From contig CAXXOA010000001.1 in NCBI GenBank assembly GCA_963666275.2, positions 416,001 to 480,000 of the forward strand: DNA of 64,000 nt, written 5' to 3'. The notes below the pieces were generated by a model. That model was not told the DNA's origin, did no database searches, and was given only the letters and a program-made list of their open reading frames with translations. Source of the stretch: Oceanispirochaeta sp. GTDB taxonomy: Bacteria > Spirochaetota > Spirochaetia > DSM-2461. Position 1 is the first letter of the stretch, and each line of letters begins with the position of its first letter. The position numbers were made by a program, and so were the translations under genes. Positions 1 through 64,000 of this stretch are shown in pieces.

Positions 1-275
1 TCGTATATGGCCTTATGAAAGGGATATTCCGACGATGGCTTATGCTTTCCATGAACTGTACCGTCCGGGGTAACCCAGACGATATCCTCCCGGGTGAGAT
101 TCCCCTTGTCCACGCCTCCCGGAGTGATCCATATAACCCCTTCTTCATCCAGAACGGAGATATTTCCCCCCGAGATGGTGGTCATATCGTACTCATACAC
201 CCGCTGCATAATCATTACAAGCTGATCCTTGGGATGGAGATAGCGGAATTTGCTGTCATTGTAGGTCTGATTCAT
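1..275 (-). CDS. Class II aldolase/adducin family protein (L-fuculose-phosphate aldolase-like), 3' end outside the window
   Basis: Not in the ORF track. Manual translation from ATG 275 gives [58 protein letters not shown]...[13 protein letters not shown], with the GGNIS, ITP.G..K and PSSE..FH aldolase II motifs. SD GAGG lies upstream. Confidence 0.85.
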
Positions 276-433
276 GGAAAAACCTCTTTTAGTGTGTTTA
301 TAACTAAAAGGTTAGTCTCTCGACGGAGAAGTTTCCCGAAACTTTCGGATTATTTATGAAAGTTTTTTGAAAATTGGCAGGAAGAGTTTTTCTTCCCTCT
401 CCTGTATTTTCCCTTATCAATTCTTTCAAAATC

Positions 434-1528
434 TCATAATTCGATGATGTTCCCGTCGGTGGTGACAACCTGATAGGGCTCTCCCCATTCGGGCCAGTCG
501 CATTTGAAAAACAGGCTTTCACACTCCCGGGTCTTTCCTTCCGTATCCGTAAAGCGGATGGTGAACTTCTTCTGCCTGTAAAGTTCTATATTCCACTGCC
601 CGTTCTCACTGATCCGGGTGATGTAATAGGCCCGTTTTTCGCTCCCGTCGGTCTGCTCATACACATGGGGATTCAAAGCTATAGTGATATTTTCAGGCAG
701 CCACGGGAAGATGGCCTCATAGCTGTCCAGCCGGGCCTTGAACTGGAAAACATGGTCCCAGGGAGACCGTATCCAGGCGGTTTCGCAGAGGATGGGCTCA
801 TCGGTCAGTCCTTTGATGAGAAGGTCAGGCTCATAGATCAGGGTGGAACTTAGCTGATATTCGGAAAAATCATTCCTGATAAGGAGCCCTGCTGCGGTGG
901 TATAGGTCAGTACCGTTCCGTCCTGGAGAGAGACATCTACAGGAATATCCTGGTTTGTGTAGATGCCCCCTCCGATAGAGACTCTCCAGTGATTGAACTC
1001 CCCCGAGCCGCCATAGGTGGAGGAGGCAAATCCTCCGGTGAGCAGCTCTTTCCCGTCGATCATCAGGGGCCTGTCTTCCCGCAGATAGGGTTCATAGGGG
1101 CTTAAGCTGTCAGATTCCGCTTCTTCGTAGGGTAATTCCGGCTTATAGCTGGTTCTTTCTTCCTCACTCATGGGGCTCCAGTAGGAGTAGATCCGGGGGA
1201 TCGGTTCCCCCAGAAGGGTTATATCCCCTCCTATGCGGGAGCCATCAATGGAGGAAAAGGTATTTTTTCTTTTGTAGTCGATCCAGCCGAAGGGTTTGAG
1301 CTTTACCGGGCCGTATAGGGTCTCGATAGTATGGGGAAACAGGACGAACCCTTCCCCGCGTGTAAGAAAAATTCCAAAAATACTGCTCATATTGTAGATC
1401 AGAAATTTATCCCCGTGGGGGTCTTTAATCGGTTTGATATGAAGAGCAAAGTAGATAAGCATCACTGAGGCGGCCAGGATCCTGAAGTGCTTTATGGTGA
1501 GATTCCTTTTGCATTCTTTTTTTTTCAT
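434..1528 (-). CDS. Hypothetical membrane-anchored protein
   Basis: 364-aa ORF with an N-terminal basic then hydrophobic segment. Its start overlaps the stop of the ankyrin gene (ATGA). No family recognised. Confidence 0.7.
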   Translation of the reverse strand: MKKKECKRNLTIKHFRILAASVMLIYFALHIKPIKDPHGDKFLIYNMSSIFGIFLTRGEGFVLFPHTIETLYGPVKLKPFGWIDYKRKNTFSSIDGSRIGGDITLLGEPIPRIYSYWSPMSEEERTSYKPELPYEEAESDSLSPYEPYLREDRPLMIDGKELLTGGFASSTYGGSGEFNHWRVSIGGGIYTNQDIPVDVSLQDGTVLTYTTAAGLLIRNDFSEYQLSSTLIYEPDLLIKGLTDEPILCETAWIRSPWDHVFQFKARLDSYEAIFPWLPENITIALNPHVYEQTDGSEKRAYYITRISENGQWNIELYRQKKFTIRFTDTEGKTRECESLFFKCDWPEWGEPYQVVTTDGNIIEL

Positions 1529-2949
1529 ACCCTGTCACTGCCCTCCGGGTCATGGTACTGACGGATAAGGTTCATCAGGTCGGATCCGTCATTCTTAAAT
1601 TCCCGGTTCCCCTTCAGAAACCGCATGATCCATTCATACTCTTTCGATTTCATCCGGGCGCCTTTTTCCATCAGATAGGCCGCATACTCTTCATTCAGAC
1701 AGAAGACGGCGTATTTCAGAACGGTTATCTCTTTTATTTCAGAACTGTAGGAAAAATCCGCTGTTTCCCGGGTGTTCACATATTGGAGGTCAGCCCCCTT
1801 TTCCAGCAGATAATCGAGGATCTCTCTGTCTACTTTGTAATCAAAGCTGTCGAAGCAGAGACTCCAGCGGGTTTCCGCTCCATTCTCCACCAGCCTCCTG
1901 ACCAGATCTCTGTCAGAGTTCCTGACGGCAAATTTCAGAGCATCTCCGGTTTCCCAGTCTATGTAGGGATATTCCCGGGAAAGGAGGGCTTCAATTTTGT
2001 CGAGATCCCCGGTTCGTACGGCTCTAGTCAGGCCTGTAGAATCAAAGCCGTCCAGTTCAGGATCGATGGCCCCCTGATCCATAAAGAGCTGCTGTATGGG
2101 GATTCTGGCATTGTTATGATTGTATTTGATCAGGGTAATCATGGGCAGGAAACCCTCATTATCCCGGGCATTCAGATCGGCCCCCTGCTGAATCAGGTAT
2201 TCGACCACTTCGGGGCGGGTATTGAATTCGCTTGCATAGATCAGCGGGGTTTTTCCAGTTTTTTCATCCCGGATATCCACATCCACTCCGGCTTCCACAA
2301 GCACTTTAACAATGGGAAGAGATTCAAAATAGACTGCCCCATGAAGGAGAGTGGCACCCCAGCATTCGCCCCTTTTTCCGTCATACTGCCGGTTAAGCGT
2401 TGCTCCATGGTCGATAAAAACTTTCAGCAGATCCGCATAGTTTTCAGAGGTTTCAAGACAGGTTTTATAGAGGTCCGACTGGACACCTGTTTCGGAGAAT
2501 TGTGCTCCCTCGTCAAGAAGAATGTCGGCCATACGGGGCAGGCCTTTTTTCACTGTGTAGGAGAAAGCTGCCTGTATCTGATCTGAAGTATAGCTCTTTC
2601 TCTCCAGAAGCCTTTCAAGGACCTGTGCATTGTTTTCCCCGATGGCCGAGTATAGGCGTCCCTCTCCGGATGCTTTATAAAGGAGCGCCTCCCCATACAT
2701 ACCCGAAAGCAGAACCGCCATAACAACAAAAGGAAGAGCCATCAGGATAAGATTGGCAATCCCTCTTCTGACAAGAAAGGAGACCATAAAAAGTATCAGC
2801 GAGAATATCAGGGCATACACGAAATATTTCCGGGCCGCCGGGAAATATTTCAGCTGGTGGGGCAGCTGCAGAATTTTATGGGAGGTAATGGAAAGAACAG
2901 CAATTTCCAGGGCAATAAGAGTCAGGAAGGCTATCTTTTTTATGCTCAT
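1525..2949 (-). CDS. Ankyrin-repeat protein with about 3 N-terminal TM helices
   Basis: Ankyrin motifs GATLLHGAV...IVKVLVEAGVDVDIRD and GKTPLIYA...VVEYLIQQGADLNARD. The ORF opens at TTG 3000, but ATG 2949 (MSIKK) is the likelier start. Confidence 0.85.
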   Translation of the reverse strand: MSIKKIAFLTLIALEIAVLSITSHKILQLPHQLKYFPAARKYFVYALIFSLILFMVSFLVRRGIANLILMALPFVVMAVLLSGMYGEALLYKASGEGRLYSAIGENNAQVLERLLERKSYTSDQIQAAFSYTVKKGLPRMADILLDEGAQFSETGVQSDLYKTCLETSENYADLLKVFIDHGATLNRQYDGKRGECWGATLLHGAVYFESLPIVKVLVEAGVDVDIRDEKTGKTPLIYASEFNTRPEVVEYLIQQGADLNARDNEGFLPMITLIKYNHNNARIPIQQLFMDQGAIDPELDGFDSTGLTRAVRTGDLDKIEALLSREYPYIDWETGDALKFAVRNSDRDLVRRLVENGAETRWSLCFDSFDYKVDREILDYLLEKGADLQYVNTRETADFSYSSEIKEITVLKYAVFCLNEEYAAYLMEKGARMKSKEYEWIMRFLKGNREFKNDGSDLMNLIRQYHDPEGSDRV

Positions 2950-3049
2950 AAATGAAAGAGTTTTCCTTTTTATAGTTTTCAGACTAAGTATAGGAAACAA
3001 TAATTCACTATATTGGTCAAGTGCCCTCCCGGCTGTGGCAGGGGAGACC

Positions 3050-5395
3050 TCAGGGCTCCATGGTCACCGAAATATGCCTGTCTGCCGACAGGCCCCTATC
3101 GTCAAGGAGAATCAGATCGTATTCCCCCGGGCCGGGCTCCCAGTAGAGATCCTCTCCGGGGCCGGATTTTCCCAGGAACTGTCCGCCGGCAAACCAGAAA
3201 AGTTCCCGGGCATCACCGTCGGCGGATCCTATGAGGGGAATCCGTCCGTATCTGTCGTTCTGGGGACGGAGAATGTACTGGGCATTGGCCACGGGAGAGA
3301 GGATCCGGGGCGGCTGGGTAAAGCTGTCGGCTCCTTCCGTTCCGTAGGCTTCCTCGTACTCCGGGGGGACCGGGCGGGGAATCCCCGCCTGCTGGAACAG
3401 GATGAGCAGATCCGAAGGCCAGACCTCCCGGACAACCCTAATGGTATCCTCCCCGGCTCTGCGGGTTCTCAGCCCTGTGTCTTTACGCAGGAATACAGGA
3501 CGGTGGACCCGGCAGGGCGCAATAGGGGATACTCCCGGGATAAACAGGGCCGGTTCGGTTCCGGCACAGTATTCGGTGGGGATCGCTCCCGATACAGAGC
3601 AGACCTCCACCAGTCTGATCCCTTCGGGCAGTCCGGGGGGAAGAGTCTCTTCCACGAGGGGTTTTAACTCCCGGCAGATGGAGAAGAGAAGGGGGCCTGC
3701 GGTTTCCCGTCCCAGAAAGGCCGGATTCCCCTCCCCGCTGAAATTGCCCACCCACACGGCCACGGCATAGGGGCCGTAAAGGCCTATGCTCCAGGCATCC
3801 TTGAATCCAATGGAAGTTCCGGTTTTGTAGGCTACCCGCATTTCTCCGGCAGGGGATGACCAGTCCTGAAAGGGAGGAAAGCCTTCGCCCGGGGGCGGAT
3901 TCCGTTCCAGTATCCTCCGGACAATCCCCGCCGCCTGGGGAGAAAAGAGTGAACCCTCGGGCATATCCTGCAGAACTTCCCCATGGCTGATCATGATATC
4001 CTTCATCTCGCCCCCGTTCGCCAGGGCTGCATACAGGGCTGTGAGTTCCAGCATGGTCAGCTCCGCCGATCCCAGAACCAGGGACAGACCGTAGTAATCC
4101 CGGGGTTTGAGATCTCCCAGTTCCGCTTTTTCAAGCAGTTCGTAGAGGGAGGTCTTTCCCAGCAGGGCATTCAGCTCAACCGCGGGGATATTCCTGCTGT
4201 TGACAAGGGCATTCCATACGGAAACGGGCCCTTTGAAATCTCTCTGATAGTTGTCCGGCGCATAGGAACTGAAATTCACAGGCCGGTCATAGAGGATCGT
4301 ATTGGAATGGATCAGGGAGTGATCCATAGCCAGAGCATAGATGAAGGGTTTCAGGGTAGACCCCGGGGACCGGCGGGAGGCCGCTCCATTGACCATTCCC
4401 TGTATGGACGCATTGAAAAAGCCAGCGGATCCGACCATGGCCCTGAGTTCCATGGACCGGGTGTCCAGGATCACAGCCGCGGCGTTTCTCACCCCTTTCT
4501 CCTTCAGTTTGTCCACATACTCTTTCACCTGCCGGTCCAGAAATTCCTGGAGTTCCCCGTCTATGGTTGTCCTGACTGTCCGGTTTACAGACTCTCTTTT
4601 ATTCAGCATCTCTGTCAGATGGGGGGCTTTGTAGGCGGGACGGCCGATGACTTCCGGCAGCAGGGACAGATGGAAAATCTCATCCTCCCTCCGGGGATAC
4701 ATCTCCTTCCACCGGGCATAGAGAAGGTTTCGGGCATTCCGGGCCTCTTCCGTATTCCTTTCGTACCGGGGATCCCTGTTGAGAGGATCCTGGGGCAATA
4801 TGCATAACAGCATCATTTCGTCCAGGTTCAGTTCCTCCGGAGGACGGTTGAAAAATATCCAGGACGCAGCGGCAAAACCCTGAATATTGCCGCCGCAGGG
4901 AGCCAGGTTTATATAGGCTTCCAGGATTTCCTGCTTGCTGTAGCGCATTTCAAGGGAGAGCGCCCGGATAATCTGGCGGATTTTTCCCGGTATGGAATGG
5001 GTTTCCAGATGGAAATACATTCTTGCCAGCTGCATGGTTATGGTGGATCCGCCGATCCTCCGGTCTTTCAGAATATAGGTATGATAGAAGGCCCGGACCA
5101 GGGCCCGGGGCTGGATTCCCGGATGGGAGTAGAACTGCTGATCCTCCTGAAGGAGGAGGATCTCAAGAAAATCCCGGGGGAACTCCGAGAGATGGGAGTA
5201 CATCCTGTACTGTTCATCTCCGGCGGGATAAATTCCAAGGAGTTCTCCTTCCCGGGAAAAATAGGTCCGCGAAAAGGGGATCCTGTCCAGCAGGGGCGGG
5301 GCTTTTGTAATCAGGGCAGCCATTCCCAGAGAGAGCAGGGCTGCCAGAACCAGAATGACCGGAGTGCCTCTCCCTCCGGGGATGTTCAGCTTCAG
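3050..5395 (-). CDS. pbpC: Penicillin-binding protein 1C (transglycosylase/transpeptidase)
   Basis: GT51 motifs EDQQFYSHPG, GGSTITMQLAR and LEAYIN; transpeptidase motifs STLK, SRN and KTG; C-terminal BiPBP_C-like region; directly downstream of alpha-2-macroglobulin. The ORF track starts at ATG 5323; an in-frame CTG at 5395 is proposed instead (see findings). Confidence 0.92.
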   Translation of the reverse strand: MKLNIPGGRGTPVILVLAALLSLGMAALITKAPPLLDRIPFSRTYFSREGELLGIYPAGDEQYRMYSHLSEFPRDFLEILLLQEDQQFYSHPGIQPRALVRAFYHTYILKDRRIGGSTITMQLARMYFHLETHSIPGKIRQIIRALSLEMRYSKQEILEAYINLAPCGGNIQGFAAASWIFFNRPPEELNLDEMMLLCILPQDPLNRDPRYERNTEEARNARNLLYARWKEMYPRREDEIFHLSLLPEVIGRPAYKAPHLTEMLNKRESVNRTVRTTIDGELQEFLDRQVKEYVDKLKEKGVRNAAAVILDTRSMELRAMVGSAGFFNASIQGMVNGAASRRSPGSTLKPFIYALAMDHSLIHSNTILYDRPVNFSSYAPDNYQRDFKGPVSVWNALVNSRNIPAVELNALLGKTSLYELLEKAELGDLKPRDYYGLSLVLGSAELTMLELTALYAALANGGEMKDIMISHGEVLQDMPEGSLFSPQAAGIVRRILERNPPPGEGFPPFQDWSSPAGEMRVAYKTGTSIGFKDAWSIGLYGPYAVAVWVGNFSGEGNPAFLGRETAGPLLFSICRELKPLVEETLPPGLPEGIRLVEVCSVSGAIPTEYCAGTEPALFIPGVSPIAPCRVHRPVFLRKDTGLRTRRAGEDTIRVVREVWPSDLLILFQQAGIPRPVPPEYEEAYGTEGADSFTQPPRILSPVANAQYILRPQNDRYGRIPLIGSADGDARELFWFAGGQFLGKSGPGEDLYWEPGPGEYDLILLDDRGLSADRHISVTMEP

Positions 5396-5399
5396 CGCT

Positions 5400-8300
5400 C
5401 TATTCCTCCACTGTCAGAACAGACGAGGTCTGAAGCGCATAGGTATCCCTGTCGTACATGGCTTCGGCAAAGAGAGGGGGTACGGTAAACTCACCCGCAT
5501 AGACCGCCCGGACAGGATAGACATACTCTTTGAGGTTTTCGTCGACAGATCCATAGAGAATCAGTCTGTCCTCACGGATATCCGTATAATCGGGGAGGAA
5601 TTTTTCTCCCGACGGGGAGGAGTTGCCCTCCCTGATGCTCTGTGTATCAGGCTCCAGACAGGCTGGGAAGAGATCTACCACTGCCAGATTCGGAACTGTT
5701 CCCTTTGAAAGAGAGCGGACTCTCAGCCGGGCCTGATAGGTTTCACCCAGCTGCATCCGGTTCACGGGATTGCCCTCCCTGTCGGTATACTCCCTGAGTA
5801 TCTCTATTCCCGATGAGACCTCCTGTTCAGGGGGATTCCTGTCAAAACCGCCCAGGATAACCTGATAGTACAGAGGCTGGGAACCGGAGTTCTCAATCTT
5901 CAGTTCTTCAGTCTCTTCGCTGAAGTCTGCGGTTTTGAGAATGTCCCCGGACAGAGACAGAACCCTTTCGGTTTTATCATTCAGAAGGGCCGTCACTTTT
6001 CCGAGGCCCGCATCCATTCTGCCCGCCCTGTCCGAATAGGACTGGATGGCCACCAGGGCCATGGACGCCGAGAAGGTGGTAAAATTGTTCTCCCCCAGTT
6101 CTGCGGCAATGCCGTCAAGAACCTCGGGAGAGACCTGTTTCATCCTGTCCGGAGCGTATCGGGAGAGGATGAGCAGATACTGGCTCAGATAGCTCAGCCG
6201 GTCGTGATAGCCTTCGGGAAGCTCCTCTTTCCGTATATCCCCCCGGACCTCCCGGAGGATCGAACCGGCCTGGGCATCCATCTGCAGAATACTGTAGCTG
6301 GAGGCCAGGTACAGCCCTGTCAGATCGGATTTCCAGTCGAAGGATGTTTCCTTCAGATCCGTTCTGAGTTCCTCCAGAAATCGGGTGGTTATTTTTCCCG
6401 AAGCTGTCAGGAGGAAGGAGGCATAGGAGCGGATCCTGAAATCCTCCCGGGATGTCCCCCCGTATGAGGCCAGGTCTTCCGCCCGGTCCTCTGCCATGTC
6501 ATAGAGCTGGGAGGGAACAAACCGCCCTTTCTGTCTGGCCTCCTGAAGGTACTGGAAGGCATAGAGGTCGATCAGGGGAACCGAATCGGATTTGACCGTC
6601 CACATCCCGAAACCGCCCTCCTGATTCTGCCGGGCCATAAGGATCCCAATGGTACGCCCGTAATCGGCTTCGGCTTTTTCCCTGTCCAGCTCCAGGTTGG
6701 TGACATACCCTTCGAAGAGCTTGGGAAAGGCCATGCTCACAAGCTGTTCCGTACAGGTGTAGGGGTATTCTTCCAGGTAGAATCCGAGTCCTCCGGCCAG
6801 TCCCATGGGCAGGGAGGACACTCCCGCCCGGAGGGTTCTGAAATCGGCATACATCTCCCTCTCCACCGGGACGGTGTCGCTGCCCCTTTTGTTCACTCCT
6901 GTCAGAATCTCTGTCCGGAACGGTACGGCCGGTCGGATACTGAGAGAGTGGGACATCCGGGAGGTTTCCCCTCCCGAGGAGGCTTCCAGAACAAGTTCCG
7001 CCGGGCCCGGAAACTCGCCGACTTTCACAGGAAAGGACACGGTGCTGTCCTTGCCTTCCGGTATGGTAAGAACCTTCTCTGTTTCCTCCGGAGTCAGTTC
7101 CTCTCCTGTGGAGAGGGTCAGGCTGATCCGGGCGTTTTCTCCTGAACCTGTAAAATTGTTGGCCACAGTGGCCTGGAAGAGAAACTCATCTCCCGGGGTT
7201 ACCGCCAGAGGCGCCGAGGGCTGGATAATAAAAGTATCCCTGGCAAAGGCTTCGGACTGGGTGGAACCGATCGCCTCCCGGGAGACGCAGACCGCCATGA
7301 TTTTCAGGGAGCCGTTGAAGTAATCGGGAACTGTATAGTTCACAGACCGGACTTCCCTGTCCGCATCGAGGATCCCCGACCAGAAGACCACAGGAGCCCT
7401 GTCTTTTCTTCTGAAGGGGTTCAGATTGTTTGCCAGCAGGTCCGCCTCCATTCCGCCTCCCATCTCGGAGAACTGCCTGACGATTCTGTATTCGGGCAGA
7501 ATCAGGTCCAGAATCTGGGCTGTTTTGACTTCCAGAGCCCGTTTTCGGAAAAAATAGGCCAGAGGGTCGGGCATGGTGTATCCGGCGACCTGCAGGATGC
7601 CCTGATCCACCGCATAGATAATGATCTTTCCCCTTCTGTTGGAGGAGTACTCAATGGTAAGCTCTTCTCCGGGTTTGACCACTTCCGGATAGTTCAGGCT
7701 TATCTTCTGGGTGCGGCTCTCCTTATCAAGGGAAAAGGGAACCGAACCGTAGGAGAGGGGAGACATGAAAATCTCACGGGAACCGGGGGACCGGATATAG
7801 GAGACTGTGACGTAACCGTTACCCTCCAGCTCTCCTTCGGGAAGGCGGATCCTCTGGACTGTCGAGGTAGAGTCGGTTTTAAACCACTTGTAGGCATAGA
7901 CTTTATCCCTTTCTATGGTTATCAGACCCGCACCGGCATAGGGCGCCGCAATGGAGACTTCAATCGTCTCGCCGCCCTTATAGTCCTGCCTGTCCAGCTT
8001 GATTTCAAGCTCTGCCGACCGGTTGAGCGACCGGGTCAGATTGGTTTCTCCCACTATGGTGTACACCAGACGGGTCAGGACATTGTCCTCCTCATCCAGC
8101 ACTTCCAGCTGATACTTACCGGGTTCGGAGGAATCCAGACTTACAGTCGTCCCGTCCGGGGCAATCGCAAGGGGTTCCTCTTTGACCTCTTTTGTCTGTT
8201 CAATGGACTGATATTTGTACACGCCGCTGGGCTGTTTCACCAGAGTGGAGACATATTCGAACCGTTTCAGAGACAACCTGGTTCCCTCCAGGGAAATCTG

Positions 8301-11204
8301 CTGAAGATCCGGGGCAATGGCGATGAGTTCCACATTTCTCAGGGAGCCTTTGTGTATGTAGTTCAGATCGCCGTCGGCTTTGTAGCCCACCAGGGCTTTC
8401 AGGGGGGAGATCAGAACCTCCGCTCCCGAGGAAACACTCCTTCCTCCGGCCTTCTCGAAGGCTTCTACACTGACACGCAGCCTGTAGGTGTCGGGAGTGA
8501 ATTTCTCCATGGGCAGTTTGTAGGTATAGGATCCGTCCTCTCCGGTTGTCCCGTCGCCCAGGTCCTCCGAATAGGAGAGTCTGTCTCCCCGGGGCTGCAG
8601 GAAGCGGTAGTCCCTGTATTTATGGAAATAGAGGCTCGCCGGAGTCAGGGCCAGAGTGGCCGAGAGAGAGCTTCCCCCGGAAGGGGCTCCGTAAAGGTTC
8701 CGTACTGAGACAAGAGCCTGAAGGTCATCGGGAGATATCCATCCCTCGGAGCTCCTGTTGAAAAGGGTATTCACTTTCAGACGGTCCGGAAGGAATTCCT
8801 CCACTTTGATAAAAGTTCCCCCCAGGTAGACATTGCTGCTCTTCTCGTTGACGAGATAGAGGTTAATCTCATACTCTCCCGTAGGGGAGTAGCTCTGGGT
8901 GGGAAAGGAGAAATCGTTAAACCCGTCCGCCGACAGGGATATATTTTCTTCGTGGATATTCTGGCCCCGGGGGTCTATGACTCTCAGGAGAAGAGGTGTG
9001 CCCTGAAGAGGAACCTCCCAGTCTCCGGCTTTTATAATGAATGCTCCATTTACGGTGTCTCCGGGCCGGTAGAGTCCCCTGTCTGAAAAAACCTGGGTCA
9101 TCAGTGTTTTGGGATCCCCTGAGCCGTAGAGTCCGCCCGTATCGAAACTGCTGTAGTCCAGATACCGGCCGGGAGCGCTGTAGGGGAGAAAAGAGAGGTC
9201 TTCCCCTTTGACCGCAATGAAGGCGGCAGGAGTATTCTCCGCCCGGGAGAACTGGAGGTCCGGGAACATCACATGCCCCCCGCTGTCGCTCATCCGCGAG
9301 GCCAGGGGAATTCCGTTTTTTCCCAGAACCTGCACCTCCACGTTCTCAAGAGGAGAACCCGTGGCAATGGACTGGACAAACAGATCCCGTGATCCGTCCT
9401 GGTTTGTTTTTACAAGCATACCCAGGTCACTGACCATAATCAGCCGGCGGTCTCTTACATTGAGATAGGACCGGTTCAGCTCTCCCAGTTCGATAAGGAA
9501 CAGACCGTATCTCAGATTTTCCCGGGGAATTGTTTTCAGGTATTCCGCCATATCGATGGAGAAGTACTGCAGTTCCCGGGGGCTGTCCATCCCCAGTTCC
9601 AGGGTGGATTCATAGGTTTTTGAAATATTATCAATGGAGAAGTTGTAGTTGCGGAACTGGAAGTTCTCGATATTGCCGTTTGACTGGGTCACAAGATGGT
9701 TGATGTCTTTCGGCATGATCCGGTGGATTCTATATCCTACTTTCCGGATTCCCCGGGAATAGGCGGCCAGCCTTTTATCTCCCGAAAGGGAGAGGACATT
9801 CCCGTCCGATACGATTCTGAGTTCCGAAGGGTATTCGGGGATCTGGATAATCCGTTCATAGTCTTCCGCCAGATAGTAGCCGCCGTAGAAGGGCGTTCCC
9901 TGACGGATTCTGATATAGATATGCCGGGAAGGTTCCGCAGTGACGGAAAAACTGTTGAGATTCGAGTTCTCCTGTTCCGTCGGGAGCGCAGAAAATGGCA
10001 GCTTCCGGGAAAGGTCCAGTACTTCCCGGGTGACGAAATCGGGATCACCCCAGTTGTAATCCTCATATCCTCTGATTCCGGGCAGGTCGGGGATATCTTT
10101 TGGCAGAAGCCAGACGTCCATATTCTCTTTGAGGGTCTCTCCGGAAATGCTGCCTCTGGTGGCCGCGACAAGAACCTGGTCATAGAGCTGGGAATCATTT
10201 TTCACAAGTTCAAGAGACAGGGAATTGATGGAAACAAAAGAACTGATTCCGGGGACTATTACTGTCTGATCCTTCTCTTCCTCCAGAGGGACCGAACCCT
10301 CCCGGGTTGCGACTCCGTCTCCCAGCAGGATATGAACGTCCACATCTTTCAGGGGGAGTCCCAGGGGTTCTGAAATGAGATAGGCTTCTGTAAAAGTTTC
10401 ATTGAACGTCAGCTCAAAGCTGTAATCCCTGTTCTCCAGGGTTCCCGAATCTTTCTCCAGGTCCGGATAGATTCTGATCTGCCCTTCGAAGGACACAGGA
10501 TCCACAGGGTAATTGAATCTGTAGGTGTTCATCACTCTTTTGATGGATGAGTCGGTGGGATCAATATAGAATTCAGGAGTCTGAGCTCTCAGAAGGAGCC
10601 CCGGAACGGTGACAGTGAAGGTCTGTTCCTGAACTTTTATGTGTTTGGGAAAAAGGCTTTTATCCATTTTGATGCTGTATTCCCCGCCGATATCCCAGGG
10701 GCGTTCGGGCTGAAATACAAGAAGATCCGACTCTTCCCATTTCCACTCACCCGGGAATTCGGGTTTGATGGTAATCCCTTCTGACAGGACTTCCCCTGTC
10801 CTCTCTTTGGGAGCTGCTGAGCCGCGGAAACGGACTTTCAGGGGCTGAACCGGTTCTTCCGGATCCGCCACGCTGAGGATTTCCGAGACCGAGTAGTCTA
10901 TTTCCAGATCCTGCGGCCGGGAACTGTCCCACAGATACCAGCCGAAGAGCCCGCCGATTCCAAGGATAAAAATTCCCACCAGAATCAGAAAGGCAAGGAA
11001 CAGCTTTTTCATGTACCTTTTCACTCTCTCCCGGGAGGTTTCCCCCTCTTTGGCCCCTTTCTGCCAGAACCGGATCATATAGGCCGGAGGAGTATAGGAG
11101 AGGGAGCCGAAAAGGGTTCGTAATATCCGTCCTGCCAGTCTTATGACGGCCGGGGGTAACTGTGCGATTTGTGAAAAAATATTCCGTTTCTTTTTTTCTG
11201 ACAT
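5400..11204 (-). CDS. Bacterial alpha-2-macroglobulin (YfhM-like) with thioester motif
   Basis: 1934 aa. MG-domain motifs SDRGLYRPGD, VEEFLP, AVDQGIL and VPDYFNG; thioester YPYTCTEQ (CxEQ); C-terminal DIREDR...EAMYD. Adjacent to pbpC. Confidence 0.95.
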   Translation of the reverse strand: MSEKKKRNIFSQIAQLPPAVIRLAGRILRTLFGSLSYTPPAYMIRFWQKGAKEGETSRERVKRYMKKLFLAFLILVGIFILGIGGLFGWYLWDSSRPQDLEIDYSVSEILSVADPEEPVQPLKVRFRGSAAPKERTGEVLSEGITIKPEFPGEWKWEESDLLVFQPERPWDIGGEYSIKMDKSLFPKHIKVQEQTFTVTVPGLLLRAQTPEFYIDPTDSSIKRVMNTYRFNYPVDPVSFEGQIRIYPDLEKDSGTLENRDYSFELTFNETFTEAYLISEPLGLPLKDVDVHILLGDGVATREGSVPLEEEKDQTVIVPGISSFVSINSLSLELVKNDSQLYDQVLVAATRGSISGETLKENMDVWLLPKDIPDLPGIRGYEDYNWGDPDFVTREVLDLSRKLPFSALPTEQENSNLNSFSVTAEPSRHIYIRIRQGTPFYGGYYLAEDYERIIQIPEYPSELRIVSDGNVLSLSGDKRLAAYSRGIRKVGYRIHRIMPKDINHLVTQSNGNIENFQFRNYNFSIDNISKTYESTLELGMDSPRELQYFSIDMAEYLKTIPRENLRYGLFLIELGELNRSYLNVRDRRLIMVSDLGMLVKTNQDGSRDLFVQSIATGSPLENVEVQVLGKNGIPLASRMSDSGGHVMFPDLQFSRAENTPAAFIAVKGEDLSFLPYSAPGRYLDYSSFDTGGLYGSGDPKTLMTQVFSDRGLYRPGDTVNGAFIIKAGDWEVPLQGTPLLLRVIDPRGQNIHEENISLSADGFNDFSFPTQSYSPTGEYEINLYLVNEKSSNVYLGGTFIKVEEFLPDRLKVNTLFNRSSEGWISPDDLQALVSVRNLYGAPSGGSSLSATLALTPASLYFHKYRDYRFLQPRGDRLSYSEDLGDGTTGEDGSYTYKLPMEKFTPDTYRLRVSVEAFEKAGGRSVSSGAEVLISPLKALVGYKADGDLNYIHKGSLRNVELIAIAPDLQQISLEGTRLSLKRFEYVSTLVKQPSGVYKYQSIEQTKEVKEEPLAIAPDGTTVSLDSSEPGKYQLEVLDEEDNVLTRLVYTIVGETNLTRSLNRSAELEIKLDRQDYKGGETIEVSIAAPYAGAGLITIERDKVYAYKWFKTDSTSTVQRIRLPEGELEGNGYVTVSYIRSPGSREIFMSPLSYGSVPFSLDKESRTQKISLNYPEVVKPGEELTIEYSSNRRGKIIIYAVDQGILQVAGYTMPDPLAYFFRKRALEVKTAQILDLILPEYRIVRQFSEMGGGMEADLLANNLNPFRRKDRAPVVFWSGILDADREVRSVNYTVPDYFNGSLKIMAVCVSREAIGSTQSEAFARDTFIIQPSAPLAVTPGDEFLFQATVANNFTGSGENARISLTLSTGEELTPEETEKVLTIPEGKDSTVSFPVKVGEFPGPAELVLEASSGGETSRMSHSLSIRPAVPFRTEILTGVNKRGSDTVPVEREMYADFRTLRAGVSSLPMGLAGGLGFYLEEYPYTCTEQLVSMAFPKLFEGYVTNLELDREKAEADYGRTIGILMARQNQEGGFGMWTVKSDSVPLIDLYAFQYLQEARQKGRFVPSQLYDMAEDRAEDLASYGGTSREDFRIRSYASFLLTASGKITTRFLEELRTDLKETSFDWKSDLTGLYLASSYSILQMDAQAGSILREVRGDIRKEELPEGYHDRLSYLSQYLLILSRYAPDRMKQVSPEVLDGIAAELGENNFTTFSASMALVAIQSYSDRAGRMDAGLGKVTALLNDKTERVLSLSGDILKTADFSEETEELKIENSGSQPLYYQVILGGFDRNPPEQEVSSGIEILREYTDREGNPVNRMQLGETYQARLRVRSLSKGTVPNLAVVDLFPACLEPDTQSIREGNSSPSGEKFLPDYTDIREDRLILYGSVDENLKEYVYPVRAVYAGEFTVPPLFAEAMYDRDTYALQTSSVLTVEE

Positions 11205-11512
11205 GGTCTATCCTGGGTATCGGGTTTTGTGAAACAGACCGGATGATCTTAATGCTATTCCGGTCTTATCAGGGGCTGTCATATCAGGAACATGACTGTA
11301 TGTTCCATCCTGACGTTTTCTTACTTTCTGGTAAAATCACGCCTATTATTCTCTTTTTATATATATTAATCAATGATTATTTTTTGGGATTCCGGATAGA
11401 ATCCGTCCGGTCAGATCGAACTCTCTTTCCCTGAAATACAGGGATGTATTCCAGGAGCAAGTCGGAGGATCTCCGCCAGAGGAGTGCTGACTGATAAGAG
11501 AAATGGCAGAGA

Positions 11513-12673
11513 CTATTTTATGGGATACCCCGCGCTGATATAGCAATCATACAGTTTTTCAGACAGGGCCTTCTTCTGGTCCGGAGTAATACTGTCGAGA
11601 TCCATATCTTTCAGGTTAATCAGATCATACAGACCGGAGTAATCGGAAATACTGTTTTTATAAAGAAACAGTGTTTTCAGATTTGTCAGATTCTTCAGTT
11701 CCTCAATGTCTGTGATCCCGTTGTATCGCAGACTGAGATGCTTCAGATTTTTAAGCTCTCCGATATCCTGTAAATCTCTTATATGAGTGGCATCTGCGGT
11801 GAGATACTGAAGGGATGGAAAGGAGGAAATCCCTTTCAGGCTGGGGACCTCTGAATTCCAGAAATCAAGATAGGATAGATTCGTCACCGGAGGAATGCCT
11901 GTCAGATCGCTGCGTTGAAAATCCGAAATATGAAGACTATTCAGAGAGGGGAGGCGGGCTATAATATCCCAGTTGAGGGATTCCCCGTGAATATAGAGAG
12001 TTTCAAGAGATGGCAGGGCGAGAAGACAGGCCAGCTGTTCGGTATCAACCTGATAGGGGAGAACCAGCCATTTCAGATTTTTAAGATTTTGAAGCGGGGT
12101 CAGGTCATTGATGGGATTCTCTCCCAGGCAGAGTTCCTCCAGAGAGGTCAACTTTGCCAGGACATCGATGTTTTCAATGGCGTTGGATCCGATATCGAGG
12201 TTTTTCAGGTTCACAAGGCCTTCCAGACAGGAGATATCTGATATCTGATTATCCCCGATGTCCACTTTTTCAAGATAGACAAGGTCCTGCAGGGGCTGAA
12301 TATCTGTTAAATGATTGTTCGGGACTCTGAGCACAGTCAGGTCTTTCATGGACTGAAAACCCGACAGATCCTTCAACGGTCTGTTATACGAATAGGGATT
12401 GTAGGAAAATGAAGTGGCTTCGGATATCATTCTGTCATTCAGTTCGCTGATGCTCTCCAGTCTGAAAGCTTCGGCGATAATCCTTTTTTTCATTTCCGTT
12501 AAACTGTCCACAACCGGATTGTCTGCCCCCCGGGATTCCATCTCTCCGATGGTGACCCCATCAGAACCTGAATCCGGCCGGGTTCCGGAACTCCCGTCAT
12601 TCTCCGAATCAGAGGCGCAGGGAAAAGAGAGCATTAATAGAATCAGGGCGATCAGGAAGGGGCTGTTTTTCAT
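11513..12673 (-). CDS. Secreted leucine-rich-repeat protein (internalin-like 22-aa LRRs)
   Basis: Signal peptide followed by repeated LxxLxLxxNxIxDIxxL units. Confidence 0.88.
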   Translation of the reverse strand: MKNSPFLIALILLMLSFPCASDSENDGSSGTRPDSGSDGVTIGEMESRGADNPVVDSLTEMKKRIIAEAFRLESISELNDRMISEATSFSYNPYSYNRPLKDLSGFQSMKDLTVLRVPNNHLTDIQPLQDLVYLEKVDIGDNQISDISCLEGLVNLKNLDIGSNAIENIDVLAKLTSLEELCLGENPINDLTPLQNLKNLKWLVLPYQVDTEQLACLLALPSLETLYIHGESLNWDIIARLPSLNSLHISDFQRSDLTGIPPVTNLSYLDFWNSEVPSLKGISSFPSLQYLTADATHIRDLQDIGELKNLKHLSLRYNGITDIEELKNLTNLKTLFLYKNSISDYSGLYDLINLKDMDLDSITPDQKKALSEKLYDCYISAGYPIK

Positions 12674-12805
12674 CTTTATCCTCAGACTTATGTTTTTATA
12701 GTAAAATCCTGTCTATTATTACTGCTGGGGGAATATTAATCAATCATATCCTTTTCAGGGAGAGGAGAGAGAACAGGGCGGAGAATGGATGTCATCCAGG
12801 AGCTG

Positions 12806-14026
12806 TTATTCAGGCTCTTTCAGGCAATGGGGTTCATCCCGCTGTTCCCGGGTGGCTCCCATGCCGCAGAGAGTCATAACCACAGCCGCTCCGGAGAGGG
12901 TGATGAATCCCGCGTTCAGAGAGCCGCTGGCCTCCCTTATGGAACCGAGGATGACGGGAGCCAGAGAACTGAAGCAGTAGCCGATTCCCTGAACAAAAGC
13001 GGAGAAGCGCCTGTTTTCATCCAGATCGGCTGCCAGATCCATCACATGGCCGAAGATCACAGTAAAGCCGCCTCCTGAGCCGATGCCTCCCAGAAAGGTC
13101 CATAATATCCACCACCGGGGAAGAAAAAGGAGACCCAGGGCCATAAAAAGCCAGGGAAAGGAGACAAGGTAGAACTGCCTGCGGCTGTTCAAACCTGAAA
13201 AATGGGTCAATCCGGGAATGACAAAAGCGCCGATCAGCCCGGTGAGCTGAAAGACCGAAGCGGAGACTCCCGCCCGGGAAATATTCATCGAGAGGGCTGT
13301 CATCAGGTGGACAGGCAGCCAGGCTGTTATTCCGTAGAAAAGGAAAGAGTGGGCAATAAAAGCAAGGGCCAGGAGCCATATTTTTCCCTGCTTCCAGGGA
13401 CGCCCGGGAGATTGACCTTTTTTCTGTGGACTGTTTGTTTCCCCCCGGGGGGAGGCCTTCTTTTTTTCTGCCGCTGATGTCCAGAGCCCCAGGGCTGCAA
13501 CAGCAAAGACCACCCAGAGGGCCAGGGAGAATCGCCAGCCGGTTCTGAGGGCCAGAGGAGCCGTGGCGGCAGAGGTAATCATGGAACTCATATTGATGGT
13601 GGCCACGTATATCCCTGTCATCAGACTTTTCATACCCGGGAAATAGGCGGCAATAACCATCAGTCCCAGAATATTTCCCATGGTCAGAGAGAATCCCAGC
13701 AGAAATGTTCCTGCAAAGAGACTTTGTACCGGTCCGGCGGAGCGGAGGATCAGGCTGATGATGATTCCCCCCAGAGAGATCTGTATTCCCCGGATAAGGG
13801 ATACCCGGGAGAGCAGATACGATGCCAGGGGGGCCAGCAGACCGAAGCAGAGCACGGGAATTCCCGTGAGAAGACCGGCTGCGGCATCATTGAAGCCGTA
13901 GGTTTTCTGAATCTCTCCGATAATGGAGGGAACCGCTGTTATGTGAGCCCGGAGGTTCATTGAGAAGGCCAGGAAGGCCAGCAGGATGAGGGGGCTGCTC
14001 TGAAGCGGCCTGTTCTTGTTATTCAT
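12806..14026 (-). CDS. MFS transporter, CynX/NimT family
   Basis: NLRAHITAV and AGLLTGIPVLCFG motifs, about 12 hydrophobic helices, C-terminal SAFVQGIGY. Confidence 0.85.
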   Translation of the reverse strand: MNNKNRPLQSSPLILLAFLAFSMNLRAHITAVPSIIGEIQKTYGFNDAAAGLLTGIPVLCFGLLAPLASYLLSRVSLIRGIQISLGGIIISLILRSAGPVQSLFAGTFLLGFSLTMGNILGLMVIAAYFPGMKSLMTGIYVATINMSSMITSAATAPLALRTGWRFSLALWVVFAVAALGLWTSAAEKKKASPRGETNSPQKKGQSPGRPWKQGKIWLLALAFIAHSFLFYGITAWLPVHLMTALSMNISRAGVSASVFQLTGLIGAFVIPGLTHFSGLNSRRQFYLVSFPWLFMALGLLFLPRWWILWTFLGGIGSGGGFTVIFGHVMDLAADLDENRRFSAFVQGIGYCFSSLAPVILGSIREASGSLNAGFITLSGAAVVMTLCGMGATREQRDEPHCLKEPE

Positions 14027-14142
14027 GGGATTCCACCTGATGCATATCCGGCCAGTCTATGCCGAAAAAGGCCTCTCCGGGAAGAACCCTGTCGGCAGGT
14101 TTTCTGACAGTCACCGGAATCTCTGGTACAATGGGAGGCATT

Positions 14143-14604
14143 ATGAACTACTTAAATCTGATTATTATTCTACTGGTGCTGCTCCTCCTGGCTCTGGTTC
14201 TTCACAGGATGCAGACATCGGGGCGGAAAACACAGAAAGAGCTCTCTGAGGATCCCGGCGATTCTCTGCAGGATCTGAATGAAAAATTCCTGGCTCAGGC
14301 GGAAGGCCGTCAGGTCATCGAACTTGTAAAGGTATACAATCATCAGGACAAGATGATCCTCCGGTCCATTCTGGATGCCCGGGGAATTCCCACATATGTA
14401 AAATCCAACAATTTCGGAGAGCTCTATCCCACATTTGATCTGAATAACTTTGCCACTTCGGTGATTTCCCTATTTGAAACGGACCGGGAGGAGGCTGTCA
14501 TGGTAGTTAAGGATTATCTGGATTCTCTGAACAGTGAGACCCGGCCCGGTTCCGCCGGCGGTGCTCTTGAATCCGGTACTTTTGCTCCGGAGCTTCTGGT
14601 CTGA
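14143..14604 (+). CDS. Membrane-anchored hypothetical protein with a DUF2007-like (putative signal-transducing) domain
   Basis: SD GGAGG before ATG 14143, N-terminal TM helix, and the ILRSILDARGIPTYV motif. Confidence 0.65.
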   Translation: MNYLNLIIILLVLLLLALVLHRMQTSGRKTQKELSEDPGDSLQDLNEKFLAQAEGRQVIELVKVYNHQDKMILRSILDARGIPTYVKSNNFGELYPTFDLNNFATSVISLFETDREEAVMVVKDYLDSLNSETRPGSAGGALESGTFAPELLV

Positions 14605-14662
14605 AAGGGGCCGGTTTAAGCGAAACGCTGTAAAAAAAACCCAGCAGACAGGGAGAATTGCT

Positions 14663-15361
14663 ATGAAAACAATAGGTATGATCGGCGGCATGAGCTGGGA
14701 GTCCTCACTGGAATACTATCGGCTGATCAATGAAATCACAAGGAGAGAGCGGGGAGGCCTCCACTCGGCGAAATCCCTCCTCTATTCTGTGGATTTTGAG
14801 GAAATTGAACTCCTGCAGCATCAGGACCGCTGGGAGGATCTGACAGGGATTATGATCGATGCCGCCCGGAATCTCGAGAAAGCCGGAGCCGAATCTCTTC
14901 TTATCTGTACCAATACAATGCATAAAATGGCCGATCAGGTACAGCAGAGCGTTTCCATCCCCCTTCTGCATATTGCCGATGCGGCGGGAGAGGAGATCCG
15001 GGCCAGAGGATTGAAAACAGTCGCTCTCCTGGGAACAAGGTTTACCATGGAGCAGGATTTCTACAGGGAGCGCCTGGCCCGGAAGTTCGGCCTGAATGTC
15101 ATGATACCCGAAGAAGAGGACCGGGCCTATATTCATCAGGTCATTTACAGGGAGCTCTGCCTGGGAGAGATCAGGGATGCGTCAAAAAAAGAGTTTCTGC
15201 GGATTATAGGGGACCTTGAACAGAAAGGAGCCCGCGGCGTCGTTCTGGGATGTACGGAAATACCCCTTCTTATCAGACAGGAGGATCTTGCGCTCCCGGT
15301 TTTTGATACCACCGCGATTCATGCGGAATATGCTGTCAGGGATGCTCTATCAGAAATATGA
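14663..15361 (+). CDS. Aspartate/glutamate racemase family (YgeA/RacX-like)
   Basis: MKTIGMIGGMSWESS, ICTNTMH and LGCTEIP motifs. SD GGAG before ATG 14663. Confidence 0.93.
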   Translation: MKTIGMIGGMSWESSLEYYRLINEITRRERGGLHSAKSLLYSVDFEEIELLQHQDRWEDLTGIMIDAARNLEKAGAESLLICTNTMHKMADQVQQSVSIPLLHIADAAGEEIRARGLKTVALLGTRFTMEQDFYRERLARKFGLNVMIPEEEDRAYIHQVIYRELCLGEIRDASKKEFLRIIGDLEQKGARGVVLGCTEIPLLIRQEDLALPVFDTTAIHAEYAVRDALSEI

Positions 15362-15409
15362 ACTGAATGCTTTTGGACTGAAGGGGCCGCCGGGAGGACG
15401 TTCCGGGAT

Positions 15410-16099
15410 TTACTCCAGAAATCCTTCTTCGGCAATGTACTTGCGCGCCATGGCCAGGTCTTCCGGGTCGATCATATCGGCATAGGTATCCAGAAAGTCA
15501 TGATCGTATTTGGCGGCGCACCAGAGAAGGCTCCAGACGGAGTTGTTCTTTTCAGGTCCCAGTTTCTTGTAGATCCTGTATACCCTCAGATAGGATTTCA
15601 TAAGCTCCTCTGTTTCCAGGGGCGTGTAGGAATCACCCGAACCGAGGCGGTTGTAGATATCCACTATCTCTTCGGGAAAGATCAGGTCAGGATCGTCGGT
15701 GCGCATGTCGTTCCGGACATACAGATCGGGCCAGAGAAAAATATCTTCCCAGTAGTATCCTGTAATCAGAGAGAATGACTCTCCCTCTTCCACTTCATGG
15801 CGGCTTACAATATACCTTTCGGGCAGGGAGGGGGCTTCCGGTTCTGCCGGAGCCGCAGTCATCTCCTGTGGTTCCGCCTCCTCTTCCATGGAAATGGCCG
15901 GTGTCCGGGATTCTTCCCTCCCGGCGGATTCAGAGGCTTTATCCTCCATCATGGCGGTGCCGGGAGTCTGAACCATCACTGAGTCGTTTCTCTCCCGTAT
16001 TTTCTGCTGACGCATATTGATGAAGAAATAGGTTCCCAGCAGGAGAATCAACAGAAAGAAGAGGATAAACAGTATGTTCCGCAGCGACTTTTTTTCCAT
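15410..16099 (-). CDS. Membrane-anchored LysM-like domain protein
   Basis: N-terminal TM helix, Glu/Ala/Pro linker, and the LysM-like segment HEVEEGESFSLITGYYW...LWPDLYVRN...DPDLIFP. Confidence 0.7.
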   Translation of the reverse strand: MEKKSLRNILFILFFLLILLLGTYFFINMRQQKIRERNDSVMVQTPGTAMMEDKASESAGREESRTPAISMEEEAEPQEMTAAPAEPEAPSLPERYIVSRHEVEEGESFSLITGYYWEDIFLWPDLYVRNDMRTDDPDLIFPEEIVDIYNRLGSGDSYTPLETEELMKSYLRVYRIYKKLGPEKNNSVWSLLWCAAKYDHDFLDTYADMIDPEDLAMARKYIAEEGFLE

Positions 16100-16155
16100 G
16101 TCTTATAATTATCGGTGATTCCCGACGAAAAATGAATCGGCGAAATGAAATTTTT

Positions 16156-17466
16156 TCATCCCGCCAGTTCTCCTGCCAGGGAGAGGCCGGTGGATCCGGA
16201 GATCCTGACCTGACAGAACTGTCCTATCAGGTTTTCGTCCTCTCCGGAAAATTGGATATTGATCTTTCCCTCGGTCAGACCGGAGAGTTTTTTCCCGTCC
16301 CGGGATCTGCCTGTTACCAGTACGGTCAGTTCCCTTCCGATCAGACTTTCATTGTACTCATGGGCGGATTTGATGAAAACGTCAGAGAGAATATGGAGCC
16401 GCTCTTTTTTGACATCCAGAGAGATATCGTCATTCCAGCGGGAACTGGCCGCACCGGGACGGGGGGAATAGGTGGCGATAAAGGCCATATTATACCGGAA
16501 CTCCGCCAGAGCCCTGCGGGTATTCTCGAACTGCTCTTCCGTCTCATTGGTAAATCCCACAATGATGTCTGTGAATATGGTGGCATCGGGCATATATTTC
16601 CGGATATTCTGGACAATTTTCCTGTAGTCGTCCAGGGTATGATTCCGGTTCATCTTTTTCAGAACTTCATTGTCCCCCGACTGGAGAGGCAGATGGACCT
16701 GCTTTGCCAGACAGTGGTAGCGGGACATGATTTCAAGCACATCCTCGGTCATATCCCTGGGATGGGGGGAGGTGAAGTAGACCCAGAAGGGGGTCGGTGA
16801 AGTCTCACCCCGTTTTCCGATCTCTTCCAGCAGCTGCGCGAAGGTCAGCTCCTCTCCTTTTTTATCCAGGCCGTAGGAGTTGACATTCTGACCCAGCAGA
16901 GTGATCGATTTGTATCCCTTCTCCAGCAGCCGGTCCAGTTCTTTCATGATCTCTCCAGAGGGACGGGACACTTCCCTTCCTCTGGTATAGGGAACGGCGC
17001 AGTAGGTACAGAACTTGTCGCAGCCGTTCTGAATGGGAATAAAGGCTTCATAGGAGGAGTTGTACGAGGGAGAAATGTTCCAGAATTCGTTCTGGTCCCT
17101 GTGGTGATTCAGCCCCGTGGGTGTTACGATCCCGTACTGGCTGATCATCTCGGGAAGCCCGGCTATATCGTTTGTTTCAAAAACCAGGTCGAAGTTTTTC
17201 AGGAATTTCTTTTTGTCCGCCGGCAGAATACAGCCTGTGACAAAAGTGATAAGGCTTTTCTCTTTCTTCCATTTATTCCACAGATGAATCCTTGTATGAA
17301 CCCTGTCTATGGCTTTCTGACGGACCGAACAGGCCACGATTCCCAGTATATCCGCTTCTTCTTCAATTTCTGTGGGGACAAAACCCATGGAGTCGAACAC
17401 TGTCTGAAGACGTTCCGAATCGGACATGTTCATCTGACAGCCCAGGGTCAGTACGTAGTATTTCAT
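16156..17466 (-). CDS. miaB: tRNA-2-methylthio-N6-dimethylallyladenosine synthase MiaB
   Basis: TLGCQMN UPF0004 domain, radical SAM motif CDKFCTYC, LLGQNVNSYG, C-terminal TRAM-like domain. Confidence 0.92.
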   Translation of the reverse strand: MKYYVLTLGCQMNMSDSERLQTVFDSMGFVPTEIEEEADILGIVACSVRQKAIDRVHTRIHLWNKWKKEKSLITFVTGCILPADKKKFLKNFDLVFETNDIAGLPEMISQYGIVTPTGLNHHRDQNEFWNISPSYNSSYEAFIPIQNGCDKFCTYCAVPYTRGREVSRPSGEIMKELDRLLEKGYKSITLLGQNVNSYGLDKKGEELTFAQLLEEIGKRGETSPTPFWVYFTSPHPRDMTEDVLEIMSRYHCLAKQVHLPLQSGDNEVLKKMNRNHTLDDYRKIVQNIRKYMPDATIFTDIIVGFTNETEEQFENTRRALAEFRYNMAFIATYSPRPGAASSRWNDDISLDVKKERLHILSDVFIKSAHEYNESLIGRELTVLVTGRSRDGKKLSGLTEGKINIQFSGEDENLIGQFCQVRISGSTGLSLAGELAG

Positions 17467-17492
17467 TATATTAAAAAGCCTCTTTCGGTGTA

Positions 17493-18269
17493 TTAATGCA
17501 TTTTGAACCAGGCAATGACCTCATCGGCCACCTGTTCCCTGTCACAGCCGTCAACAATCACATGGGGGCTGTCTTTGAGAACAACCCTCTTCATCTCTGT
17601 GCTTTTTATATTGTTTTCAATCAGATCCGCTGCTTCGGGTGGTACCGTTTTATCTCCTAGGGAGACAATAGTCAAGGCGGGAGATGTGACATTCCTTAGT
17701 TTTTTTATAGACATTTTCTGAAGGATCAGCAGATCATGGACTTTTGCCGAGTCGTGGTACTGCCAGTACTCTTTTCCTATTTCTTTTCTTTCTTCCGACT
17801 CCTCCTCCCGGGGAGACCAGCCGGTTTTTACCCGTCTTATCACATATTTGAGGAAGGGCGTCAGATAGAAAACCTTATTCCGGATACTCACCGCAGGAGC
17901 CAGAAGAGCGATTCCATCCGGGGAGAACTGTTCCGCCAGGAGCAGGGTCAGGACGCCCCCCATGGATAAACCGGCTACATAGACATATTTAAACTGACTC
18001 TTCAGATTCAGATACTCATCTGTGACGCATCTGAGCCAGTCCCTGTGGCTGCTCTGATGGAAATCTCTGCCATTGGTACCGTGGCCGGGCAGACGGGGGA
18101 GGGAGACTGTAAAGCCTTCGGCAACCAGGCGGTCAAAAAGGTAGACCAGTTCTCCCGTATAGGCATGGTGGCCGTGAATCAGCAGGACTGCCCTTTCGCC
18201 GCCTCTGTGAAACCGGCTGAGAGCGGAAGGGAATACGACTGTATCGGATGGTATTTTTTTGAACTTCAT
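17493..18269 (-). CDS. Carboxylesterase/lipase, alpha/beta hydrolase (YvaK-like)
   Basis: LLIHG, PRLPGHGT, nucleophile motif GLSMGG, Asp in DKTV and His in SPHV. Confidence 0.9.
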   Translation of the reverse strand: MKFKKIPSDTVVFPSALSRFHRGGERAVLLIHGHHAYTGELVYLFDRLVAEGFTVSLPRLPGHGTNGRDFHQSSHRDWLRCVTDEYLNLKSQFKYVYVAGLSMGGVLTLLLAEQFSPDGIALLAPAVSIRNKVFYLTPFLKYVIRRVKTGWSPREEESEERKEIGKEYWQYHDSAKVHDLLILQKMSIKKLRNVTSPALTIVSLGDKTVPPEAADLIENNIKSTEMKRVVLKDSPHVIVDGCDREQVADEVIAWFKMH

Positions 18270-18310
18270 ACTTGTAAAATATCACGGACAGGCCCGGGAG
18301 AAAAGAGATA

Positions 18311-19210
18311 TCAGCTCTTGTCTGATTTGTTTCCCTCTTCCGGCTCAGAGGAAGAGGGGATCCCCCCGGGGTTTTTCTCTTCTACGGGGAGTTCCTCCCC
18401 ATCCATTTCTGCTGCAGCAGAGCTTTCCTCTTCCGGAGGGGCTGTGGTGAACAGATTGTAAAGGCTTCCTATAAGGCAGGCACTGAACTGAAGGGATATA
18501 TGAACAATATGGTATCCATCCACCTCAGTAGAGCCGCAGAAATCAATAATGGATCCGTTCAGCATAAAGGGGATATGGTCCCTTTTCATTTCCACAAGGA
18601 AGGATTCGGGCATATTTTTCAGAACATCCTCTTCGATATCCATATAGAGGGAGAGCTTGTTCACTCCCAGGCTGATAATGCGGCCCCCATAGGATTCTCC
18701 CTCGTCCGTACGGATCCTTATATCCTTTTTCACGCCCTCTCCGTTAAGCTGCCGGTGATCGAAGCTCTGGGAAATGTAGTGGATCGACGAGTAGATCGTT
18801 TTGTAGAGATCTCTGGTTTTGAAGAAAGTCTCCAGAATGGTTCTGTAGTCGTTGGGAATGCTCTGATAGTCACCGGTAAGGAGGCACTGGTTCCGGCTTT
18901 TGTTCAGTTCCCTGAAATCTTTCAGAATGATTCTTATGAAAAGGGGTACCGGCTTGCTGTAGTCAGGATGATTGAACTCCATATGGAGCATCAGGTTACC
19001 CGATGCTTCGGTAATAATCTTCTGCTCTTTCTGGCTCAGAATCAGAAGGACCTTGCAGTCCTTCAGTGAGAGCTGATAGGGAACACAGGAGAGTTTATAG
19101 TCGTCTGTCTGGATACGGCATCTGTTGCGGATGATACCCAGGGTTTCAATCATATAGGGGTTGAGGGTTATGTACTGTTCTTCCAATTCCGTGCTTTCCT
19201 TTTCTGGCAT
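18311..19210 (-). CDS. PilZN3-domain protein (PlzA-like, spirochete type) with a degenerate PilZ domain
   Basis: The N-terminal region DDYKLSCVPYQLSL...VLLILS..E...PVPLFIR resembles the spirochetal PilZN3 domain. The ORF track starts at GTG 19225; ATG 19210 is preferred. Confidence 0.65.
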   Translation of the reverse strand: MPEKESTELEEQYITLNPYMIETLGIIRNRCRIQTDDYKLSCVPYQLSLKDCKVLLILSQKEQKIITEASGNLMLHMEFNHPDYSKPVPLFIRIILKDFRELNKSRNQCLLTGDYQSIPNDYRTILETFFKTRDLYKTIYSSIHYISQSFDHRQLNGEGVKKDIRIRTDEGESYGGRIISLGVNKLSLYMDIEEDVLKNMPESFLVEMKRDHIPFMLNGSIIDFCGSTEVDGYHIVHISLQFSACLIGSLYNLFTTAPPEEESSAAAEMDGEELPVEEKNPGGIPSSSEPEEGNKSDKS

Positions 19211-19291
19211 TTGACCATTATACACAGATTTTAGAAAATTCAGTCAGAGAAAATTCCGATTCCACCGGGAACGCCCGGAGGAATCAGGGGG

Positions 19292-20233
19292 TTAATGAAA
19301 CAATTCCCCGATGCTGTCGCCTGTATGGATCCGTTTGATGGCCTCTGCTATCAGCGGGGCTGCTGAAATAATCTGCAGTCCCGGCAGCTCTTTTTCCGGG
19401 GGAACATCCACTGTGTTGGACACAAGAAGACCCTGAATATCCAGATTCTTAAGCCGCTGGATCGCAGGGCCGCAGAGAACCGGATGAACCGCTCCCACCA
19501 GGATATCCCGGACACCCGCTTTTTTAAGGGTTTCCACCGTTTTGAGAATGGTACCGCCTGTGGATATTTCATCATCGAAAATCAGAACATCCCGGCCTTC
19601 CACTTCGCCCACCACATGACCCTGCTGGACCTCTGTGTCGCTGATCCGTCTTTTATCGATAATCGCCAGGGACAGTCCCGCCAGTTCGGCAAAGTGGGCC
19701 GCCCTTTTGGCTCCCCCCGCGTCAGTGGCTACAGCCACCAGGTTTTCCGTATCGTAATGGCTCTTCACATAGTCCGCCAGAAGGGGAATCGCTGTGAGAT
19801 GATCCACAGGCATGCTGAAGAAGCCGTGTACCTGATCCGAATGGAGGTCCATGGTAAGAACCCTGTCGGCTCCTGATGTCTTGAGCAGATCCGCTATCAG
19901 TCTGGCTGTAATGGATATGCGGGGGGCGTCCTTTTTATCCGACCGGGCGTAGGAGTAGTAGGGGATCACAGCGGTGATTCTGCCGGCCGATGCGCTGCGC
20001 AGGGCATCCAGTGTGATCAGAAGGGTCACAAGATTATGGCTCACCGGCTCTGCCAGGGACTGAAAGACGAACACATCTTTTTCTCTGACACTCTCCAGGA
20101 TCTGAACCGAAAGGTTGTCATTGGAAAACCGGGATATTGCCAGGGGGCTCAGTTCCAGTCCCAGACGGGTACAGACCTGCTCCGCCAGGTCGGGATTGGA
20201 TCCGCAGCAGAAAATCTTCATGGCATTTTTCAT
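19292..20233 (-). CDS. prs: Ribose-phosphate pyrophosphokinase
   Basis: FSNDN...ESVR, YYSYARSDKK, DLHSDQVHGFF and DDEISTGGT motifs. Confidence 0.93.
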   Translation of the reverse strand: MKNAMKIFCCGSNPDLAEQVCTRLGLELSPLAISRFSNDNLSVQILESVREKDVFVFQSLAEPVSHNLVTLLITLDALRSASAGRITAVIPYYSYARSDKKDAPRISITARLIADLLKTSGADRVLTMDLHSDQVHGFFSMPVDHLTAIPLLADYVKSHYDTENLVAVATDAGGAKRAAHFAELAGLSLAIIDKRRISDTEVQQGHVVGEVEGRDVLIFDDEISTGGTILKTVETLKKAGVRDILVGAVHPVLCGPAIQRLKNLDIQGLLVSNTVDVPPEKELPGLQIISAAPLIAEAIKRIHTGDSIGELFH

Positions 20234-22062
20234 ACGTTTTTCCCCAGTACTTTCAGAGCCAGTTCCACTTTGCCGAAGGGGGCGCTGACCTGGAATCCCT
20301 GTACGTAGGTATCAATGGCTTCACAGATCTCCGTGGCAATCCTGAGTCCCTCGGCTATGCCCTCCTCCCGGGACTGGCAGCGGCTCATCCTTTCCATTAC
20401 CGAGTCGGGAACTTCCACTCCCGGGACTTCGTTCCGCATAAACTCGGCATTTTTAAAGCTCACAAGAGGCCACACCCCGGCGATGACAGGGATCTGGCCG
20501 AAGGAAGAGGCCTTCTCCAGGAAATTCAGGAGAGCCATGGGGTCGAAAACGGGCTGGGTGATGGCAAACTCGGCTCCCGCTTCGATCTTCCTTCTGTAGC
20601 GGTCCAGTTCCAGTTCAGGAGAGACCGCACAGGGATTGGCTCCCACTCCCGTAAAGATCGAAGTGGGGGGGGATATGGGGTTGCCCCCGAAGTCCCGGCC
20701 GTAGTTCATATTCCGGACCACCTGGGTGAGTCCGATGGCATCCACATCAAAGACTCCGGTCACCTCCGGGTAGTCTCCCGACTTGGGAGGATCTCCTGTG
20801 ATGACAAGGAAGTTCTTCAGCCCCGCCGCCACGCTTCCCAGTATATCCGACTGCATTCCCAGAAGGTTCCTGTCCCGGCAGGTGTAGTGAAGAACCGCTT
20901 CGATTCCCGCCTCTTTCTGTATCACCGAAGCGGCGATCATGGGGGAGACCCTGGCACTGGCCCGGGGGCCGTCGGGTATATTGATCGCATCCACGCCGTG
21001 GTAGGCGCAGGTTCTGGCTTTGGCAAGAAAGGCTGAAAGATCGGTGCTCCGGGGAGGGGTAATCTCAACGGATGTGACTTTCACTCCCTGCTTGATCAGG
21101 CAGGCCAGACGGGATTTGTCCTCCTGGGGGACAGGCTTGAAATCCTGGTCTTCCTGCAGGGCCGCTTTGACTTGGATATGCTTTTTGACAACACTGATGG
21201 CTTTGACAGCCCGGGAGGCATCCCGGATATGATCCGGTGTGGTTCCGCAGCATCCGCCTACCGCACGGACTCCCAGTTCCATGAATTTCTTGGCATACTT
21301 GGTAAAATAGTCCGGATTGGAAAGGTAGATCATCCTCCCGTCCAGTTCTTTGGGAAAACCCGCATTGGGCAGAACAATGACCGGTTTTTCCGTGAGCCCC
21401 ATGGCTTCTCTGACCCACTCATACAGATGGGAGGGGCCGGTGCCGCAGTTGAGGCCTATCATCTGAACCGCATCGCTCCTGTTGAGCTTGTCAATGACGA
21501 TCCTCAGACTCTCGCCTCCGGGGGTATAGCCCTCTTCGGTAAGGGTAAAGGAGGCGCACACAGGTTTGCCGCAGGAGGAAGCCGCCCGGGCGGCCACAAG
21601 AAGCTCTGCACTGTGACTGAAGGTTTCAAGAAGAAACATATCCACTCCGCCCTGATTCAAGGCATCCGCCTGTTCTCTGAACACATCAGAGAGTTCTTCT
21701 TTTCTGTCGGGCCTCAGGATCTGACCGGACTTGAGGCAGGGTCCCATGGAACCGGCCACATAGAGCTCCTCTTCCGCGTATTTCCTGGCCAGTCTGGCCG
21801 CCGCAAGATTGATCTCTCTGACCTTGTCCCCCAGACCGTGTTCGGCCAGTTTGATCCGGTTGGCACCAAAGGAGTTTGTTTCAAGAACATCCGCCCCGGC
21901 GTCTCTGTATTCCTGATGGATCTCTCCCACCAGGTCGGGGGAGGTCAGGTTCAGCTCATCGTAGCAGCGGTTCAGAAAAACGCCTTTGCTGTAGAGCATT
22001 GTTCCCATGGCACCGTCAAATACCAGGGGCTGTTCCTTGATTCTCTCGAGTATGGGCTTCAC
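20230..22062 (-). CDS. yitJ: Bifunctional homocysteine S-methyltransferase / 5,10-methylene-THF reductase (YitJ-like)
   Basis: N-terminal DGAMGT, GLNC and GGCCGT (Zn ligands). C-terminal MTHFR motifs VEITPP, INIPDGPRA, HYTCRDRN, ITGDP and ITQPVFD. Confidence 0.93.
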   Translation of the reverse strand: MKPILERIKEQPLVFDGAMGTMLYSKGVFLNRCYDELNLTSPDLVGEIHQEYRDAGADVLETNSFGANRIKLAEHGLGDKVREINLAAARLARKYAEEELYVAGSMGPCLKSGQILRPDRKEELSDVFREQADALNQGGVDMFLLETFSHSAELLVAARAASSCGKPVCASFTLTEEGYTPGGESLRIVIDKLNRSDAVQMIGLNCGTGPSHLYEWVREAMGLTEKPVIVLPNAGFPKELDGRMIYLSNPDYFTKYAKKFMELGVRAVGGCCGTTPDHIRDASRAVKAISVVKKHIQVKAALQEDQDFKPVPQEDKSRLACLIKQGVKVTSVEITPPRSTDLSAFLAKARTCAYHGVDAINIPDGPRASARVSPMIAASVIQKEAGIEAVLHYTCRDRNLLGMQSDILGSVAAGLKNFLVITGDPPKSGDYPEVTGVFDVDAIGLTQVVRNMNYGRDFGGNPISPPTSIFTGVGANPCAVSPELELDRYRRKIEAGAEFAITQPVFDPMALLNFLEKASSFGQIPVIAGVWPLVSFKNAEFMRNEVPGVEVPDSVMERMSRCQSREEGIAEGLRIATEICEAIDTYVQGFQVSAPFGKVELALKVLGKNV

Positions 22063-22120
22063 GACTTAAAAACTCCTTCTTCTGTGTTCTTTTTTAAAAT
22101 AGCGGACCTGCTGTTCTGAC

Positions 22121-22279
22121 TCAGTCCAGTGGGTCGAAATTGTCTTTTGTGGTGTAGCAAAGAGGGCAGACCCAGGTATCGGGAAGGTCCTCGAAAGCGG
22201 TCCCCGCAGGGATATCCCCCATGGGGTCTCCCTGGGCCGGATCATAGATGTATCCGCAGTTAATGCAAATATATTTCAT
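22121..22279 (-). CDS. Rubredoxin (52 aa)
   Basis: Not in the ORF track. Manual translation: [52 protein letters not shown]. It has two CxxC loops and SD GGAG upstream. Confidence 0.95.
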
Positions 22280-22295
22280 TCAGGCTCTCCTTTTT

Positions 22296-24746
22296 TTATA
22301 CGGCAAAGTACTTTGCCTGGGGATGATGCGCCACCAGAGCCGATGTGGACTGCTCGGGGACCATCTCATAGTTTTCCGTCAGGGTAATGCCGATCCTTTC
22401 GGGTTTCAGCATTTCAAAGACAGGACCGTGGGCTGATATATCCGGGCAGGAGGGGTAACCGAATCCGTACCGGGACCCCTGGTACTGCTGGGTTACATAG
22501 CCGTGTATGCTTTCCGGCTCTGACGAGGCAATGCCCATTTCCACCCGCATCCTCTTGTGCCAGTACTCCGCCAGGGCGTCTGTCACCTCCACGCTGAAGG
22601 CATGGAGCATCAGATAGTCGTGATAGGCATCCGCTTCATAGAGCTCGGCGGTCCGTTTGGAAACCTCGTCGCCGATGGTGACCACAAACAGTCCGGCCAC
22701 ATCCCCCCCCTCTTCGGCGCTCTTGTAATAGTCCGAAAGACAGAGGAAGGGAGCTTCTCCCTGCCGGGGAAAGGGGTAGTCATACTCCTTCCCGTTGTGC
22801 TGCATTACAAGGGTCTCCCCCCGGCTTTCGCAGGCGAAGTAGCCGTAGGCGGCGGCGGGTTTGATCAGTCCCTCATGGAGGAACTGCCGGCGGAACTCTT
22901 CGTACAGGGGTTCCACTTTGGTTTTGATCAGTTCGCTGTACTCTTCCCCGGTCATCTTGCCCCGTCTGTAGCCCCAGCGGCCCCGGAACAGGGCCTGTTT
23001 GTTGATCAGGGAGAGCACTTCCTCCAGGTCTATGTCGGTGACGATTCTGTCTCCCAGAAAAGGGGGATCGGGAACCGGATTATCCCGGAGGATTTCTGCA
23101 TCTCTTCGTCCCGGCTTGACTGTTTCTCCCGTACTTCTGGCTTCCCAGGTGGTGGCTGCCAGTTTTCCCGCTTCAAAATCCCGCACCTTTTTCAGAGCAT
23201 CAAAGGCATCGGAGTTATAGACTACAGGATGGGTGTAGCCGGGAACACAGCTTTCGGCCACAAACTTCTTTGTCAGGGCGGCTCCCCCCAGAAAGATGGG
23301 AACCTTCAATCCCGCTTCCTCGTACTGGCTCATGCTCTCTTTCATGACCATGGCGGATTTTACAAGCAGCCCGCTGAGGCCTATGATATCCACCTCTTTT
23401 TCCCGGGCCTGCTGGATGATGGTTTCCGCAGGGACTTTGATCCCAATATTGTAAACCTTGTAGCCGTTGTTGCTGAGGATAATATCCACAAGGTTTTTTC
23501 CTATGTCATGGACATCGCCCTGAACAGTAGCCAGGAGGATCTTTGTCTGGTTGCCTGATTCGGCCTTTTCCATAAGGGGTTCCAGGTAGCGGACCGAGGC
23601 TTTCATGGTTTCGGCCGACTGGAGAACGAAGGGCAGGAGGATCTCTCCCTTTCCGAAGAGCTCGCCCACATGCCGCATGGCCGGTATGAGCACATCGTTG
23701 ATTATGCCGATGGGGGTGTTCCTCTGAAGGAGCATATCCAGAATGTCTGTCAGATCATCCCGGTTTCCCGCTACGATCTTGTCGTACATCTGGGTTTCCA
23801 GGGGTTTCCATTTTGTGTCTTTTTCATCTTCGTCGCTGATTTTGGCATCGGAAAAGTGATCGATAAACAGCAGAAGGGGAGACTTATCTTCGTTTTTCAC
23901 CCTGTCATAGAGCAGATCCATACAGATCTCTCTGTCCTCCTCGCTGATCGAGGCCAGGGGGAGGATTTTGGCGGCGTCGATGATACAAGAGTCCAGTCCC
24001 GCCTCCAGGGCTTCATGGAGGAATACCGCATTGAGAATCCTACGGGAGGGGGCGGAAAGGCCGAAAGATATATTGCTCAGCCCCAGCATGGTCAGGCAGC
24101 CGGGGAGCTCTTTTTTGATAAGCCGGATGGCATCCATGGTTTGAACCGCCGCATCCCTCAGGTTTTCATCCCCCGCTCCGACCGTAAAGGTGAGGGGATC
24201 AAAAAGGATGTCATGGGGTCTGATACCGAACTCTCCGACCGCAATATCATAGATCCGGCGGGCCACTTCCAGCTTTTTCTCCGCCGTCATGGCCATCCCG
24301 TCTTCGTCTATGGTCAGGGCCACCACGGCGGCACCGTATTTTTTCACAACCTTCAGGACCCGGTAGATGTTCTTTCCCCCGTCCTCCAGGTTCACCGAGT
24401 TGACAATGCACCGGCCCGGATAGAGTTTCAAAGACTCCTCAATCACTTCCGGAGTGGTGGAATCAATCATTAAAGGGGTTTTCAGGGATCCCGCAAAGAG
24501 GGGGACCAGGGTGGTCATGTCCTTCATCTCGTCCCGGCCCGCATAGGCGGTACACAGGTCGATCACATGGGCTCCTGCGGCTTCCTGATCCCGGCCCATG
24601 GTCAGACAGCTGCCGTAGTCGTCGGCCAGGAGGAACTCCCTGAATTTTTTCGAACCGTTGGAGTTGCACCTTTCCCCGATGATTAGGGGCTTTATTTCCT
24701 GAACCAGTTCCACTGATTCATATAGGCTGGCTATGGAAGGTTTCAC
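22296..24746 (-). CDS. metH: Cobalamin-dependent methionine synthase, folate/cap/B12/AdoMet-reactivation part (split MetH)
   Basis: IGERCN, MIDST and VNSVNLEDG (pterin-binding); LPFVLQSA (cap); GDVHDIGKN and SGLL (B12); RYGFGYPSCP and PEQSTSA (reactivation). GTG start. Confidence 0.93.
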   Translation of the reverse strand: MKPSIASLYESVELVQEIKPLIIGERCNSNGSKKFREFLLADDYGSCLTMGRDQEAAGAHVIDLCTAYAGRDEMKDMTTLVPLFAGSLKTPLMIDSTTPEVIEESLKLYPGRCIVNSVNLEDGGKNIYRVLKVVKKYGAAVVALTIDEDGMAMTAEKKLEVARRIYDIAVGEFGIRPHDILFDPLTFTVGAGDENLRDAAVQTMDAIRLIKKELPGCLTMLGLSNISFGLSAPSRRILNAVFLHEALEAGLDSCIIDAAKILPLASISEEDREICMDLLYDRVKNEDKSPLLLFIDHFSDAKISDEDEKDTKWKPLETQMYDKIVAGNRDDLTDILDMLLQRNTPIGIINDVLIPAMRHVGELFGKGEILLPFVLQSAETMKASVRYLEPLMEKAESGNQTKILLATVQGDVHDIGKNLVDIILSNNGYKVYNIGIKVPAETIIQQAREKEVDIIGLSGLLVKSAMVMKESMSQYEEAGLKVPIFLGGAALTKKFVAESCVPGYTHPVVYNSDAFDALKKVRDFEAGKLAATTWEARSTGETVKPGRRDAEILRDNPVPDPPFLGDRIVTDIDLEEVLSLINKQALFRGRWGYRRGKMTGEEYSELIKTKVEPLYEEFRRQFLHEGLIKPAAAYGYFACESRGETLVMQHNGKEYDYPFPRQGEAPFLCLSDYYKSAEEGGDVAGLFVVTIGDEVSKRTAELYEADAYHDYLMLHAFSVEVTDALAEYWHKRMRVEMGIASSEPESIHGYVTQQYQGSRYGFGYPSCPDISAHGPVFEMLKPERIGITLTENYEMVPEQSTSALVAHHPQAKYFAV

Positions 24747-25666
24747 TGCTGCACCTCCCTCTGGGCCGGTTCAATTCCCGAAACAGCCTCTTTCAGCGCT
24801 CTAATATGATCCGGAGTGGAGCCGCAGCATCCCCCCACCAGGGAAACGCCCCATTTTTCCACAAAGGTTTTCATTTCTCCCGCAAAGTGTTCGGGGGTCA
24901 TGGGATAGCAGGTCTTCCCGTCTATGATTTCGGGCAGTCCCTGATTGGGAAGGCAGGAAACCCTTCCGCTCCAGTTATGGCTGAGCCAGTGTATGGAGGA
25001 CTGCATATCCTCCGGCCCGGTGGCGCAGTTCAGGCCGAAAGCGAAGACCGGAAAGGGCTCTATGATGGCAGCAGCCGCAGCTATATCCGAGCCGGCCAGC
25101 ATGGTGCCAGTTTTTTCTATGGTTACCGAGATGATCAGGGGGAGCTCTTTTCCCAGTTCCTCCATCACTTCTCCAGCGGCTATGAGAGATGTTTTGAGCT
25201 GCAGTACATCCTGGGCTGTTTCAAGCATCAGCAGGTCTACTCCCGCATTGATGAGGGCGCGGACCTGATCCTTGTAGGCTCTGTTGACTTCATCCACAGT
25301 GATGTGCCCCAGCGAGGGGAGTTTTGTCCCGGGACCGCAGGAGCCGGCGACCCAGCCGTGTCCGGAGAGTTCCACTGCCCTGCGGGCCGCTTCCACACCG
25401 GCCCGGTTGATCTCTTCCACTCTGTCCTCCAGTCCGTATTCGCTGAGAACAATAGAAGAGGCTCCGAAGGTATTGGTTTCGATGATATCGGCTCCCGCAT
25501 CAAGGAACTCCCTGTGCATCTCTGTTATCTTTTCAGGACAACTGATATTCAGGTATTCGTTGCACCCCTCGTTGCCGTCCCACACAGATTCAGGAAGGTC
25601 CATGTTCTGTATGCTTGTTCCGCAGGCTCCATCAAGGATTAACAGCTTTTTCTCTTGTAAATCCAT
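24743..25666 (-). CDS. metH: Homocysteine-binding (S-methyltransferase) module of split MetH
   Basis: LDGACGT, ETNTFG, GPGTKLP, GLNCATGP, PNQGLP and GGCCGS motifs. Its stop overlaps the next GTG (GTGA). ATG 25666 follows SD GGAG (the ORF opens at 25678). Confidence 0.92.
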   Translation of the reverse strand: MDLQEKKLLILDGACGTSIQNMDLPESVWDGNEGCNEYLNISCPEKITEMHREFLDAGADIIETNTFGASSIVLSEYGLEDRVEEINRAGVEAARRAVELSGHGWVAGSCGPGTKLPSLGHITVDEVNRAYKDQVRALINAGVDLLMLETAQDVLQLKTSLIAAGEVMEELGKELPLIISVTIEKTGTMLAGSDIAAAAAIIEPFPVFAFGLNCATGPEDMQSSIHWLSHNWSGRVSCLPNQGLPEIIDGKTCYPMTPEHFAGEMKTFVEKWGVSLVGGCCGSTPDHIRALKEAVSGIEPAQREVQQ

Positions 25667-25735
25667 TCTTTCTCCCATTTTTTCTCTGTTTTGTCCTATA
25701 CAGGCTTTCCGACCGGTCCGTCGAAATTGTCACCT

Positions 25736-25764
25736 AGTATAGACACTTTGCATAGGAAAGTCTA
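25736..25764 (-). promoter_or_regulatory. Sigma-70 promoter of the met operon
   Basis: TAGACT-17 bp-TATACT on the minus strand. Confidence 0.6.
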
Positions 25765-25845
25765 AGCCCCCGGAGCCGGGCTTGTCCATTTCTCCCGGAT
25801 CTTTCAGAAGCCGACGGGTTCTGTTTGTGCCCGGGAGGAAAACTC

Positions 25846-25874
25846 TTGACTTTTTGTCCATGTCACCCTACTTT
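25846..25874 (+). promoter_or_regulatory. Sigma-70 promoter of the ECF-coaX operon
   Basis: TTGACT-17 bp-TACTTT. The predicted TSS near 25880 is immediately at the hairpin. Confidence 0.65.
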
Positions 25875-25879
25875 TTAAT

Positions 25880-25921
25880 CACCAGTACGCCTGGATCTGT
25901 TAAAGACCGGGACGTGAGGTG
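25880..25921 (+). ncRNA. Cis-regulatory hairpin with two bulged A residues, pan RNA motif-like (copy 1)
   Basis: CACC-AGT-ACG-CCUGG-A-UCU-GUUAA-AGA-CCGGG-A-CGU-GA-GGUG, located in the 5' UTR of pantothenate/CoA genes. Confidence 0.7.
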
Positions 25922-25927
25922 TAAACA

Positions 25928-26002
25928 ATGAAAAAGAAAACTGAATATATATCTCATTATCAGTCCCAGCCCCCTTCAGGGAGGGTCTATGGACAGCTCT
26001 GA
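25928..26002 (+). CDS. Putative 24-aa leader peptide (uORF) overlapping the ecfA start
   Basis: SD GAGGTG, then 6 nt, then ATG: MKKKTEYISHYQSQPPSGRVYGQL*. The SD lies in the 3' arm of the hairpin. Confidence 0.4.
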   Translation: MKKKTEYISHYQSQPPSGRVYGQL

Positions 26003-27725
26003 ATCCTTTGTCCGGTTTAAACGGGTGGGATTCTCCTATCCCGGAAATCCGGATGAGACCCTTAAAGAGGTAAACTTCTCTATTGCCAGAGGAAGCAGAA
26101 CCCTTATCCTGGGGAGTAACGGTTCCGGGAAAAGTACCCTTGTCCGGCTCATCACGGGGCTTCTGACTCCCCGGGCCGGTGAGGTCCTGACCTCCGGGCT
26201 GAATACAGCGGCAGAAGAGAACCGCAGAACCATCCGGGAAAGGGCGGGGCTGCTGTTTCAGAATCCCTCCTCCCAGATCGTTGCCACTGTGGTCCGGGAA
26301 GACGCGGCTTTCGGTCCCGAAAACCTGGGACTGGCCAGTCAGGAGATCCGGGAGAGGGTCCGGAACGCTCTGGAGAGAACAGGTCTTTCCCCCCTCTCCC
26401 GCAGAGCCACCCATGATCTTTCGGCGGGGCAGCAGCAGAGACTCTCTCTGGCCGGGGTCCTGGCGCTGGGTTCGGGCTGTCTTATCCTGGACGAAGCGGC
26501 TTCCATGCTGAATCCCTCGGCCCGCAGAGATATGGATCTGCTTCTGGATGACCTTTACAGCCGGGGATACACGATCATTCAGGTCTCCCATTTTATGGAA
26601 CAGATCCTGGAAGCCGACCATATCCTGATCCTCAACAGGGGCGAACTGGTCTTCGACGGTAATAAAGAGGAGCTTCTGGAACAGGCGGATCATCTTGCCG
26701 GATGGTCGCTGAAACTGCCGGAAGTGGTCACCCTGTCCAGGAGCCTTCAGCTCCCCCTCTGTCTGGATGAACAGACCCTTAGCTCTCGTATAAAAGAGAA
26801 ATTTCCTGAAAACCCGGGTTCCGGGAATAGTCCTTTCAGCGGATATGAATCTTCCGCCCCGGACCATGAGGCTCCCCTCCTTGTTCTCAATAGAGTGAAC
26901 TTTGATTATAACAGCCGCAGACCGAATCCTGTTCCCGCTGTGAGAAATCTGGATTTTTCCTTTTTCCGGGGGGAAACGGCCGTGTTTATGGGGACTACAG
27001 GCTCGGGAAAGTCTACGATCCTTCAGATTCTGAACTCCCTGCTTCTGCCTCAGGAGGGACGTGTCTCCCTGCTGGGTGAGAATCCTCTGGACAGGAAATG
27101 CGATCTTACAGGGCTGCGCCGCCGGATAGGACTGGTTATGCAGCAGCCTGAAAAACAGCTTTTTGCCCCCCTGACGGGGGATGATATCGCCTATGGACCC
27201 AAACTGCAGGGGTTGAAGGGCAGGGAATTGGCTCTCCGGGTGAAAGAAGCCATGGAGCTTATGGAACTTTCCTATAAAACCTTCCGGGACAAACCTGTGA
27301 GGGCTTTGAGCGGGGGGCAGAAGCGCAAGGTCGCCCTGGCGGGCATTCTGGCAATGAAACCGGAAATCCTCCTTCTGGATGAACCCACCGCCGGACTGGA
27401 TCCGCTCTCCCGGGATCATCTGGAAAGGCTTATGCTCAGCCTCAGGGAAGAGGGGATCAGTCTGATCTTTTCAACCCATGACGTGGAGCAGGCCGTCCGC
27501 CTGGGATCCCGCCTTATCGTTATGGATCAGGGGGAGAAAGCCTTCGACGGAAATCCTCTGGATTTTTTTCTCCGCCATGATCCGGCCCTCTACGGCCTGG
27601 AATCTCCTCTGGCTTTCAGAATCTGGCAGAATGCGGGAAAAGGGGGCCGGGTTCCTCTCCTGCCGGAAGAGCTGGTTACCCGGCTGCAGGCGGAAATCCC
27701 CGCAGGGAAGGGGAGTGGCCTATGA
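25989..27725 (+). CDS. ECF transporter ATPase, fused EcfA1-EcfA2
   Basis: Two ABC domains (GSNGSGKST/LSAGQQQR and GTTGSGKST/LSGGQKRK) with ECF-type FQNP..Q and QQPEKQLF Q-helices. Confidence 0.92.
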   Translation: MDSSESFVRFKRVGFSYPGNPDETLKEVNFSIARGSRTLILGSNGSGKSTLVRLITGLLTPRAGEVLTSGLNTAAEENRRTIRERAGLLFQNPSSQIVATVVREDAAFGPENLGLASQEIRERVRNALERTGLSPLSRRATHDLSAGQQQRLSLAGVLALGSGCLILDEAASMLNPSARRDMDLLLDDLYSRGYTIIQVSHFMEQILEADHILILNRGELVFDGNKEELLEQADHLAGWSLKLPEVVTLSRSLQLPLCLDEQTLSSRIKEKFPENPGSGNSPFSGYESSAPDHEAPLLVLNRVNFDYNSRRPNPVPAVRNLDFSFFRGETAVFMGTTGSGKSTILQILNSLLLPQEGRVSLLGENPLDRKCDLTGLRRRIGLVMQQPEKQLFAPLTGDDIAYGPKLQGLKGRELALRVKEAMELMELSYKTFRDKPVRALSGGQKRKVALAGILAMKPEILLLDEPTAGLDPLSRDHLERLMLSLREEGISLIFSTHDVEQAVRLGSRLIVMDQGEKAFDGNPLDFFLRHDPALYGLESPLAFRIWQNAGKGGRVPLLPEELVTRLQAEIPAGKGSGL

Positions 27726-28591
27726 GAAACTTTGATTTTTCAGGGACCATGGCCCTGGGGCAGTATGAACCGGGAGACTCGTACCTTCACAGACTGGTTC
27801 CGGGGGTCAAACTCCTTTCGGCGTTTCTCCTTGTCAGCGTGGTTCTCTTCTCTCCGCTGTACCCTGTACTGCCCCTTCTTTTCCTTTTCTTTGCGGTTCT
27901 TGCCCGGGCGGCGGATCTTAAAATCCGGTATCTTATGAAAGGAGTGAAACCTGTCCTCCCTTTCCTGATTCTCATCGGCATCATTCAGGTCTTTTTTATC
28001 TCCCGGGATCCTCTGGGGGAGCCGCTGTTTGTCTACCGGTTTCTCAGGATCTATCCTGTGGATCTGTATGAAACGGCTCAGCTTTTTGCCCGGTTTTTCT
28101 GCCTGGTCCTTCTGCTGTCCCTGTTTAATGCGGTAACGCCTCTGACCGAGATCAGTCACGGTACCGAGTTCCTTCTCCGCCCTCTGGGAAAGAAATCCGG
28201 GGCGGCCCACGACATGTCTCTGATCGTGACCATTACCTTCCGTTTCATTCCCATCCTGGCCCAGGAGGCGGAAAGCATTACCAAAGCCCAGGCGGCCAGA
28301 GGAGGAGAGTTCGGAACCTGGAAAACTGGATTTCTGAGAAAGGTCAGGCTCTATGTGCCCCTGATCGTGCCGCTTTTTATTGCCGCCCTGGACAGGGCGG
28401 AGATTCTTGTGGAGGCCATGGAGTCCCGCTGCTACACACCGGGGCGCCACAGGACCAGGCTGGACGAGTATCACTGGCAGAGACGGGATACCCTGGCTAT
28501 TACCGGAGTGGGAGGACTCTTTCTCATCCTTCTGTTACTGCGTCTGTTTCAGTTCCCTTTACCCGGGCTGTCCCCTTTCTTTTTGCAATAG
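27722..28591 (+). CDS. ecfT: ECF transporter transmembrane component T
   Basis: LGQYEPGDSYLHRL, RFIP, AQAARG and AMESRCY motifs. Confidence 0.92.
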   Translation: MRNFDFSGTMALGQYEPGDSYLHRLVPGVKLLSAFLLVSVVLFSPLYPVLPLLFLFFAVLARAADLKIRYLMKGVKPVLPFLILIGIIQVFFISRDPLGEPLFVYRFLRIYPVDLYETAQLFARFFCLVLLLSLFNAVTPLTEISHGTEFLLRPLGKKSGAAHDMSLIVTITFRFIPILAQEAESITKAQAARGGEFGTWKTGFLRKVRLYVPLIVPLFIAALDRAEILVEAMESRCYTPGRHRTRLDEYHWQRRDTLAITGVGGLFLILLLLRLFQFPLPGLSPFFLQ

Positions 28592-28664
28592 CCAGGGAGA
28601 GGGATCATATTTTAGGTTGTATAAGGTGTTTTTCCCCGGGAGAATCCCCTTTTGAATAATGGTA

Positions 28665-28692
28665 ACCCCTGGATCCGGAAGGACCGGGAGGT
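28665..28692 (+). ncRNA. Cis-regulatory hairpin with two bulged A residues, pan RNA motif-like (copy 2)
   Basis: ACC-CCUGG-A-UCC-GGAA-GGA-CCGGG-A-GGU, immediately before the SD AAGGAG of the S component. It shows compensatory base-pair changes relative to copy 1. Confidence 0.68.
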
Positions 28693-28706
28693 GAAAGGAG
28701 TTGTGT

Positions 28707-29282
28707 ATGAGTGATTCAAGCCGTACAAAAAAAATTGTTATAGCCGGAGTTATGGCGGCTATATCTGTCGTCCTGGGTGCCACCAGACTGGGGTTTATCC
28801 CCTGGCTGTCCGGTGCCTCTCTGACTGTCATGCATGTGCCAGTTATTATCGGCGCCATCCTGGAGGGTCCCGTGGTCGGTATGGTCATAGGATTTATCTT
28901 CGGCCTCTTCAGTCTGATCCAGGCCGCCGTGTCGCCCACCGGACCGGTGGATGTGTTCTTTACCAATCCTCTGGTATCGATCCTTCCCAGGATCCTGATC
29001 GGCGCCACAACATGGCTTGTCTATGGTGCTTTCCGTGACAGATGGCTCCCCGTGGCTGTGATCCTTTCCTCCGTGGTGGGAAGCCTGACAAACACTGTGC
29101 TTGTTCTGGGCGCTCTGGGCGTGGCGGGAGCTCTCCCCTGGCAGCTTGTGGGAACAATCACTGTTATCAACGGCCTTCCCGAAGCAGGGGCGGCTGCCCT
29201 GATTTCCATTGCGGTGATCACCTCATGGAAGTCCATCAGTCTGAACCGAAAATCCAAACTTGACGATCTGGAAGAGAAATAA
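28707..29282 (+). CDS. ECF transporter S component, PanT-like (predicted pantothenate)
   Basis: LGFIP...TVMHVPVIIGAILEGP..G, SILPRILIG, GSLTNTVLVL and NGLPEA motifs. Translationally coupled to coaX. Confidence 0.85.
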   Translation: MSDSSRTKKIVIAGVMAAISVVLGATRLGFIPWLSGASLTVMHVPVIIGAILEGPVVGMVIGFIFGLFSLIQAAVSPTGPVDVFFTNPLVSILPRILIGATTWLVYGAFRDRWLPVAVILSSVVGSLTNTVLVLGALGVAGALPWQLVGTITVINGLPEAGAAALISIAVITSWKSISLNRKSKLDDLEEK

Positions 29283-30064
29283 TGCTGCTGGCTGTAGATA
29301 TAGGAAACACGAATATTGTGCTGGGTATCCATAACGGGGAAACCTGGCTTAACCATTGGAGAATCTGTACGGATCCCGCCAAAATGCCCGATGAATACGG
29401 GGTTCTTGTGCGGGATCTTCTCAGGGAAGAGGGCATCCACCGCCGGGAAGTTTCCCAGTCCGTGATAAGCAGCGTGGTGCCCGGCCTGACCGCCAAAATC
29501 CGGGATATGATTGAAAAACTGTTTTCTTTCACCCCTCTTATCGTGGGGCCCGGGGTCAAAACAGGGCTGAAGATCCTGATTGAAAATCCTGCCGAGCTGG
29601 GAACGGACATTGTGTGCAATGCCGTGGCCGCCTACAACAGAATACAGGGGAATCTGATTGTTGTGGACTTCGGTACGGCCCTGACCTTCACAGCCGTGAG
29701 AGAACCCGGAGAGATCCTGGGGGTTTCCATTGCTCCGGGCCTTCAGGCCGCAGCGGAAGCCCTGTCGGAGCATACGGCTCAGCTGCCTCAGGTCTGGCTG
29801 GAACCTCCGCAGAATGCCATCGGGAAGAATACGATCAAATCGGTTCAGTCGGGAGTTGTCTTCGGCTACACCGGCCTTGTGGAATCCCTGATCGACAGGA
29901 TGAAAAAAGAGCTGGGCGGGGATGTTTCGGTTATCGGTACTGGCGGCCGCTCCGGGGTCATCGCCCCCTTAACAGACCGGTTTACCATGATAGAACCCTG
30001 GCTGATCCTGGAAGGTCTGCGCCTGATCGGCACAAGAAACAGGAAATTTTTTCAGGAACAATAA
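29282..30064 (+). CDS. coaX: Type III pantothenate kinase
   Basis: MLLAVDIGNTN, SSVVP, LGTD, VVDFGTALT, IAPG and IGTGG motifs. Confidence 0.95.
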   Translation: MLLAVDIGNTNIVLGIHNGETWLNHWRICTDPAKMPDEYGVLVRDLLREEGIHRREVSQSVISSVVPGLTAKIRDMIEKLFSFTPLIVGPGVKTGLKILIENPAELGTDIVCNAVAAYNRIQGNLIVVDFGTALTFTAVREPGEILGVSIAPGLQAAAEALSEHTAQLPQVWLEPPQNAIGKNTIKSVQSGVVFGYTGLVESLIDRMKKELGGDVSVIGTGGRSGVIAPLTDRFTMIEPWLILEGLRLIGTRNRKFFQEQ

Positions 30065-30127
30065 TTTTTTTTCCCGGTGTTTTATACCATACTTTACTAA
30101 AGCAGATACTGTTTTAAAGGAGTTTAT

Positions 30128-30376
30128 ATGGAATATCAGATCGTAGCGATAAAGATCGGACACCGGGAAGACAAGGCCACGGCGGTGCAGGATGTGCTGA
30201 CAAAATTCGGATGCAATATCAAAGTCCGCCTGGGCCTTCATGATCTGCCCGAAGGAGCCTGTTCTCCCTCGGGCCTGATTCTCCTTCAGGTTTCGGCAGA
30301 GGAGAAAGAGCTGAAGGTCTTTCTGGATCAGCTGAACAGCATGGAAGAAGTGACGGCCCGGTCTCTGACTATCTGA
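30128..30376 (+). CDS. Small ACT/NikR-C-like protein (TM1266, putative iron-only hydrogenase regulator family)
   Basis: 82 aa with the R...A..VQ.VLT.FGC.IK.RLGLH motif and SD AAGGAG. Confidence 0.75.
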   Translation: MEYQIVAIKIGHREDKATAVQDVLTKFGCNIKVRLGLHDLPEGACSPSGLILLQVSAEEKELKVFLDQLNSMEEVTARSLTI

Positions 30377-30415
30377 GTTTTAAAAACTCGCATTATAGCT
30401 GTGAATCTTCAGATC

Positions 30416-30440
30416 AGCCCCTCATTCTGTGGGGCTTTTT
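30416..30440 (+). terminator. Rho-independent terminator
   Basis: AGCCCC...GGGGCT stem followed by a T-run. Confidence 0.65.
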
Positions 30441-30525
30441 CAGCAGGAAAGTTTCATTCGGCTGCTTCTACATAAACAAACGGCATATTATGGGGAAACA
30501 GCAGGTCGAAGATCAATCGGCCAAT

Positions 30526-32268
30526 CTATGGCTTCACCGCCAGGAAATCGGGGGAACCCTTGGCTTCTTTTTTCAACGCCATAATCTGCCGGGTAAAGTC
30601 TTCCAGAGAGTCTGCTGCGGTATGGGACAGGTCTATCAGGGCGGCGCTCACTGTCAGAAGGGGGAAGTTCCTGAGCTTTCCGTTTCTGTCTTTTCCCCTG
30701 ATACAGCCCCGGTCTCGATCCTCCTCGCTGTAGTAGGAGGACACATTCCTAGTGAACTTATCCTGAATGGTTCTGATTTTTTCCAGTATCTCCTCTCTTT
30801 CCCTGTTATTCTGAAAAATCACTATGAAATCATCTCCCCCTATATGACCGATAAAGTCTTTAGAAAGGGATAACTCTTTTTTGAGTATTTCCGTAAAAAG
30901 GACAATCACCCTGTCTCCCAGGCGGAAACCGTACATATCGTTATAGGGTTTGAAATTGTTGAAATCGAAATACACAACCGTGCAGGGAGAACTATCGCTC
31001 TCTTTCAGGATCCTGGTCAGTTTGCGGTTGATGGCAAAATTCCCCGGCAGCCTGGTCAGCGGGTTCTGATCCCGGGCTTTGGCCACCTCTTTTTCATTGA
31101 TCAGGTCGATCAGACGGGAGGGTTCCAGAATCCCGAGATACCTGCCCTGCCTGGTGATGATAATCCCCGGAGATTCAGGCATAGTGGCTGCTGTTTTCAT
31201 AAAGGATTCCAGGCTTTTATGCTCTTCCGACACGGGGATACGGGAAAGAAACGACTCCAGACCTTTGGAGTGGCTTTTATTCCGGAAAAGTGAAATCCCG
31301 TAGGGGGAGTAAACGTAGTTTTTCAGATCCTTCTGCCGGATACAGCCCAGGGGCTGTTCCAGATGATCCACAACAGGAATCAGCGAGATGTCCTCGTTTT
31401 TGAAGCGTTCCAGAATCTGTTCACAATCCGTGAAGAGAGTAATGGGGGCAATCCGGGTCAGTTTTCTATCCAGAATGGACGCAGCCCTTTCTCCCTCTCT
31501 CCTGCCGTATGCACTGTTTTCCCTATCCAGATTGTAGCTGTCCAGGAGCCGGGTAAGATCCGTTTCAGGCCTGGCAATGTAATACCCCTGGAGAAAGTCG
31601 CATCCTATAAGACGGCAGAAATTCAGTTCCTCCCGGGTTTCGATCCCTTCTGCAACCACTTTTATACCCATCAGATGGGCCATATTGACTATATTCTCTG
31701 CAAAAAGCTTCTTCTTGGGATCATCCTGAATCCCCTCGATAAAGAAGCGGTCAATTTTGACAATATCCGGATTGGAGTGATAGAGGAGCTGCAGCCCCGA
31801 ATATCCCGAGCCGTAATCGTCAATGGCAATTCTGAAGTTCTGATCCTTGTAATCTTTGAGGATTTCACTGGCATTGCTGTAGGGGTTGAACTCATGTCGC
31901 TCTGATATTTCAAAAAACAGACTGGATTTCTTGATCCCCAGCTCCCTGAGCAGTTCATCCGTATTGCCCGGATGGTAGTCGGGCATTTCCAGAACCCGGT
32001 TGTCCAGATTGTAGAACAGGCACTTGTTTTCCATCCCCCTTGTGGACTGGAATTTGCTGATGGCCTTCCTTCTCAGTTCCAGATCCAGAGCATAGAGCGC
32101 CTTGTCACTGAACGCTTCATCCAGAAGAGAAAAAATACTCTCAAAGCCGCAATGCCTATAGTTCCTCAGTAGGGCTTCATACCCGAACACATCTCCCGTG
32201 AAGCTGTTGACTATGGGCTGAAACGCATAATCCAGCCGGGCGGCCCTGTCCTTCCAGTTTTTTGTCAT
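30526..32268 (-). CDS. EAL-CBS-GGDEF c-di-GMP turnover protein
   Basis: FQPIV, YEALLR, EISE, IDDYGSGYS, KIDR and EGIE (EAL); a CBS-like middle; NPLTRLPGN and GHIGGDDF (GGDEF). ATG 32268 is preferred (the ORF opens at 32310). Confidence 0.92.
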   Translation of the reverse strand: MTKNWKDRAARLDYAFQPIVNSFTGDVFGYEALLRNYRHCGFESIFSLLDEAFSDKALYALDLELRRKAISKFQSTRGMENKCLFYNLDNRVLEMPDYHPGNTDELLRELGIKKSSLFFEISERHEFNPYSNASEILKDYKDQNFRIAIDDYGSGYSGLQLLYHSNPDIVKIDRFFIEGIQDDPKKKLFAENIVNMAHLMGIKVVAEGIETREELNFCRLIGCDFLQGYYIARPETDLTRLLDSYNLDRENSAYGRREGERAASILDRKLTRIAPITLFTDCEQILERFKNEDISLIPVVDHLEQPLGCIRQKDLKNYVYSPYGISLFRNKSHSKGLESFLSRIPVSEEHKSLESFMKTAATMPESPGIIITRQGRYLGILEPSRLIDLINEKEVAKARDQNPLTRLPGNFAINRKLTRILKESDSSPCTVVYFDFNNFKPYNDMYGFRLGDRVIVLFTEILKKELSLSKDFIGHIGGDDFIVIFQNNREREEILEKIRTIQDKFTRNVSSYYSEEDRDRGCIRGKDRNGKLRNFPLLTVSAALIDLSHTAADSLEDFTRQIMALKKEAKGSPDFLAVKP

Positions 32269-32365
32269 ACTTAATTTTTCCGTTTGGAATATATTTTCTA
32301 AAACAAGCATCAGCAGTCTACATCCACAATCAATGAGTTTTTCATTATTCTTTATCTTCCCCTCG

Positions 32366-32468
32366 AATTGTTAGCAATTGATGAGAATTTCTTTGCCGAT
32401 TGGTTAAGTTGGGAAAAAGTTCTCCTGTCATCAATTAATAACAGGATATTGACCGGAATCTGACAATA
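32366..32468. promoter_or_regulatory. Divergent arrays of 11-bp direct repeats, PhoB/OmpR-box-like
   Basis: Plus strand 32425-32468: CTGTCATCAAT/TAATAACAGGA/TATTGACCGGA/ATCTGACAATA. Minus strand 32409-32366: ACTTAACCAAT/CGGCAAAGAAA/TTCTCATCAAT/TGCTAACAATT. Confidence 0.5.
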
Positions 32469-32519
32469 CCCGGGTAAAACCCTAACTGTGAATGATCAGA
32501 TCAGAGAGGAGTTTCCGGA

Positions 32520-33587
32520 ATGAAGATAGTGTATGGTTGCAACGGAGAGGGAAATGGTCATGCCGCCAGGACAGCCGCCCTCTGGCCGGAGCTGAAAAAT
32601 ACCCTTGATATGACAGTCTGGTGTCCCCCATCCATTGAGGGGTTTCTCAGAGAGAAGTGTCCGGATATTAAGATCCGGAGTATTCCGGGACTTCACTTTT
32701 CCCTCAAAGATCACAAGGTGGATTACTGGGGTACTCTTCTTATGAACTCCTCCCTGCTGGGGAAGATGAACAGGATTGTCAGTGATCTGGCGGATCAAAT
32801 GGTTCAAACCGGTGTGCAGGGAGTTCTCAGCGATTTTGAACCTCTTACGGCTCTGGCTGCGGCCAGGGCGGGGATCCCTCTGATTAACCTGAATCATCCT
32901 GCTGTGGTCCGCAGATCAATTTCCCTGCTCCCCGATGCGCTGAGTGCCAAACTGGTGGCAACCTTCATGACCCCCCCGGCCCAGAAAAATCTGATCTGTT
33001 CTTTCTATGACGGCGATGTGGGGCCTATCCTGCGGGAGGAGATCAGAAGGGCCGTTCCTTCAAAAGGGAGGTATCTCCTTGTGTATGTCAAACAATCCTC
33101 CGAGGAGAGGATCCGTTCCATTCTGTCGGATTTTCCCGGCCGGGAGTTCCATTTCTTTCCCGATTCCCGCCGGAATTTTGTGACCTCCCTGGCAGGATGC
33201 GCCGGCGTCATTGCGCCGGCGGGGCATCAGCTCCTCTCTGAAGCTCTCTTTCTGAAAAAGCCTGTTCTGGCTATACCCCAGGAGGGCCAGTTCGAACAGC
33301 GCCTCAATGCGCGGATGCTCAGAGCCAGCGGCTGGGGCAGAGGGACGGATCTGAAAAATCTTAAAAAAGATCTCCCCCGGTTTCTGGATGACCTGGACTG
33401 CTTTCCCTTTCCCTCCGATCCTTTCTACCGTTTTCTTACAGAGGATTCCACCGCCCTGACCGCCGGGATTATCAGAGAGTTTTTTGAAATGGAAACGGTT
33501 CGGGAAAAACTCTCCCCCCGGGTGAGCTGCGATTTCCTCAGCTACATTCCCGAACGGGTCAGAAGGCTGCGGGAACTGACTGCCTAG
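32520..33587 (+). CDS. Glycosyltransferase (MJ1255/VC2487-like, GT-B fold)
   Basis: MKIVYGCNGEGNGHAAR, SDFEP, AGHQLLSEAL and P..GQFEQ..NA motifs. Confidence 0.88.
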   Translation: MKIVYGCNGEGNGHAARTAALWPELKNTLDMTVWCPPSIEGFLREKCPDIKIRSIPGLHFSLKDHKVDYWGTLLMNSSLLGKMNRIVSDLADQMVQTGVQGVLSDFEPLTALAAARAGIPLINLNHPAVVRRSISLLPDALSAKLVATFMTPPAQKNLICSFYDGDVGPILREEIRRAVPSKGRYLLVYVKQSSEERIRSILSDFPGREFHFFPDSRRNFVTSLAGCAGVIAPAGHQLLSEALFLKKPVLAIPQEGQFEQRLNARMLRASGWGRGTDLKNLKKDLPRFLDDLDCFPFPSDPFYRFLTEDSTALTAGIIREFFEMETVREKLSPRVSCDFLSYIPERVRRLRELTA

Positions 33588-33692
33588 TCCTCTAATTTTT
33601 CAAAAAGTTTTGAGATTTTCCGAAATTCTTATTATAGTAAACAGGGCTGTCTTTTATAATTCAGCTGTTGAGATAATAAGGAGCATTAGTAA

Positions 33693-34550
33693 ATGAAAAA
33701 AGTTGTATTCAGATTTTCAGTTTTAACACTGCTGGTTCTATGGCTGGCAGGATGCGGTTCCCTTCCCACGGGAGGAGGCCTCTCCCTTTCCGAGCTGGCG
33801 GGAAACAAAATATCCTCTGCTATGGGACTGGATGACCTGGCCGTGGAAATGCAGGCCATGGAGTTCTTTGCTCTCTATGCGGTTTACGGCTTTTACGGCG
33901 GCTACAGCTATGAAACGGGCTTTACCGAAGGAGAGGGAGTCAGATGGTCCCACCAGTCGGAAGATCCTGAGGGAGAGTCTGCAAGCAGTAAGTACGAACG
34001 GGTCTTTCTGAAGGACCTGGGCGAAGGCCGGGGCTGGTGGAGACTGACTGTAACCACCGAAGATGAGAGTTCCGAATATGAGTACCTTCTGACAGAAGAC
34101 TCGGATTTTGAGGTTGTCCGGTTCCGGGATCCCGATACGGGAGAGATTGTTGAATACAGACCAGAAGTGGATGAGAACGAAATGGACGAACAGGCCTTTG
34201 AAAAAGAACTGGATGAAGAGTATGATACAGAGTCCGATCTGAATGAAGAGTATGAAGATATGGAGGATTATGAAACCTACGATGAGGCTGAGTACTCCCA
34301 GTACAGCCTGGGAGAGGAACGGATCACTGTAGGGGCCGGGACTTTTACAGCGGAGCATATGGTTTCGGAATACAGAGATGATTCGGATCCTGAAAATATT
34401 GTTGATATCCGTTCAGACTGGTGGATCAGTGAATCCGTTCCGGGAGGCGTTGTCCGTTATCTCTGGGAGAACAGGGAAGAGGGGGGACTGCTGACAAGTG
34501 AACTGGATGAGATCCTCAGCGGACAAACCACAAAACTGGAGTCTTTTTAG
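33693..34550 (+). CDS. Acidic lipoprotein of unknown function
   Basis: Lipobox LAG-C, a very D/E-rich segment, and a C-terminal ITVGAGTF beta-rich region. Confidence 0.75.
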   Translation: MKKVVFRFSVLTLLVLWLAGCGSLPTGGGLSLSELAGNKISSAMGLDDLAVEMQAMEFFALYAVYGFYGGYSYETGFTEGEGVRWSHQSEDPEGESASSKYERVFLKDLGEGRGWWRLTVTTEDESSEYEYLLTEDSDFEVVRFRDPDTGEIVEYRPEVDENEMDEQAFEKELDEEYDTESDLNEEYEDMEDYETYDEAEYSQYSLGEERITVGAGTFTAEHMVSEYRDDSDPENIVDIRSDWWISESVPGGVVRYLWENREEGGLLTSELDEILSGQTTKLESF

Positions 34551-34552
34551 CA

Positions 34553-35896
34553 TTGTTCAATAAAACAAAAGGTCCCTCCTACTGCCTCGTACTGAGCGGG
34601 GGCGGGGCCAAGGGTATTTATCATATCGGCGCCTGGAGGGCTCTGCAGGAGCTGGGTATCCGGGTAGACGCATTTATAGGCAACTCCATCGGCGCCATTA
34701 TCGCCGCTTTCCTGGCAGAAGGGAAAATCAGGGAGCTCGAGGATATCGGTGACAATATAGGCATCGATTTCATAATGAAGCTTCCTCCGGAACTGATCGA
34801 GAAGGGGGAACTGAAGGTGGGCTGGGAAAAACTGCCGGCTTTCCGCTCTTTCTACAGGAGTGTCATTCAGAACAAGGGGATCGATGTCTCCCCCCTGAGG
34901 GATCTTATATACAACAATCTGAGTGAAGAAGGGATCAGAAATTCGGGAAATGATCTGGGAGTCGTGACATTCAATGTTTCCGACATGAAACCTGTGCGAA
35001 CCTTCCTTGATGAAATGGAAGAGGGGACCGTTCTGGATTTCCTTCTGGCCAGTGCGGCAGTTCCCGGGCTGAAGCAGACCGAGATCAAAGGCAAGAAATT
35101 CATAGACGGCGGCGTATGGGACAACCTTCCCTATGATATGGCCCGGAACAGGGGATACAGAAATATCATCATCATTGATATCTCCGGGGTGGGGGTCAAC
35201 AGAAAGCCCTCCATAGAAGGCTCCAATACGGTGTATATCAAGAACTCCATCAATATGGGGGGACTCTTTGATTTTAACAGAGAGTTTCTGGACAACTACA
35301 GAATGCTGGGGTATCTGGACACACTGAAGACCTTCGACCGCCTGAAAGGATTTGACTATTTCTTTGTTCCCGATCCAAAGCAGGAGAAGAAACTGCTCCG
35401 CCTGCTTGAAGACCCTGATGTGGTTTCCTATCTGGAAGGGTTCATTCCCTATCAGAAGGATCGAGCCTGGTTCAGGAATGCCGACTGGCCGATCCGGAAG
35501 ATTCTGCCCGAAAGGATGCAGAAAAACAGGGACGTCCTCTACAGTATGGCAGACTGTGCGGCTGCGGTGTTTGCTCTGGAAAGGGTTAAAAAGTACAGCA
35601 TGGAAGACCTTATCCGGGAGGCGCAGAAACGGATTGATCTGGTAGAGAAAAAGCTGGATGAACTGAAGAAAACCATAACCAGATCAGAGGTAATGCAGCT
35701 GATAACAAAACTGACACTCTTCTTCAAGGAGACCAGAAACCCCGAAGAGGATGTGGAATCCCCCTACTACCACTACCGGCTGGTTCAGAACGTGCTGGAA
35801 CAGGATGATTCCTCCCTTCTTATGAAAGGAATGTTTTCCTATTACCCTGAATTACGGGGCGGTCTGATTTTTGTGAATCTTATGACAGACCTGTAG
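34553..35896 (+). CDS. Patatin-like phospholipase
   Basis: LSGGGAKG, GNSIG, ASAAVP and DGG motifs. Confidence 0.92.
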   Translation: MFNKTKGPSYCLVLSGGGAKGIYHIGAWRALQELGIRVDAFIGNSIGAIIAAFLAEGKIRELEDIGDNIGIDFIMKLPPELIEKGELKVGWEKLPAFRSFYRSVIQNKGIDVSPLRDLIYNNLSEEGIRNSGNDLGVVTFNVSDMKPVRTFLDEMEEGTVLDFLLASAAVPGLKQTEIKGKKFIDGGVWDNLPYDMARNRGYRNIIIIDISGVGVNRKPSIEGSNTVYIKNSINMGGLFDFNREFLDNYRMLGYLDTLKTFDRLKGFDYFFVPDPKQEKKLLRLLEDPDVVSYLEGFIPYQKDRAWFRNADWPIRKILPERMQKNRDVLYSMADCAAAVFALERVKKYSMEDLIREAQKRIDLVEKKLDELKKTITRSEVMQLITKLTLFFKETRNPEEDVESPYYHYRLVQNVLEQDDSSLLMKGMFSYYPELRGGLIFVNLMTDL

Positions 35897-35905
35897 ACAC
35901 TCTTT

Positions 35906-36661
35906 TCAGGAGCCCTGGGGGGGATCAAAAAACAGAATCGCTGTTTTGCTGTCGGTCTCTCTCAGGGGACGGATCCTCAGAACATAGGCGTTTCCTCTTA
36001 TCTCCAGAGCAAACCGGGCCTCTTTCCAGCCCTCTGCGAGCTCCCGGAGAATCCTCTCTTTTATCTCTTCAGGCAGTTCCGATCCCGCCGTTCCGGCTTC
36101 CACCGCTATTTTCAGATTATAGATATCATTGCTGATTCTGATGCTCAGATCTTCGTTCAGGACCACCGATGCCTGGGGCAGTACATTCAGAATCGCTGTC
36201 GAAAGGACCAGATCCTGATCCCGCGGTCTGTCTTCTCCATGATAGGCGGAAAGGATGACTTTCATGGATTCTCTATTGGCTTCGGCTGTGGTAAACCGTT
36301 CCTCACAGTCATGTATGGTTCTGATAAGATCCTTTTCGGTCCAGGGCTTCTGCAGGGAGGAGCAGATCTCTTTATCTCTGACAGCATCCAGAACCCCCCG
36401 GGAACCGGGGGAGGATGTCATCAGGCAGCGGACCGTATCGGGGTGACGGCTTTTCATCTGCTTCAGAAAGTCCAGACCTCCCTTTTCGGGAATCCCTTCA
36501 TCGCAGAGAAAAATATTCGGTTTATTCTTTCGTATAGAAAAGAAAGCTTCGGCAGCGGATGTCGCAGTATTTACTTTGTATTTCTCTTTTTTGAGACAGG
36601 AACGTATGAGATTTAACTGGTCAGAATCTTCATAAACGACTAAAACTAACGGTTTCCTCAC
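35906..36661 (-). CDS. Response regulator receiver domain protein
   Basis: ED acidic pocket, FLCDEGIP phospho-Asp, MTS and KPW, followed by a C-terminal PAS-like region. Confidence 0.78.
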   Translation of the reverse strand: MRKPLVLVVYEDSDQLNLIRSCLKKEKYKVNTATSAAEAFFSIRKNKPNIFLCDEGIPEKGGLDFLKQMKSRHPDTVRCLMTSSPGSRGVLDAVRDKEICSSLQKPWTEKDLIRTIHDCEERFTTAEANRESMKVILSAYHGEDRPRDQDLVLSTAILNVLPQASVVLNEDLSIRISNDIYNLKIAVEAGTAGSELPEEIKERILRELAEGWKEARFALEIRGNAYVLRIRPLRETDSKTAILFFDPPQGS

Positions 36662-36760
36662 GAAAATTGTCCTTCAGAGAAATCTTAATAGCCTTTGTGA
36701 TGCTTATAATTATCTTATTTCCTGAAGAAAAAATCAAAAAAGAACCGAAAGTTATTCTTT

Positions 36761-38782
36761 TTATCTTTTCAGTTCATTTATTCTCTGTAGATAGACCTGG
36801 CTGGTTTTATCTTGGGGCATTATTTCAAGGAGTCTCAGGAACCCTGTACGGGCTTCCTCATAGGCGCCGCTGGTGAATGAAGCCAGGGCCTTGTAGAAGT
36901 CGGCTCTGCTCTGTCTTTTTGCCTCCAGTGTCTCCGGGTCATCGGTGTTGAACAGTTCATAAATAGGGACGGGCTCCTTTTTTCCCTTAACAAGAATCTG
37001 GCCGATATACCGCTCCTCAAGGAACTCTTTATCCGTCACAGCTTCCCAGGTGCATTCGCTCATGGCAATCAGGAGTCCGTAGTCTTTTGTCAGAGATTCA
37101 ATTCTGGCACAGAGGTTCACAGCATCCGAAATCACAGTGCTGTCCATCCTTTCGTTCTCACCGATGGTTCCCAGCATCATGCTCCCCGTATGGATCCCGA
37201 TTCCCAGCTGAATGCTGTTATATCCGCAGCTCTGGCGGTGCTTGTTGTAGATCTTGATCTGTTCCTGGATCTGAATGGCTGCTTTGACAGCTGTATCGGC
37301 GGTGCCGGGAAAAAGAGCCATAATCCCGTCTCCTACATATTTGTCTATAAAACCGCCGAACTGCCGGATTATGGGCCCGATCCTTTCCAGATAGGAGTTC
37401 AGAAAGAGGAAGTTCTCCCGGGGAGTGAGGTTTTCCGACAGGGTGGTGAACTCCCTGATGTCGCAGAACATGATTGTCATTTCCAGCTGGGTATGATCTC
37501 CCAGGTTTACATCGGCAATCTTCTGTTTGCCCAGGAATTTGAGGAACTCCTGGGGAACAAAGCGTTTGAGGGAGTTATTGGTCTGCTGGAGTTCCATGGA
37601 AAGGGCTTCGGACCGGGAAAACTCCCTTCCTATGTTCCAGCTCATCAGAGCCGCCTGTGACATGATGAAGAAGGACAGCCCGATGGGAACCAGATGGGCT
37701 GTCTGGATCACGCCCTGGGAATAGAGGATGTCATTGATAACCGTTCCGAAGAGGATTAGAAATCCGATGAGAGTGACCAGGGCGGAGCTGTTTTTCTGAA
37801 AGACCCTCTGAACTATCACAGCGAAAATAACAAGGCTTATCATGAGGGTGATCACCTGATAGTAGACAAGATAACGGGAGTAGATCCTGTGGGGGAAGAT
37901 CAGGATGAGAACCACGAAAATCAGGCTTGCAATGTTGACAGGATATTTAAAGATCCGGCTCCATTTGAAATCGTATTCGAAGGCTATGAACAGCAGGAAC
38001 AGGGGGACGGAGACACAGAAAGTCAGATAGCCGATCTTATTCTCCAGGGCAAGGGGAAATCCGGGGAACATGGTAAGAAGGGTGTGCTGTCCGTATATGA
38101 TGGTTCTCATTCCCAGGACAAGTGAGAAGAGCCCGAAAAACAGAGAGGATTTGTCATTCCGTTTATTGATGTAGAAACTCAGGTAGAGAAGGCCCGAGAT
38201 CATGAGGACCCCGAAAATAAAAGCATCCTGCCACTCTGTCCGTTTTTTATGAAGTTCCAGCTTTTCGTAGTTCCCGATCAGAAACGCGTCCATAATCCCC
38301 CCCCGGAGATCTTCAAAATTGGAGACCTGAACCAGCAGTTCCAGCTCGTTCAAAGGGGGGAGCTTATGGATCTGCAGCTGATCCCGGTTTCTGTTGGGGG
38401 TCCATTCCCGGGAAGGATTCCCGTTCTCTGCGATCAGGGACCCGTTGAGGAAAATTCTGTACTGGTTCTGGGTATACCTGGTTCTGAGTCCCAGCTCATA
38501 GTCCGTATCCGGCAGAAGAACCTTCAGCCTGTAGGTTCCGAAGCCGTGGCGGGGGTACTTATCATCGTCCATCCAGGATCCGGGAATCGACATAGAATCA
38601 GGATTGTCCGGAAGCGCTTCTCCCGGAGTCAGCAGCCTGTTCCAGTAAAACTCCCAGTTCCCCTCCAGTTTCGCCGGGTGTTCATAAAAGGAGGATTCTC
38701 TCAGATCCAGCAGGGCCTCTTCAGGAAATGCCTGAGAGAGTGAGATGAGGAGAGGCAGAAACAGCAATACTTTTTTTAACAT
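36761..38782 (-). CDS. Class III adenylate/guanylate cyclase with a 7TM-DISM sensor
   Basis: Signal peptide, LEGNWEFYWN extracellular domain, 7 TM helices, then FCDIREFT, DKYVGD, GIGIHTG and SDAVNLCARIE. Confidence 0.92.
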   Translation of the reverse strand: MLKKVLLFLPLLISLSQAFPEEALLDLRESSFYEHPAKLEGNWEFYWNRLLTPGEALPDNPDSMSIPGSWMDDDKYPRHGFGTYRLKVLLPDTDYELGLRTRYTQNQYRIFLNGSLIAENGNPSREWTPNRNRDQLQIHKLPPLNELELLVQVSNFEDLRGGIMDAFLIGNYEKLELHKKRTEWQDAFIFGVLMISGLLYLSFYINKRNDKSSLFFGLFSLVLGMRTIIYGQHTLLTMFPGFPLALENKIGYLTFCVSVPLFLLFIAFEYDFKWSRIFKYPVNIASLIFVVLILIFPHRIYSRYLVYYQVITLMISLVIFAVIVQRVFQKNSSALVTLIGFLILFGTVINDILYSQGVIQTAHLVPIGLSFFIMSQAALMSWNIGREFSRSEALSMELQQTNNSLKRFVPQEFLKFLGKQKIADVNLGDHTQLEMTIMFCDIREFTTLSENLTPRENFLFLNSYLERIGPIIRQFGGFIDKYVGDGIMALFPGTADTAVKAAIQIQEQIKIYNKHRQSCGYNSIQLGIGIHTGSMMLGTIGENERMDSTVISDAVNLCARIESLTKDYGLLIAMSECTWEAVTDKEFLEERYIGQILVKGKKEPVPIYELFNTDDPETLEAKRQSRADFYKALASFTSGAYEEARTGFLRLLEIMPQDKTSQVYLQRINELKR

Positions 38783-38889
38783 GATTTTCCACTTTTGATT
38801 TTTGTATAGTAAAAATTATACTCTCTGTAACTTGCAGTTGTCCATGATGTTTGAAGGACACAGCCCATTAGAGGTATAATATTGTTCAT

Positions 38890-40143
38890 ATGAATGAGAA
38901 ACGATTCCTTTATCTGATCCTGACACTGATATTCCTACTGATGACCATCATGAATTCCCTTGTCATGATCAGCCAGATCCAGCGAGAGATGCATGACTTT
39001 CTGGGAGATACGGAGAAGCTCCTCTATGGATTCTACCAGTCCTATGTGGAGGGAGATATTCAGGATGAATCGTTTCCTCCGGAAATTCACGGGGTAGGGG
39101 TCTACAATTTCTACGGAGCGCCCCTGTTTACCCATGGTTCAGCACCCGACAGGGTGGATGCCGGAAAGCATCAGCAGCCCTATTTCAACAGAAAGAAGAA
39201 AACTGTCATCGTAACCCGGGACCTGCTGGATCCTTTTTCTCCGGGAATCAAGGATATTGATTCCATCGATACAGTCCATACCAGGATGCTGGAGGATGCC
39301 AGAGCCAGCTCGGAAGAGGAAAAAAAGCAGATGATCCGTCTGATTTTTATGGAAGTGACCGATTCTCCCCTGTCCTTCGTCAGAAGGCGTTACAGGATCT
39401 TTATGGGCTCCGTGACAGCCCTGCTGCTTATGATTGTCATCTATATAGGAGTCCTCTATCTGAGAAACCTGAAGTACAGGAACCAGATTGAATCCCAGCA
39501 GCGCCTTGTGATGCTGGGAACCGCTGCCAGAACCCTGACCCATGAAGTCAAAAATCCTCTGAGCAGTATCCGCCTTCAGACAAGCATCATACGCCGCTCG
39601 GGCTGCGAACTTCATGAGCCCTCCCTGAAGATCATTGAAGAGGAGGTTCAGAGACTTGCGGGTATGACCGAAAGGATCGGGGACTTTCTCCGGCACCCCG
39701 AAGGAAATCCCTGCCGCACCGAACTTTCCGCTGAGATCCGGAGCTCCCTGGACAAGGGACATCCCGGGATTTTTCCTCCCCGGCTGGAAGTCCCCACGGA
39801 ATTTCCCGTACTTATAGATCCGGAAAGATTCAGGTCCATTGTCGACAACCTTGTGAATAATGCCGTGGAAAGCGGAAGTCCCGCCGGAGACATCACTCTC
39901 TCTCTGGAGAGAAAGGGCCATGAGGTAATTCTGACCATAGCCGACAGAGGCTGCGGAATCTCCGGGGAGAATCTGAAACGGATACAGGATCCTTTTTTTA
40001 CAACCAAATCCCGCGGTTCCGGGGTGGGACTCTCTATTGTTCAGAACTTTATTCAGGCCGCAGGGGGGAGGATGGATATCCACTCCGCAGTCGATGAGGG
40101 AACGACAGTTCGTGTCTTCTTTCCTCTGATCAGGGAGGCTTAG
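38890..40143 (+). CDS. Sensor histidine kinase
   Basis: Two TM helices, H-box THEVKNPL, N-box NLVNNA, DRGCG, FFTTK and GSGVGL. Confidence 0.93.
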   Translation: MNEKRFLYLILTLIFLLMTIMNSLVMISQIQREMHDFLGDTEKLLYGFYQSYVEGDIQDESFPPEIHGVGVYNFYGAPLFTHGSAPDRVDAGKHQQPYFNRKKKTVIVTRDLLDPFSPGIKDIDSIDTVHTRMLEDARASSEEEKKQMIRLIFMEVTDSPLSFVRRRYRIFMGSVTALLLMIVIYIGVLYLRNLKYRNQIESQQRLVMLGTAARTLTHEVKNPLSSIRLQTSIIRRSGCELHEPSLKIIEEEVQRLAGMTERIGDFLRHPEGNPCRTELSAEIRSSLDKGHPGIFPPRLEVPTEFPVLIDPERFRSIVDNLVNNAVESGSPAGDITLSLERKGHEVILTIADRGCGISGENLKRIQDPFFTTKSRGSGVGLSIVQNFIQAAGGRMDIHSAVDEGTTVRVFFPLIREA

Positions 40144-40144
40144 G

Positions 40145-41494
40145 ATGAGGATCCTTATTGTAGATGATGAAAAGAATATCAGAGACAGTCTGAAAATGAT
40201 TCTTCAGCAGGAAGGGTATGAAATCACCACCGCTGAGAATGGCCTTTCTGCACAGAGAATCCTGGAAACAAGCTCTTTTGACCTGGGAATCTTTGATCTG
40301 AAAATGCCCGGAATGGACGGATTGGAGCTTTTGAAATGGCTTAAAAGCGGAGAACGGGATTTCCCTGTCTATATGATCAGTGCCTTCGGACAGGTGGAAG
40401 ATGCCGTGAATGCCCTGAAAAGCGGAGCCGACGACTATATCACCAAACCTTTTGACCCGGATCTTCTGCTTGAAAAGGTCCGGATCATCGATTCGGTAAA
40501 AGTGTTGGAAAGCCGTATGGAAAAGGGCGGGGAGTCCCGGCAGACCGGCTACTTTCTGGGTCAGAGCCAGGGGGCGGAAAAGCTCTACCGCCGGATGGAA
40601 AGGATCGCCGCCACCCGGTCCAATATCCTGCTCACAGGGGAGAGCGGCGTCGGTAAGGAGGTCACCGCCCGGCTTATTCACGAATGGTCCGCCCGGCCCG
40701 AAGAACCCTTTGTGGCTCTGAATATCGGCGGAATACCCGAGAATCTGCTGGAGAGTGAACTCTTCGGGTATGAGAAGGGCGCTTTTACCGGCGCGGATAA
40801 AAGAAAACCGGGGCTCTTTGAAACCGCCCGGGGAGGCTCGCTGTTTCTGGATGAAATAGGGGAAATGCCTCTGCCCCTGCAGGTAAAGCTCCTCAGGGTT
40901 CTTCAGGACAGATCATTCCGCCGTCTGGGCGGGCTGGAGGATCTGAAGATCGAATCCAGGATTATAACCGCCACCAACCGGAACCTGGAGGAGATGGTCC
41001 TCTCCGGAGGATTCCGGGAAGACCTCTACTACCGCCTCAATGTGGCCCGTCTGGAGATCCCGCCCCTCCGGGAGAGGATGGATGAACTGCCCCGGCTCAC
41101 AGGATTCCTCCTGGAAAAACTGAACGGTAGAATGGCCATGTCCGTCAGAGGATTAACCCCGGGAGCCTGGAAAAAACTGGAGGATTACCGGTTTCCCGGG
41201 AATGTCAGGGAGCTGGAGAATATCCTGGAACGGGCCATGATCTTTGCCGAAGGGGATATGCTCACTCCCGGGGATATCGATATCCAGTCCGCTCCGGATC
41301 TGGCAACCCGTACATCCTCCCCGAGCGGTATCTCCGAACCGGGCAGGACCCTGAAGGAACTGGAACGGGACTCCATCGCCGCCGCCCTGCACCGCTGGGA
41401 AGGCAACCGCAGCAAGGCTGCAAAGGAACTGGGCATATCCCGGCGCACCATAATCAACAAGATCCAGGAGTACAACCTGGAAAACACCCCGTAA
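40145..41494 (+). CDS. Sigma-54-dependent response regulator (NtrC/AtoC family)
   Basis: Receiver DLKMP, GESGVGKE, GAFTGA, LDEIGE, FPGNVREL, and a Fis-type HTH. Confidence 0.95.
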   Translation: MRILIVDDEKNIRDSLKMILQQEGYEITTAENGLSAQRILETSSFDLGIFDLKMPGMDGLELLKWLKSGERDFPVYMISAFGQVEDAVNALKSGADDYITKPFDPDLLLEKVRIIDSVKVLESRMEKGGESRQTGYFLGQSQGAEKLYRRMERIAATRSNILLTGESGVGKEVTARLIHEWSARPEEPFVALNIGGIPENLLESELFGYEKGAFTGADKRKPGLFETARGGSLFLDEIGEMPLPLQVKLLRVLQDRSFRRLGGLEDLKIESRIITATNRNLEEMVLSGGFREDLYYRLNVARLEIPPLRERMDELPRLTGFLLEKLNGRMAMSVRGLTPGAWKKLEDYRFPGNVRELENILERAMIFAEGDMLTPGDIDIQSAPDLATRTSSPSGISEPGRTLKELERDSIAAALHRWEGNRSKAAKELGISRRTIINKIQEYNLENTP

Positions 41495-41566
41495 GGCCCG
41501 ACAAAGACAGAACCCCCAAAGTTCGGGCAATTCAAGAATTGCCTCTATTCCCCCCCCTCCCATAAC

Positions 41567-41601
41567 TGTGCACATCTTTCCTCCTGCGCAAAATCTGCAC
41601 A
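41567..41601 (+). promoter_or_regulatory. Putative enhancer (UAS) for the adjacent bEBP
   Basis: Near-palindrome TGCGCA-N5-TGCACA (41585-41601), preceded by a half-matching TGTGCA-N5 site, about 80-115 bp upstream of the sigma-54 TSS. Confidence 0.55.
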
Positions 41602-41653
41602 CTTCCTCCTCTCAGGCTGCCACTGAAACTGCACTGAACAAACTCTCCACCAC

Positions 41654-41670
41654 TTGGCATGCTTCCTGCA
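41654..41670 (+). promoter_or_regulatory. Sigma-54 (-24/-12) promoter of the RND operon
   Basis: TTGGCATGCTTCCTGCA, an exact GG-N10-GC spacing. Confidence 0.85.
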
Positions 41671-41729
41671 TTAAGCCTTTTCACATATGACTGTCACATC
41701 AGACGGTTATAGAGGAAAGGAACTGAACA

Positions 41730-43037
41730 ATGAAAAAAAATATAGTGATTTTAAGTCTGATTCTCTTTTGGACAGCAGGGCTGACAGCCGAAACCGGCGC
41801 TCCTCTGGTGATTACAGAAAAGTCCGCTGTAGAACTGGCCCTGGAAAGGAATGTAAATCTTCAGACTGCTGATATCGATCGTGAAAGCGCAGAGGATTCC
41901 TTCCGGAACAGATGGAATGTTCTGCTCCCGGACTTGACTGCTTCCGGCGGTCTCTCCCGTTCGGATTCTCTTCTGGAAGAGTCCGCTGTCGATAGTACCT
42001 GGAGTGTGAACGGAACCCTGTCGGCCAAACTGGATCTCAATTTTTCCTCCGCCTATACCTTTGAGGATTCCGAACTTGCCTATCAGGCGGAAAATCTCAT
42101 TTTTGATGATACTGAAACCCAGCTCATTAGGAATGTGAAGAAACAGTTCTACTATCTTCTGGTTTCCAAGGAAAACCTGGCTCTTCAGGAGAGAAACCTT
42201 GAACTGGCCGAGAAAAGGTATCTGCAGGAAGAAACCAATTACTCCAATGGTCTGGCTTCCCAGCTGACTGTCCTGGAAGCCCGTAACTCTTTCGAAGGAC
42301 TGAAGCCTACCCTTCAGGAAACAAAGACATCCTATGAAACGCAGCTTATGTCATTTAAAAAACTCCTGGGACTGGATCTTGAGCAGCTCATTGATGTAGA
42401 GGGGACTCTGACAGGAATTGATCTTGAACTTAAAGGAGATGATCTTCTGGATGCATTTCTTATGCAGAGGAATGATATTCTCAGTGCGGTGAATGCCCTG
42501 AAATCCGCAGAAAATCAGCTGGCCATGACCAGCGCCGGCTATCTGAGTCCCTCTCTGTCACTCAGTTCCGGATGGACCAGTTCCGCTCCTGATGCAGCCA
42601 ATCCCGAATGGAGCAATAGTCTGACCCTGTCGGCCTCTCTCTCTCTGCCTCTGAACGGACTTATACCCGGATCTTCCGAATCCCTGGCCATAAAAGACGC
42701 CCGCAGAGCAGTAGAGCAGGCCCGGCTGAATCTGGAAGATACAGTTTTTACAGCGGAGCAGGATATCCGCACCATTCTGATGGAACTGGACGGTTACAGA
42801 GAAAACATCGAGATTACCGAACTGAGTGTGGATCTGGCACAGAAAACCTTTGATATGACAGAAGAGGCATATCTTCTGGGATCCCGAGAGGTTCTGGATG
42901 TGGAAGATGCACAGAACAACCTGCTGGAAGCGGAGCAGGATCTGCTTCTGAGCAGATATAACTATCTGGCTGGTCTTCTTGATCTTGAATATGCCCTGAA
43001 TGCAGATCTGGATGAAATACGGAATATAGGAGAATAA
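41730..43037 (+). CDS. TolC-family outer membrane efflux protein
   Basis: Signal peptide and two OEP repeats (YSNGLAS and YLLGSRE..DV..AQ). Confidence 0.88.
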   Translation: MKKNIVILSLILFWTAGLTAETGAPLVITEKSAVELALERNVNLQTADIDRESAEDSFRNRWNVLLPDLTASGGLSRSDSLLEESAVDSTWSVNGTLSAKLDLNFSSAYTFEDSELAYQAENLIFDDTETQLIRNVKKQFYYLLVSKENLALQERNLELAEKRYLQEETNYSNGLASQLTVLEARNSFEGLKPTLQETKTSYETQLMSFKKLLGLDLEQLIDVEGTLTGIDLELKGDDLLDAFLMQRNDILSAVNALKSAENQLAMTSAGYLSPSLSLSSGWTSSAPDAANPEWSNSLTLSASLSLPLNGLIPGSSESLAIKDARRAVEQARLNLEDTVFTAEQDIRTILMELDGYRENIEITELSVDLAQKTFDMTEEAYLLGSREVLDVEDAQNNLLEAEQDLLLSRYNYLAGLLDLEYALNADLDEIRNIGE

Positions 43038-43040
43038 ACG

Positions 43041-43997
43041 ATGAATGATACAAAGAAAAGCAGAAAAGTTACAACAACAGGGATCATACTGGTCCTCTTA
43101 ATCCTTGCCGCCGGAGGTATTATCGGGTTCACCATGCTCAAACAGGACGCCCCCATTGCCGGTGGCCCCGGAAGCCCCGGGGGAGCCATGCCCGGAGGGG
43201 AAGAATCGGTGACCTATACAGTGGGAGCAGAAGAAATCGTTCCGGTTACCATGGAGGACTATCTGAAGTTCAACGGGGATGTGATTGCTGAAAACAGTGT
43301 GGATATCTACCCCGATGCGGCAGGTAAACTGATGAATCTCAATGTTTCTCTGGGGAGCTATGTTCGGAAAGGCCAGATCATAGCCCAAGTGGATCCCTCT
43401 CTGCCCGGCCAGGTCTATGAGGCCAGTCCGGTAAAATCCACCATAACAGGAACTGTAACGGATCTGCCCTTTAAAGTGGGAGCCACGATCTCTTCCACCA
43501 CAGTTCCCCTTGCAACGGTCGGGAATCTGGAGGATCTGCAGATCGTCAGCTATATTTCTGAAAAATATATGGCAGCGGCTGCTCTTGGACAGAGTGCGGA
43601 AGTTACTTTTGAACCCTACGGGAATCAGATCTTCTATGGAACTCTCACGGAGATAAGCCCGGTGGTGGATAAAAATTCACGAACCCTGGAGATCACAATA
43701 TCTCTGGATGAGTCGGACAGTCAGATTAAATCGGGAATGTTCGGTTCCGTCAGGCTTATTACGGATGTTAAAGAGAACATTTTTTCACTCCCCTCAGAGT
43801 GTATTCTGGATACTGCAGAAGGGGAGTTTGTCTATGTTGTTACTGATGATAATACAGTAAATCAGCGTTTTATCGAAAAGGGCCTTGAGATTGACGGATT
43901 TGTTGAGATCACTTCAGGCCTATCCGAAGGTGAACTGGTTGTGACCAGGGGGGTCTCCATGCTCAGAGAAGGATCTTCCGTCAGAATTGCTCAGTAG
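43041..43997 (+). CDS. RND efflux periplasmic adaptor (MFP)
   Basis: N-terminal anchor, lipoyl-like VRKGQIIA, ISPVVD..SRT, GMFG and GLSEGELVV motifs. Confidence 0.9.
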   Translation: MNDTKKSRKVTTTGIILVLLILAAGGIIGFTMLKQDAPIAGGPGSPGGAMPGGEESVTYTVGAEEIVPVTMEDYLKFNGDVIAENSVDIYPDAAGKLMNLNVSLGSYVRKGQIIAQVDPSLPGQVYEASPVKSTITGTVTDLPFKVGATISSTTVPLATVGNLEDLQIVSYISEKYMAAAALGQSAEVTFEPYGNQIFYGTLTEISPVVDKNSRTLEITISLDESDSQIKSGMFGSVRLITDVKENIFSLPSECILDTAEGEFVYVVTDDNTVNQRFIEKGLEIDGFVEITSGLSEGELVVTRGVSMLREGSSVRIAQ

Positions 43998-44006
43998 GAG
44001 TCTTAA

Positions 44007-47000
44007 ATGAATTTAACAGAAACAGTAGTCCGCCGTCCTGTGACGGTAATTATATTATTTGCCCTTTTTATCGGGCTTGCGGCTTTTCTTGTCCCCTCAA
44101 TTCCGGTAGAGCTTTTTCCGGATATGGAAATGCCTGTTATTATGATCAATACCCAGTACACCGGAGCCGGTCCGGAGGATGTGGAACGCAATATCACGGA
44201 AGTTCTGGAACAGCAGCTCTCAAATGTGAGTGATCTTGAATCTATCTCCTCTACCTCATCCGAGGGGTACAGCAGAATCAGTATGGAGTTTGACTACTCC
44301 AAGGATCTTGACGAAGCAACCAGTGACATCCGGGATAAACTGGAGATGGTTTCGGGTATGCTGCCCGATGAAGCGGGGAGCCCCACTATATTTAAGATGA
44401 ACAGCGATAATATGCCTATTATGACTCTGGCTGTGCTGGGAGACCTTTCCCAGAACGAGCTGCGGTCCATTGCGGAAGACTCGGTAGAGCCCCTCCTAGA
44501 AAGGATCGGAGGTGTTGCATCTGTCTCTGTTCAGGGAGGACAGGATGAGATCATTCAGGTAAATGTATCTCAGAACCGTCTGGAAGCCTACAACCTGACC
44601 CTGACGAGTGTAGCCAGTGCTCTGGACAGTCAGAACTATCAGGTAGGTTCTGGGAGTATACGGGAAGGAATGACCGAATACCTGATCAGAACCGATGCCG
44701 AGTTTGATACACTGGAAGATATTGAAAACGTTGTGGTCAGTTATACCTCTGTCGGATCAGATTCGGATTTGAAGGAGATCCTTCTGAAGGATCTGGCCGA
44801 TGTGGTAAGAACCAATACGGATGAGGACAACCGGGTTTATATCAATAGCGAATACGGAGTAACCCTTTCTATTCAGAAAGAGTCGGATGCCAACAGTATC
44901 TCTGTTTCTGACAGCGTGACCGCCAGTCTGGTTTCAATCAGTGAGGATCTGCCCGACGGAGTGGATGTTCTGGTGCTTTCTGACGATTCCACCGAAGTGG
45001 AATCCATCATGCAGCAGACCTATATTTCTCTTTTTCAGGGAGTCCTTCTTGCGATGCTGGTACTGTTCCTCTTTCTCAGAAGTTGGTCCAGTACTCTTAT
45101 CATCGCTTTTTCCATCCCCCTGTCGATATTTATCACAATCCTTTTTATGTACTTCATGGGGCTGACAATCAACCTGATGACTTTGACTGGCCTGATTCTG
45201 GGACTGGGAATGGTTGTAGACGGTTCCATTGTTATCCAAGAGAATATTTTCAAGTTCCGGGAACGGGGAACCAAGCTGGCTTCATCGGCTATTCTGGGAA
45301 GCCGGGAAATGGTGATGTCCATTACCGCTTCAACTCTTACCACTGTCTGTGTATTTATTCCCATTATCCTGTTTGCGGATGATCTGGGCATGATCGGACA
45401 GATTTTCCGTTCCCTTTCCTGGACAATAATCATTGCCCTCTCAGTTTCACTTTTGGTGGCTCTGACATTTGTTCCTACCATGTCTGCCAACTATCTCAAG
45501 GTGTACACAAGAAAGCAGAGACCCCTGAAAGTCCGGGCGCTTGTCAAAGCGGATCAGGCTTTTGAAAAAGCCTTTGGCGGGCTGGATCGGGGATATGAGA
45601 AACTTCTGAGCCGACTGATGGATCATAAAGGAAAGGTCCTGATTCTGGTGGCTCTTCTTCTATTTCTGGCAATCCGCGGATTTGCCAATATGGGAATTAT
45701 TCTGGCGCCGCCTATGAGTGAGGACTCTGTTACGGTCTCCATGACTCTGCCTCAGGGAACTCCGCTGGATGAAACTGAGCAGTATATCCTGCAGCTGGCT
45801 TCGGTTGTGGAGGAAACAGGTGGATACGAGAACATGATTGTAACAGCAGGCGGTTCCAGCAGAATGGGAGGTAGTTCCAGCAGCAATGAAGCAACCATTG
45901 AAATCACTCTCCCAGAATATAAGGAACAAACTGTTAGTGCTACGGATCTCAAGAGTATCCTCCGGAGCCATTTTAATGACTTTCCTGCGGCAGAAGTGGA
46001 GTTTTCTTCCCGGGGACCCGGATTGGGAAATGATAATCCGGTGGATATTCTGATCAAGTCGGAAGACATGGACGGTGCTGTGGAGTTTGCGGAAGAACTG
46101 AAACAGATGATTACGGACAATCTGCCTGGTGTGACAGAACCGGCAACCGATATGGATGAAGGAATCCCTGAGCTGGAAGTGGTTATTGATCGTCAGCGGG
46201 CCTATAACCTGGGGCTGGATATGTATTCCGTTGCCAATGAAATCAGTGCCAGCATGAACGGAACGACCGCCACAACATACAGAGTCGGCGGAGAAGAGCT
46301 CGACGTAGAGCTGATACTGCAGGAAGAGGATAAAAGCAGTGTTCCCGATCTTAATAAGATATTTGTTGTGAACAGTTCCGGAACAAGTATTGCGGTCTCC
46401 AATGTAGCTTATCTTGAAAAATCAGTTGGTCCGGTCTCAATCAACAGAGAAGATGAAATGCGGACCGTCCATGTCACCGGCGGTCTCTCCGACGGGTATG
46501 CCTCTACGGATGCCCAGAGAGATATTATGGAAATGATAGAAACCAGGATGGTCGTTCCCGACGGGATCGTATACAGCCTGGGAGGAGACTTCAGGGACAT
46601 TTCCGAAACGGGAAGCCAGCTGATGATCGTCGGCGTCATTGCCATCCTGCTTGTTTTCGGTATCATGGCGGCCCAGTTCGAGTCCCTGAAGGATCCTTTT
46701 ATTATCTTCTTCACCATTCCCCTGATGCTCATCGGTGTGGTGGCGTTCTACACCTTTTCGGGGCAGACCTTCAGCCTGATGTCGGCGGTGGGGCTGGTTG
46801 TTCTTGTAGGACTGGTTGTGAACAGCGGTATCGTCCTTGTGGACTATACAAACCTGCTGCTGAAACGGGGCTATAAGCTGAGAGACGCCTGTATCGCCGC
46901 TGGAGGCAGCCGGCTGAGGCCCATTCTGATGACTACGGCTACGACCATACTGGGAATGTTCCCTCTGGCGTTTTTCGGCGCCGCCGGAACCGAGCAGGTT

Positions 47001-47108
47001 CAGCCCATTGCCCAGACTATTATCGGCGGTCTTCTGGCCAGTTCGATTATGACTCTATTTGTTACCCCCGTACTGTTCGCGGTTATGAACAGAAGGAAAT
47101 ATGCATGA
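44007..47108 (+). CDS. RND efflux permease (AcrB/HAE1, SwrC-like)
   Basis: 1033 aa with VRRPV, GAGPEDVE, GMVVDGSIV, QFES..DPF and RLRPILMT motifs. Confidence 0.95.
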   Translation: MNLTETVVRRPVTVIILFALFIGLAAFLVPSIPVELFPDMEMPVIMINTQYTGAGPEDVERNITEVLEQQLSNVSDLESISSTSSEGYSRISMEFDYSKDLDEATSDIRDKLEMVSGMLPDEAGSPTIFKMNSDNMPIMTLAVLGDLSQNELRSIAEDSVEPLLERIGGVASVSVQGGQDEIIQVNVSQNRLEAYNLTLTSVASALDSQNYQVGSGSIREGMTEYLIRTDAEFDTLEDIENVVVSYTSVGSDSDLKEILLKDLADVVRTNTDEDNRVYINSEYGVTLSIQKESDANSISVSDSVTASLVSISEDLPDGVDVLVLSDDSTEVESIMQQTYISLFQGVLLAMLVLFLFLRSWSSTLIIAFSIPLSIFITILFMYFMGLTINLMTLTGLILGLGMVVDGSIVIQENIFKFRERGTKLASSAILGSREMVMSITASTLTTVCVFIPIILFADDLGMIGQIFRSLSWTIIIALSVSLLVALTFVPTMSANYLKVYTRKQRPLKVRALVKADQAFEKAFGGLDRGYEKLLSRLMDHKGKVLILVALLLFLAIRGFANMGIILAPPMSEDSVTVSMTLPQGTPLDETEQYILQLASVVEETGGYENMIVTAGGSSRMGGSSSSNEATIEITLPEYKEQTVSATDLKSILRSHFNDFPAAEVEFSSRGPGLGNDNPVDILIKSEDMDGAVEFAEELKQMITDNLPGVTEPATDMDEGIPELEVVIDRQRAYNLGLDMYSVANEISASMNGTTATTYRVGGEELDVELILQEEDKSSVPDLNKIFVVNSSGTSIAVSNVAYLEKSVGPVSINREDEMRTVHVTGGLSDGYASTDAQRDIMEMIETRMVVPDGIVYSLGGDFRDISETGSQLMIVGVIAILLVFGIMAAQFESLKDPFIIFFTIPLMLIGVVAFYTFSGQTFSLMSAVGLVVLVGLVVNSGIVLVDYTNLLLKRGYKLRDACIAAGGSRLRPILMTTATTILGMFPLAFFGAAGTEQVQPIAQTIIGGLLASSIMTLFVTPVLFAVMNRRKYA

Positions 47109-47401
47109 CACGACTGGAAATTATTGCCAATAATTCGGTGGAAGCGGATATCCGGGACGCCCTGAACCGGGTGGAACAGGATTTTCATTTTTCAAGGCTC
47201 AATGCGGTTCACGGCCGGGGGGGCAGCGATCCCAAAGAGGGGAACGCCGTCTGGCCCGAGGAGAACTTCATCTACATAATTTATACGGATGATGAAACAG
47301 CCGGGAAGTTTCTTGAAGCCCTCAGGGAAGTGAAGAAACAGTTCACTCTGGAGGGAATCAAGGTGTTCGCCATCCCCTTCGCAGAGCCTGTGGATATTTA
47401 G
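47105..47401 (+). CDS. PG0541-family transporter-associated protein (PII-like fold)
   Basis: 98 aa with HGRG..DP..G.AVWP..N. ATGA overlap with the RND permease. Confidence 0.75.
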   Translation: MTRLEIIANNSVEADIRDALNRVEQDFHFSRLNAVHGRGGSDPKEGNAVWPEENFIYIIYTDDETAGKFLEALREVKKQFTLEGIKVFAIPFAEPVDI

Positions 47402-47409
47402 CTTTCCTT

Positions 47410-47440
47410 CCGGCCCCTCTCCTGCAGGGTGAGGGGCCGG
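47410..47440. repeat. GC-rich hairpin (CCCTCTCC-class REP-like element or possible terminator)
   Basis: 10-bp stem CCGGCCCCTC...GAGGGGCCGG. Degenerate copies close the 133-bp units. Confidence 0.6.
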
Positions 47441-47444
47441 GATC

Positions 47445-47816
47445 TCTGAGGATAAGAGACGCGATGAATCGCGTCTGTACGGGGGGCATGGCTGATAAGA
47501 TATCTTCTGGAAAGTGAGCTGCTTTTTTCCCTCTCCTTTCATCCCCCGGTTTCTCTCCTGCAGAGAGAGGGAAGATTTCTGAGGATAAGAGACGCGATTC
47601 ATCGCGTCTGTACGGGGGGCATAGCTGATAAGATATCTTCTGGAAAGTGAGCTGCTTTTTTCCCTCTCCTTTCATCCCCCGGTTTCTCTCCTGCTGAGAG
47701 AGGGAAGATTTCTGAGGATAAGAGACGCGATGAATCGCGTCTGTACGGGGGGCATGGCTGATAAGATATCTTCTGGAAAGTGAGCTGCTTTTTTTCCTCT
47801 CCTTTCATCCCCCGGT
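47445..47816. repeat. Tandem array of about 2.8 x 133-bp units, each carrying a REP-like palindrome
   Basis: Units start at 47445, 47578 and 47711 and are nearly identical. Each contains AGACGCGAT-NN-ATCGCGTCT-GTAC. Confidence 0.95.
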
Positions 47817-47893
47817 CCCTGAGCGGAGCCGAGAGTGGCTTTCTGTTGCCTTCATTCCTTTTATCCCCGGTCCCTGAGCGGAGCCGAAGGGGA
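47814..47893. repeat. Two copies of GGTCCCTGAGCGGAGCCGA (REP-like), 55 bp apart
   Basis: Exact 19-mers at 47814-47832 and 47869-47887, each preceded by CCTTT(C/T)ATCC. Confidence 0.85.
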
Positions 47894-47958
47894 GTCTTAT
47901 GTTTATAAAGCAATGATTTGCTTGTAATCTTCTGCTGATTGTGGGTATTTTTAAGTAT

Positions 47959-48675
47959 ATGGAACCGAAAAGCACAAAGATCTATCACTATCTGGAGCGT
48001 AAAATCATCAAAGGGGACTATAAACCCGGCGACAAGCTTCCCTCGGAGTCAGAACTTTGTAAAAAATTTAAAGTCTCCCGGGGGCCTGTGAGGGCTGCTC
48101 TGGATCAATTGACCGCCATAGGACTGGTGTCCAAGAAGAAGGGCGGGGGATCCTTTGTCTGTGAGCAGGACTCTTCCAGTTATTTCAACTCTGTTCTCCC
48201 GACGCTTCGGTTCAATACAAGGGATTACAGGGAGATCCTGGAACTCCGCTGTTCCCTGGATAAAATGAGCATAGAACTGTGCCTTGAAAATCATAATGCC
48301 AACGACTACTCCGAGCTGGCTGAGATTATGGCAGCCATGGAAAGAGAGCACACCATAGACGAATATTTCAGTCTGGACAGAACTTTTCATACTATCCTGT
48401 CGGGCCTGTCGGGCAACCGGCTGCTCCATAACTTCAATCTCCTTATCTGGGATCTTCTTCAGCACTGTCCCAGAGAGGAGTACTATGCGGAAAGCCGGGA
48501 GGTCAGGGTCGCTGAACATCGCAGAATCTATGACAGTATCCGGGACAATGATGCGGAACTGGCCGTCCTCTACACCCTCAGGCATCTGAAAAGGATGCTC
48601 AATCAGGATCAGCAGCAGCAGGATCCTTCCGAAGATTCCCACAGATGGAATCCCTGGCTCTACGATACCCTTTAA
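47959..48675 (+). CDS. GntR/FadR-family transcriptional regulator
   Basis: PGDKLPSESEL...VSRGPVRAAL winged HTH, and an FCD domain with FH...SGN and EH..IY. Confidence 0.92.
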   Translation: MEPKSTKIYHYLERKIIKGDYKPGDKLPSESELCKKFKVSRGPVRAALDQLTAIGLVSKKKGGGSFVCEQDSSSYFNSVLPTLRFNTRDYREILELRCSLDKMSIELCLENHNANDYSELAEIMAAMEREHTIDEYFSLDRTFHTILSGLSGNRLLHNFNLLIWDLLQHCPREEYYAESREVRVAEHRRIYDSIRDNDAELAVLYTLRHLKRMLNQDQQQQDPSEDSHRWNPWLYDTL

Positions 48676-48793
48676 GTTCACAGCTTTTACTCTTCGAATC
48701 CTCCCTTTTTTTCTCATTATCAGTGAACCAACCCGGTCAAAAATGAATTTTACAGAATTAATTTTACAGGATAGAAAAACCCATGATATTATC

Positions 48794-48810
48794 AACTTGT
48801 AGTACAGGTT
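48794..48810 (+). promoter_or_regulatory. FadR/GntR-type operator overlapping the permease promoter
   Basis: Palindrome AACTTGTA-G-TACAGGTT (one mismatch), just downstream of TTTACA-18 bp-(TGa)TATTAT. Confidence 0.7.
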
Positions 48811-48897
48811 TAAATAAAAAGGGGCTTTATTCTCTCTCTTTGGAGTAAAGTTTGTGATCTGTATTACAGAAAAAACCGTTTTTGGAGGATTTATTGT

Positions 48898-50283
48898 ATG
48901 GGTTTAGTAATGATCCTGCTCCTTGTCGTCTCGATTATCCTAATCGTGGTGGCTACTTCTGTTTATAAGCTGCATCCTTTCATTGCCCTGATTTTTGCAG
49001 CCCTTTTTGTCGGTCTGGGAGCGTCTGCTCTGGGACAGTTCGATGTCATGGAGGTTGAGGCCACGATCCGGTCCGGTTTCGGAGGCATCCTCGCCTATAT
49101 CGGTATTGTGATTGTTCTGGGAACAATCATCGGTGTATTCCTGGAAAAATCCGGTGCCGCATTGAAAATGGCCGACACTATTCTGAAAGCAGTGGGGCCT
49201 AAAAGACCGGGACTGGCCATGAGCATCATCGGATGGTTTGTATCCATTCCTGTTTTCTGCGACTCCGGTTATGTCATCCTTTCCGCTCTGAGAAAGTCTG
49301 TAACTCATAAAGCCAAAGTCTCTGCGACTATGATGAGTGTGGCTCTGGCAACAGGTCTGTATGCTTCCCATACTCTTGTTCCTCCCACGCCCGGCCCCAT
49401 TGCGGCCGCAGGAAACCTGGGCCTGGAAGACAGCCTGGGTCTGGTTATTATCTTCGGCGGAATCATCTCCATTTTCACCATGCTGGCCGGTTTCTTCTGG
49501 GCTAAATACATCGGCGGTAAAATCCAGATTCAGGAAGATCTGGACAACGCGGAAGCCTGGAAAAAGGGTCTGGATCTGGAAGAAGAGCTGATTGAAGAAA
49601 AATACGGCAAACTGCCCTCGGGTTTTATGGCATTTGCTCCTATCCTCATTCCCATTATTCTCATTGCCCTGGGAACCATAGCCTCTTTCCCCGGAAACCT
49701 GATGGGAACCGGATTTATCGCAAACTTCTTCAAGTTCTTCGGTAAGCCCGTTATGGCGCTTCTTGTGGGATTTTTCTTTGCTCTGGGACTGGCTCCCAAG
49801 CTGAACGAAGAAGTGCTTATGAAATGGATTGGAGAAGGCATCAAGATCGCCGGTCCCATTATCCTGATCACCGGAGCCGGCGGTGCTTTCGGAGCTATAA
49901 TCAAAGCCACTCCCGTGGCCGCCTATCTGGGTGATTCCATGAGCGGATGGAGCGTTGGTATCCTTGTTCCCTTCTTTATCGCGGCAGCTCTTAAAACCGC
50001 CCAGGGTTCTTCTACCACGGCGCTGGTGACAACCTCTGCTCTGATGGCTCCGCTCCTGGGATCACTGGGACTGGATTCCACCATCGGCGCGGTTCTGACA
50101 GTTATGAGTATTGGTGCGGGAGCCATGACAGTTTCTCATGCCAACGACTCCTACTTCTGGGTTGTGGCCCAGTTTACAGGTATGGATGTTAAAACGGCCT
50201 ATAAGTCTCAGACCATGGCGACCCTCATTCAGGGTGTGGTGACCATTATTATTGTCACAATCCTGTCGTTTATTCTGCTGTAA
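48898..50283 (+). CDS. GntP-family permease, copy 1
   Basis: KLHPF, LEKSGAA, IPVFCDSG, VPPTPGP, AQGSST and SHANDSYFWVV motifs. Confidence 0.93.
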   Translation: MGLVMILLLVVSIILIVVATSVYKLHPFIALIFAALFVGLGASALGQFDVMEVEATIRSGFGGILAYIGIVIVLGTIIGVFLEKSGAALKMADTILKAVGPKRPGLAMSIIGWFVSIPVFCDSGYVILSALRKSVTHKAKVSATMMSVALATGLYASHTLVPPTPGPIAAAGNLGLEDSLGLVIIFGGIISIFTMLAGFFWAKYIGGKIQIQEDLDNAEAWKKGLDLEEELIEEKYGKLPSGFMAFAPILIPIILIALGTIASFPGNLMGTGFIANFFKFFGKPVMALLVGFFFALGLAPKLNEEVLMKWIGEGIKIAGPIILITGAGGAFGAIIKATPVAAYLGDSMSGWSVGILVPFFIAAALKTAQGSSTTALVTTSALMAPLLGSLGLDSTIGAVLTVMSIGAGAMTVSHANDSYFWVVAQFTGMDVKTAYKSQTMATLIQGVVTIIIVTILSFILL

Positions 50284-50306
50284 AAGAGAAAATCATTTGT
50301 AATCAG

Positions 50307-50342
50307 GGGCTATGACGGGAAACTGTCATAGCCCTTTTTTTT
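50307..50342 (+). terminator. Rho-independent terminator
   Basis: GGGCTATGACGG-GAAA-CTGTCATAGCCC followed by T8. Confidence 0.9.
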
Positions 50343-50483
50343 CTGCATTCTCTATATTTAACATGCCGGGAGAGGTGGAAAGGGTCTTAAGACGGAGTTT
50401 CACTTCCCATCAGCGCAATATTCCGTTTTCAATAGAAAAATCTGTGTTACCATGGTTAGAAAATAGAGAAAACGGAGGAATAA

Positions 50484-51863
50484 ATGGGTCTGGTTCTGGT
50501 ACTCCTTCTAGTGGCTTCGATTGCTTTGCTGGTGGCGGCCACTTCAATTTTAAAGCTGCATCCCTTTATCTCTCTCATTTTTGCCTCTCTTCTGCTGGGG
50601 CTCGGTTCCGCCGCCTTCGGCATTATTGATATCATGACTGTTGAATCCTCTATCCGGGAAGGGTTTGGAACGATACTGAGCCATATCGGGATTGTGATTG
50701 TTCTGGGTTCCATCATCGGGGTGTTTCTGGAAAAGTCCGGAGGGGCTATCAGAATTGCCGATACGGTTATCCGGATCCTCGGGCCGAAACATCCCGAACT
50801 GGCAATGAGTATCATCGGATGGCTTGTTTCCATTCCGGTTTTCTGTGATTCGGGCTTTATTATTCTCAATGCCATGAGAAAGTCTCTGACCAGAAAAACA
50901 CATGCCAGAGCCGCCGGTATGAGCATCGCTCTGGCTTCAGGACTCTATGCTTCCCATACTCTGGTTCCCCCGACTCCCGGGCCCGTCGCCGCAGCAGGAA
51001 ATCTGGGGCTTCAGAACAGTCTGGGGTCGGTGGTCCTTTTCGGGATTTTCATCTCTTTGATTCCCATGCTGGGAGGGTTCTTCTGGGCCCGGTTCATAGG
51101 ACGCCGGGTGGAAACCAGGGAAGATCTTATCAATGCAGAATTCTTCCGCAGCGGTTTGAATAAAGAGAGGGAGGTTACCAGCCTTTATGGAACCCTGCCT
51201 TCGGCCTTCCTCTCATTCTGTCCTATTGTTATTCCCATTTTTCTGATTGCCCTGGGTACCATTGTGACCATTCCCTCCGTGCAGAGCTCTCTGGGCGTTG
51301 TATCGGGAGTACTCCTGTTTCTGGGAAATCCTTTTACAGCCCTGCTCATCGGTTTTCTTTTTGCCCTGGCTCTGGCTCCCGGTCTGAACGAAGAGGTCCT
51401 TATGAAGTGGATCGGATCGGGCATCAAAATCGCCGGACCCATCATTCTTATCACCGGAGCCGGAGGGGCCTTCGGGGCTATCATCAAATCCACCCCCATC
51501 GCCTATTACCTGGGCACCAGCATGAGCCGCTGGCATCTGGGGATATTTCTTCCCTTTCTTCTGGCGGCAGCCTTAAAAACAGCCCAGGGGTCTACAACCA
51601 CCACCATGGTGACAGCCTCTGCTCTTATGGCACCCCTTCTGGACTCTCTGGGGCTCGGCACTCCCGTAGGAACTCTCCTTACCGTTATGAGCATCGGAGC
51701 GGGAGCTATGACTGTCTCCCATGCCAATGATTCCTACTTCTGGGTGGTGGCCGAGTTTACAGGAATGGATATCAAGTCGGCCTATAAATCCCATACCACA
51801 GCCACGGCCATTCAGGGAGGGCTCTCGTTCCTGACAGTCCTGTTTCTTTCTGTGGTCCTCTGA
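50484..51863 (+). CDS. GntP-family permease, copy 2 (tandem paralog)
   Basis: Carries the same motifs as copy 1 and is collinear with it over its full length. Confidence 0.93.
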   Translation: MGLVLVLLLVASIALLVAATSILKLHPFISLIFASLLLGLGSAAFGIIDIMTVESSIREGFGTILSHIGIVIVLGSIIGVFLEKSGGAIRIADTVIRILGPKHPELAMSIIGWLVSIPVFCDSGFIILNAMRKSLTRKTHARAAGMSIALASGLYASHTLVPPTPGPVAAAGNLGLQNSLGSVVLFGIFISLIPMLGGFFWARFIGRRVETREDLINAEFFRSGLNKEREVTSLYGTLPSAFLSFCPIVIPIFLIALGTIVTIPSVQSSLGVVSGVLLFLGNPFTALLIGFLFALALAPGLNEEVLMKWIGSGIKIAGPIILITGAGGAFGAIIKSTPIAYYLGTSMSRWHLGIFLPFLLAAALKTAQGSTTTTMVTASALMAPLLDSLGLGTPVGTLLTVMSIGAGAMTVSHANDSYFWVVAEFTGMDIKSAYKSHTTATAIQGGLSFLTVLFLSVVL

Positions 51864-51944
51864 TTTTTCTCTTATACTTTATGAGAAAGGGAATCCTTTA
51901 AAAAATACAATAAAACCGCAGGAGATACCGGAGGGGAATCTGAA

Positions 51945-54668
51945 ATGGGAAATGTCAACTTGAGGATTGATGGGAAGAATATCACTGCCAGGGAGGGATC
52001 CTCCGTTCTGGAAACCGCCCGGGAAAACGGCATAGATATACCCTCTCTCTGTTTTATGAAGGAACTGATCCCATCCGGTTCCTGCCGCATGTGCGTGGTT
52101 CAGGTCAAAGGGATGGCCGCCTACAAAAGCGCCTGTACCCTGGAGGTCCGGGAGGGGATGGACATTACCACTGCATCCCCGGAGATTGATAAAGTCCGCC
52201 GTACAAATCTGGAACTCCTCTTGTGGGATCATGATTATGACTGCTCTGTCTGCCATCAGAACGGTGAATGCCGCCTGCAGGATCTGGGATACCGCTATCA
52301 GATCGGGATAAAACTCAACAGGCGCCTCGACCAGGGAGATCATGACCATCATGGCAGGCCCGACGGGTCCTCTCCTGTTCTGATTTTCCGGCCCGATAAA
52401 TGCATCCGCTGCGGTATCTGCATCGGTTCCTGCCGGGATCTGCAGGGAAAAGGCGTTCTGGATTTTGTCGAGCGGGGGATGGAGGCCTATCCCTCTCCCG
52501 AATATGTCCGATGGAAAGACTCCTCCTGCGACGGCTGCGGTGAGTGTGTCCAGAACTGTCCCACCGGGGCTCTCAGGGAGAAAGCTCTGAACGGACAGTA
52601 CCGAAAGATGGATCTGGACAGGATTATCCGGACGACCTGCGGCTACTGCGGTGTGGGATGTCAGATGGATCTCTGGATAAAGGATAACCGGGTTGTCAGA
52701 ATCCGGGGAGCCGAAAAAGAGACTCTGCCCAACCGGGGCCGTCTCTGTGTGAAAGGGCGCTTCGGCTACGAGTTTCTGAGCAGCCCCGACAGGCTTACAG
52801 CCCCTCTCATCAGAGAAGGGGAGGGGTTCCGTAAGGCCTCCTGGGAAGAGGCTCTTACTCTGGCTGCAGAAAAATTCACTGCCATTAAAAAGGAGTCGGG
52901 CCCCCGGGCCCTGGCAGGGCTGTCTTCCGCCCGGTGCACCAATGAAGAAAACTATCTTTTTCAGAAATTCATCCGCTCCTGCTTTGGTACCAATGCGGTG
53001 GACCACTGCGCCAGGCTCTGCCATGCCCCTACAGTGGCCGGCCTGGTGGGAGCTTTCGGATCCGGGGCCATGACCAACCCCATCGGCGATCTGGCCGGAG
53101 CCGACTGTATCCTCATAACAGGGGCCAATGTTTCGGAAACCCATCCCGTCACAGCCACCTACATCCGGAACGCCCGGGACAGGGGAGCCCGGATCATTGT
53201 GATCGATCCCAGAAAGATCGACCTGGCCAGGCGGGCGGATCTGCATCTGCAGCAGAAACCGGGAACCGATGTGGCCTGGATTAACGGGCTGATCCATATC
53301 ATCCTGAAAGAGGGATGGGCGGATAGGCAGTTCATAAAGGACCGGACCGAGAACATGGAAGCTCTTGAAAAATCCGTAGAGCCCTTCACGCCGGAACGGG
53401 TGGAGGCCATAAGCGGCATTCCCGCAGAGGATTTGAGAAGGGCTGCTGAAATCTATGCGTGCAGTGAAAAATCGGCCATTGTCTTTGCCATGGGGATCAC
53501 ACAGCATACTACAGGAACAGACAATGTACTCTCCCTGGCCAATCTGGCCATGCTCTGCGGTCAGGTGGGCCGGGAGTCTACCGGTGTAAATCCTCTGAGA
53601 GGGCAGAACAATGTGCAGGGAGCCTGTGATCTGGGAGCCCTCCCCAATGTCTATCCGGGGTATCAGAAAGTGGACAGTCCGGAGATCCGGGATAAATTCC
53701 ACCGGGCCTGGGCGGTCGACTCCCTTTCGGATCAGCCGGGGCTGACTGTGGTGGAAATGATGAGAGCCGCTCATAAAGGGGAGCTCCGGGGGATGTATAT
53801 CATGGGTGAGAATCCCATGCTTTCCGACCCCAATCTCTCCCATGTGGAAGAGTCTCTGAAAAACCTGGATTTTCTGGTTGTTCAGGATATATTCCTGACC
53901 GAAACCGCCCGGCTTGCGGATATTGTCCTTCCCGCTGCGGCGTTTGCCGAAAAAGAAGGGACATTTACCAACTCGGGCCGCCGGATTCAGAGGGTCCGCA
54001 AAGGGGTGGAGCCCCCCGGAGAGGCCCGGGAGGACGGGCATATCATCTGTGACCTTGCCGGCAGGATGGGATTTCCCATGGCCTATGATTCGGCGGCATC
54101 CGTCATGGACGAGATCGCATCACTGACTCCCCAGTACGGAGGCATCTCCTACCGGAGACTGGATGGTGAGGGCCTTCAGTGGCCCTGTCCCGATCCTGAC
54201 CATCCGGGGACGCCGGTCCTTCACCAAGGGACATTCACCAGAGGCCGGGGCAGGTTCCATCCCGTGGATTTTATCCCTCCCGCGGAGCTGCCTGACCGGG
54301 AGTTTCCGCTTGTTCTCACCACCGGCCGGATGCTCTACCATTACCATACAGGAACCATGACAAGGCGTTCGGCCCCCCTGAATACCTTTGCTCCCGGAGC
54401 CTATGCGGAAGTTCATCCTTCCGATCTGGAGGCTCTGGGGATCCGGAACGGAGACGTTCTGGGGCTGCGGACCCGGCGGGGCAGAATCTCCGTTCCCGCC
54501 AGGGCCAGTGACAGGGTGGCTCCCGGAGTGGTCTTTGTGCCCTTCCATTTTGCCGAGTCTCCGGCCAATGCCCTGACAAACGATGAACTGGATCCGAAAT
54601 CCAAAATCCCGGAGCTGAAGGTCGCTGCCTGCAGGATCGAGAAAATGAACAATCCCGGGGTCAAATAA
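51945..54668 (+). CDS. fdhF: Formate dehydrogenase alpha subunit (Mo/W-bisPGD, Cys-type) with an N-terminal NuoG/HoxU-like Fe-S module
   Basis: 2Fe-2S GSCRMC, HxxxCxxCxxxxxC, two 4Fe-4S motifs, TTCGYCGVGC, LCVKG, active-site DHCARLCH, and LRGQNNVQGA. Confidence 0.92.
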   Translation: MGNVNLRIDGKNITAREGSSVLETARENGIDIPSLCFMKELIPSGSCRMCVVQVKGMAAYKSACTLEVREGMDITTASPEIDKVRRTNLELLLWDHDYDCSVCHQNGECRLQDLGYRYQIGIKLNRRLDQGDHDHHGRPDGSSPVLIFRPDKCIRCGICIGSCRDLQGKGVLDFVERGMEAYPSPEYVRWKDSSCDGCGECVQNCPTGALREKALNGQYRKMDLDRIIRTTCGYCGVGCQMDLWIKDNRVVRIRGAEKETLPNRGRLCVKGRFGYEFLSSPDRLTAPLIREGEGFRKASWEEALTLAAEKFTAIKKESGPRALAGLSSARCTNEENYLFQKFIRSCFGTNAVDHCARLCHAPTVAGLVGAFGSGAMTNPIGDLAGADCILITGANVSETHPVTATYIRNARDRGARIIVIDPRKIDLARRADLHLQQKPGTDVAWINGLIHIILKEGWADRQFIKDRTENMEALEKSVEPFTPERVEAISGIPAEDLRRAAEIYACSEKSAIVFAMGITQHTTGTDNVLSLANLAMLCGQVGRESTGVNPLRGQNNVQGACDLGALPNVYPGYQKVDSPEIRDKFHRAWAVDSLSDQPGLTVVEMMRAAHKGELRGMYIMGENPMLSDPNLSHVEESLKNLDFLVVQDIFLTETARLADIVLPAAAFAEKEGTFTNSGRRIQRVRKGVEPPGEAREDGHIICDLAGRMGFPMAYDSAASVMDEIASLTPQYGGISYRRLDGEGLQWPCPDPDHPGTPVLHQGTFTRGRGRFHPVDFIPPAELPDREFPLVLTTGRMLYHYHTGTMTRRSAPLNTFAPGAYAEVHPSDLEALGIRNGDVLGLRTRRGRISVPARASDRVAPGVVFVPFHFAESPANALTNDELDPKSKIPELKVAACRIEKMNNPGVK

Positions 54669-54873
54669 GGTTCCCGTAGACCGGTACTCAAAGGGCTGCG
54701 GTTTCTCCGATTTTTCTTCTGGGAAAAAATCTCCATATCCGGTACTCTTAGGGGAGTCTGAAATTCAAAAAAATCTCAGATCTGCAATTTGAATACACCT
54801 GCCATCAGGCCGTCGGGATCTGCCCCGGGAGAGCTTTTTTCAGTGGATGATAGCAGAGGCGAGGGGAAAGTCT

Positions 54874-55626
54874 ATGAGCCAGAAAATTGAGAAAGCCGTA
54901 AAGATGATCAGAGAGGCAGAGAATATCCTTGTATTCACAGGGGCAGGAGTCAGTACGGCCAGCGGGATAGCCGACTTCAGAGGGCCCGACGGACTCTACA
55001 AATGGGCAGAAGAGAAATACTATCTCCCCTATCCGGAAGCCCTTTTTGATCTGAATTACTTTGCTGATGATCCCCGGCCATTTTTTGACCTGAGTAAGAA
55101 TCTTTTTCTTCTGGACAGTCAGCCCGGGAAATGCCATAAGCTGATCGCCCGGCTGGAAGATCTGGGTAAAGTGAATACAGTGGTTACCCAGAACATTGAT
55201 ATGCTCCATCAGAAAGCGGGGTCTCGCAATGTGGTGGCCTGTCATGGTTCCTACGAAAAAGCCCACTGTCTGGGCTGCCGGAAAAGTTACGAACTCCAGG
55301 ACATTGAAAAGGATATTCTGGAGGACCGCATACCCCGCTGCTCCTGCGGCGGTGTTATCAAACCGGATGTTGTCTTTTTCGGGGAGGCCCTGCCGCAGGA
55401 GTTCTATACCCTTATGGACAATCCTCCCGAAACAGACCTGGTTCTGATTCTGGGAACATCTCTCAAGGTGCAGCCGGCCGCCCAGTTCGCCCTGAATATG
55501 GCAGCCTCTCATCCGGCAATTCTGGTGAACCTGGTGGAAACGGGATACGAAGAAGCGATGGAACTTTTCCTTCCAATGAATCTGGAGTCCTTTGCAGAGG
55601 CTGTTTCAGAGGCTCTGGAGGAGTAG
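54874..55626 (+). CDS. NAD-dependent protein deacylase (sirtuin)
   Basis: TGAGVSTASGIADFRG, TQNID, CHGS, Zn motifs CxxC/CxC, KPDVVFFGE and GTSLKV. Confidence 0.93.
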   Translation: MSQKIEKAVKMIREAENILVFTGAGVSTASGIADFRGPDGLYKWAEEKYYLPYPEALFDLNYFADDPRPFFDLSKNLFLLDSQPGKCHKLIARLEDLGKVNTVVTQNIDMLHQKAGSRNVVACHGSYEKAHCLGCRKSYELQDIEKDILEDRIPRCSCGGVIKPDVVFFGEALPQEFYTLMDNPPETDLVLILGTSLKVQPAAQFALNMAASHPAILVNLVETGYEEAMELFLPMNLESFAEAVSEALEE

Positions 55627-56133
55627 GATCAGCTTTTCCGTCAGAAGGGCACTCTTCTCTCTGCGGGAAGGATCAATCTCAAAAAGTTCCGCCGAGGGCC
55701 ATCTGGCCAGAGCCTGATCAGTGAGCTCCGGACGGACCACTATGACAGAGAGCCGGTCTCTGCTCCGGTCCATCCTTTCCATACCTCCGGTCCATCCCCC
55801 GTTCTTTTTAAACTCCAGAATCCCCGCTTCATCCAGAATAAAGAGATCCGAAGGGGACGCCTTCTGAATCTGACGATTCCCCCATTCCAGTGTTTCAGGA
55901 CGGAAGTCCCAGCGGCGGGTTTTCAGATTACCTGTTGTGCCGGGATGATTGTATATAGCCAGTTCTCTCTCTGATTGCCCATCCAGGTCTCTGGCAGTGA
56001 GCCGGACTCCTCTTTCCGTGAGGGTCAGAATCCCGCAGACCGAATATCCCTCCTGTTCCGCCCGGGAGGCCAGATCCAGGCAGAAAGTTGTTTTTCCCGC
56101 TTCCCTGGGGCCAGTCAAAACGACCTGTTTCAA
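55606..56133 (-). CDS. P-loop NTPase (NTPase_1/DUF2478-like)
   Basis: Walker A GPREAGKTT and ILDEAG.LE...GGW. Overlaps the stop of the ABC ATPase gene. Confidence 0.75.
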   Translation of the reverse strand: MKQVVLTGPREAGKTTFCLDLASRAEQEGYSVCGILTLTERGVRLTARDLDGQSERELAIYNHPGTTGNLKTRRWDFRPETLEWGNRQIQKASPSDLFILDEAGILEFKKNGGWTGGMERMDRSRDRLSVIVVRPELTDQALARWPSAELFEIDPSRREKSALLTEKLILLLQSL

Positions 56134-56924
56134 TTCTCCTCATCTCCCCAGATCAGGACTCTCCGTCCCTCCGACTCGGTGATTCTTACCGGAACCTGAT
56201 AGAGCCGGGACAGGTTGGTCTGGTTCAGCACATCCGATGCCCTGCCTGTCTGGACAACCGATCCCTTTTTGAGCAGAACCGCATGATCCGCCAGACGCAG
56301 AACCAGTTCGGGATCGTGGGAGGTGAAAAAGAGGGAGATCCCCCGGGTTCTCAGTTTTTTCAGAATCCTCAGAATCTTCTCTTTGTTGTGAAGATCCAGA
56401 TGGGAGGCCGGTTCATCCAGGAGCAGAAGCCGGGGCTGCTGGGTGAGAGCCCGGGCCAGCAGGACCAGCTGCCTTTCGCCGCCGCTGAGCCGGGACACTG
56501 TCCGTCCCGCCAGATCAGAGATTCCTGTCTCTTCCAGGGAGGTCATGGCTATCTCTCTGTCTTTCCGCCCCGGATTTCCCAGGGGAGGAAGGTAGGGGGC
56601 TCTTCCCAGAAGGATGTACTCCATGACCGAGTACTCAAAGGGAATCTTCTCATCCTGGGGAACCAGCGCCATAAAGCGTCCTCTCGCTCTGTTTCCCCAT
56701 TTTTCCAGTGCCTTCCCCTCAAGATAGACCTCTCCCTTCCGGGGAGCGCGCCAGCCCAGAGATATGTCCATTATGGTTGTTTTGCCCGCACCATTGGGAC
56801 CCAGCAGGGCTGTGGCACTGCCCGAAGGGACCTGAAAATTCAGACTCTCGAAGAGAGTGTGTTCCTGATCCTGCCAGCGGAAGGTTATGTCACGGAATTC
56901 CAGTATGCCCCGCTCTGTTTTCAT
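56130..56924 (-). CDS. ABC transporter ATP-binding protein (FepC/BtuD/MolC type)
   Basis: GPNGAGKTT, VPQ, LSGGERQ, LDEPASHLD and SHD motifs. Confidence 0.93.
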   Translation of the reverse strand: MKTERGILEFRDITFRWQDQEHTLFESLNFQVPSGSATALLGPNGAGKTTIMDISLGWRAPRKGEVYLEGKALEKWGNRARGRFMALVPQDEKIPFEYSVMEYILLGRAPYLPPLGNPGRKDREIAMTSLEETGISDLAGRTVSRLSGGERQLVLLARALTQQPRLLLLDEPASHLDLHNKEKILRILKKLRTRGISLFFTSHDPELVLRLADHAVLLKKGSVVQTGRASDVLNQTNLSRLYQVPVRITESEGRRVLIWGDEEN

Positions 56925-57919
56925 ATGTGCCTCGTCAGGGGGGAGTGGATCATGAGAATCATAAAGATGAGGGCTCCTGCCAGGGAGGTCAGGATCCCCA
57001 GAGGGATCTCACCGGAGCTGACAGTCCTGGCCAGGTCATCACTGATCAGGGTGAACAGACTTCCTGTCAGCAGGGCCGTGGGAACCGCCCTGGCTGTGTC
57101 GCTTCCCGCCAGCCGTCTGGCTATATGGGGAACGATCAGACCAATCCAGCCTATGATGCCGCAGTAGGCGACGATCGTAGCACTTATCATAACCGCTGCC
57201 AGAAGAAACAGATTTTTTTCCAGTACGGGAGATATGCCCAGAGAGTGGGCTGTTCTATCCCCCATGGAGAGGAGATTCAGCCTCCAGCGGAACAGATAAA
57301 GCAGTCCTGTCAGAGGAAGGGAGAGGGGGAGGATTATTTTCAGTTCGGGCCAGCCGATGCCTGTGAGTCCTCCCAGCATCCAGAAGGTGATCTCCTGAAG
57401 CTGACTTCGCGGATCTGCCAGGTATTTCAGAATTCCCAGGCCCGAGGAGAACAGGGCGGATATGATAATTCCCGCCAGAATCAGCCGGATGATCCATCCT
57501 CCGTAGCGGATGGCCCGGGCCAGAAATCCTGTGAGCATCAGGGCGGCAAAGGCAAAAATCCCCGCTGACAGAGGGACCGCCAGAGGAAAGGAAATATTCA
57601 GGATAATCATCAGGGCAGCGCCGAAGGCTGCTCCCTGGGAGACTCCCAGAAATCCCGGTTCCACCAGGGGGTTTCCCAGAATGGTCTGAAATACCAGGCC
57701 CGCCAGAGCCAGGGTACTCCCCAGAAGGAGGGCCGTAATCACCCTGGGCAGCCGCAGATTGATCAGAATGTTCCGGCCCACAGGATCACCCAGCATTTCT
57801 GCGGGCCCTGTAAAACCGGGCGTGGGGTATCGCCCCAGAAGGAGGGATCCCAGGCTTAGCAGAATCAGCAGAATGAGCAGCAGTATGTTTACAGAACCTG
57901 GTCGCCCCCGATTTATCAC
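56921..57919 (-). CDS. FecCD-family ABC permease
   Basis: LRLPR, FQ....NPLV.P..LGVS.GA, GLIVPH.AR and EIPLG motifs. Confidence 0.93.
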   Translation of the reverse strand: MINRGRPGSVNILLLILLILLSLGSLLLGRYPTPGFTGPAEMLGDPVGRNILINLRLPRVITALLLGSTLALAGLVFQTILGNPLVEPGFLGVSQGAAFGAALMIILNISFPLAVPLSAGIFAFAALMLTGFLARAIRYGGWIIRLILAGIIISALFSSGLGILKYLADPRSQLQEITFWMLGGLTGIGWPELKIILPLSLPLTGLLYLFRWRLNLLSMGDRTAHSLGISPVLEKNLFLLAAVMISATIVAYCGIIGWIGLIVPHIARRLAGSDTARAVPTALLTGSLFTLISDDLARTVSSGEIPLGILTSLAGALIFMILMIHSPLTRHI

Positions 57920-57921
57920 AG

Positions 57922-59022
57922 TTACCTGAGTCCTTCCAGGACAGGTTCAATTCCCCTGTCATAGGAGGCGTCGTTCATATTGTAGAACTCTTTGAAAAAA
58001 GTTCTGGCTTCCCGGTCCATGTCCATGTCGGCAAAGGCTTCGCCATTCAGGGTTCCCGCCATCCACTGCAGTCCCAGAAGCCAGCGGGGATCGGGCTGAT
58101 CCCAGCTGTGATAGTCCATGGGAAAGGGATAGACTTCCCCGTTTCTGTAGGCGTTCAGTTCGTTCCAGTAGCCGCTGTTCTCCATCATTGTGAAAATCTC
58201 ATCATATCCGGTCCGGTAGGATATCAGAAATATCAGATCAGGATTCCAGGAGGCAATCTGTTCAAAGCTGACTTTTGTCCAGCGTTTTCCCAGATCCGCG
58301 TCTTTCCATACAGGCTCGGCTCCCGCCATTTCAAGCATGGTGGTCTGAATAAAAGTCAGAGGGGGTACCTGAAAGGCTCCGGTTCCGTCTTTTTCCGAGT
58401 AATAGAGGATCAGCGCCCGGTCTTCGTCCGCTGAAGCTGAGACCGCTTCTGTTACTCTGCTGATCCTCTCCTGAAACATCGTCCGAAGCTCTTCAGCCCT
58501 TTCCGGATTGCCGAACACCTCTCCCAGTGTGACCAGATCTTTGTCCCAGCCTTCGGGAGATTCCAGATTCAGATAGACCACGGGAATGCCCATTTTCTGG
58601 AATTCCTGATCATATTGACTGAAGAGAAAATCTTTCATAATCACAAGATCCGGCCTGGCAGCCAGAATCTCTTCCATATTGATCCGGCGGGAAAGGATCG
58701 TTTTCTGACCGTAAAGTTCATCCACATGAGGAAGAAAATAACCGCGCCCCTGATTGCTGTCGGCAATGGCGGCCACCCGCTCTGCCGCTTCGGGAAAGAG
58801 GAAAAGGGCATCATTGATAATAAAGGCGGATGATCCGGCCTGAACAATCCTCCGGGGAGGTTCCTTCAGGGTGACTTCCCTGCCCAGGGCATCGACAATT
58901 GTCAGGGAAGTATCAGGAGTAACAGCCGCAGGTTCAGGAGAGGAAGCTTCCTGAGAGCCTCCCGACCACAGACAGATATTGACCAGCAGAACTGGCAGAA
59001 TGAGGAAATTTTTGATTTTCAT
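57922..59022 (-). CDS. Periplasmic binding protein, iron-chelate/cobalamin/molybdate (class III) type
   Basis: Signal peptide ending in GGSQE, VDALGREVTL..PP.RIV, EEILAARPDLVI, EQIASWNPD and WDQP. ATG 59022 is preferred. Confidence 0.88.
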   Translation of the reverse strand: MKIKNFLILPVLLVNICLWSGGSQEASSPEPAAVTPDTSLTIVDALGREVTLKEPPRRIVQAGSSAFIINDALFLFPEAAERVAAIADSNQGRGYFLPHVDELYGQKTILSRRINMEEILAARPDLVIMKDFLFSQYDQEFQKMGIPVVYLNLESPEGWDKDLVTLGEVFGNPERAEELRTMFQERISRVTEAVSASADEDRALILYYSEKDGTGAFQVPPLTFIQTTMLEMAGAEPVWKDADLGKRWTKVSFEQIASWNPDLIFLISYRTGYDEIFTMMENSGYWNELNAYRNGEVYPFPMDYHSWDQPDPRWLLGLQWMAGTLNGEAFADMDMDREARTFFKEFYNMNDASYDRGIEPVLEGLR

Positions 59023-59143
59023 CAGAAAAGAATAGCCACTACAGGGGGGATTGTAAATAGAAGAAAAAAATGGACAGACAACTTTTATTCTCTGATCCAT
59101 CCTCTCCCGGAAGAGCCCTGATCTGGAAGAAAGCTTAAGAGAT

Positions 59144-59175
59144 AAAAAAAGGGATTCCCCGGCAGGAATCCCTCT
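59144..59175 (-). terminator. Rho-independent terminator of the PDH operon
   Basis: Minus strand reads AGGGATTCC-TGCCGG-GGAATCCC followed by T7. Confidence 0.85.
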
Positions 59176-59180
59176 GTGAA

Positions 59181-60593
59181 TTATTTTTTGGGAGGCATCA
59201 GGTCCGTGATGGTTCCTTCCGCCATTTCCGCGGCCAGAGCGAAGGTTTCCGCCAGGGTGGGGTGGGCATGGATGGTCAGAGATACATCTTCCAGATCGCT
59301 TCCCATTTCCACTGCCAGGCTTGCTTCGGCAATGAGTTCTCCCGCATTATTTCCTGTGATTCCCGCTCCCAGAACCCGTTTGGTTTCAGGATCGTAGAGG
59401 ACTTTGGTCATACCCTCATTCCGGCCGTTGCTCAGAGAGCGTCCGCTGGCGGCCCAGGGGAACACTCCCTTCTCATAAGCGATACCCCGCTGGGCCGCCT
59501 CTTTTTCGGTCAGTCCGGTCCAGGCAATTTCCGGATCCGTATAGGCCACGCTGGGAATGCAGCTGGGAGAGAATTCCGCAGGCTCTCCCGCAATCACTTC
59601 GGCCGCCACTTTTCCCTCGCTCACAGCTTTATGGGCCAGCATGGGCTGACCTGTCACATCTCCGATGGCATAAATGTGGGGAACCGAGGTCTGTCTCTTT
59701 TCGTTGACAGCTATAAAGCCCCGTTCATCCGCAGAAAGTCCCAGGGCATCCAGGCCGATCTCTTCGGTATTGGGTTTCCGTCCTATACTGACAAGAATCC
59801 TGTCGAAGAGTTCCTGCTCGGGGGCTTTCTTTCCTTCAAAACTCACAAGAATCCCTTCTGACTGGGCTTCCACTTTTGTCACCTTGGTGGAGGTGTAGAC
59901 TTTCTTCACTCTTTTTGTGAGCATTCTGGTCAGGGGTTTTACAAGATCCTCATCCGCCGGGGGAATCAGCTGGTCCATAAGCTCCACCACTGTCACTTCC
60001 GAGCCGAAAGCGCTGTAGACCGTGGCCATCTCCAGGCCGATAATTCCTCCTCCCACTATAAGGAGTTTTGCCGGGATTTCATCCAGTCCCAGGGCATCGG
60101 TAGAATCCATGACCCGGGGGTCGTCAAAGGGAAACATGGGCAGCTGAAATACCCGGGAACCCGACGCGATGATCGCATTTTTAAAGGTGATAACCGCTTC
60201 CTCTTCTCCGCTGGTTTCCAGGGTGTTGGGGCCTGTGAACTTTCCCGTTCCTCTGACAACCTGAACCTTTCTCTGTTTTGCCAGTGCACCCAGCCCTTTG
60301 GTCAGGGAACCTACCACTTTATCCCGATGCCCCCGGATTCCCTCCAGGTCGAGTTTCGGTTTTTCATAGGTGATTCCGAACTTTCCCGCCTCATCGGCTT
60401 CACTGATGATGGAAGCCAGGTGGAGCAGAGATTTGGAGGGGATGCATCCTTCGTTCAGACAGACCCCCCCGAGGGTGTCTCTTTTTTCTACAAGTGCCAC
60501 ACTCTGTCCCAGGTCCGCCGCTCGGAACGCTGCTGTGTAGCCGCCGGGGCCGCCTCCCAGAACCAGGGTATCTATATTGATTGTTTCAGCCAT
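59181..60593 (-). CDS. lpdA: Dihydrolipoyl dehydrogenase (E3)
   Basis: GGGPGG, GGVCLNEGCIPSK, GGGIIGLE and HAHPT motifs. Confidence 0.96.
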   Translation of the reverse strand: MAETINIDTLVLGGGPGGYTAAFRAADLGQSVALVEKRDTLGGVCLNEGCIPSKSLLHLASIISEADEAGKFGITYEKPKLDLEGIRGHRDKVVGSLTKGLGALAKQRKVQVVRGTGKFTGPNTLETSGEEEAVITFKNAIIASGSRVFQLPMFPFDDPRVMDSTDALGLDEIPAKLLIVGGGIIGLEMATVYSAFGSEVTVVELMDQLIPPADEDLVKPLTRMLTKRVKKVYTSTKVTKVEAQSEGILVSFEGKKAPEQELFDRILVSIGRKPNTEEIGLDALGLSADERGFIAVNEKRQTSVPHIYAIGDVTGQPMLAHKAVSEGKVAAEVIAGEPAEFSPSCIPSVAYTDPEIAWTGLTEKEAAQRGIAYEKGVFPWAASGRSLSNGRNEGMTKVLYDPETKRVLGAGITGNNAGELIAEASLAVEMGSDLEDVSLTIHAHPTLAETFALAAEMAEGTITDLMPPKK

Positions 60594-60675
60594 TATTACT
60601 CCTCGTGGTCCGGTCCGGCGAATCCAATGACATTGTGAATCCTCCAGACCGGCTATTCATTATTTTCCGGGCCTA

Positions 60676-61983
60676 TTATAGCAGGATTTTTTTCATATCT
60701 TCCAGCAACTCGGCCAGGTATCTGGTGAACCGCGCCGCCAGAGCTCCGTCGATGACCCGGTGGTCATAGGATAGACTCAGGGGCAGCATCAGCCGGGGAA
60801 CGAATTCCCCGTCCTCCCAGACGGGCTGCATACTGGAACGGGACAGTCCCAGGATCGCCACTTCCGGAGGATTTATGATCGGAGTAAAAGCCGTTCCCCC
60901 GATACCGCCCAGGTTGGAGATGGATATCCCCGCGCCCTGAAGATCCTTCGGAGAGAGTTTCCCGTCCCGGCCTTTTCCCGCCAGGTCTGTAATATCCTGA
61001 ACAATTTCAGTGAGAGTTTTCTTATCCACATCTTTGATCACAGGGACCAGAAGGCCCTGAGGTGTATCCACGGCAATCCCGATATTGTAATACTTTCTTA
61101 TCAGAAGGGTTCCCGAAGGCCCGTCCAGGACAGAATTGAACCGGGGGAATTCCTCCACCGCCTTATAGAGGGCTTTCACCACAAAAGCCAGAGCACTGAA
61201 TTTGACGCCGTGGATCCCTTTGTTATTCAGCTCTTTACGCCAGGTTTCCAGGTTGGTTATATCGGCCTGATCAAAATGGGTGACATGGGGTATGTTGACC
61301 CAGCTGGCATGGAGATGGGGACCCGAGATTTTCTGTATCCTTGTGAGTTCCACCTCTTCCACCGGTCCGAACTGGGAGGGATCGGACTGGGGCAGGGAAG
61401 GCAGGCCTGAAATACCGCCTGTCTGACCGGGGTTCTGAAGAACCTTTTTAATATAGTTCTGAACATCCTCTTTTTTTATCCGCCCCTTGGGGCCGGTCCC
61501 TTTCACCTGTCTCAGATCCGCGCCCAGTTCCCGGGCAAAGTGTCTGACCGAGGGGCTGGCGTGGGGCATTTTCCCTTTAGGCCTTTCCGGCGCCGGAGCA
61601 GGGGGGGGAGAGGAGGGAGCCGGCTTTTCCTTTTGGGGAGCGGGCTGTTCGGATTTAACCTCTTCCGCCGGCTTCGTCTCTTCTGCCGCGGGAGGGGTTT
61701 TCTCTTCAGCAGCCGGGGCTTTCTCCTCAGCTGAGGCTCCCTCTTCCGCTTCGGCGGTGGCAATCAGATCCCCTGTCTTCAGTTCATCCCCTTCCGCTGC
61801 CTTTATCTCTTTGATAACACAGTCAAAGGGGGCCGGGATCTCCATCACAGCCTTATCGCTTTCCAGAGCCAGGAGGGGCTCCTCTTTCTTTACACTCTGA
61901 CCGGGGGTCACAAATATTTCCGCTACAGGAATTGCATCGGAGGTTCCCAGATCAGGGACTAGTATGTCTTTTAATGCAGCCAT
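60676..61983 (-). CDS. aceF: Dihydrolipoamide acetyltransferase (E2), single lipoyl domain
   Basis: Lipoyl motif ESDKA, E3-binding ASPSVR...GTGPKGRI, and catalytic DHRVIDG. Confidence 0.94.
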   Translation of the reverse strand: MAALKDILVPDLGTSDAIPVAEIFVTPGQSVKKEEPLLALESDKAVMEIPAPFDCVIKEIKAAEGDELKTGDLIATAEAEEGASAEEKAPAAEEKTPPAAEETKPAEEVKSEQPAPQKEKPAPSSPPPAPAPERPKGKMPHASPSVRHFARELGADLRQVKGTGPKGRIKKEDVQNYIKKVLQNPGQTGGISGLPSLPQSDPSQFGPVEEVELTRIQKISGPHLHASWVNIPHVTHFDQADITNLETWRKELNNKGIHGVKFSALAFVVKALYKAVEEFPRFNSVLDGPSGTLLIRKYYNIGIAVDTPQGLLVPVIKDVDKKTLTEIVQDITDLAGKGRDGKLSPKDLQGAGISISNLGGIGGTAFTPIINPPEVAILGLSRSSMQPVWEDGEFVPRLMLPLSLSYDHRVIDGALAARFTRYLAELLEDMKKILL

Positions 61984-61999
61984 AGTTTCTTTTCCCTCC

Positions 62000-64000
62000 T
62001 TATAAAGTCATGGGATTGGGTTTTGACGGATCAATTTTGTACTTTTTCACTGCTTTTGCCGCAACAGAGGCTTCCAGGTCTCCCTGGTCAGCCAGTCCTT
62101 TCAGGGCGGCAACGGTGATGTAGTATCTGTCTATTTCAAAGAATTTCCGCAGCTGTTCTCTCGAATCACTTCGTCCGTACCCGTCTGTTCCCAGGATGGT
62201 CAGGTTTCCGGGGATAAACCGCCTGATCTGTTCGGGATAGGCTCGAATATAGTCTGTACTGATCACCACGGGGCCCTGATGACCTTTCATCTGCTGCGTG
62301 AGATAGGGCTCTTTGGGAGTCTTGTCCGGATGTGTCAGATTCCATCGTTCACATTCCGCCCCCTCTCTGGCAAGCTGGTTGATTCCCGGGACTGACCAGA
62401 TTTCCGATTCCACATCCCAGTCCTCCTTCAGAAGGACTGCTGCCGCAAGAACTTCCTGCAGGATACTTCCGCTTCCCATAAGCTGAACGGTTTTTCCTTT
62501 TCCTTCGGCTTTCCGGAACAGATAGGCTCCCTGACGGATCCCTTCCTCCACGCCTTCGGGCATGGCCGGCTGAGGATAGTTTTCATTGGTTATGGCGATA
62601 TAGTAGAAAACACTTTCCATATCTTCGTACATCCGTTTAAGCCCGTCCTGAATAATCACGGCCAGTTCGTATCCGAAGGAAGGATCGTAAGACAGGCAGG
62701 AGGGTATGGTCGCCGCCATGATGAGGCTGTGTCCGTCTTCATGCTGCAGCCCCTCTCCGTTCAGGGTTGTCCTTCCCGAGGTAGCTCCCAGCAGGAAGCC
62801 TTTGGCCCGGATATCTCCGGCCGCCCAGGCCAGATCTCCGATCCTCTGAAAACCGAACATGGAGTAGAAAATATAGAAGGGGATCATATTGATTCCGTAG
62901 TGGGAGTAGGCCGTTCCGGCTGCCAGCCAGGAGGACATGGATCCGGCTTCGTTGATTCCCTCTTCCAGGATCTGTCCGTTCTTCTCTTCCTTGTACCACA
63001 TGACCGAATCCGAATCCTGCGGTTCATAGAGCTGACCGAAGGGGGCGTAGATTCCCAGCTGTCGGAACATACCCTCCATTCCGAAGGTCCTGGCTTCATC
63101 GGGAACGATGGGAACAACATTCTTCCCTATCTGTTTGTCCCTGGCCAGAGTACTCAGGAGCCTCACAAACGCCATGGTTGTGGACATATCTTTATCACCC
63201 GAACCTTTCAGGATGGAAGAAAAGTTTTCCAGCGGAATGGCTTTGATGGGATTGCATTCGGTATTCCGTGCGGGAAGGGGCCCGCCCAGTTTCTCTCTTG
63301 TCTCCTGCAGAAACTTCATGACTTTGCTGTCAGGTTCAGGTTTGATAAAGGGAAGATCATACACTTCATCGTCCTTCAGAGGCAGATGGAAACGGTCTCT
63401 GAATCCCTTCAGGGACTCCATGTCCATCTTTTTCTGAGAGTGGGTGGCATTGGCCGCTTCTCCCGCTGCCCCCATACCGAATCCCTTGACGGTTTTGGCA
63501 AGGATCACAGTAGGCTGACCCTTATGTTTTACAGCCGAAGCATAGGCGGCATAGACCTTCCGGGGGTCGTGTCCACCCCGGCTCAGCTTGAATATATCGT
63601 TATCACTCAGGTCCTTCACCAGCTCCAGGAGTTCCGGGTATTTACCGAAAAAGTGCTCTCTGGCGTAGGCGCCGCCCCGGGCTTTGTAGGACTGGTACTC
63701 TCCGTCAACGACTTCGTTCATCCGTTTTACCAGCAGTCCGGACTTGTCCTTTGCCAGAAGGGAATCCCATTCGGTTCCCCAGATGACTTTGATCACATTC
63801 CATCCGGCTCCCCGGAAGTTCCCTTCCAGTTCCTGGATGATTTTGCCGTTTCCCCGGACGGGGCCGTCCAGACGCTGCAGATTGCAGTTTACAACAAATA
63901 TCAGGTTATCCAGTTTCTCCCGGGCCGCCAAAGCTATGGCTCCCTGGGTTTCCGGTTCATCCGTCTCACCGTCTCCCAGGAAGGCCCATACTTTCCGTTC
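62000..64000 (-). CDS. aceE: Pyruvate dehydrogenase E1, homodimeric AceE type, 5' end outside the window
   Basis: The frame stays open to the window edge (ERKVWAFLGDGETDEPE, the ThDP GDG motif). NLQRLDGPV, YSMFGFQR and GEGLQH motifs are present. Confidence 0.96.
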   Translation of the reverse strand, partial: ERKVWAFLGDGETDEPETQGAIALAAREKLDNLIFVVNCNLQRLDGPVRGNGKIIQELEGNFRGAGWNVIKVIWGTEWDSLLAKDKSGLLVKRMNEVVDGEYQSYKARGGAYAREHFFGKYPELLELVKDLSDNDIFKLSRGGHDPRKVYAAYASAVKHKGQPTVILAKTVKGFGMGAAGEAANATHSQKKMDMESLKGFRDRFHLPLKDDEVYDLPFIKPEPDSKVMKFLQETREKLGGPLPARNTECNPIKAIPLENFSSILKGSGDKDMSTTMAFVRLLSTLARDKQIGKNVVPIVPDEARTFGMEGMFRQLGIYAPFGQLYEPQDSDSVMWYKEEKNGQILEEGINEAGSMSSWLAAGTAYSHYGINMIPFYIFYSMFGFQRIGDLAWAAGDIRAKGFLLGATSGRTTLNGEGLQHEDGHSLIMAATIPSCLSYDPSFGYELAVIIQDGLKRMYEDMESVFYYIAITNENYPQPAMPEGVEEGIRQGAYLFRKAEGKGKTVQLMGSGSILQEVLAAAVLLKEDWDVESEIWSVPGINQLAREGAECERWNLTHPDKTPKEPYLTQQMKGHQGPVVISTDYIRAYPEQIRRFIPGNLTILGTDGYGRSDSREQLRKFFEIDRYYITVAALKGLADQGDLEASVAAKAVKKYKIDPSKPNPMTL

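What the first reader, a model, noticed from the sequence alone, without database searches (positions are those of the whole stretch)
25846..30064. Twin covarying double-bulged-A hairpins (pan-like RNA) at two separate RBSs of an ECF-pantothenate/CoaX operon in a spirochete
Seen in sequence: 25887-25915 reads ACG-CCUGG-A-UCU-[GUUAA]-AGA-CCGGG-A-CGU, and 28665-28692 reads ACC-CCUGG-A-UCC-[GGAA]-GGA-CCGGG-A-GGU. The CCUGG/CCGGG core and both unpaired A residues are identical. Both flanking helices differ by compensatory pairs (G-C to C-G, U-A to C-G), which indicates selection on RNA structure. Copy 1 begins at the predicted TSS; copy 2 abuts the SD of the S-component/coaX pair 2.8 kb downstream. 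Established knowledge: the pan RNA motif is a stem with two conserved bulged As, usually in tandem, found before pantothenate synthesis genes in Firmicutes, Chloroflexi and Proteobacteria; I know of no established ligand or mechanism for it. Inference: this is a translational control system for vitamin B5 salvage (uptake plus kinase, no panBCD in the window), with the two hairpins split between cistrons, possibly bound by a CoA/pantothenate-sensing protein.
Basis: partly seen in the sequence, partly recalled or inferred. Interest (0 to 1): 0.85.

Follow-up and report, generated by a model that had tools for sequence, protein, structure and literature searches.

The report
Pan RNA hairpins before CoA-salvage genes
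Two small RNA hairpins of the known but unexplained "pan" type sit at ribosome-binding sites of a spirochete's coenzyme-A salvage operon, and comparisons across bacteria suggest that the operon's own kinase may be the protein that reads them and that it may use pantetheine instead of vitamin B5.

Summary
Both hairpins are real and are single-hairpin forms of the pan motif (Rfam RF01749: 32.8 and 21 bits, below the 36.2 cut-off; an orthologue scores 39.9). Copy 1 is kept in 15 of 15 relatives; copy 2 is intact in 0 of 15, so the "split twin" is local. Copy 1 covers the ribosome-binding site of an unnoticed 24-codon upstream ORF that overlaps the ecfA start (11 of 16 loci). A third, tandem pan site precedes coaX2-pdxS elsewhere in the genome (11 of 11 orthologues). 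No panB/C/D or coaBC was found, and both CoaX kinases lack the pantothenate-binding Arg, which points to pantetheine salvage. The 30128 protein is not the general binder. Pan tracks CoaX: in Bacilli 96 of 116 genomes with coaX carry it against 0 of 34 without (only two independent panB-keeping losses); one unresolved exception in a wider sample. Best reading: translational repression by a protein, most likely CoaX itself (about 45%); nothing is shown biochemically. The scan noted a pan hairpin before ECF-panT-coaX earlier on other DNA (e1-7329742).

The parts
25846..25874 (+). sigma70-type promoter, TTGACT-17-TACTTT; start predicted near 25881
   Evidence: Sequence; a TTGA hexamer at the same distance is visible upstream of the hairpin in the 15 relatives. 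It scores under the 9-of-12 cut, which does not list it. No RNA data.
25881..25920 (+). 5' leader: ACC can pair with GGU of the SD and extend the hairpin over the SD
   Evidence: MFE structure; ACCAGT kept in genus g1 and G027
25887..25915 (+). pan hairpin copy 1 (conserved)
   Evidence: RF01749 32.8 bits; 15 of 15 relatives; covariation
25916..26002 (+). SD GAGGTG (25916-25921) and 24-codon upstream ORF (ATG 25928), whose stop lies 14 nt past the first base of ecfA
   Evidence: such an ORF in 11 of 16 loci; in the other 5 the same ATG starts ecfA
25965..25988 (+). stem predicted to cover ecfA's own SD
   Evidence: Predicted only; not more stable than shuffles here (z=-0.24)
25989..27725 (+). 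fused ecfA-ecfA' ATPase, 578 aa
   Evidence: TIGR04520 and TIGR04521 both over cut-off
27722..28591 (+). ecfT, 289 aa
   Evidence: PF02361
28665..28692 (+). pan hairpin copy 2 (lineage-specific), ending 3 nt before the SD AGGAG (28696-28700)
   Evidence: RF01749 21.0 bits; 0 of 15 relatives intact
28707..29282 (+). PanT-like ECF S component, 191 aa
   Evidence: PF12822; only PDB hits 4RFS and 6ZG3, both PanT structures (PMC7755397)
29282..30064 (+). CoaX1, type III pantothenate kinase family, PAN motif GTDI instead of hGhDR; candidate pantetheine kinase and candidate RNA binder
   Evidence: PF03309, NF009855 over cut-off; motif survey; tree
30128..30376 (+). CPF_0552-family small protein; neighbour, probably not part of the system
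   Evidence: NF052672 98 bits; near the operon in 2 of the 12 relatives whose locus reaches far enough; not found in 5 of 5 distant pan-bearing genomes or G059

Best explanation
The hairpins are single-hairpin pan RNAs that work as protein-binding translational operators. (1) Shown in sequence: copy 1 is the 5' end of the predicted transcript and its base runs into an SD. (2) Inferred: a bound protein clamps the stem and keeps the 30S subunit off that SD. (3) Inferred: in this genome the blocked start is that of a 24-codon upstream ORF; ribosomes reading it open ecfA's own SD and restart there, so blocking the ORF shuts the transporter genes by translational coupling. (4) Inferred: copy 2 gives panT-coaX1 a second operator in this lineage only, and a tandem pan site puts coaX2-pdxS under the same control. 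(5) Best guess for the protein: the Bacillota-type CoaX kinase itself, repressing when loaded with substrate or product, which gives feedback to an enzyme class that has no allosteric CoA inhibition. (6) Inferred: the pathway controlled here is pantetheine salvage (ECF uptake, CoaX with altered PAN motif, CoaD), not pantothenate salvage. My odds: pan-type RNA 0.95; protein-mediated repression at the SD 0.75; coupling through the upstream ORF 0.65; pantetheine as substrate 0.6; CoaX as the binder 0.45.
For: Structure: 99.5% of cells paired, 5 of 11 pairs with two-sided changes, 0 of 500 shuffles as high. Specificity: the same pattern leads B5/CoA genes in 71 of 79 first ORFs scanned (panB 35, panC 20, DUF2520 8, panE 1, ECF ATPase 5, BioY-like S component 1, DUF997 1). 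PanB, PanC, PanD cannot be the binder here: none found, yet three pan loci are kept. CoaX link: Bacilli 96 of 116 coaX+ against 0 of 34 coaX- genomes, 0 of 21 among those keeping panB; rescans upstream of panB give 0 of 21 coaX- but 13 of 20 of the coaX+ genomes first missed; the 21 form two separate clades, whose tested members use a type II and a type I kinase. Second class: 23 of 35 against 0 of 2, with coaX within 5 kb downstream of pan in 19 of 23. CoaX1 groups with the CoaX of pan-bearing phyla, apart from native spirochete CoaX, and credible pan sites in this family were seen only in genera that have CoaX1. Deleting coaX raises pantothenate-gene transcripts by an unknown mechanism in M. 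tuberculosis (PMC11626117). Upstream ORF: first stop falls after the ecfA start in 11 of 11, while the two other frames are interrupted in 11 of 11 and 6 of 11, at 52% median identity. Pantetheine: Arg replaced in 13 of 13 CoaX1 and 11 of 11 CoaX2, kept in 46 of 46 other CoaX; coaB not found in G000, G006, G008, G019, only weak flavoprotein hits in G000, G002, G009, G059, but present beside the Arg-type coaX in 5 of 5 other family members and in G003, G004; CoaD present.
Against: No binding, reporter or expression data. The window's hairpins miss the Rfam cut-off. The CoaX association rests on two independent losses plus 13 genomes lacking both coaX and panB; any gene lost in the same clades would fit. 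One coaX-negative genome has a 45-bit pan hit (G476, 1 of 12); no kinase of any of the three types was found in it, so it may be an assembly gap, but this is unresolved. 4 of 49 pan-bearing MAGs also gave no coaX. CoaX is far commoner than pan (74 of 138 coaX+ genomes had no hit; 6 of 7 coaX+ control genomes had none). CoaX has no known RNA-binding domain (recalled), and the tree join involves long branches. The stem over ecfA's SD is no more stable than shuffles in this genome; all 11 loci fall only within the lowest 32% of 600 background genes. Characterised type III kinases reject pantetheine (PMC11487621, PMC8721197); G000 is 97% complete, and CoaE was not located by three motif scans.
Confidence: 0.5

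Rival explanations
1. Same operator mechanism, but the binder is another protein (an unknown regulator, or a universal CoA enzyme such as CoaD) and the link with CoaX reflects need: lineages whose kinase lacks CoA feedback keep an RNA-level control.
For: Type III kinases lack feedback inhibition (PMC12570885). Only two independent losses support CoaX. G476 has pan without a found coaX. The RNA consensus is unchanged although the CoaX active site changed in this clade.
Against: The low-GC clade without pan uses a type II kinase, a type also described as lacking feedback, so need alone does not predict loss. B. subtilis has a type I kinase as well (control) and keeps pan (control). PanB/C/D and the 30128 family are excluded as general binders.
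Confidence: 0.3
2. The hairpin is a minimal riboswitch that binds pantetheine, phosphopantetheine, CoA or a relative directly and thereby hides the SD.
For: Strict link to B5/CoA genes; invariant core with a U-G pair and two bulged As; position on the SD.
Against: A 28-nt stem with a free loop sequence and no alternative fold; mostly tandem, which its discoverers read as a dimeric protein site (PMC2864571); no reason to vanish where coaX is replaced but panB stays.
Confidence: 0.12
3. Copy 2 (only) is a chance or decaying structure without function; copy 1 does all the regulation.
For: 0 of 15 relatives have it intact; 21 bits, E=3.3; the operon is already covered by copy 1.
Against: It is the only other perfect descriptor match in 5.27 Mb and lies 3 nt before an SD in the same operon; it differs from copy 1 by two pair-keeping double changes; a related decayed stem sits at the same place in G004; a pan site directly before a PanT-like gene occurs in G476.
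Confidence: 0.2
4. The operon imports and phosphorylates pantothenate; coaBC is merely unassembled or too divergent.
For: S component is closest to PanT structures; characterised type III kinases take only pantothenate; draft genome.
Against: True coaB/coaBC not found in 7 of 9 operon-bearing genomes tested (94% or more complete) while 14 of 14 controls ring; the two that have it carry an extra Arg-type coaX next to it.
Confidence: 0.2

Closest known systems
pan RNA motif, Rfam RF01749 (Weinberg et al. 2010, PMC2864571; I read the pan passage and parts 27-28 of supplementary file 5)
   Same: Stem with two bulged As five pairs apart, same core sequence, followed by an SD; linked to pantothenate/CoA genes. 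Three single-hairpin rows occur in the part of the published alignment I saw.
   Different: Spirochete host; leads ECF-panT-coaX and coaX2-pdxS instead of panB/panC/panD; single hairpins in the window; acts through an upstream ORF; scores under the cut-off of the tandem model.
CsrA repression of E. coli iraD through a short upstream ORF (PMC5574718; abstract and outline only)
   Same: Protein site on the SD of a short upstream ORF whose stop overlaps the main start, with the main SD in a stem. This is what copy 1 would work like.
   Different: Unrelated RNA site and protein; shown by experiment there, only inferred here.
M. tuberculosis CoaX pseudokinase as pantothenate sensor (PMC11626117; passages and section 7)
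   Same: CoaX as regulator of pantothenate genes; its loss raises their transcripts by an unknown mechanism.
   Different: Acts on PanB depupylation by protein contact; no RNA binding reported in what I read; its inactivating Gly-to-Arg change at position 8 is not present in CoaX1 or CoaX2.
Mycoplasma type III PanK with Arg-to-Leu/Ile in the PAN motif, and the proposed pantetheine shunt (PMC8721197 passages; PMC6593275 passages)
   Same: Same substitution, with coaBC missing; pantetheine use was proposed but could not be assayed; transporters of pantetheine auxotrophs are said to be mostly unknown.
   Different: Here in large-genome spirochetes, with an ECF-PanT transporter in the same operon and an internal contrast: Arg-type CoaX goes with coaB, Ile/Leu-type without.

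Membership tests
pan motif (RF01749) | Stem interrupted by two conserved bulged As | tested here: met
   Both As invariant in 18 of 18 aligned hairpins; folds
pan motif (RF01749) | Covariation in the stem | tested here: met
   5 of 11 pairs with two-sided changes, 0 of 500 shuffles; related sequences, structure taken from them
pan motif (RF01749) | Rfam gathering score 36.2 bits | tested here: not met
   32.8, 21.0, third site 21.6; orthologue in G059 39.9. The model spans two hairpins.
pan motif (RF01749) | Tandem arrangement (most members) | tested here: not met
   Single at both window sites; tandem at the coaX2 site; single rows exist in the published alignment
pan motif (RF01749) | Upstream of operons with panB, panC or panD | tested here: not met
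   None found in G000; the same hairpin pattern leads panB, panC, DUF2520 or panE in 64 of 79 loci scanned. Filed therefore as a variant.
pan motif (RF01749) | Ligand or binding protein | not testable with these tools
   None found in the literature searches
Type III pantothenate kinase (CoaX) | Family HMM over cut-off | tested here: met
   PF03309 222.7 bits; NF009855 281 against 233; CoaX2 261
Type III pantothenate kinase (CoaX) | PAN motif hGhDR (PMC8721197) | tested here: not met
   GTDI in CoaX1, GADL in CoaX2
Type III pantothenate kinase (CoaX) | Phosphorylates pantothenate, not pantetheine | not testable with these tools
   Needs an enzyme assay
ECF-PanT transporter | S component closest to PanT, with EcfT and EcfA/A' | tested here: met
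ECF-PanT transporter | Transports pantothenate | not testable with these tools
   Pathway content argues for pantetheine
Upstream-ORF translational coupling (iraD type) | Short ORF with own SD whose stop overlaps the main start | tested here: met
   11 of 16 loci
Upstream-ORF translational coupling (iraD type) | Main SD held in a stem | tested here: inconclusive
   P(unpaired) 0.00-0.30, lowest 32% of background; z=-0.24 in G000
Riboswitch | Direct ligand binding and switching | not testable with these tools
   No alternative fold predicted

The most novel reading that the evidence does not exclude
The Bacillota-type CoaX kinase is the long-missing reader of the pan RNA: a metabolic kinase that moonlights as a ligand-gated RNA-binding repressor across Bacillota, Desulfobacterota, Nitrospinota and some spirochetes. 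In this spirochete clade the RNA and a re-tuned CoaX arrived together with an ECF transporter as a pantetheine-salvage module, and the RNA has since been added in front of further genes (coaX2-pdxS, and copy 2 before panT).
Probability: 0.4. Interest if true: 0.85.

Novelty: new variant of a known kind. Interest (0 to 1): 0.6.

Why it matters
The pan motif has had no ligand or protein in the papers I could search since it was described in 2010. This auxotroph removes PanB, PanC and PanD as candidates, and the nested distribution names one, CoaX, that can be tested in a week in B. subtilis, where a coaX deletion is viable (PMC11487621). Separately, a type III kinase that takes pantetheine would overturn the rule that this class accepts only pantothenate, and the operon would supply a transporter for the many pantetheine auxotrophs that lack a known one. 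If neither holds, this is an ordinary extension of a known motif to a new phylum and gene context.

Tried and rejected
A loose pattern scan (119 stretches) gave mostly unrelated taxa and was not analysed. The tighter scan gave 116 loci; 79 first ORFs were scanned, 37 were left out (36 with short flanks, 1 with no ORF). Rfam scan of 151 Spirochaetota genomes: 4 hits at E<=0.1 including G000, low sensitivity (26 candidates a genome); the 3 others lie before ecfA homologues. No RNA holder listed, so start site, co-transcription and a separate promoter before copy 2 are untested; the promoter scan lists none there. The intergenic stretch holding copy 2 has no other long copy in the genome. The 30128 protein was rejected as general binder. 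A DNA-operator reading was rejected because the conserved U-G pair and two-sided changes fit RNA pairing. Scripts stopped early; G059 and G005 were done, and G023 was read by eye. One coaB query was out of frame and is ignored. CoaE was not located. panB status was not determined for the samples. The phylum sample shares about a dozen genomes with the two class samples. No structure or complex was predicted. Additional file 1 of PMC2864571 (old .doc) and its large PDF could not be read and may discuss pan gene contexts or candidate proteins; paywalled papers were not searched.
Full report
Observation. The two hairpins are at the stated places and are the top two Rfam hits of the region, both to the pan model: 32.8 bits (E=0.0069) and 21.0 bits (E=3.3), under the cut-off of 36.2. 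A descriptor built from them finds them as the only two perfect matches in the 5.27-Mb genome, with one weaker site and 171 core-only matches. Each folds as drawn. The genes are a fused EcfA-A', EcfT, an S component whose only solved relatives are PanT structures, and a type III kinase. Record titles of other loci with this leader before ecfA are spirochetes.

Conservation. All 10 congeners have a pan hit. In 15 relatives with this operon (10 congeners, 4 of a sister genus, 1 of another family) copy 1 is always present: 13 by strict descriptor, 2 by alignment. The orthologue in G059 passes the Rfam cut-off at 39.9 bits. On 18 hairpins 99.5% of cells pair and 5 of 11 pairs change on both sides, above all 500 shuffles; the sequences are related, so this is not a probability. 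Copy 2 is intact in 0 of 15; G004 has a decayed stem at the same place. The split pair is thus a local state. A third site exists outside the window, at G000:C1:1611378-1611464: a tandem pan RNA before a second coaX and pdxS, seen in 11 of 11 orthologous loci and scoring 21.6-29.1 bits in the 5 scanned. Three further coaX paralogues fetched show no hairpin in the 150 nt before them.

Anatomy of copy 1. A TTGACT-17-TACTTT promoter puts the start near 25881, so the hairpin is the 5' end of the mRNA, and its base runs straight into GAGGTG. That SD serves an ATG at 25928, not ecfA: a 24-codon ORF that stops 14 nt past the first base of ecfA. Of 16 loci, 11 have such an ORF (21-26 codons; 9 in one frame, 2 in the other) and in 5 the same ATG opens ecfA directly. 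The peptide is not conserved (median 52% nucleotide identity), but no stop falls before the ecfA start in any of the 11, while the other two frames are broken in 11 and in 6 of them. ecfA's own SD is predicted paired in all 11, within the lowest 32% of 600 background genes; in this genome that stem is no better than shuffles. The layout matches CsrA control of iraD (PMC5574718, abstract), but coupling is inferred only.

What is salvaged. No panB, panC, panD, type I or type II kinase was found in G000; weak PanE-like and symporter hits exist. CoaB was not found either, while CoaD is present; CoaE was not located. Without CoaBC, phosphopantothenate is a dead end. Both kinases lack the Arg of the PAN motif, which contacts pantothenate (PMC8721197): Ile in 13 of 13 CoaX1, Leu in 11 of 11 CoaX2, Arg in 46 of 46 other CoaX; a pan-bearing spirochete of another lineage, G238, also has Leu. 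True coaB/coaBC was missing in 7 of 9 operon-bearing genomes tested; the two that have it, and 5 of 5 family members with Arg-type CoaX, carry coaB next to an Arg-type coaX. The simplest reading is pantetheine salvage, an idea raised for Mycoplasma and gut auxotrophs but not assayed in the passages I read (PMC8721197, PMC6593275). Against it, tested type III kinases reject pantetheine (PMC11487621).

Who reads the RNA. The same hairpin pattern leads B5 or CoA genes in 71 of 79 loci from several phyla. PanB, PanC and PanD are out because this genome keeps three pan loci without them. The 30128 family is not found in 5 of 5 distant pan genomes, in G059 or in B. subtilis. CoaX fits: 45 of 49 pan-bearing MAGs have it. 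In 150 Bacilli, pan is found in 96 of 116 genomes with coaX and 0 of 34 without, including 0 of 21 that keep panB. Direct rescans before panB found nothing in those 21 but weak pan hits in 13 of the 20 coaX-positive genomes first missed. The 21 are two clades, so this is two events; one member of each was shown to use another kinase type. A second class gives 23 of 35 against 0 of 2, and a phylum sample 64 of 138 against 1 of 12. The exception, G476, has no kinase of any type found and stays unresolved. CoaX1 branches with the CoaX of pan-bearing phyla and away from native spirochete CoaX (quick tree, long branches). In M. tuberculosis loss of coaX raises pantothenate-gene transcripts by an unknown route (PMC11626117). 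CoaX is much commoner than pan, so it is at most necessary. I give CoaX 0.45 as binder, another protein 0.3, a direct ligand 0.12.

Comparison and novelty. It works like a protein-bound translational operator with an upstream-ORF relay. It is filed as a variant of the pan motif: structure and covariation met; cut-off, tandem form and panBCD context not met in the window. Six searches returned no paper giving pan a ligand or protein; the library lacks most subscription papers and two supplements of the original paper could not be read. Papers seen: PMC2864571 (passage, two supplement parts), PMC11487621, PMC4342826, PMC8721197, PMC6593275, PMC12570885, PMC7755397 (passages), PMC11626117 (passages, section 7), PMC5574718 (abstract, outline). 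The scan had already noted a single pan hairpin before ECF-panT-coaX in another genome and three ordinary pan sites; two later word searches on CoaX binding and pantetheine use returned nothing.

Verdict. Real, known RNA family, new context. The twin arrangement itself is a lineage quirk; the value lies in two testable leads, CoaX as reader of pan RNA and a pantetheine-type CoaX. Interest 0.6.

Noticed in passing
G000:C1:1611378-1613195 (L163:1412-3229): Tandem pan RNA before coaX2-pdxS, followed by a PdxT-like ORF (name recalled): vitamin B6 synthesis apparently under pan control, with no obvious reason. CoaX2 also has DAGSA in place of the usual DxGNT.
   Followed up: partly
L426 (G003), L427 (G004), L203 (G014): A third, Arg-type coaX; in G003 and G004 it follows coaB, and in G003 a PanD-like ORF follows it (name recalled). 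Looks like a separate pantothenate cassette present in only some congeners.
   Followed up: partly
L142 (G027:C527): G027 has a second single pan hairpin before another ecfA-like gene.
   Followed up: no
L225, L236, L422: Pan also leads uptake genes outside spirochetes: BioY-like plus PanT-like S components and coaX (L225), DUF997 plus a symporter-like ORF (L236), a lone PanT-like gene (L422).
   Followed up: partly
window 29282-30064: Lys34 and Arg252 are basic in CoaX1 and most CoaX of pan-bearing genomes but never in native spirochete CoaX or CoaX2; may be shared ancestry only. The Tyr of the usual YENP stretch is Ile in CoaX1.
   Followed up: partly
window 20230-25678 (minus strand): Divergent cluster with methionine synthase split into separate ORFs (S-methyltransferase domain 24743-25678, 816-aa ORF 22296-24746) and a 610-aa methyltransferase/reductase-like ORF.
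   Followed up: no
window 30128-30376: CPF_0552-family protein of unknown function, distantly like TM1266; mobile in position among congeners.
   Followed up: partly
window 30526-32310 (minus strand): EAL-CBS-GGDEF protein converging on the operon.
   Followed up: no
L381, L384, L388, L377, L385: Five Bacilli genomes with coaX and panB showed no pan before panB by either method.
   Followed up: no
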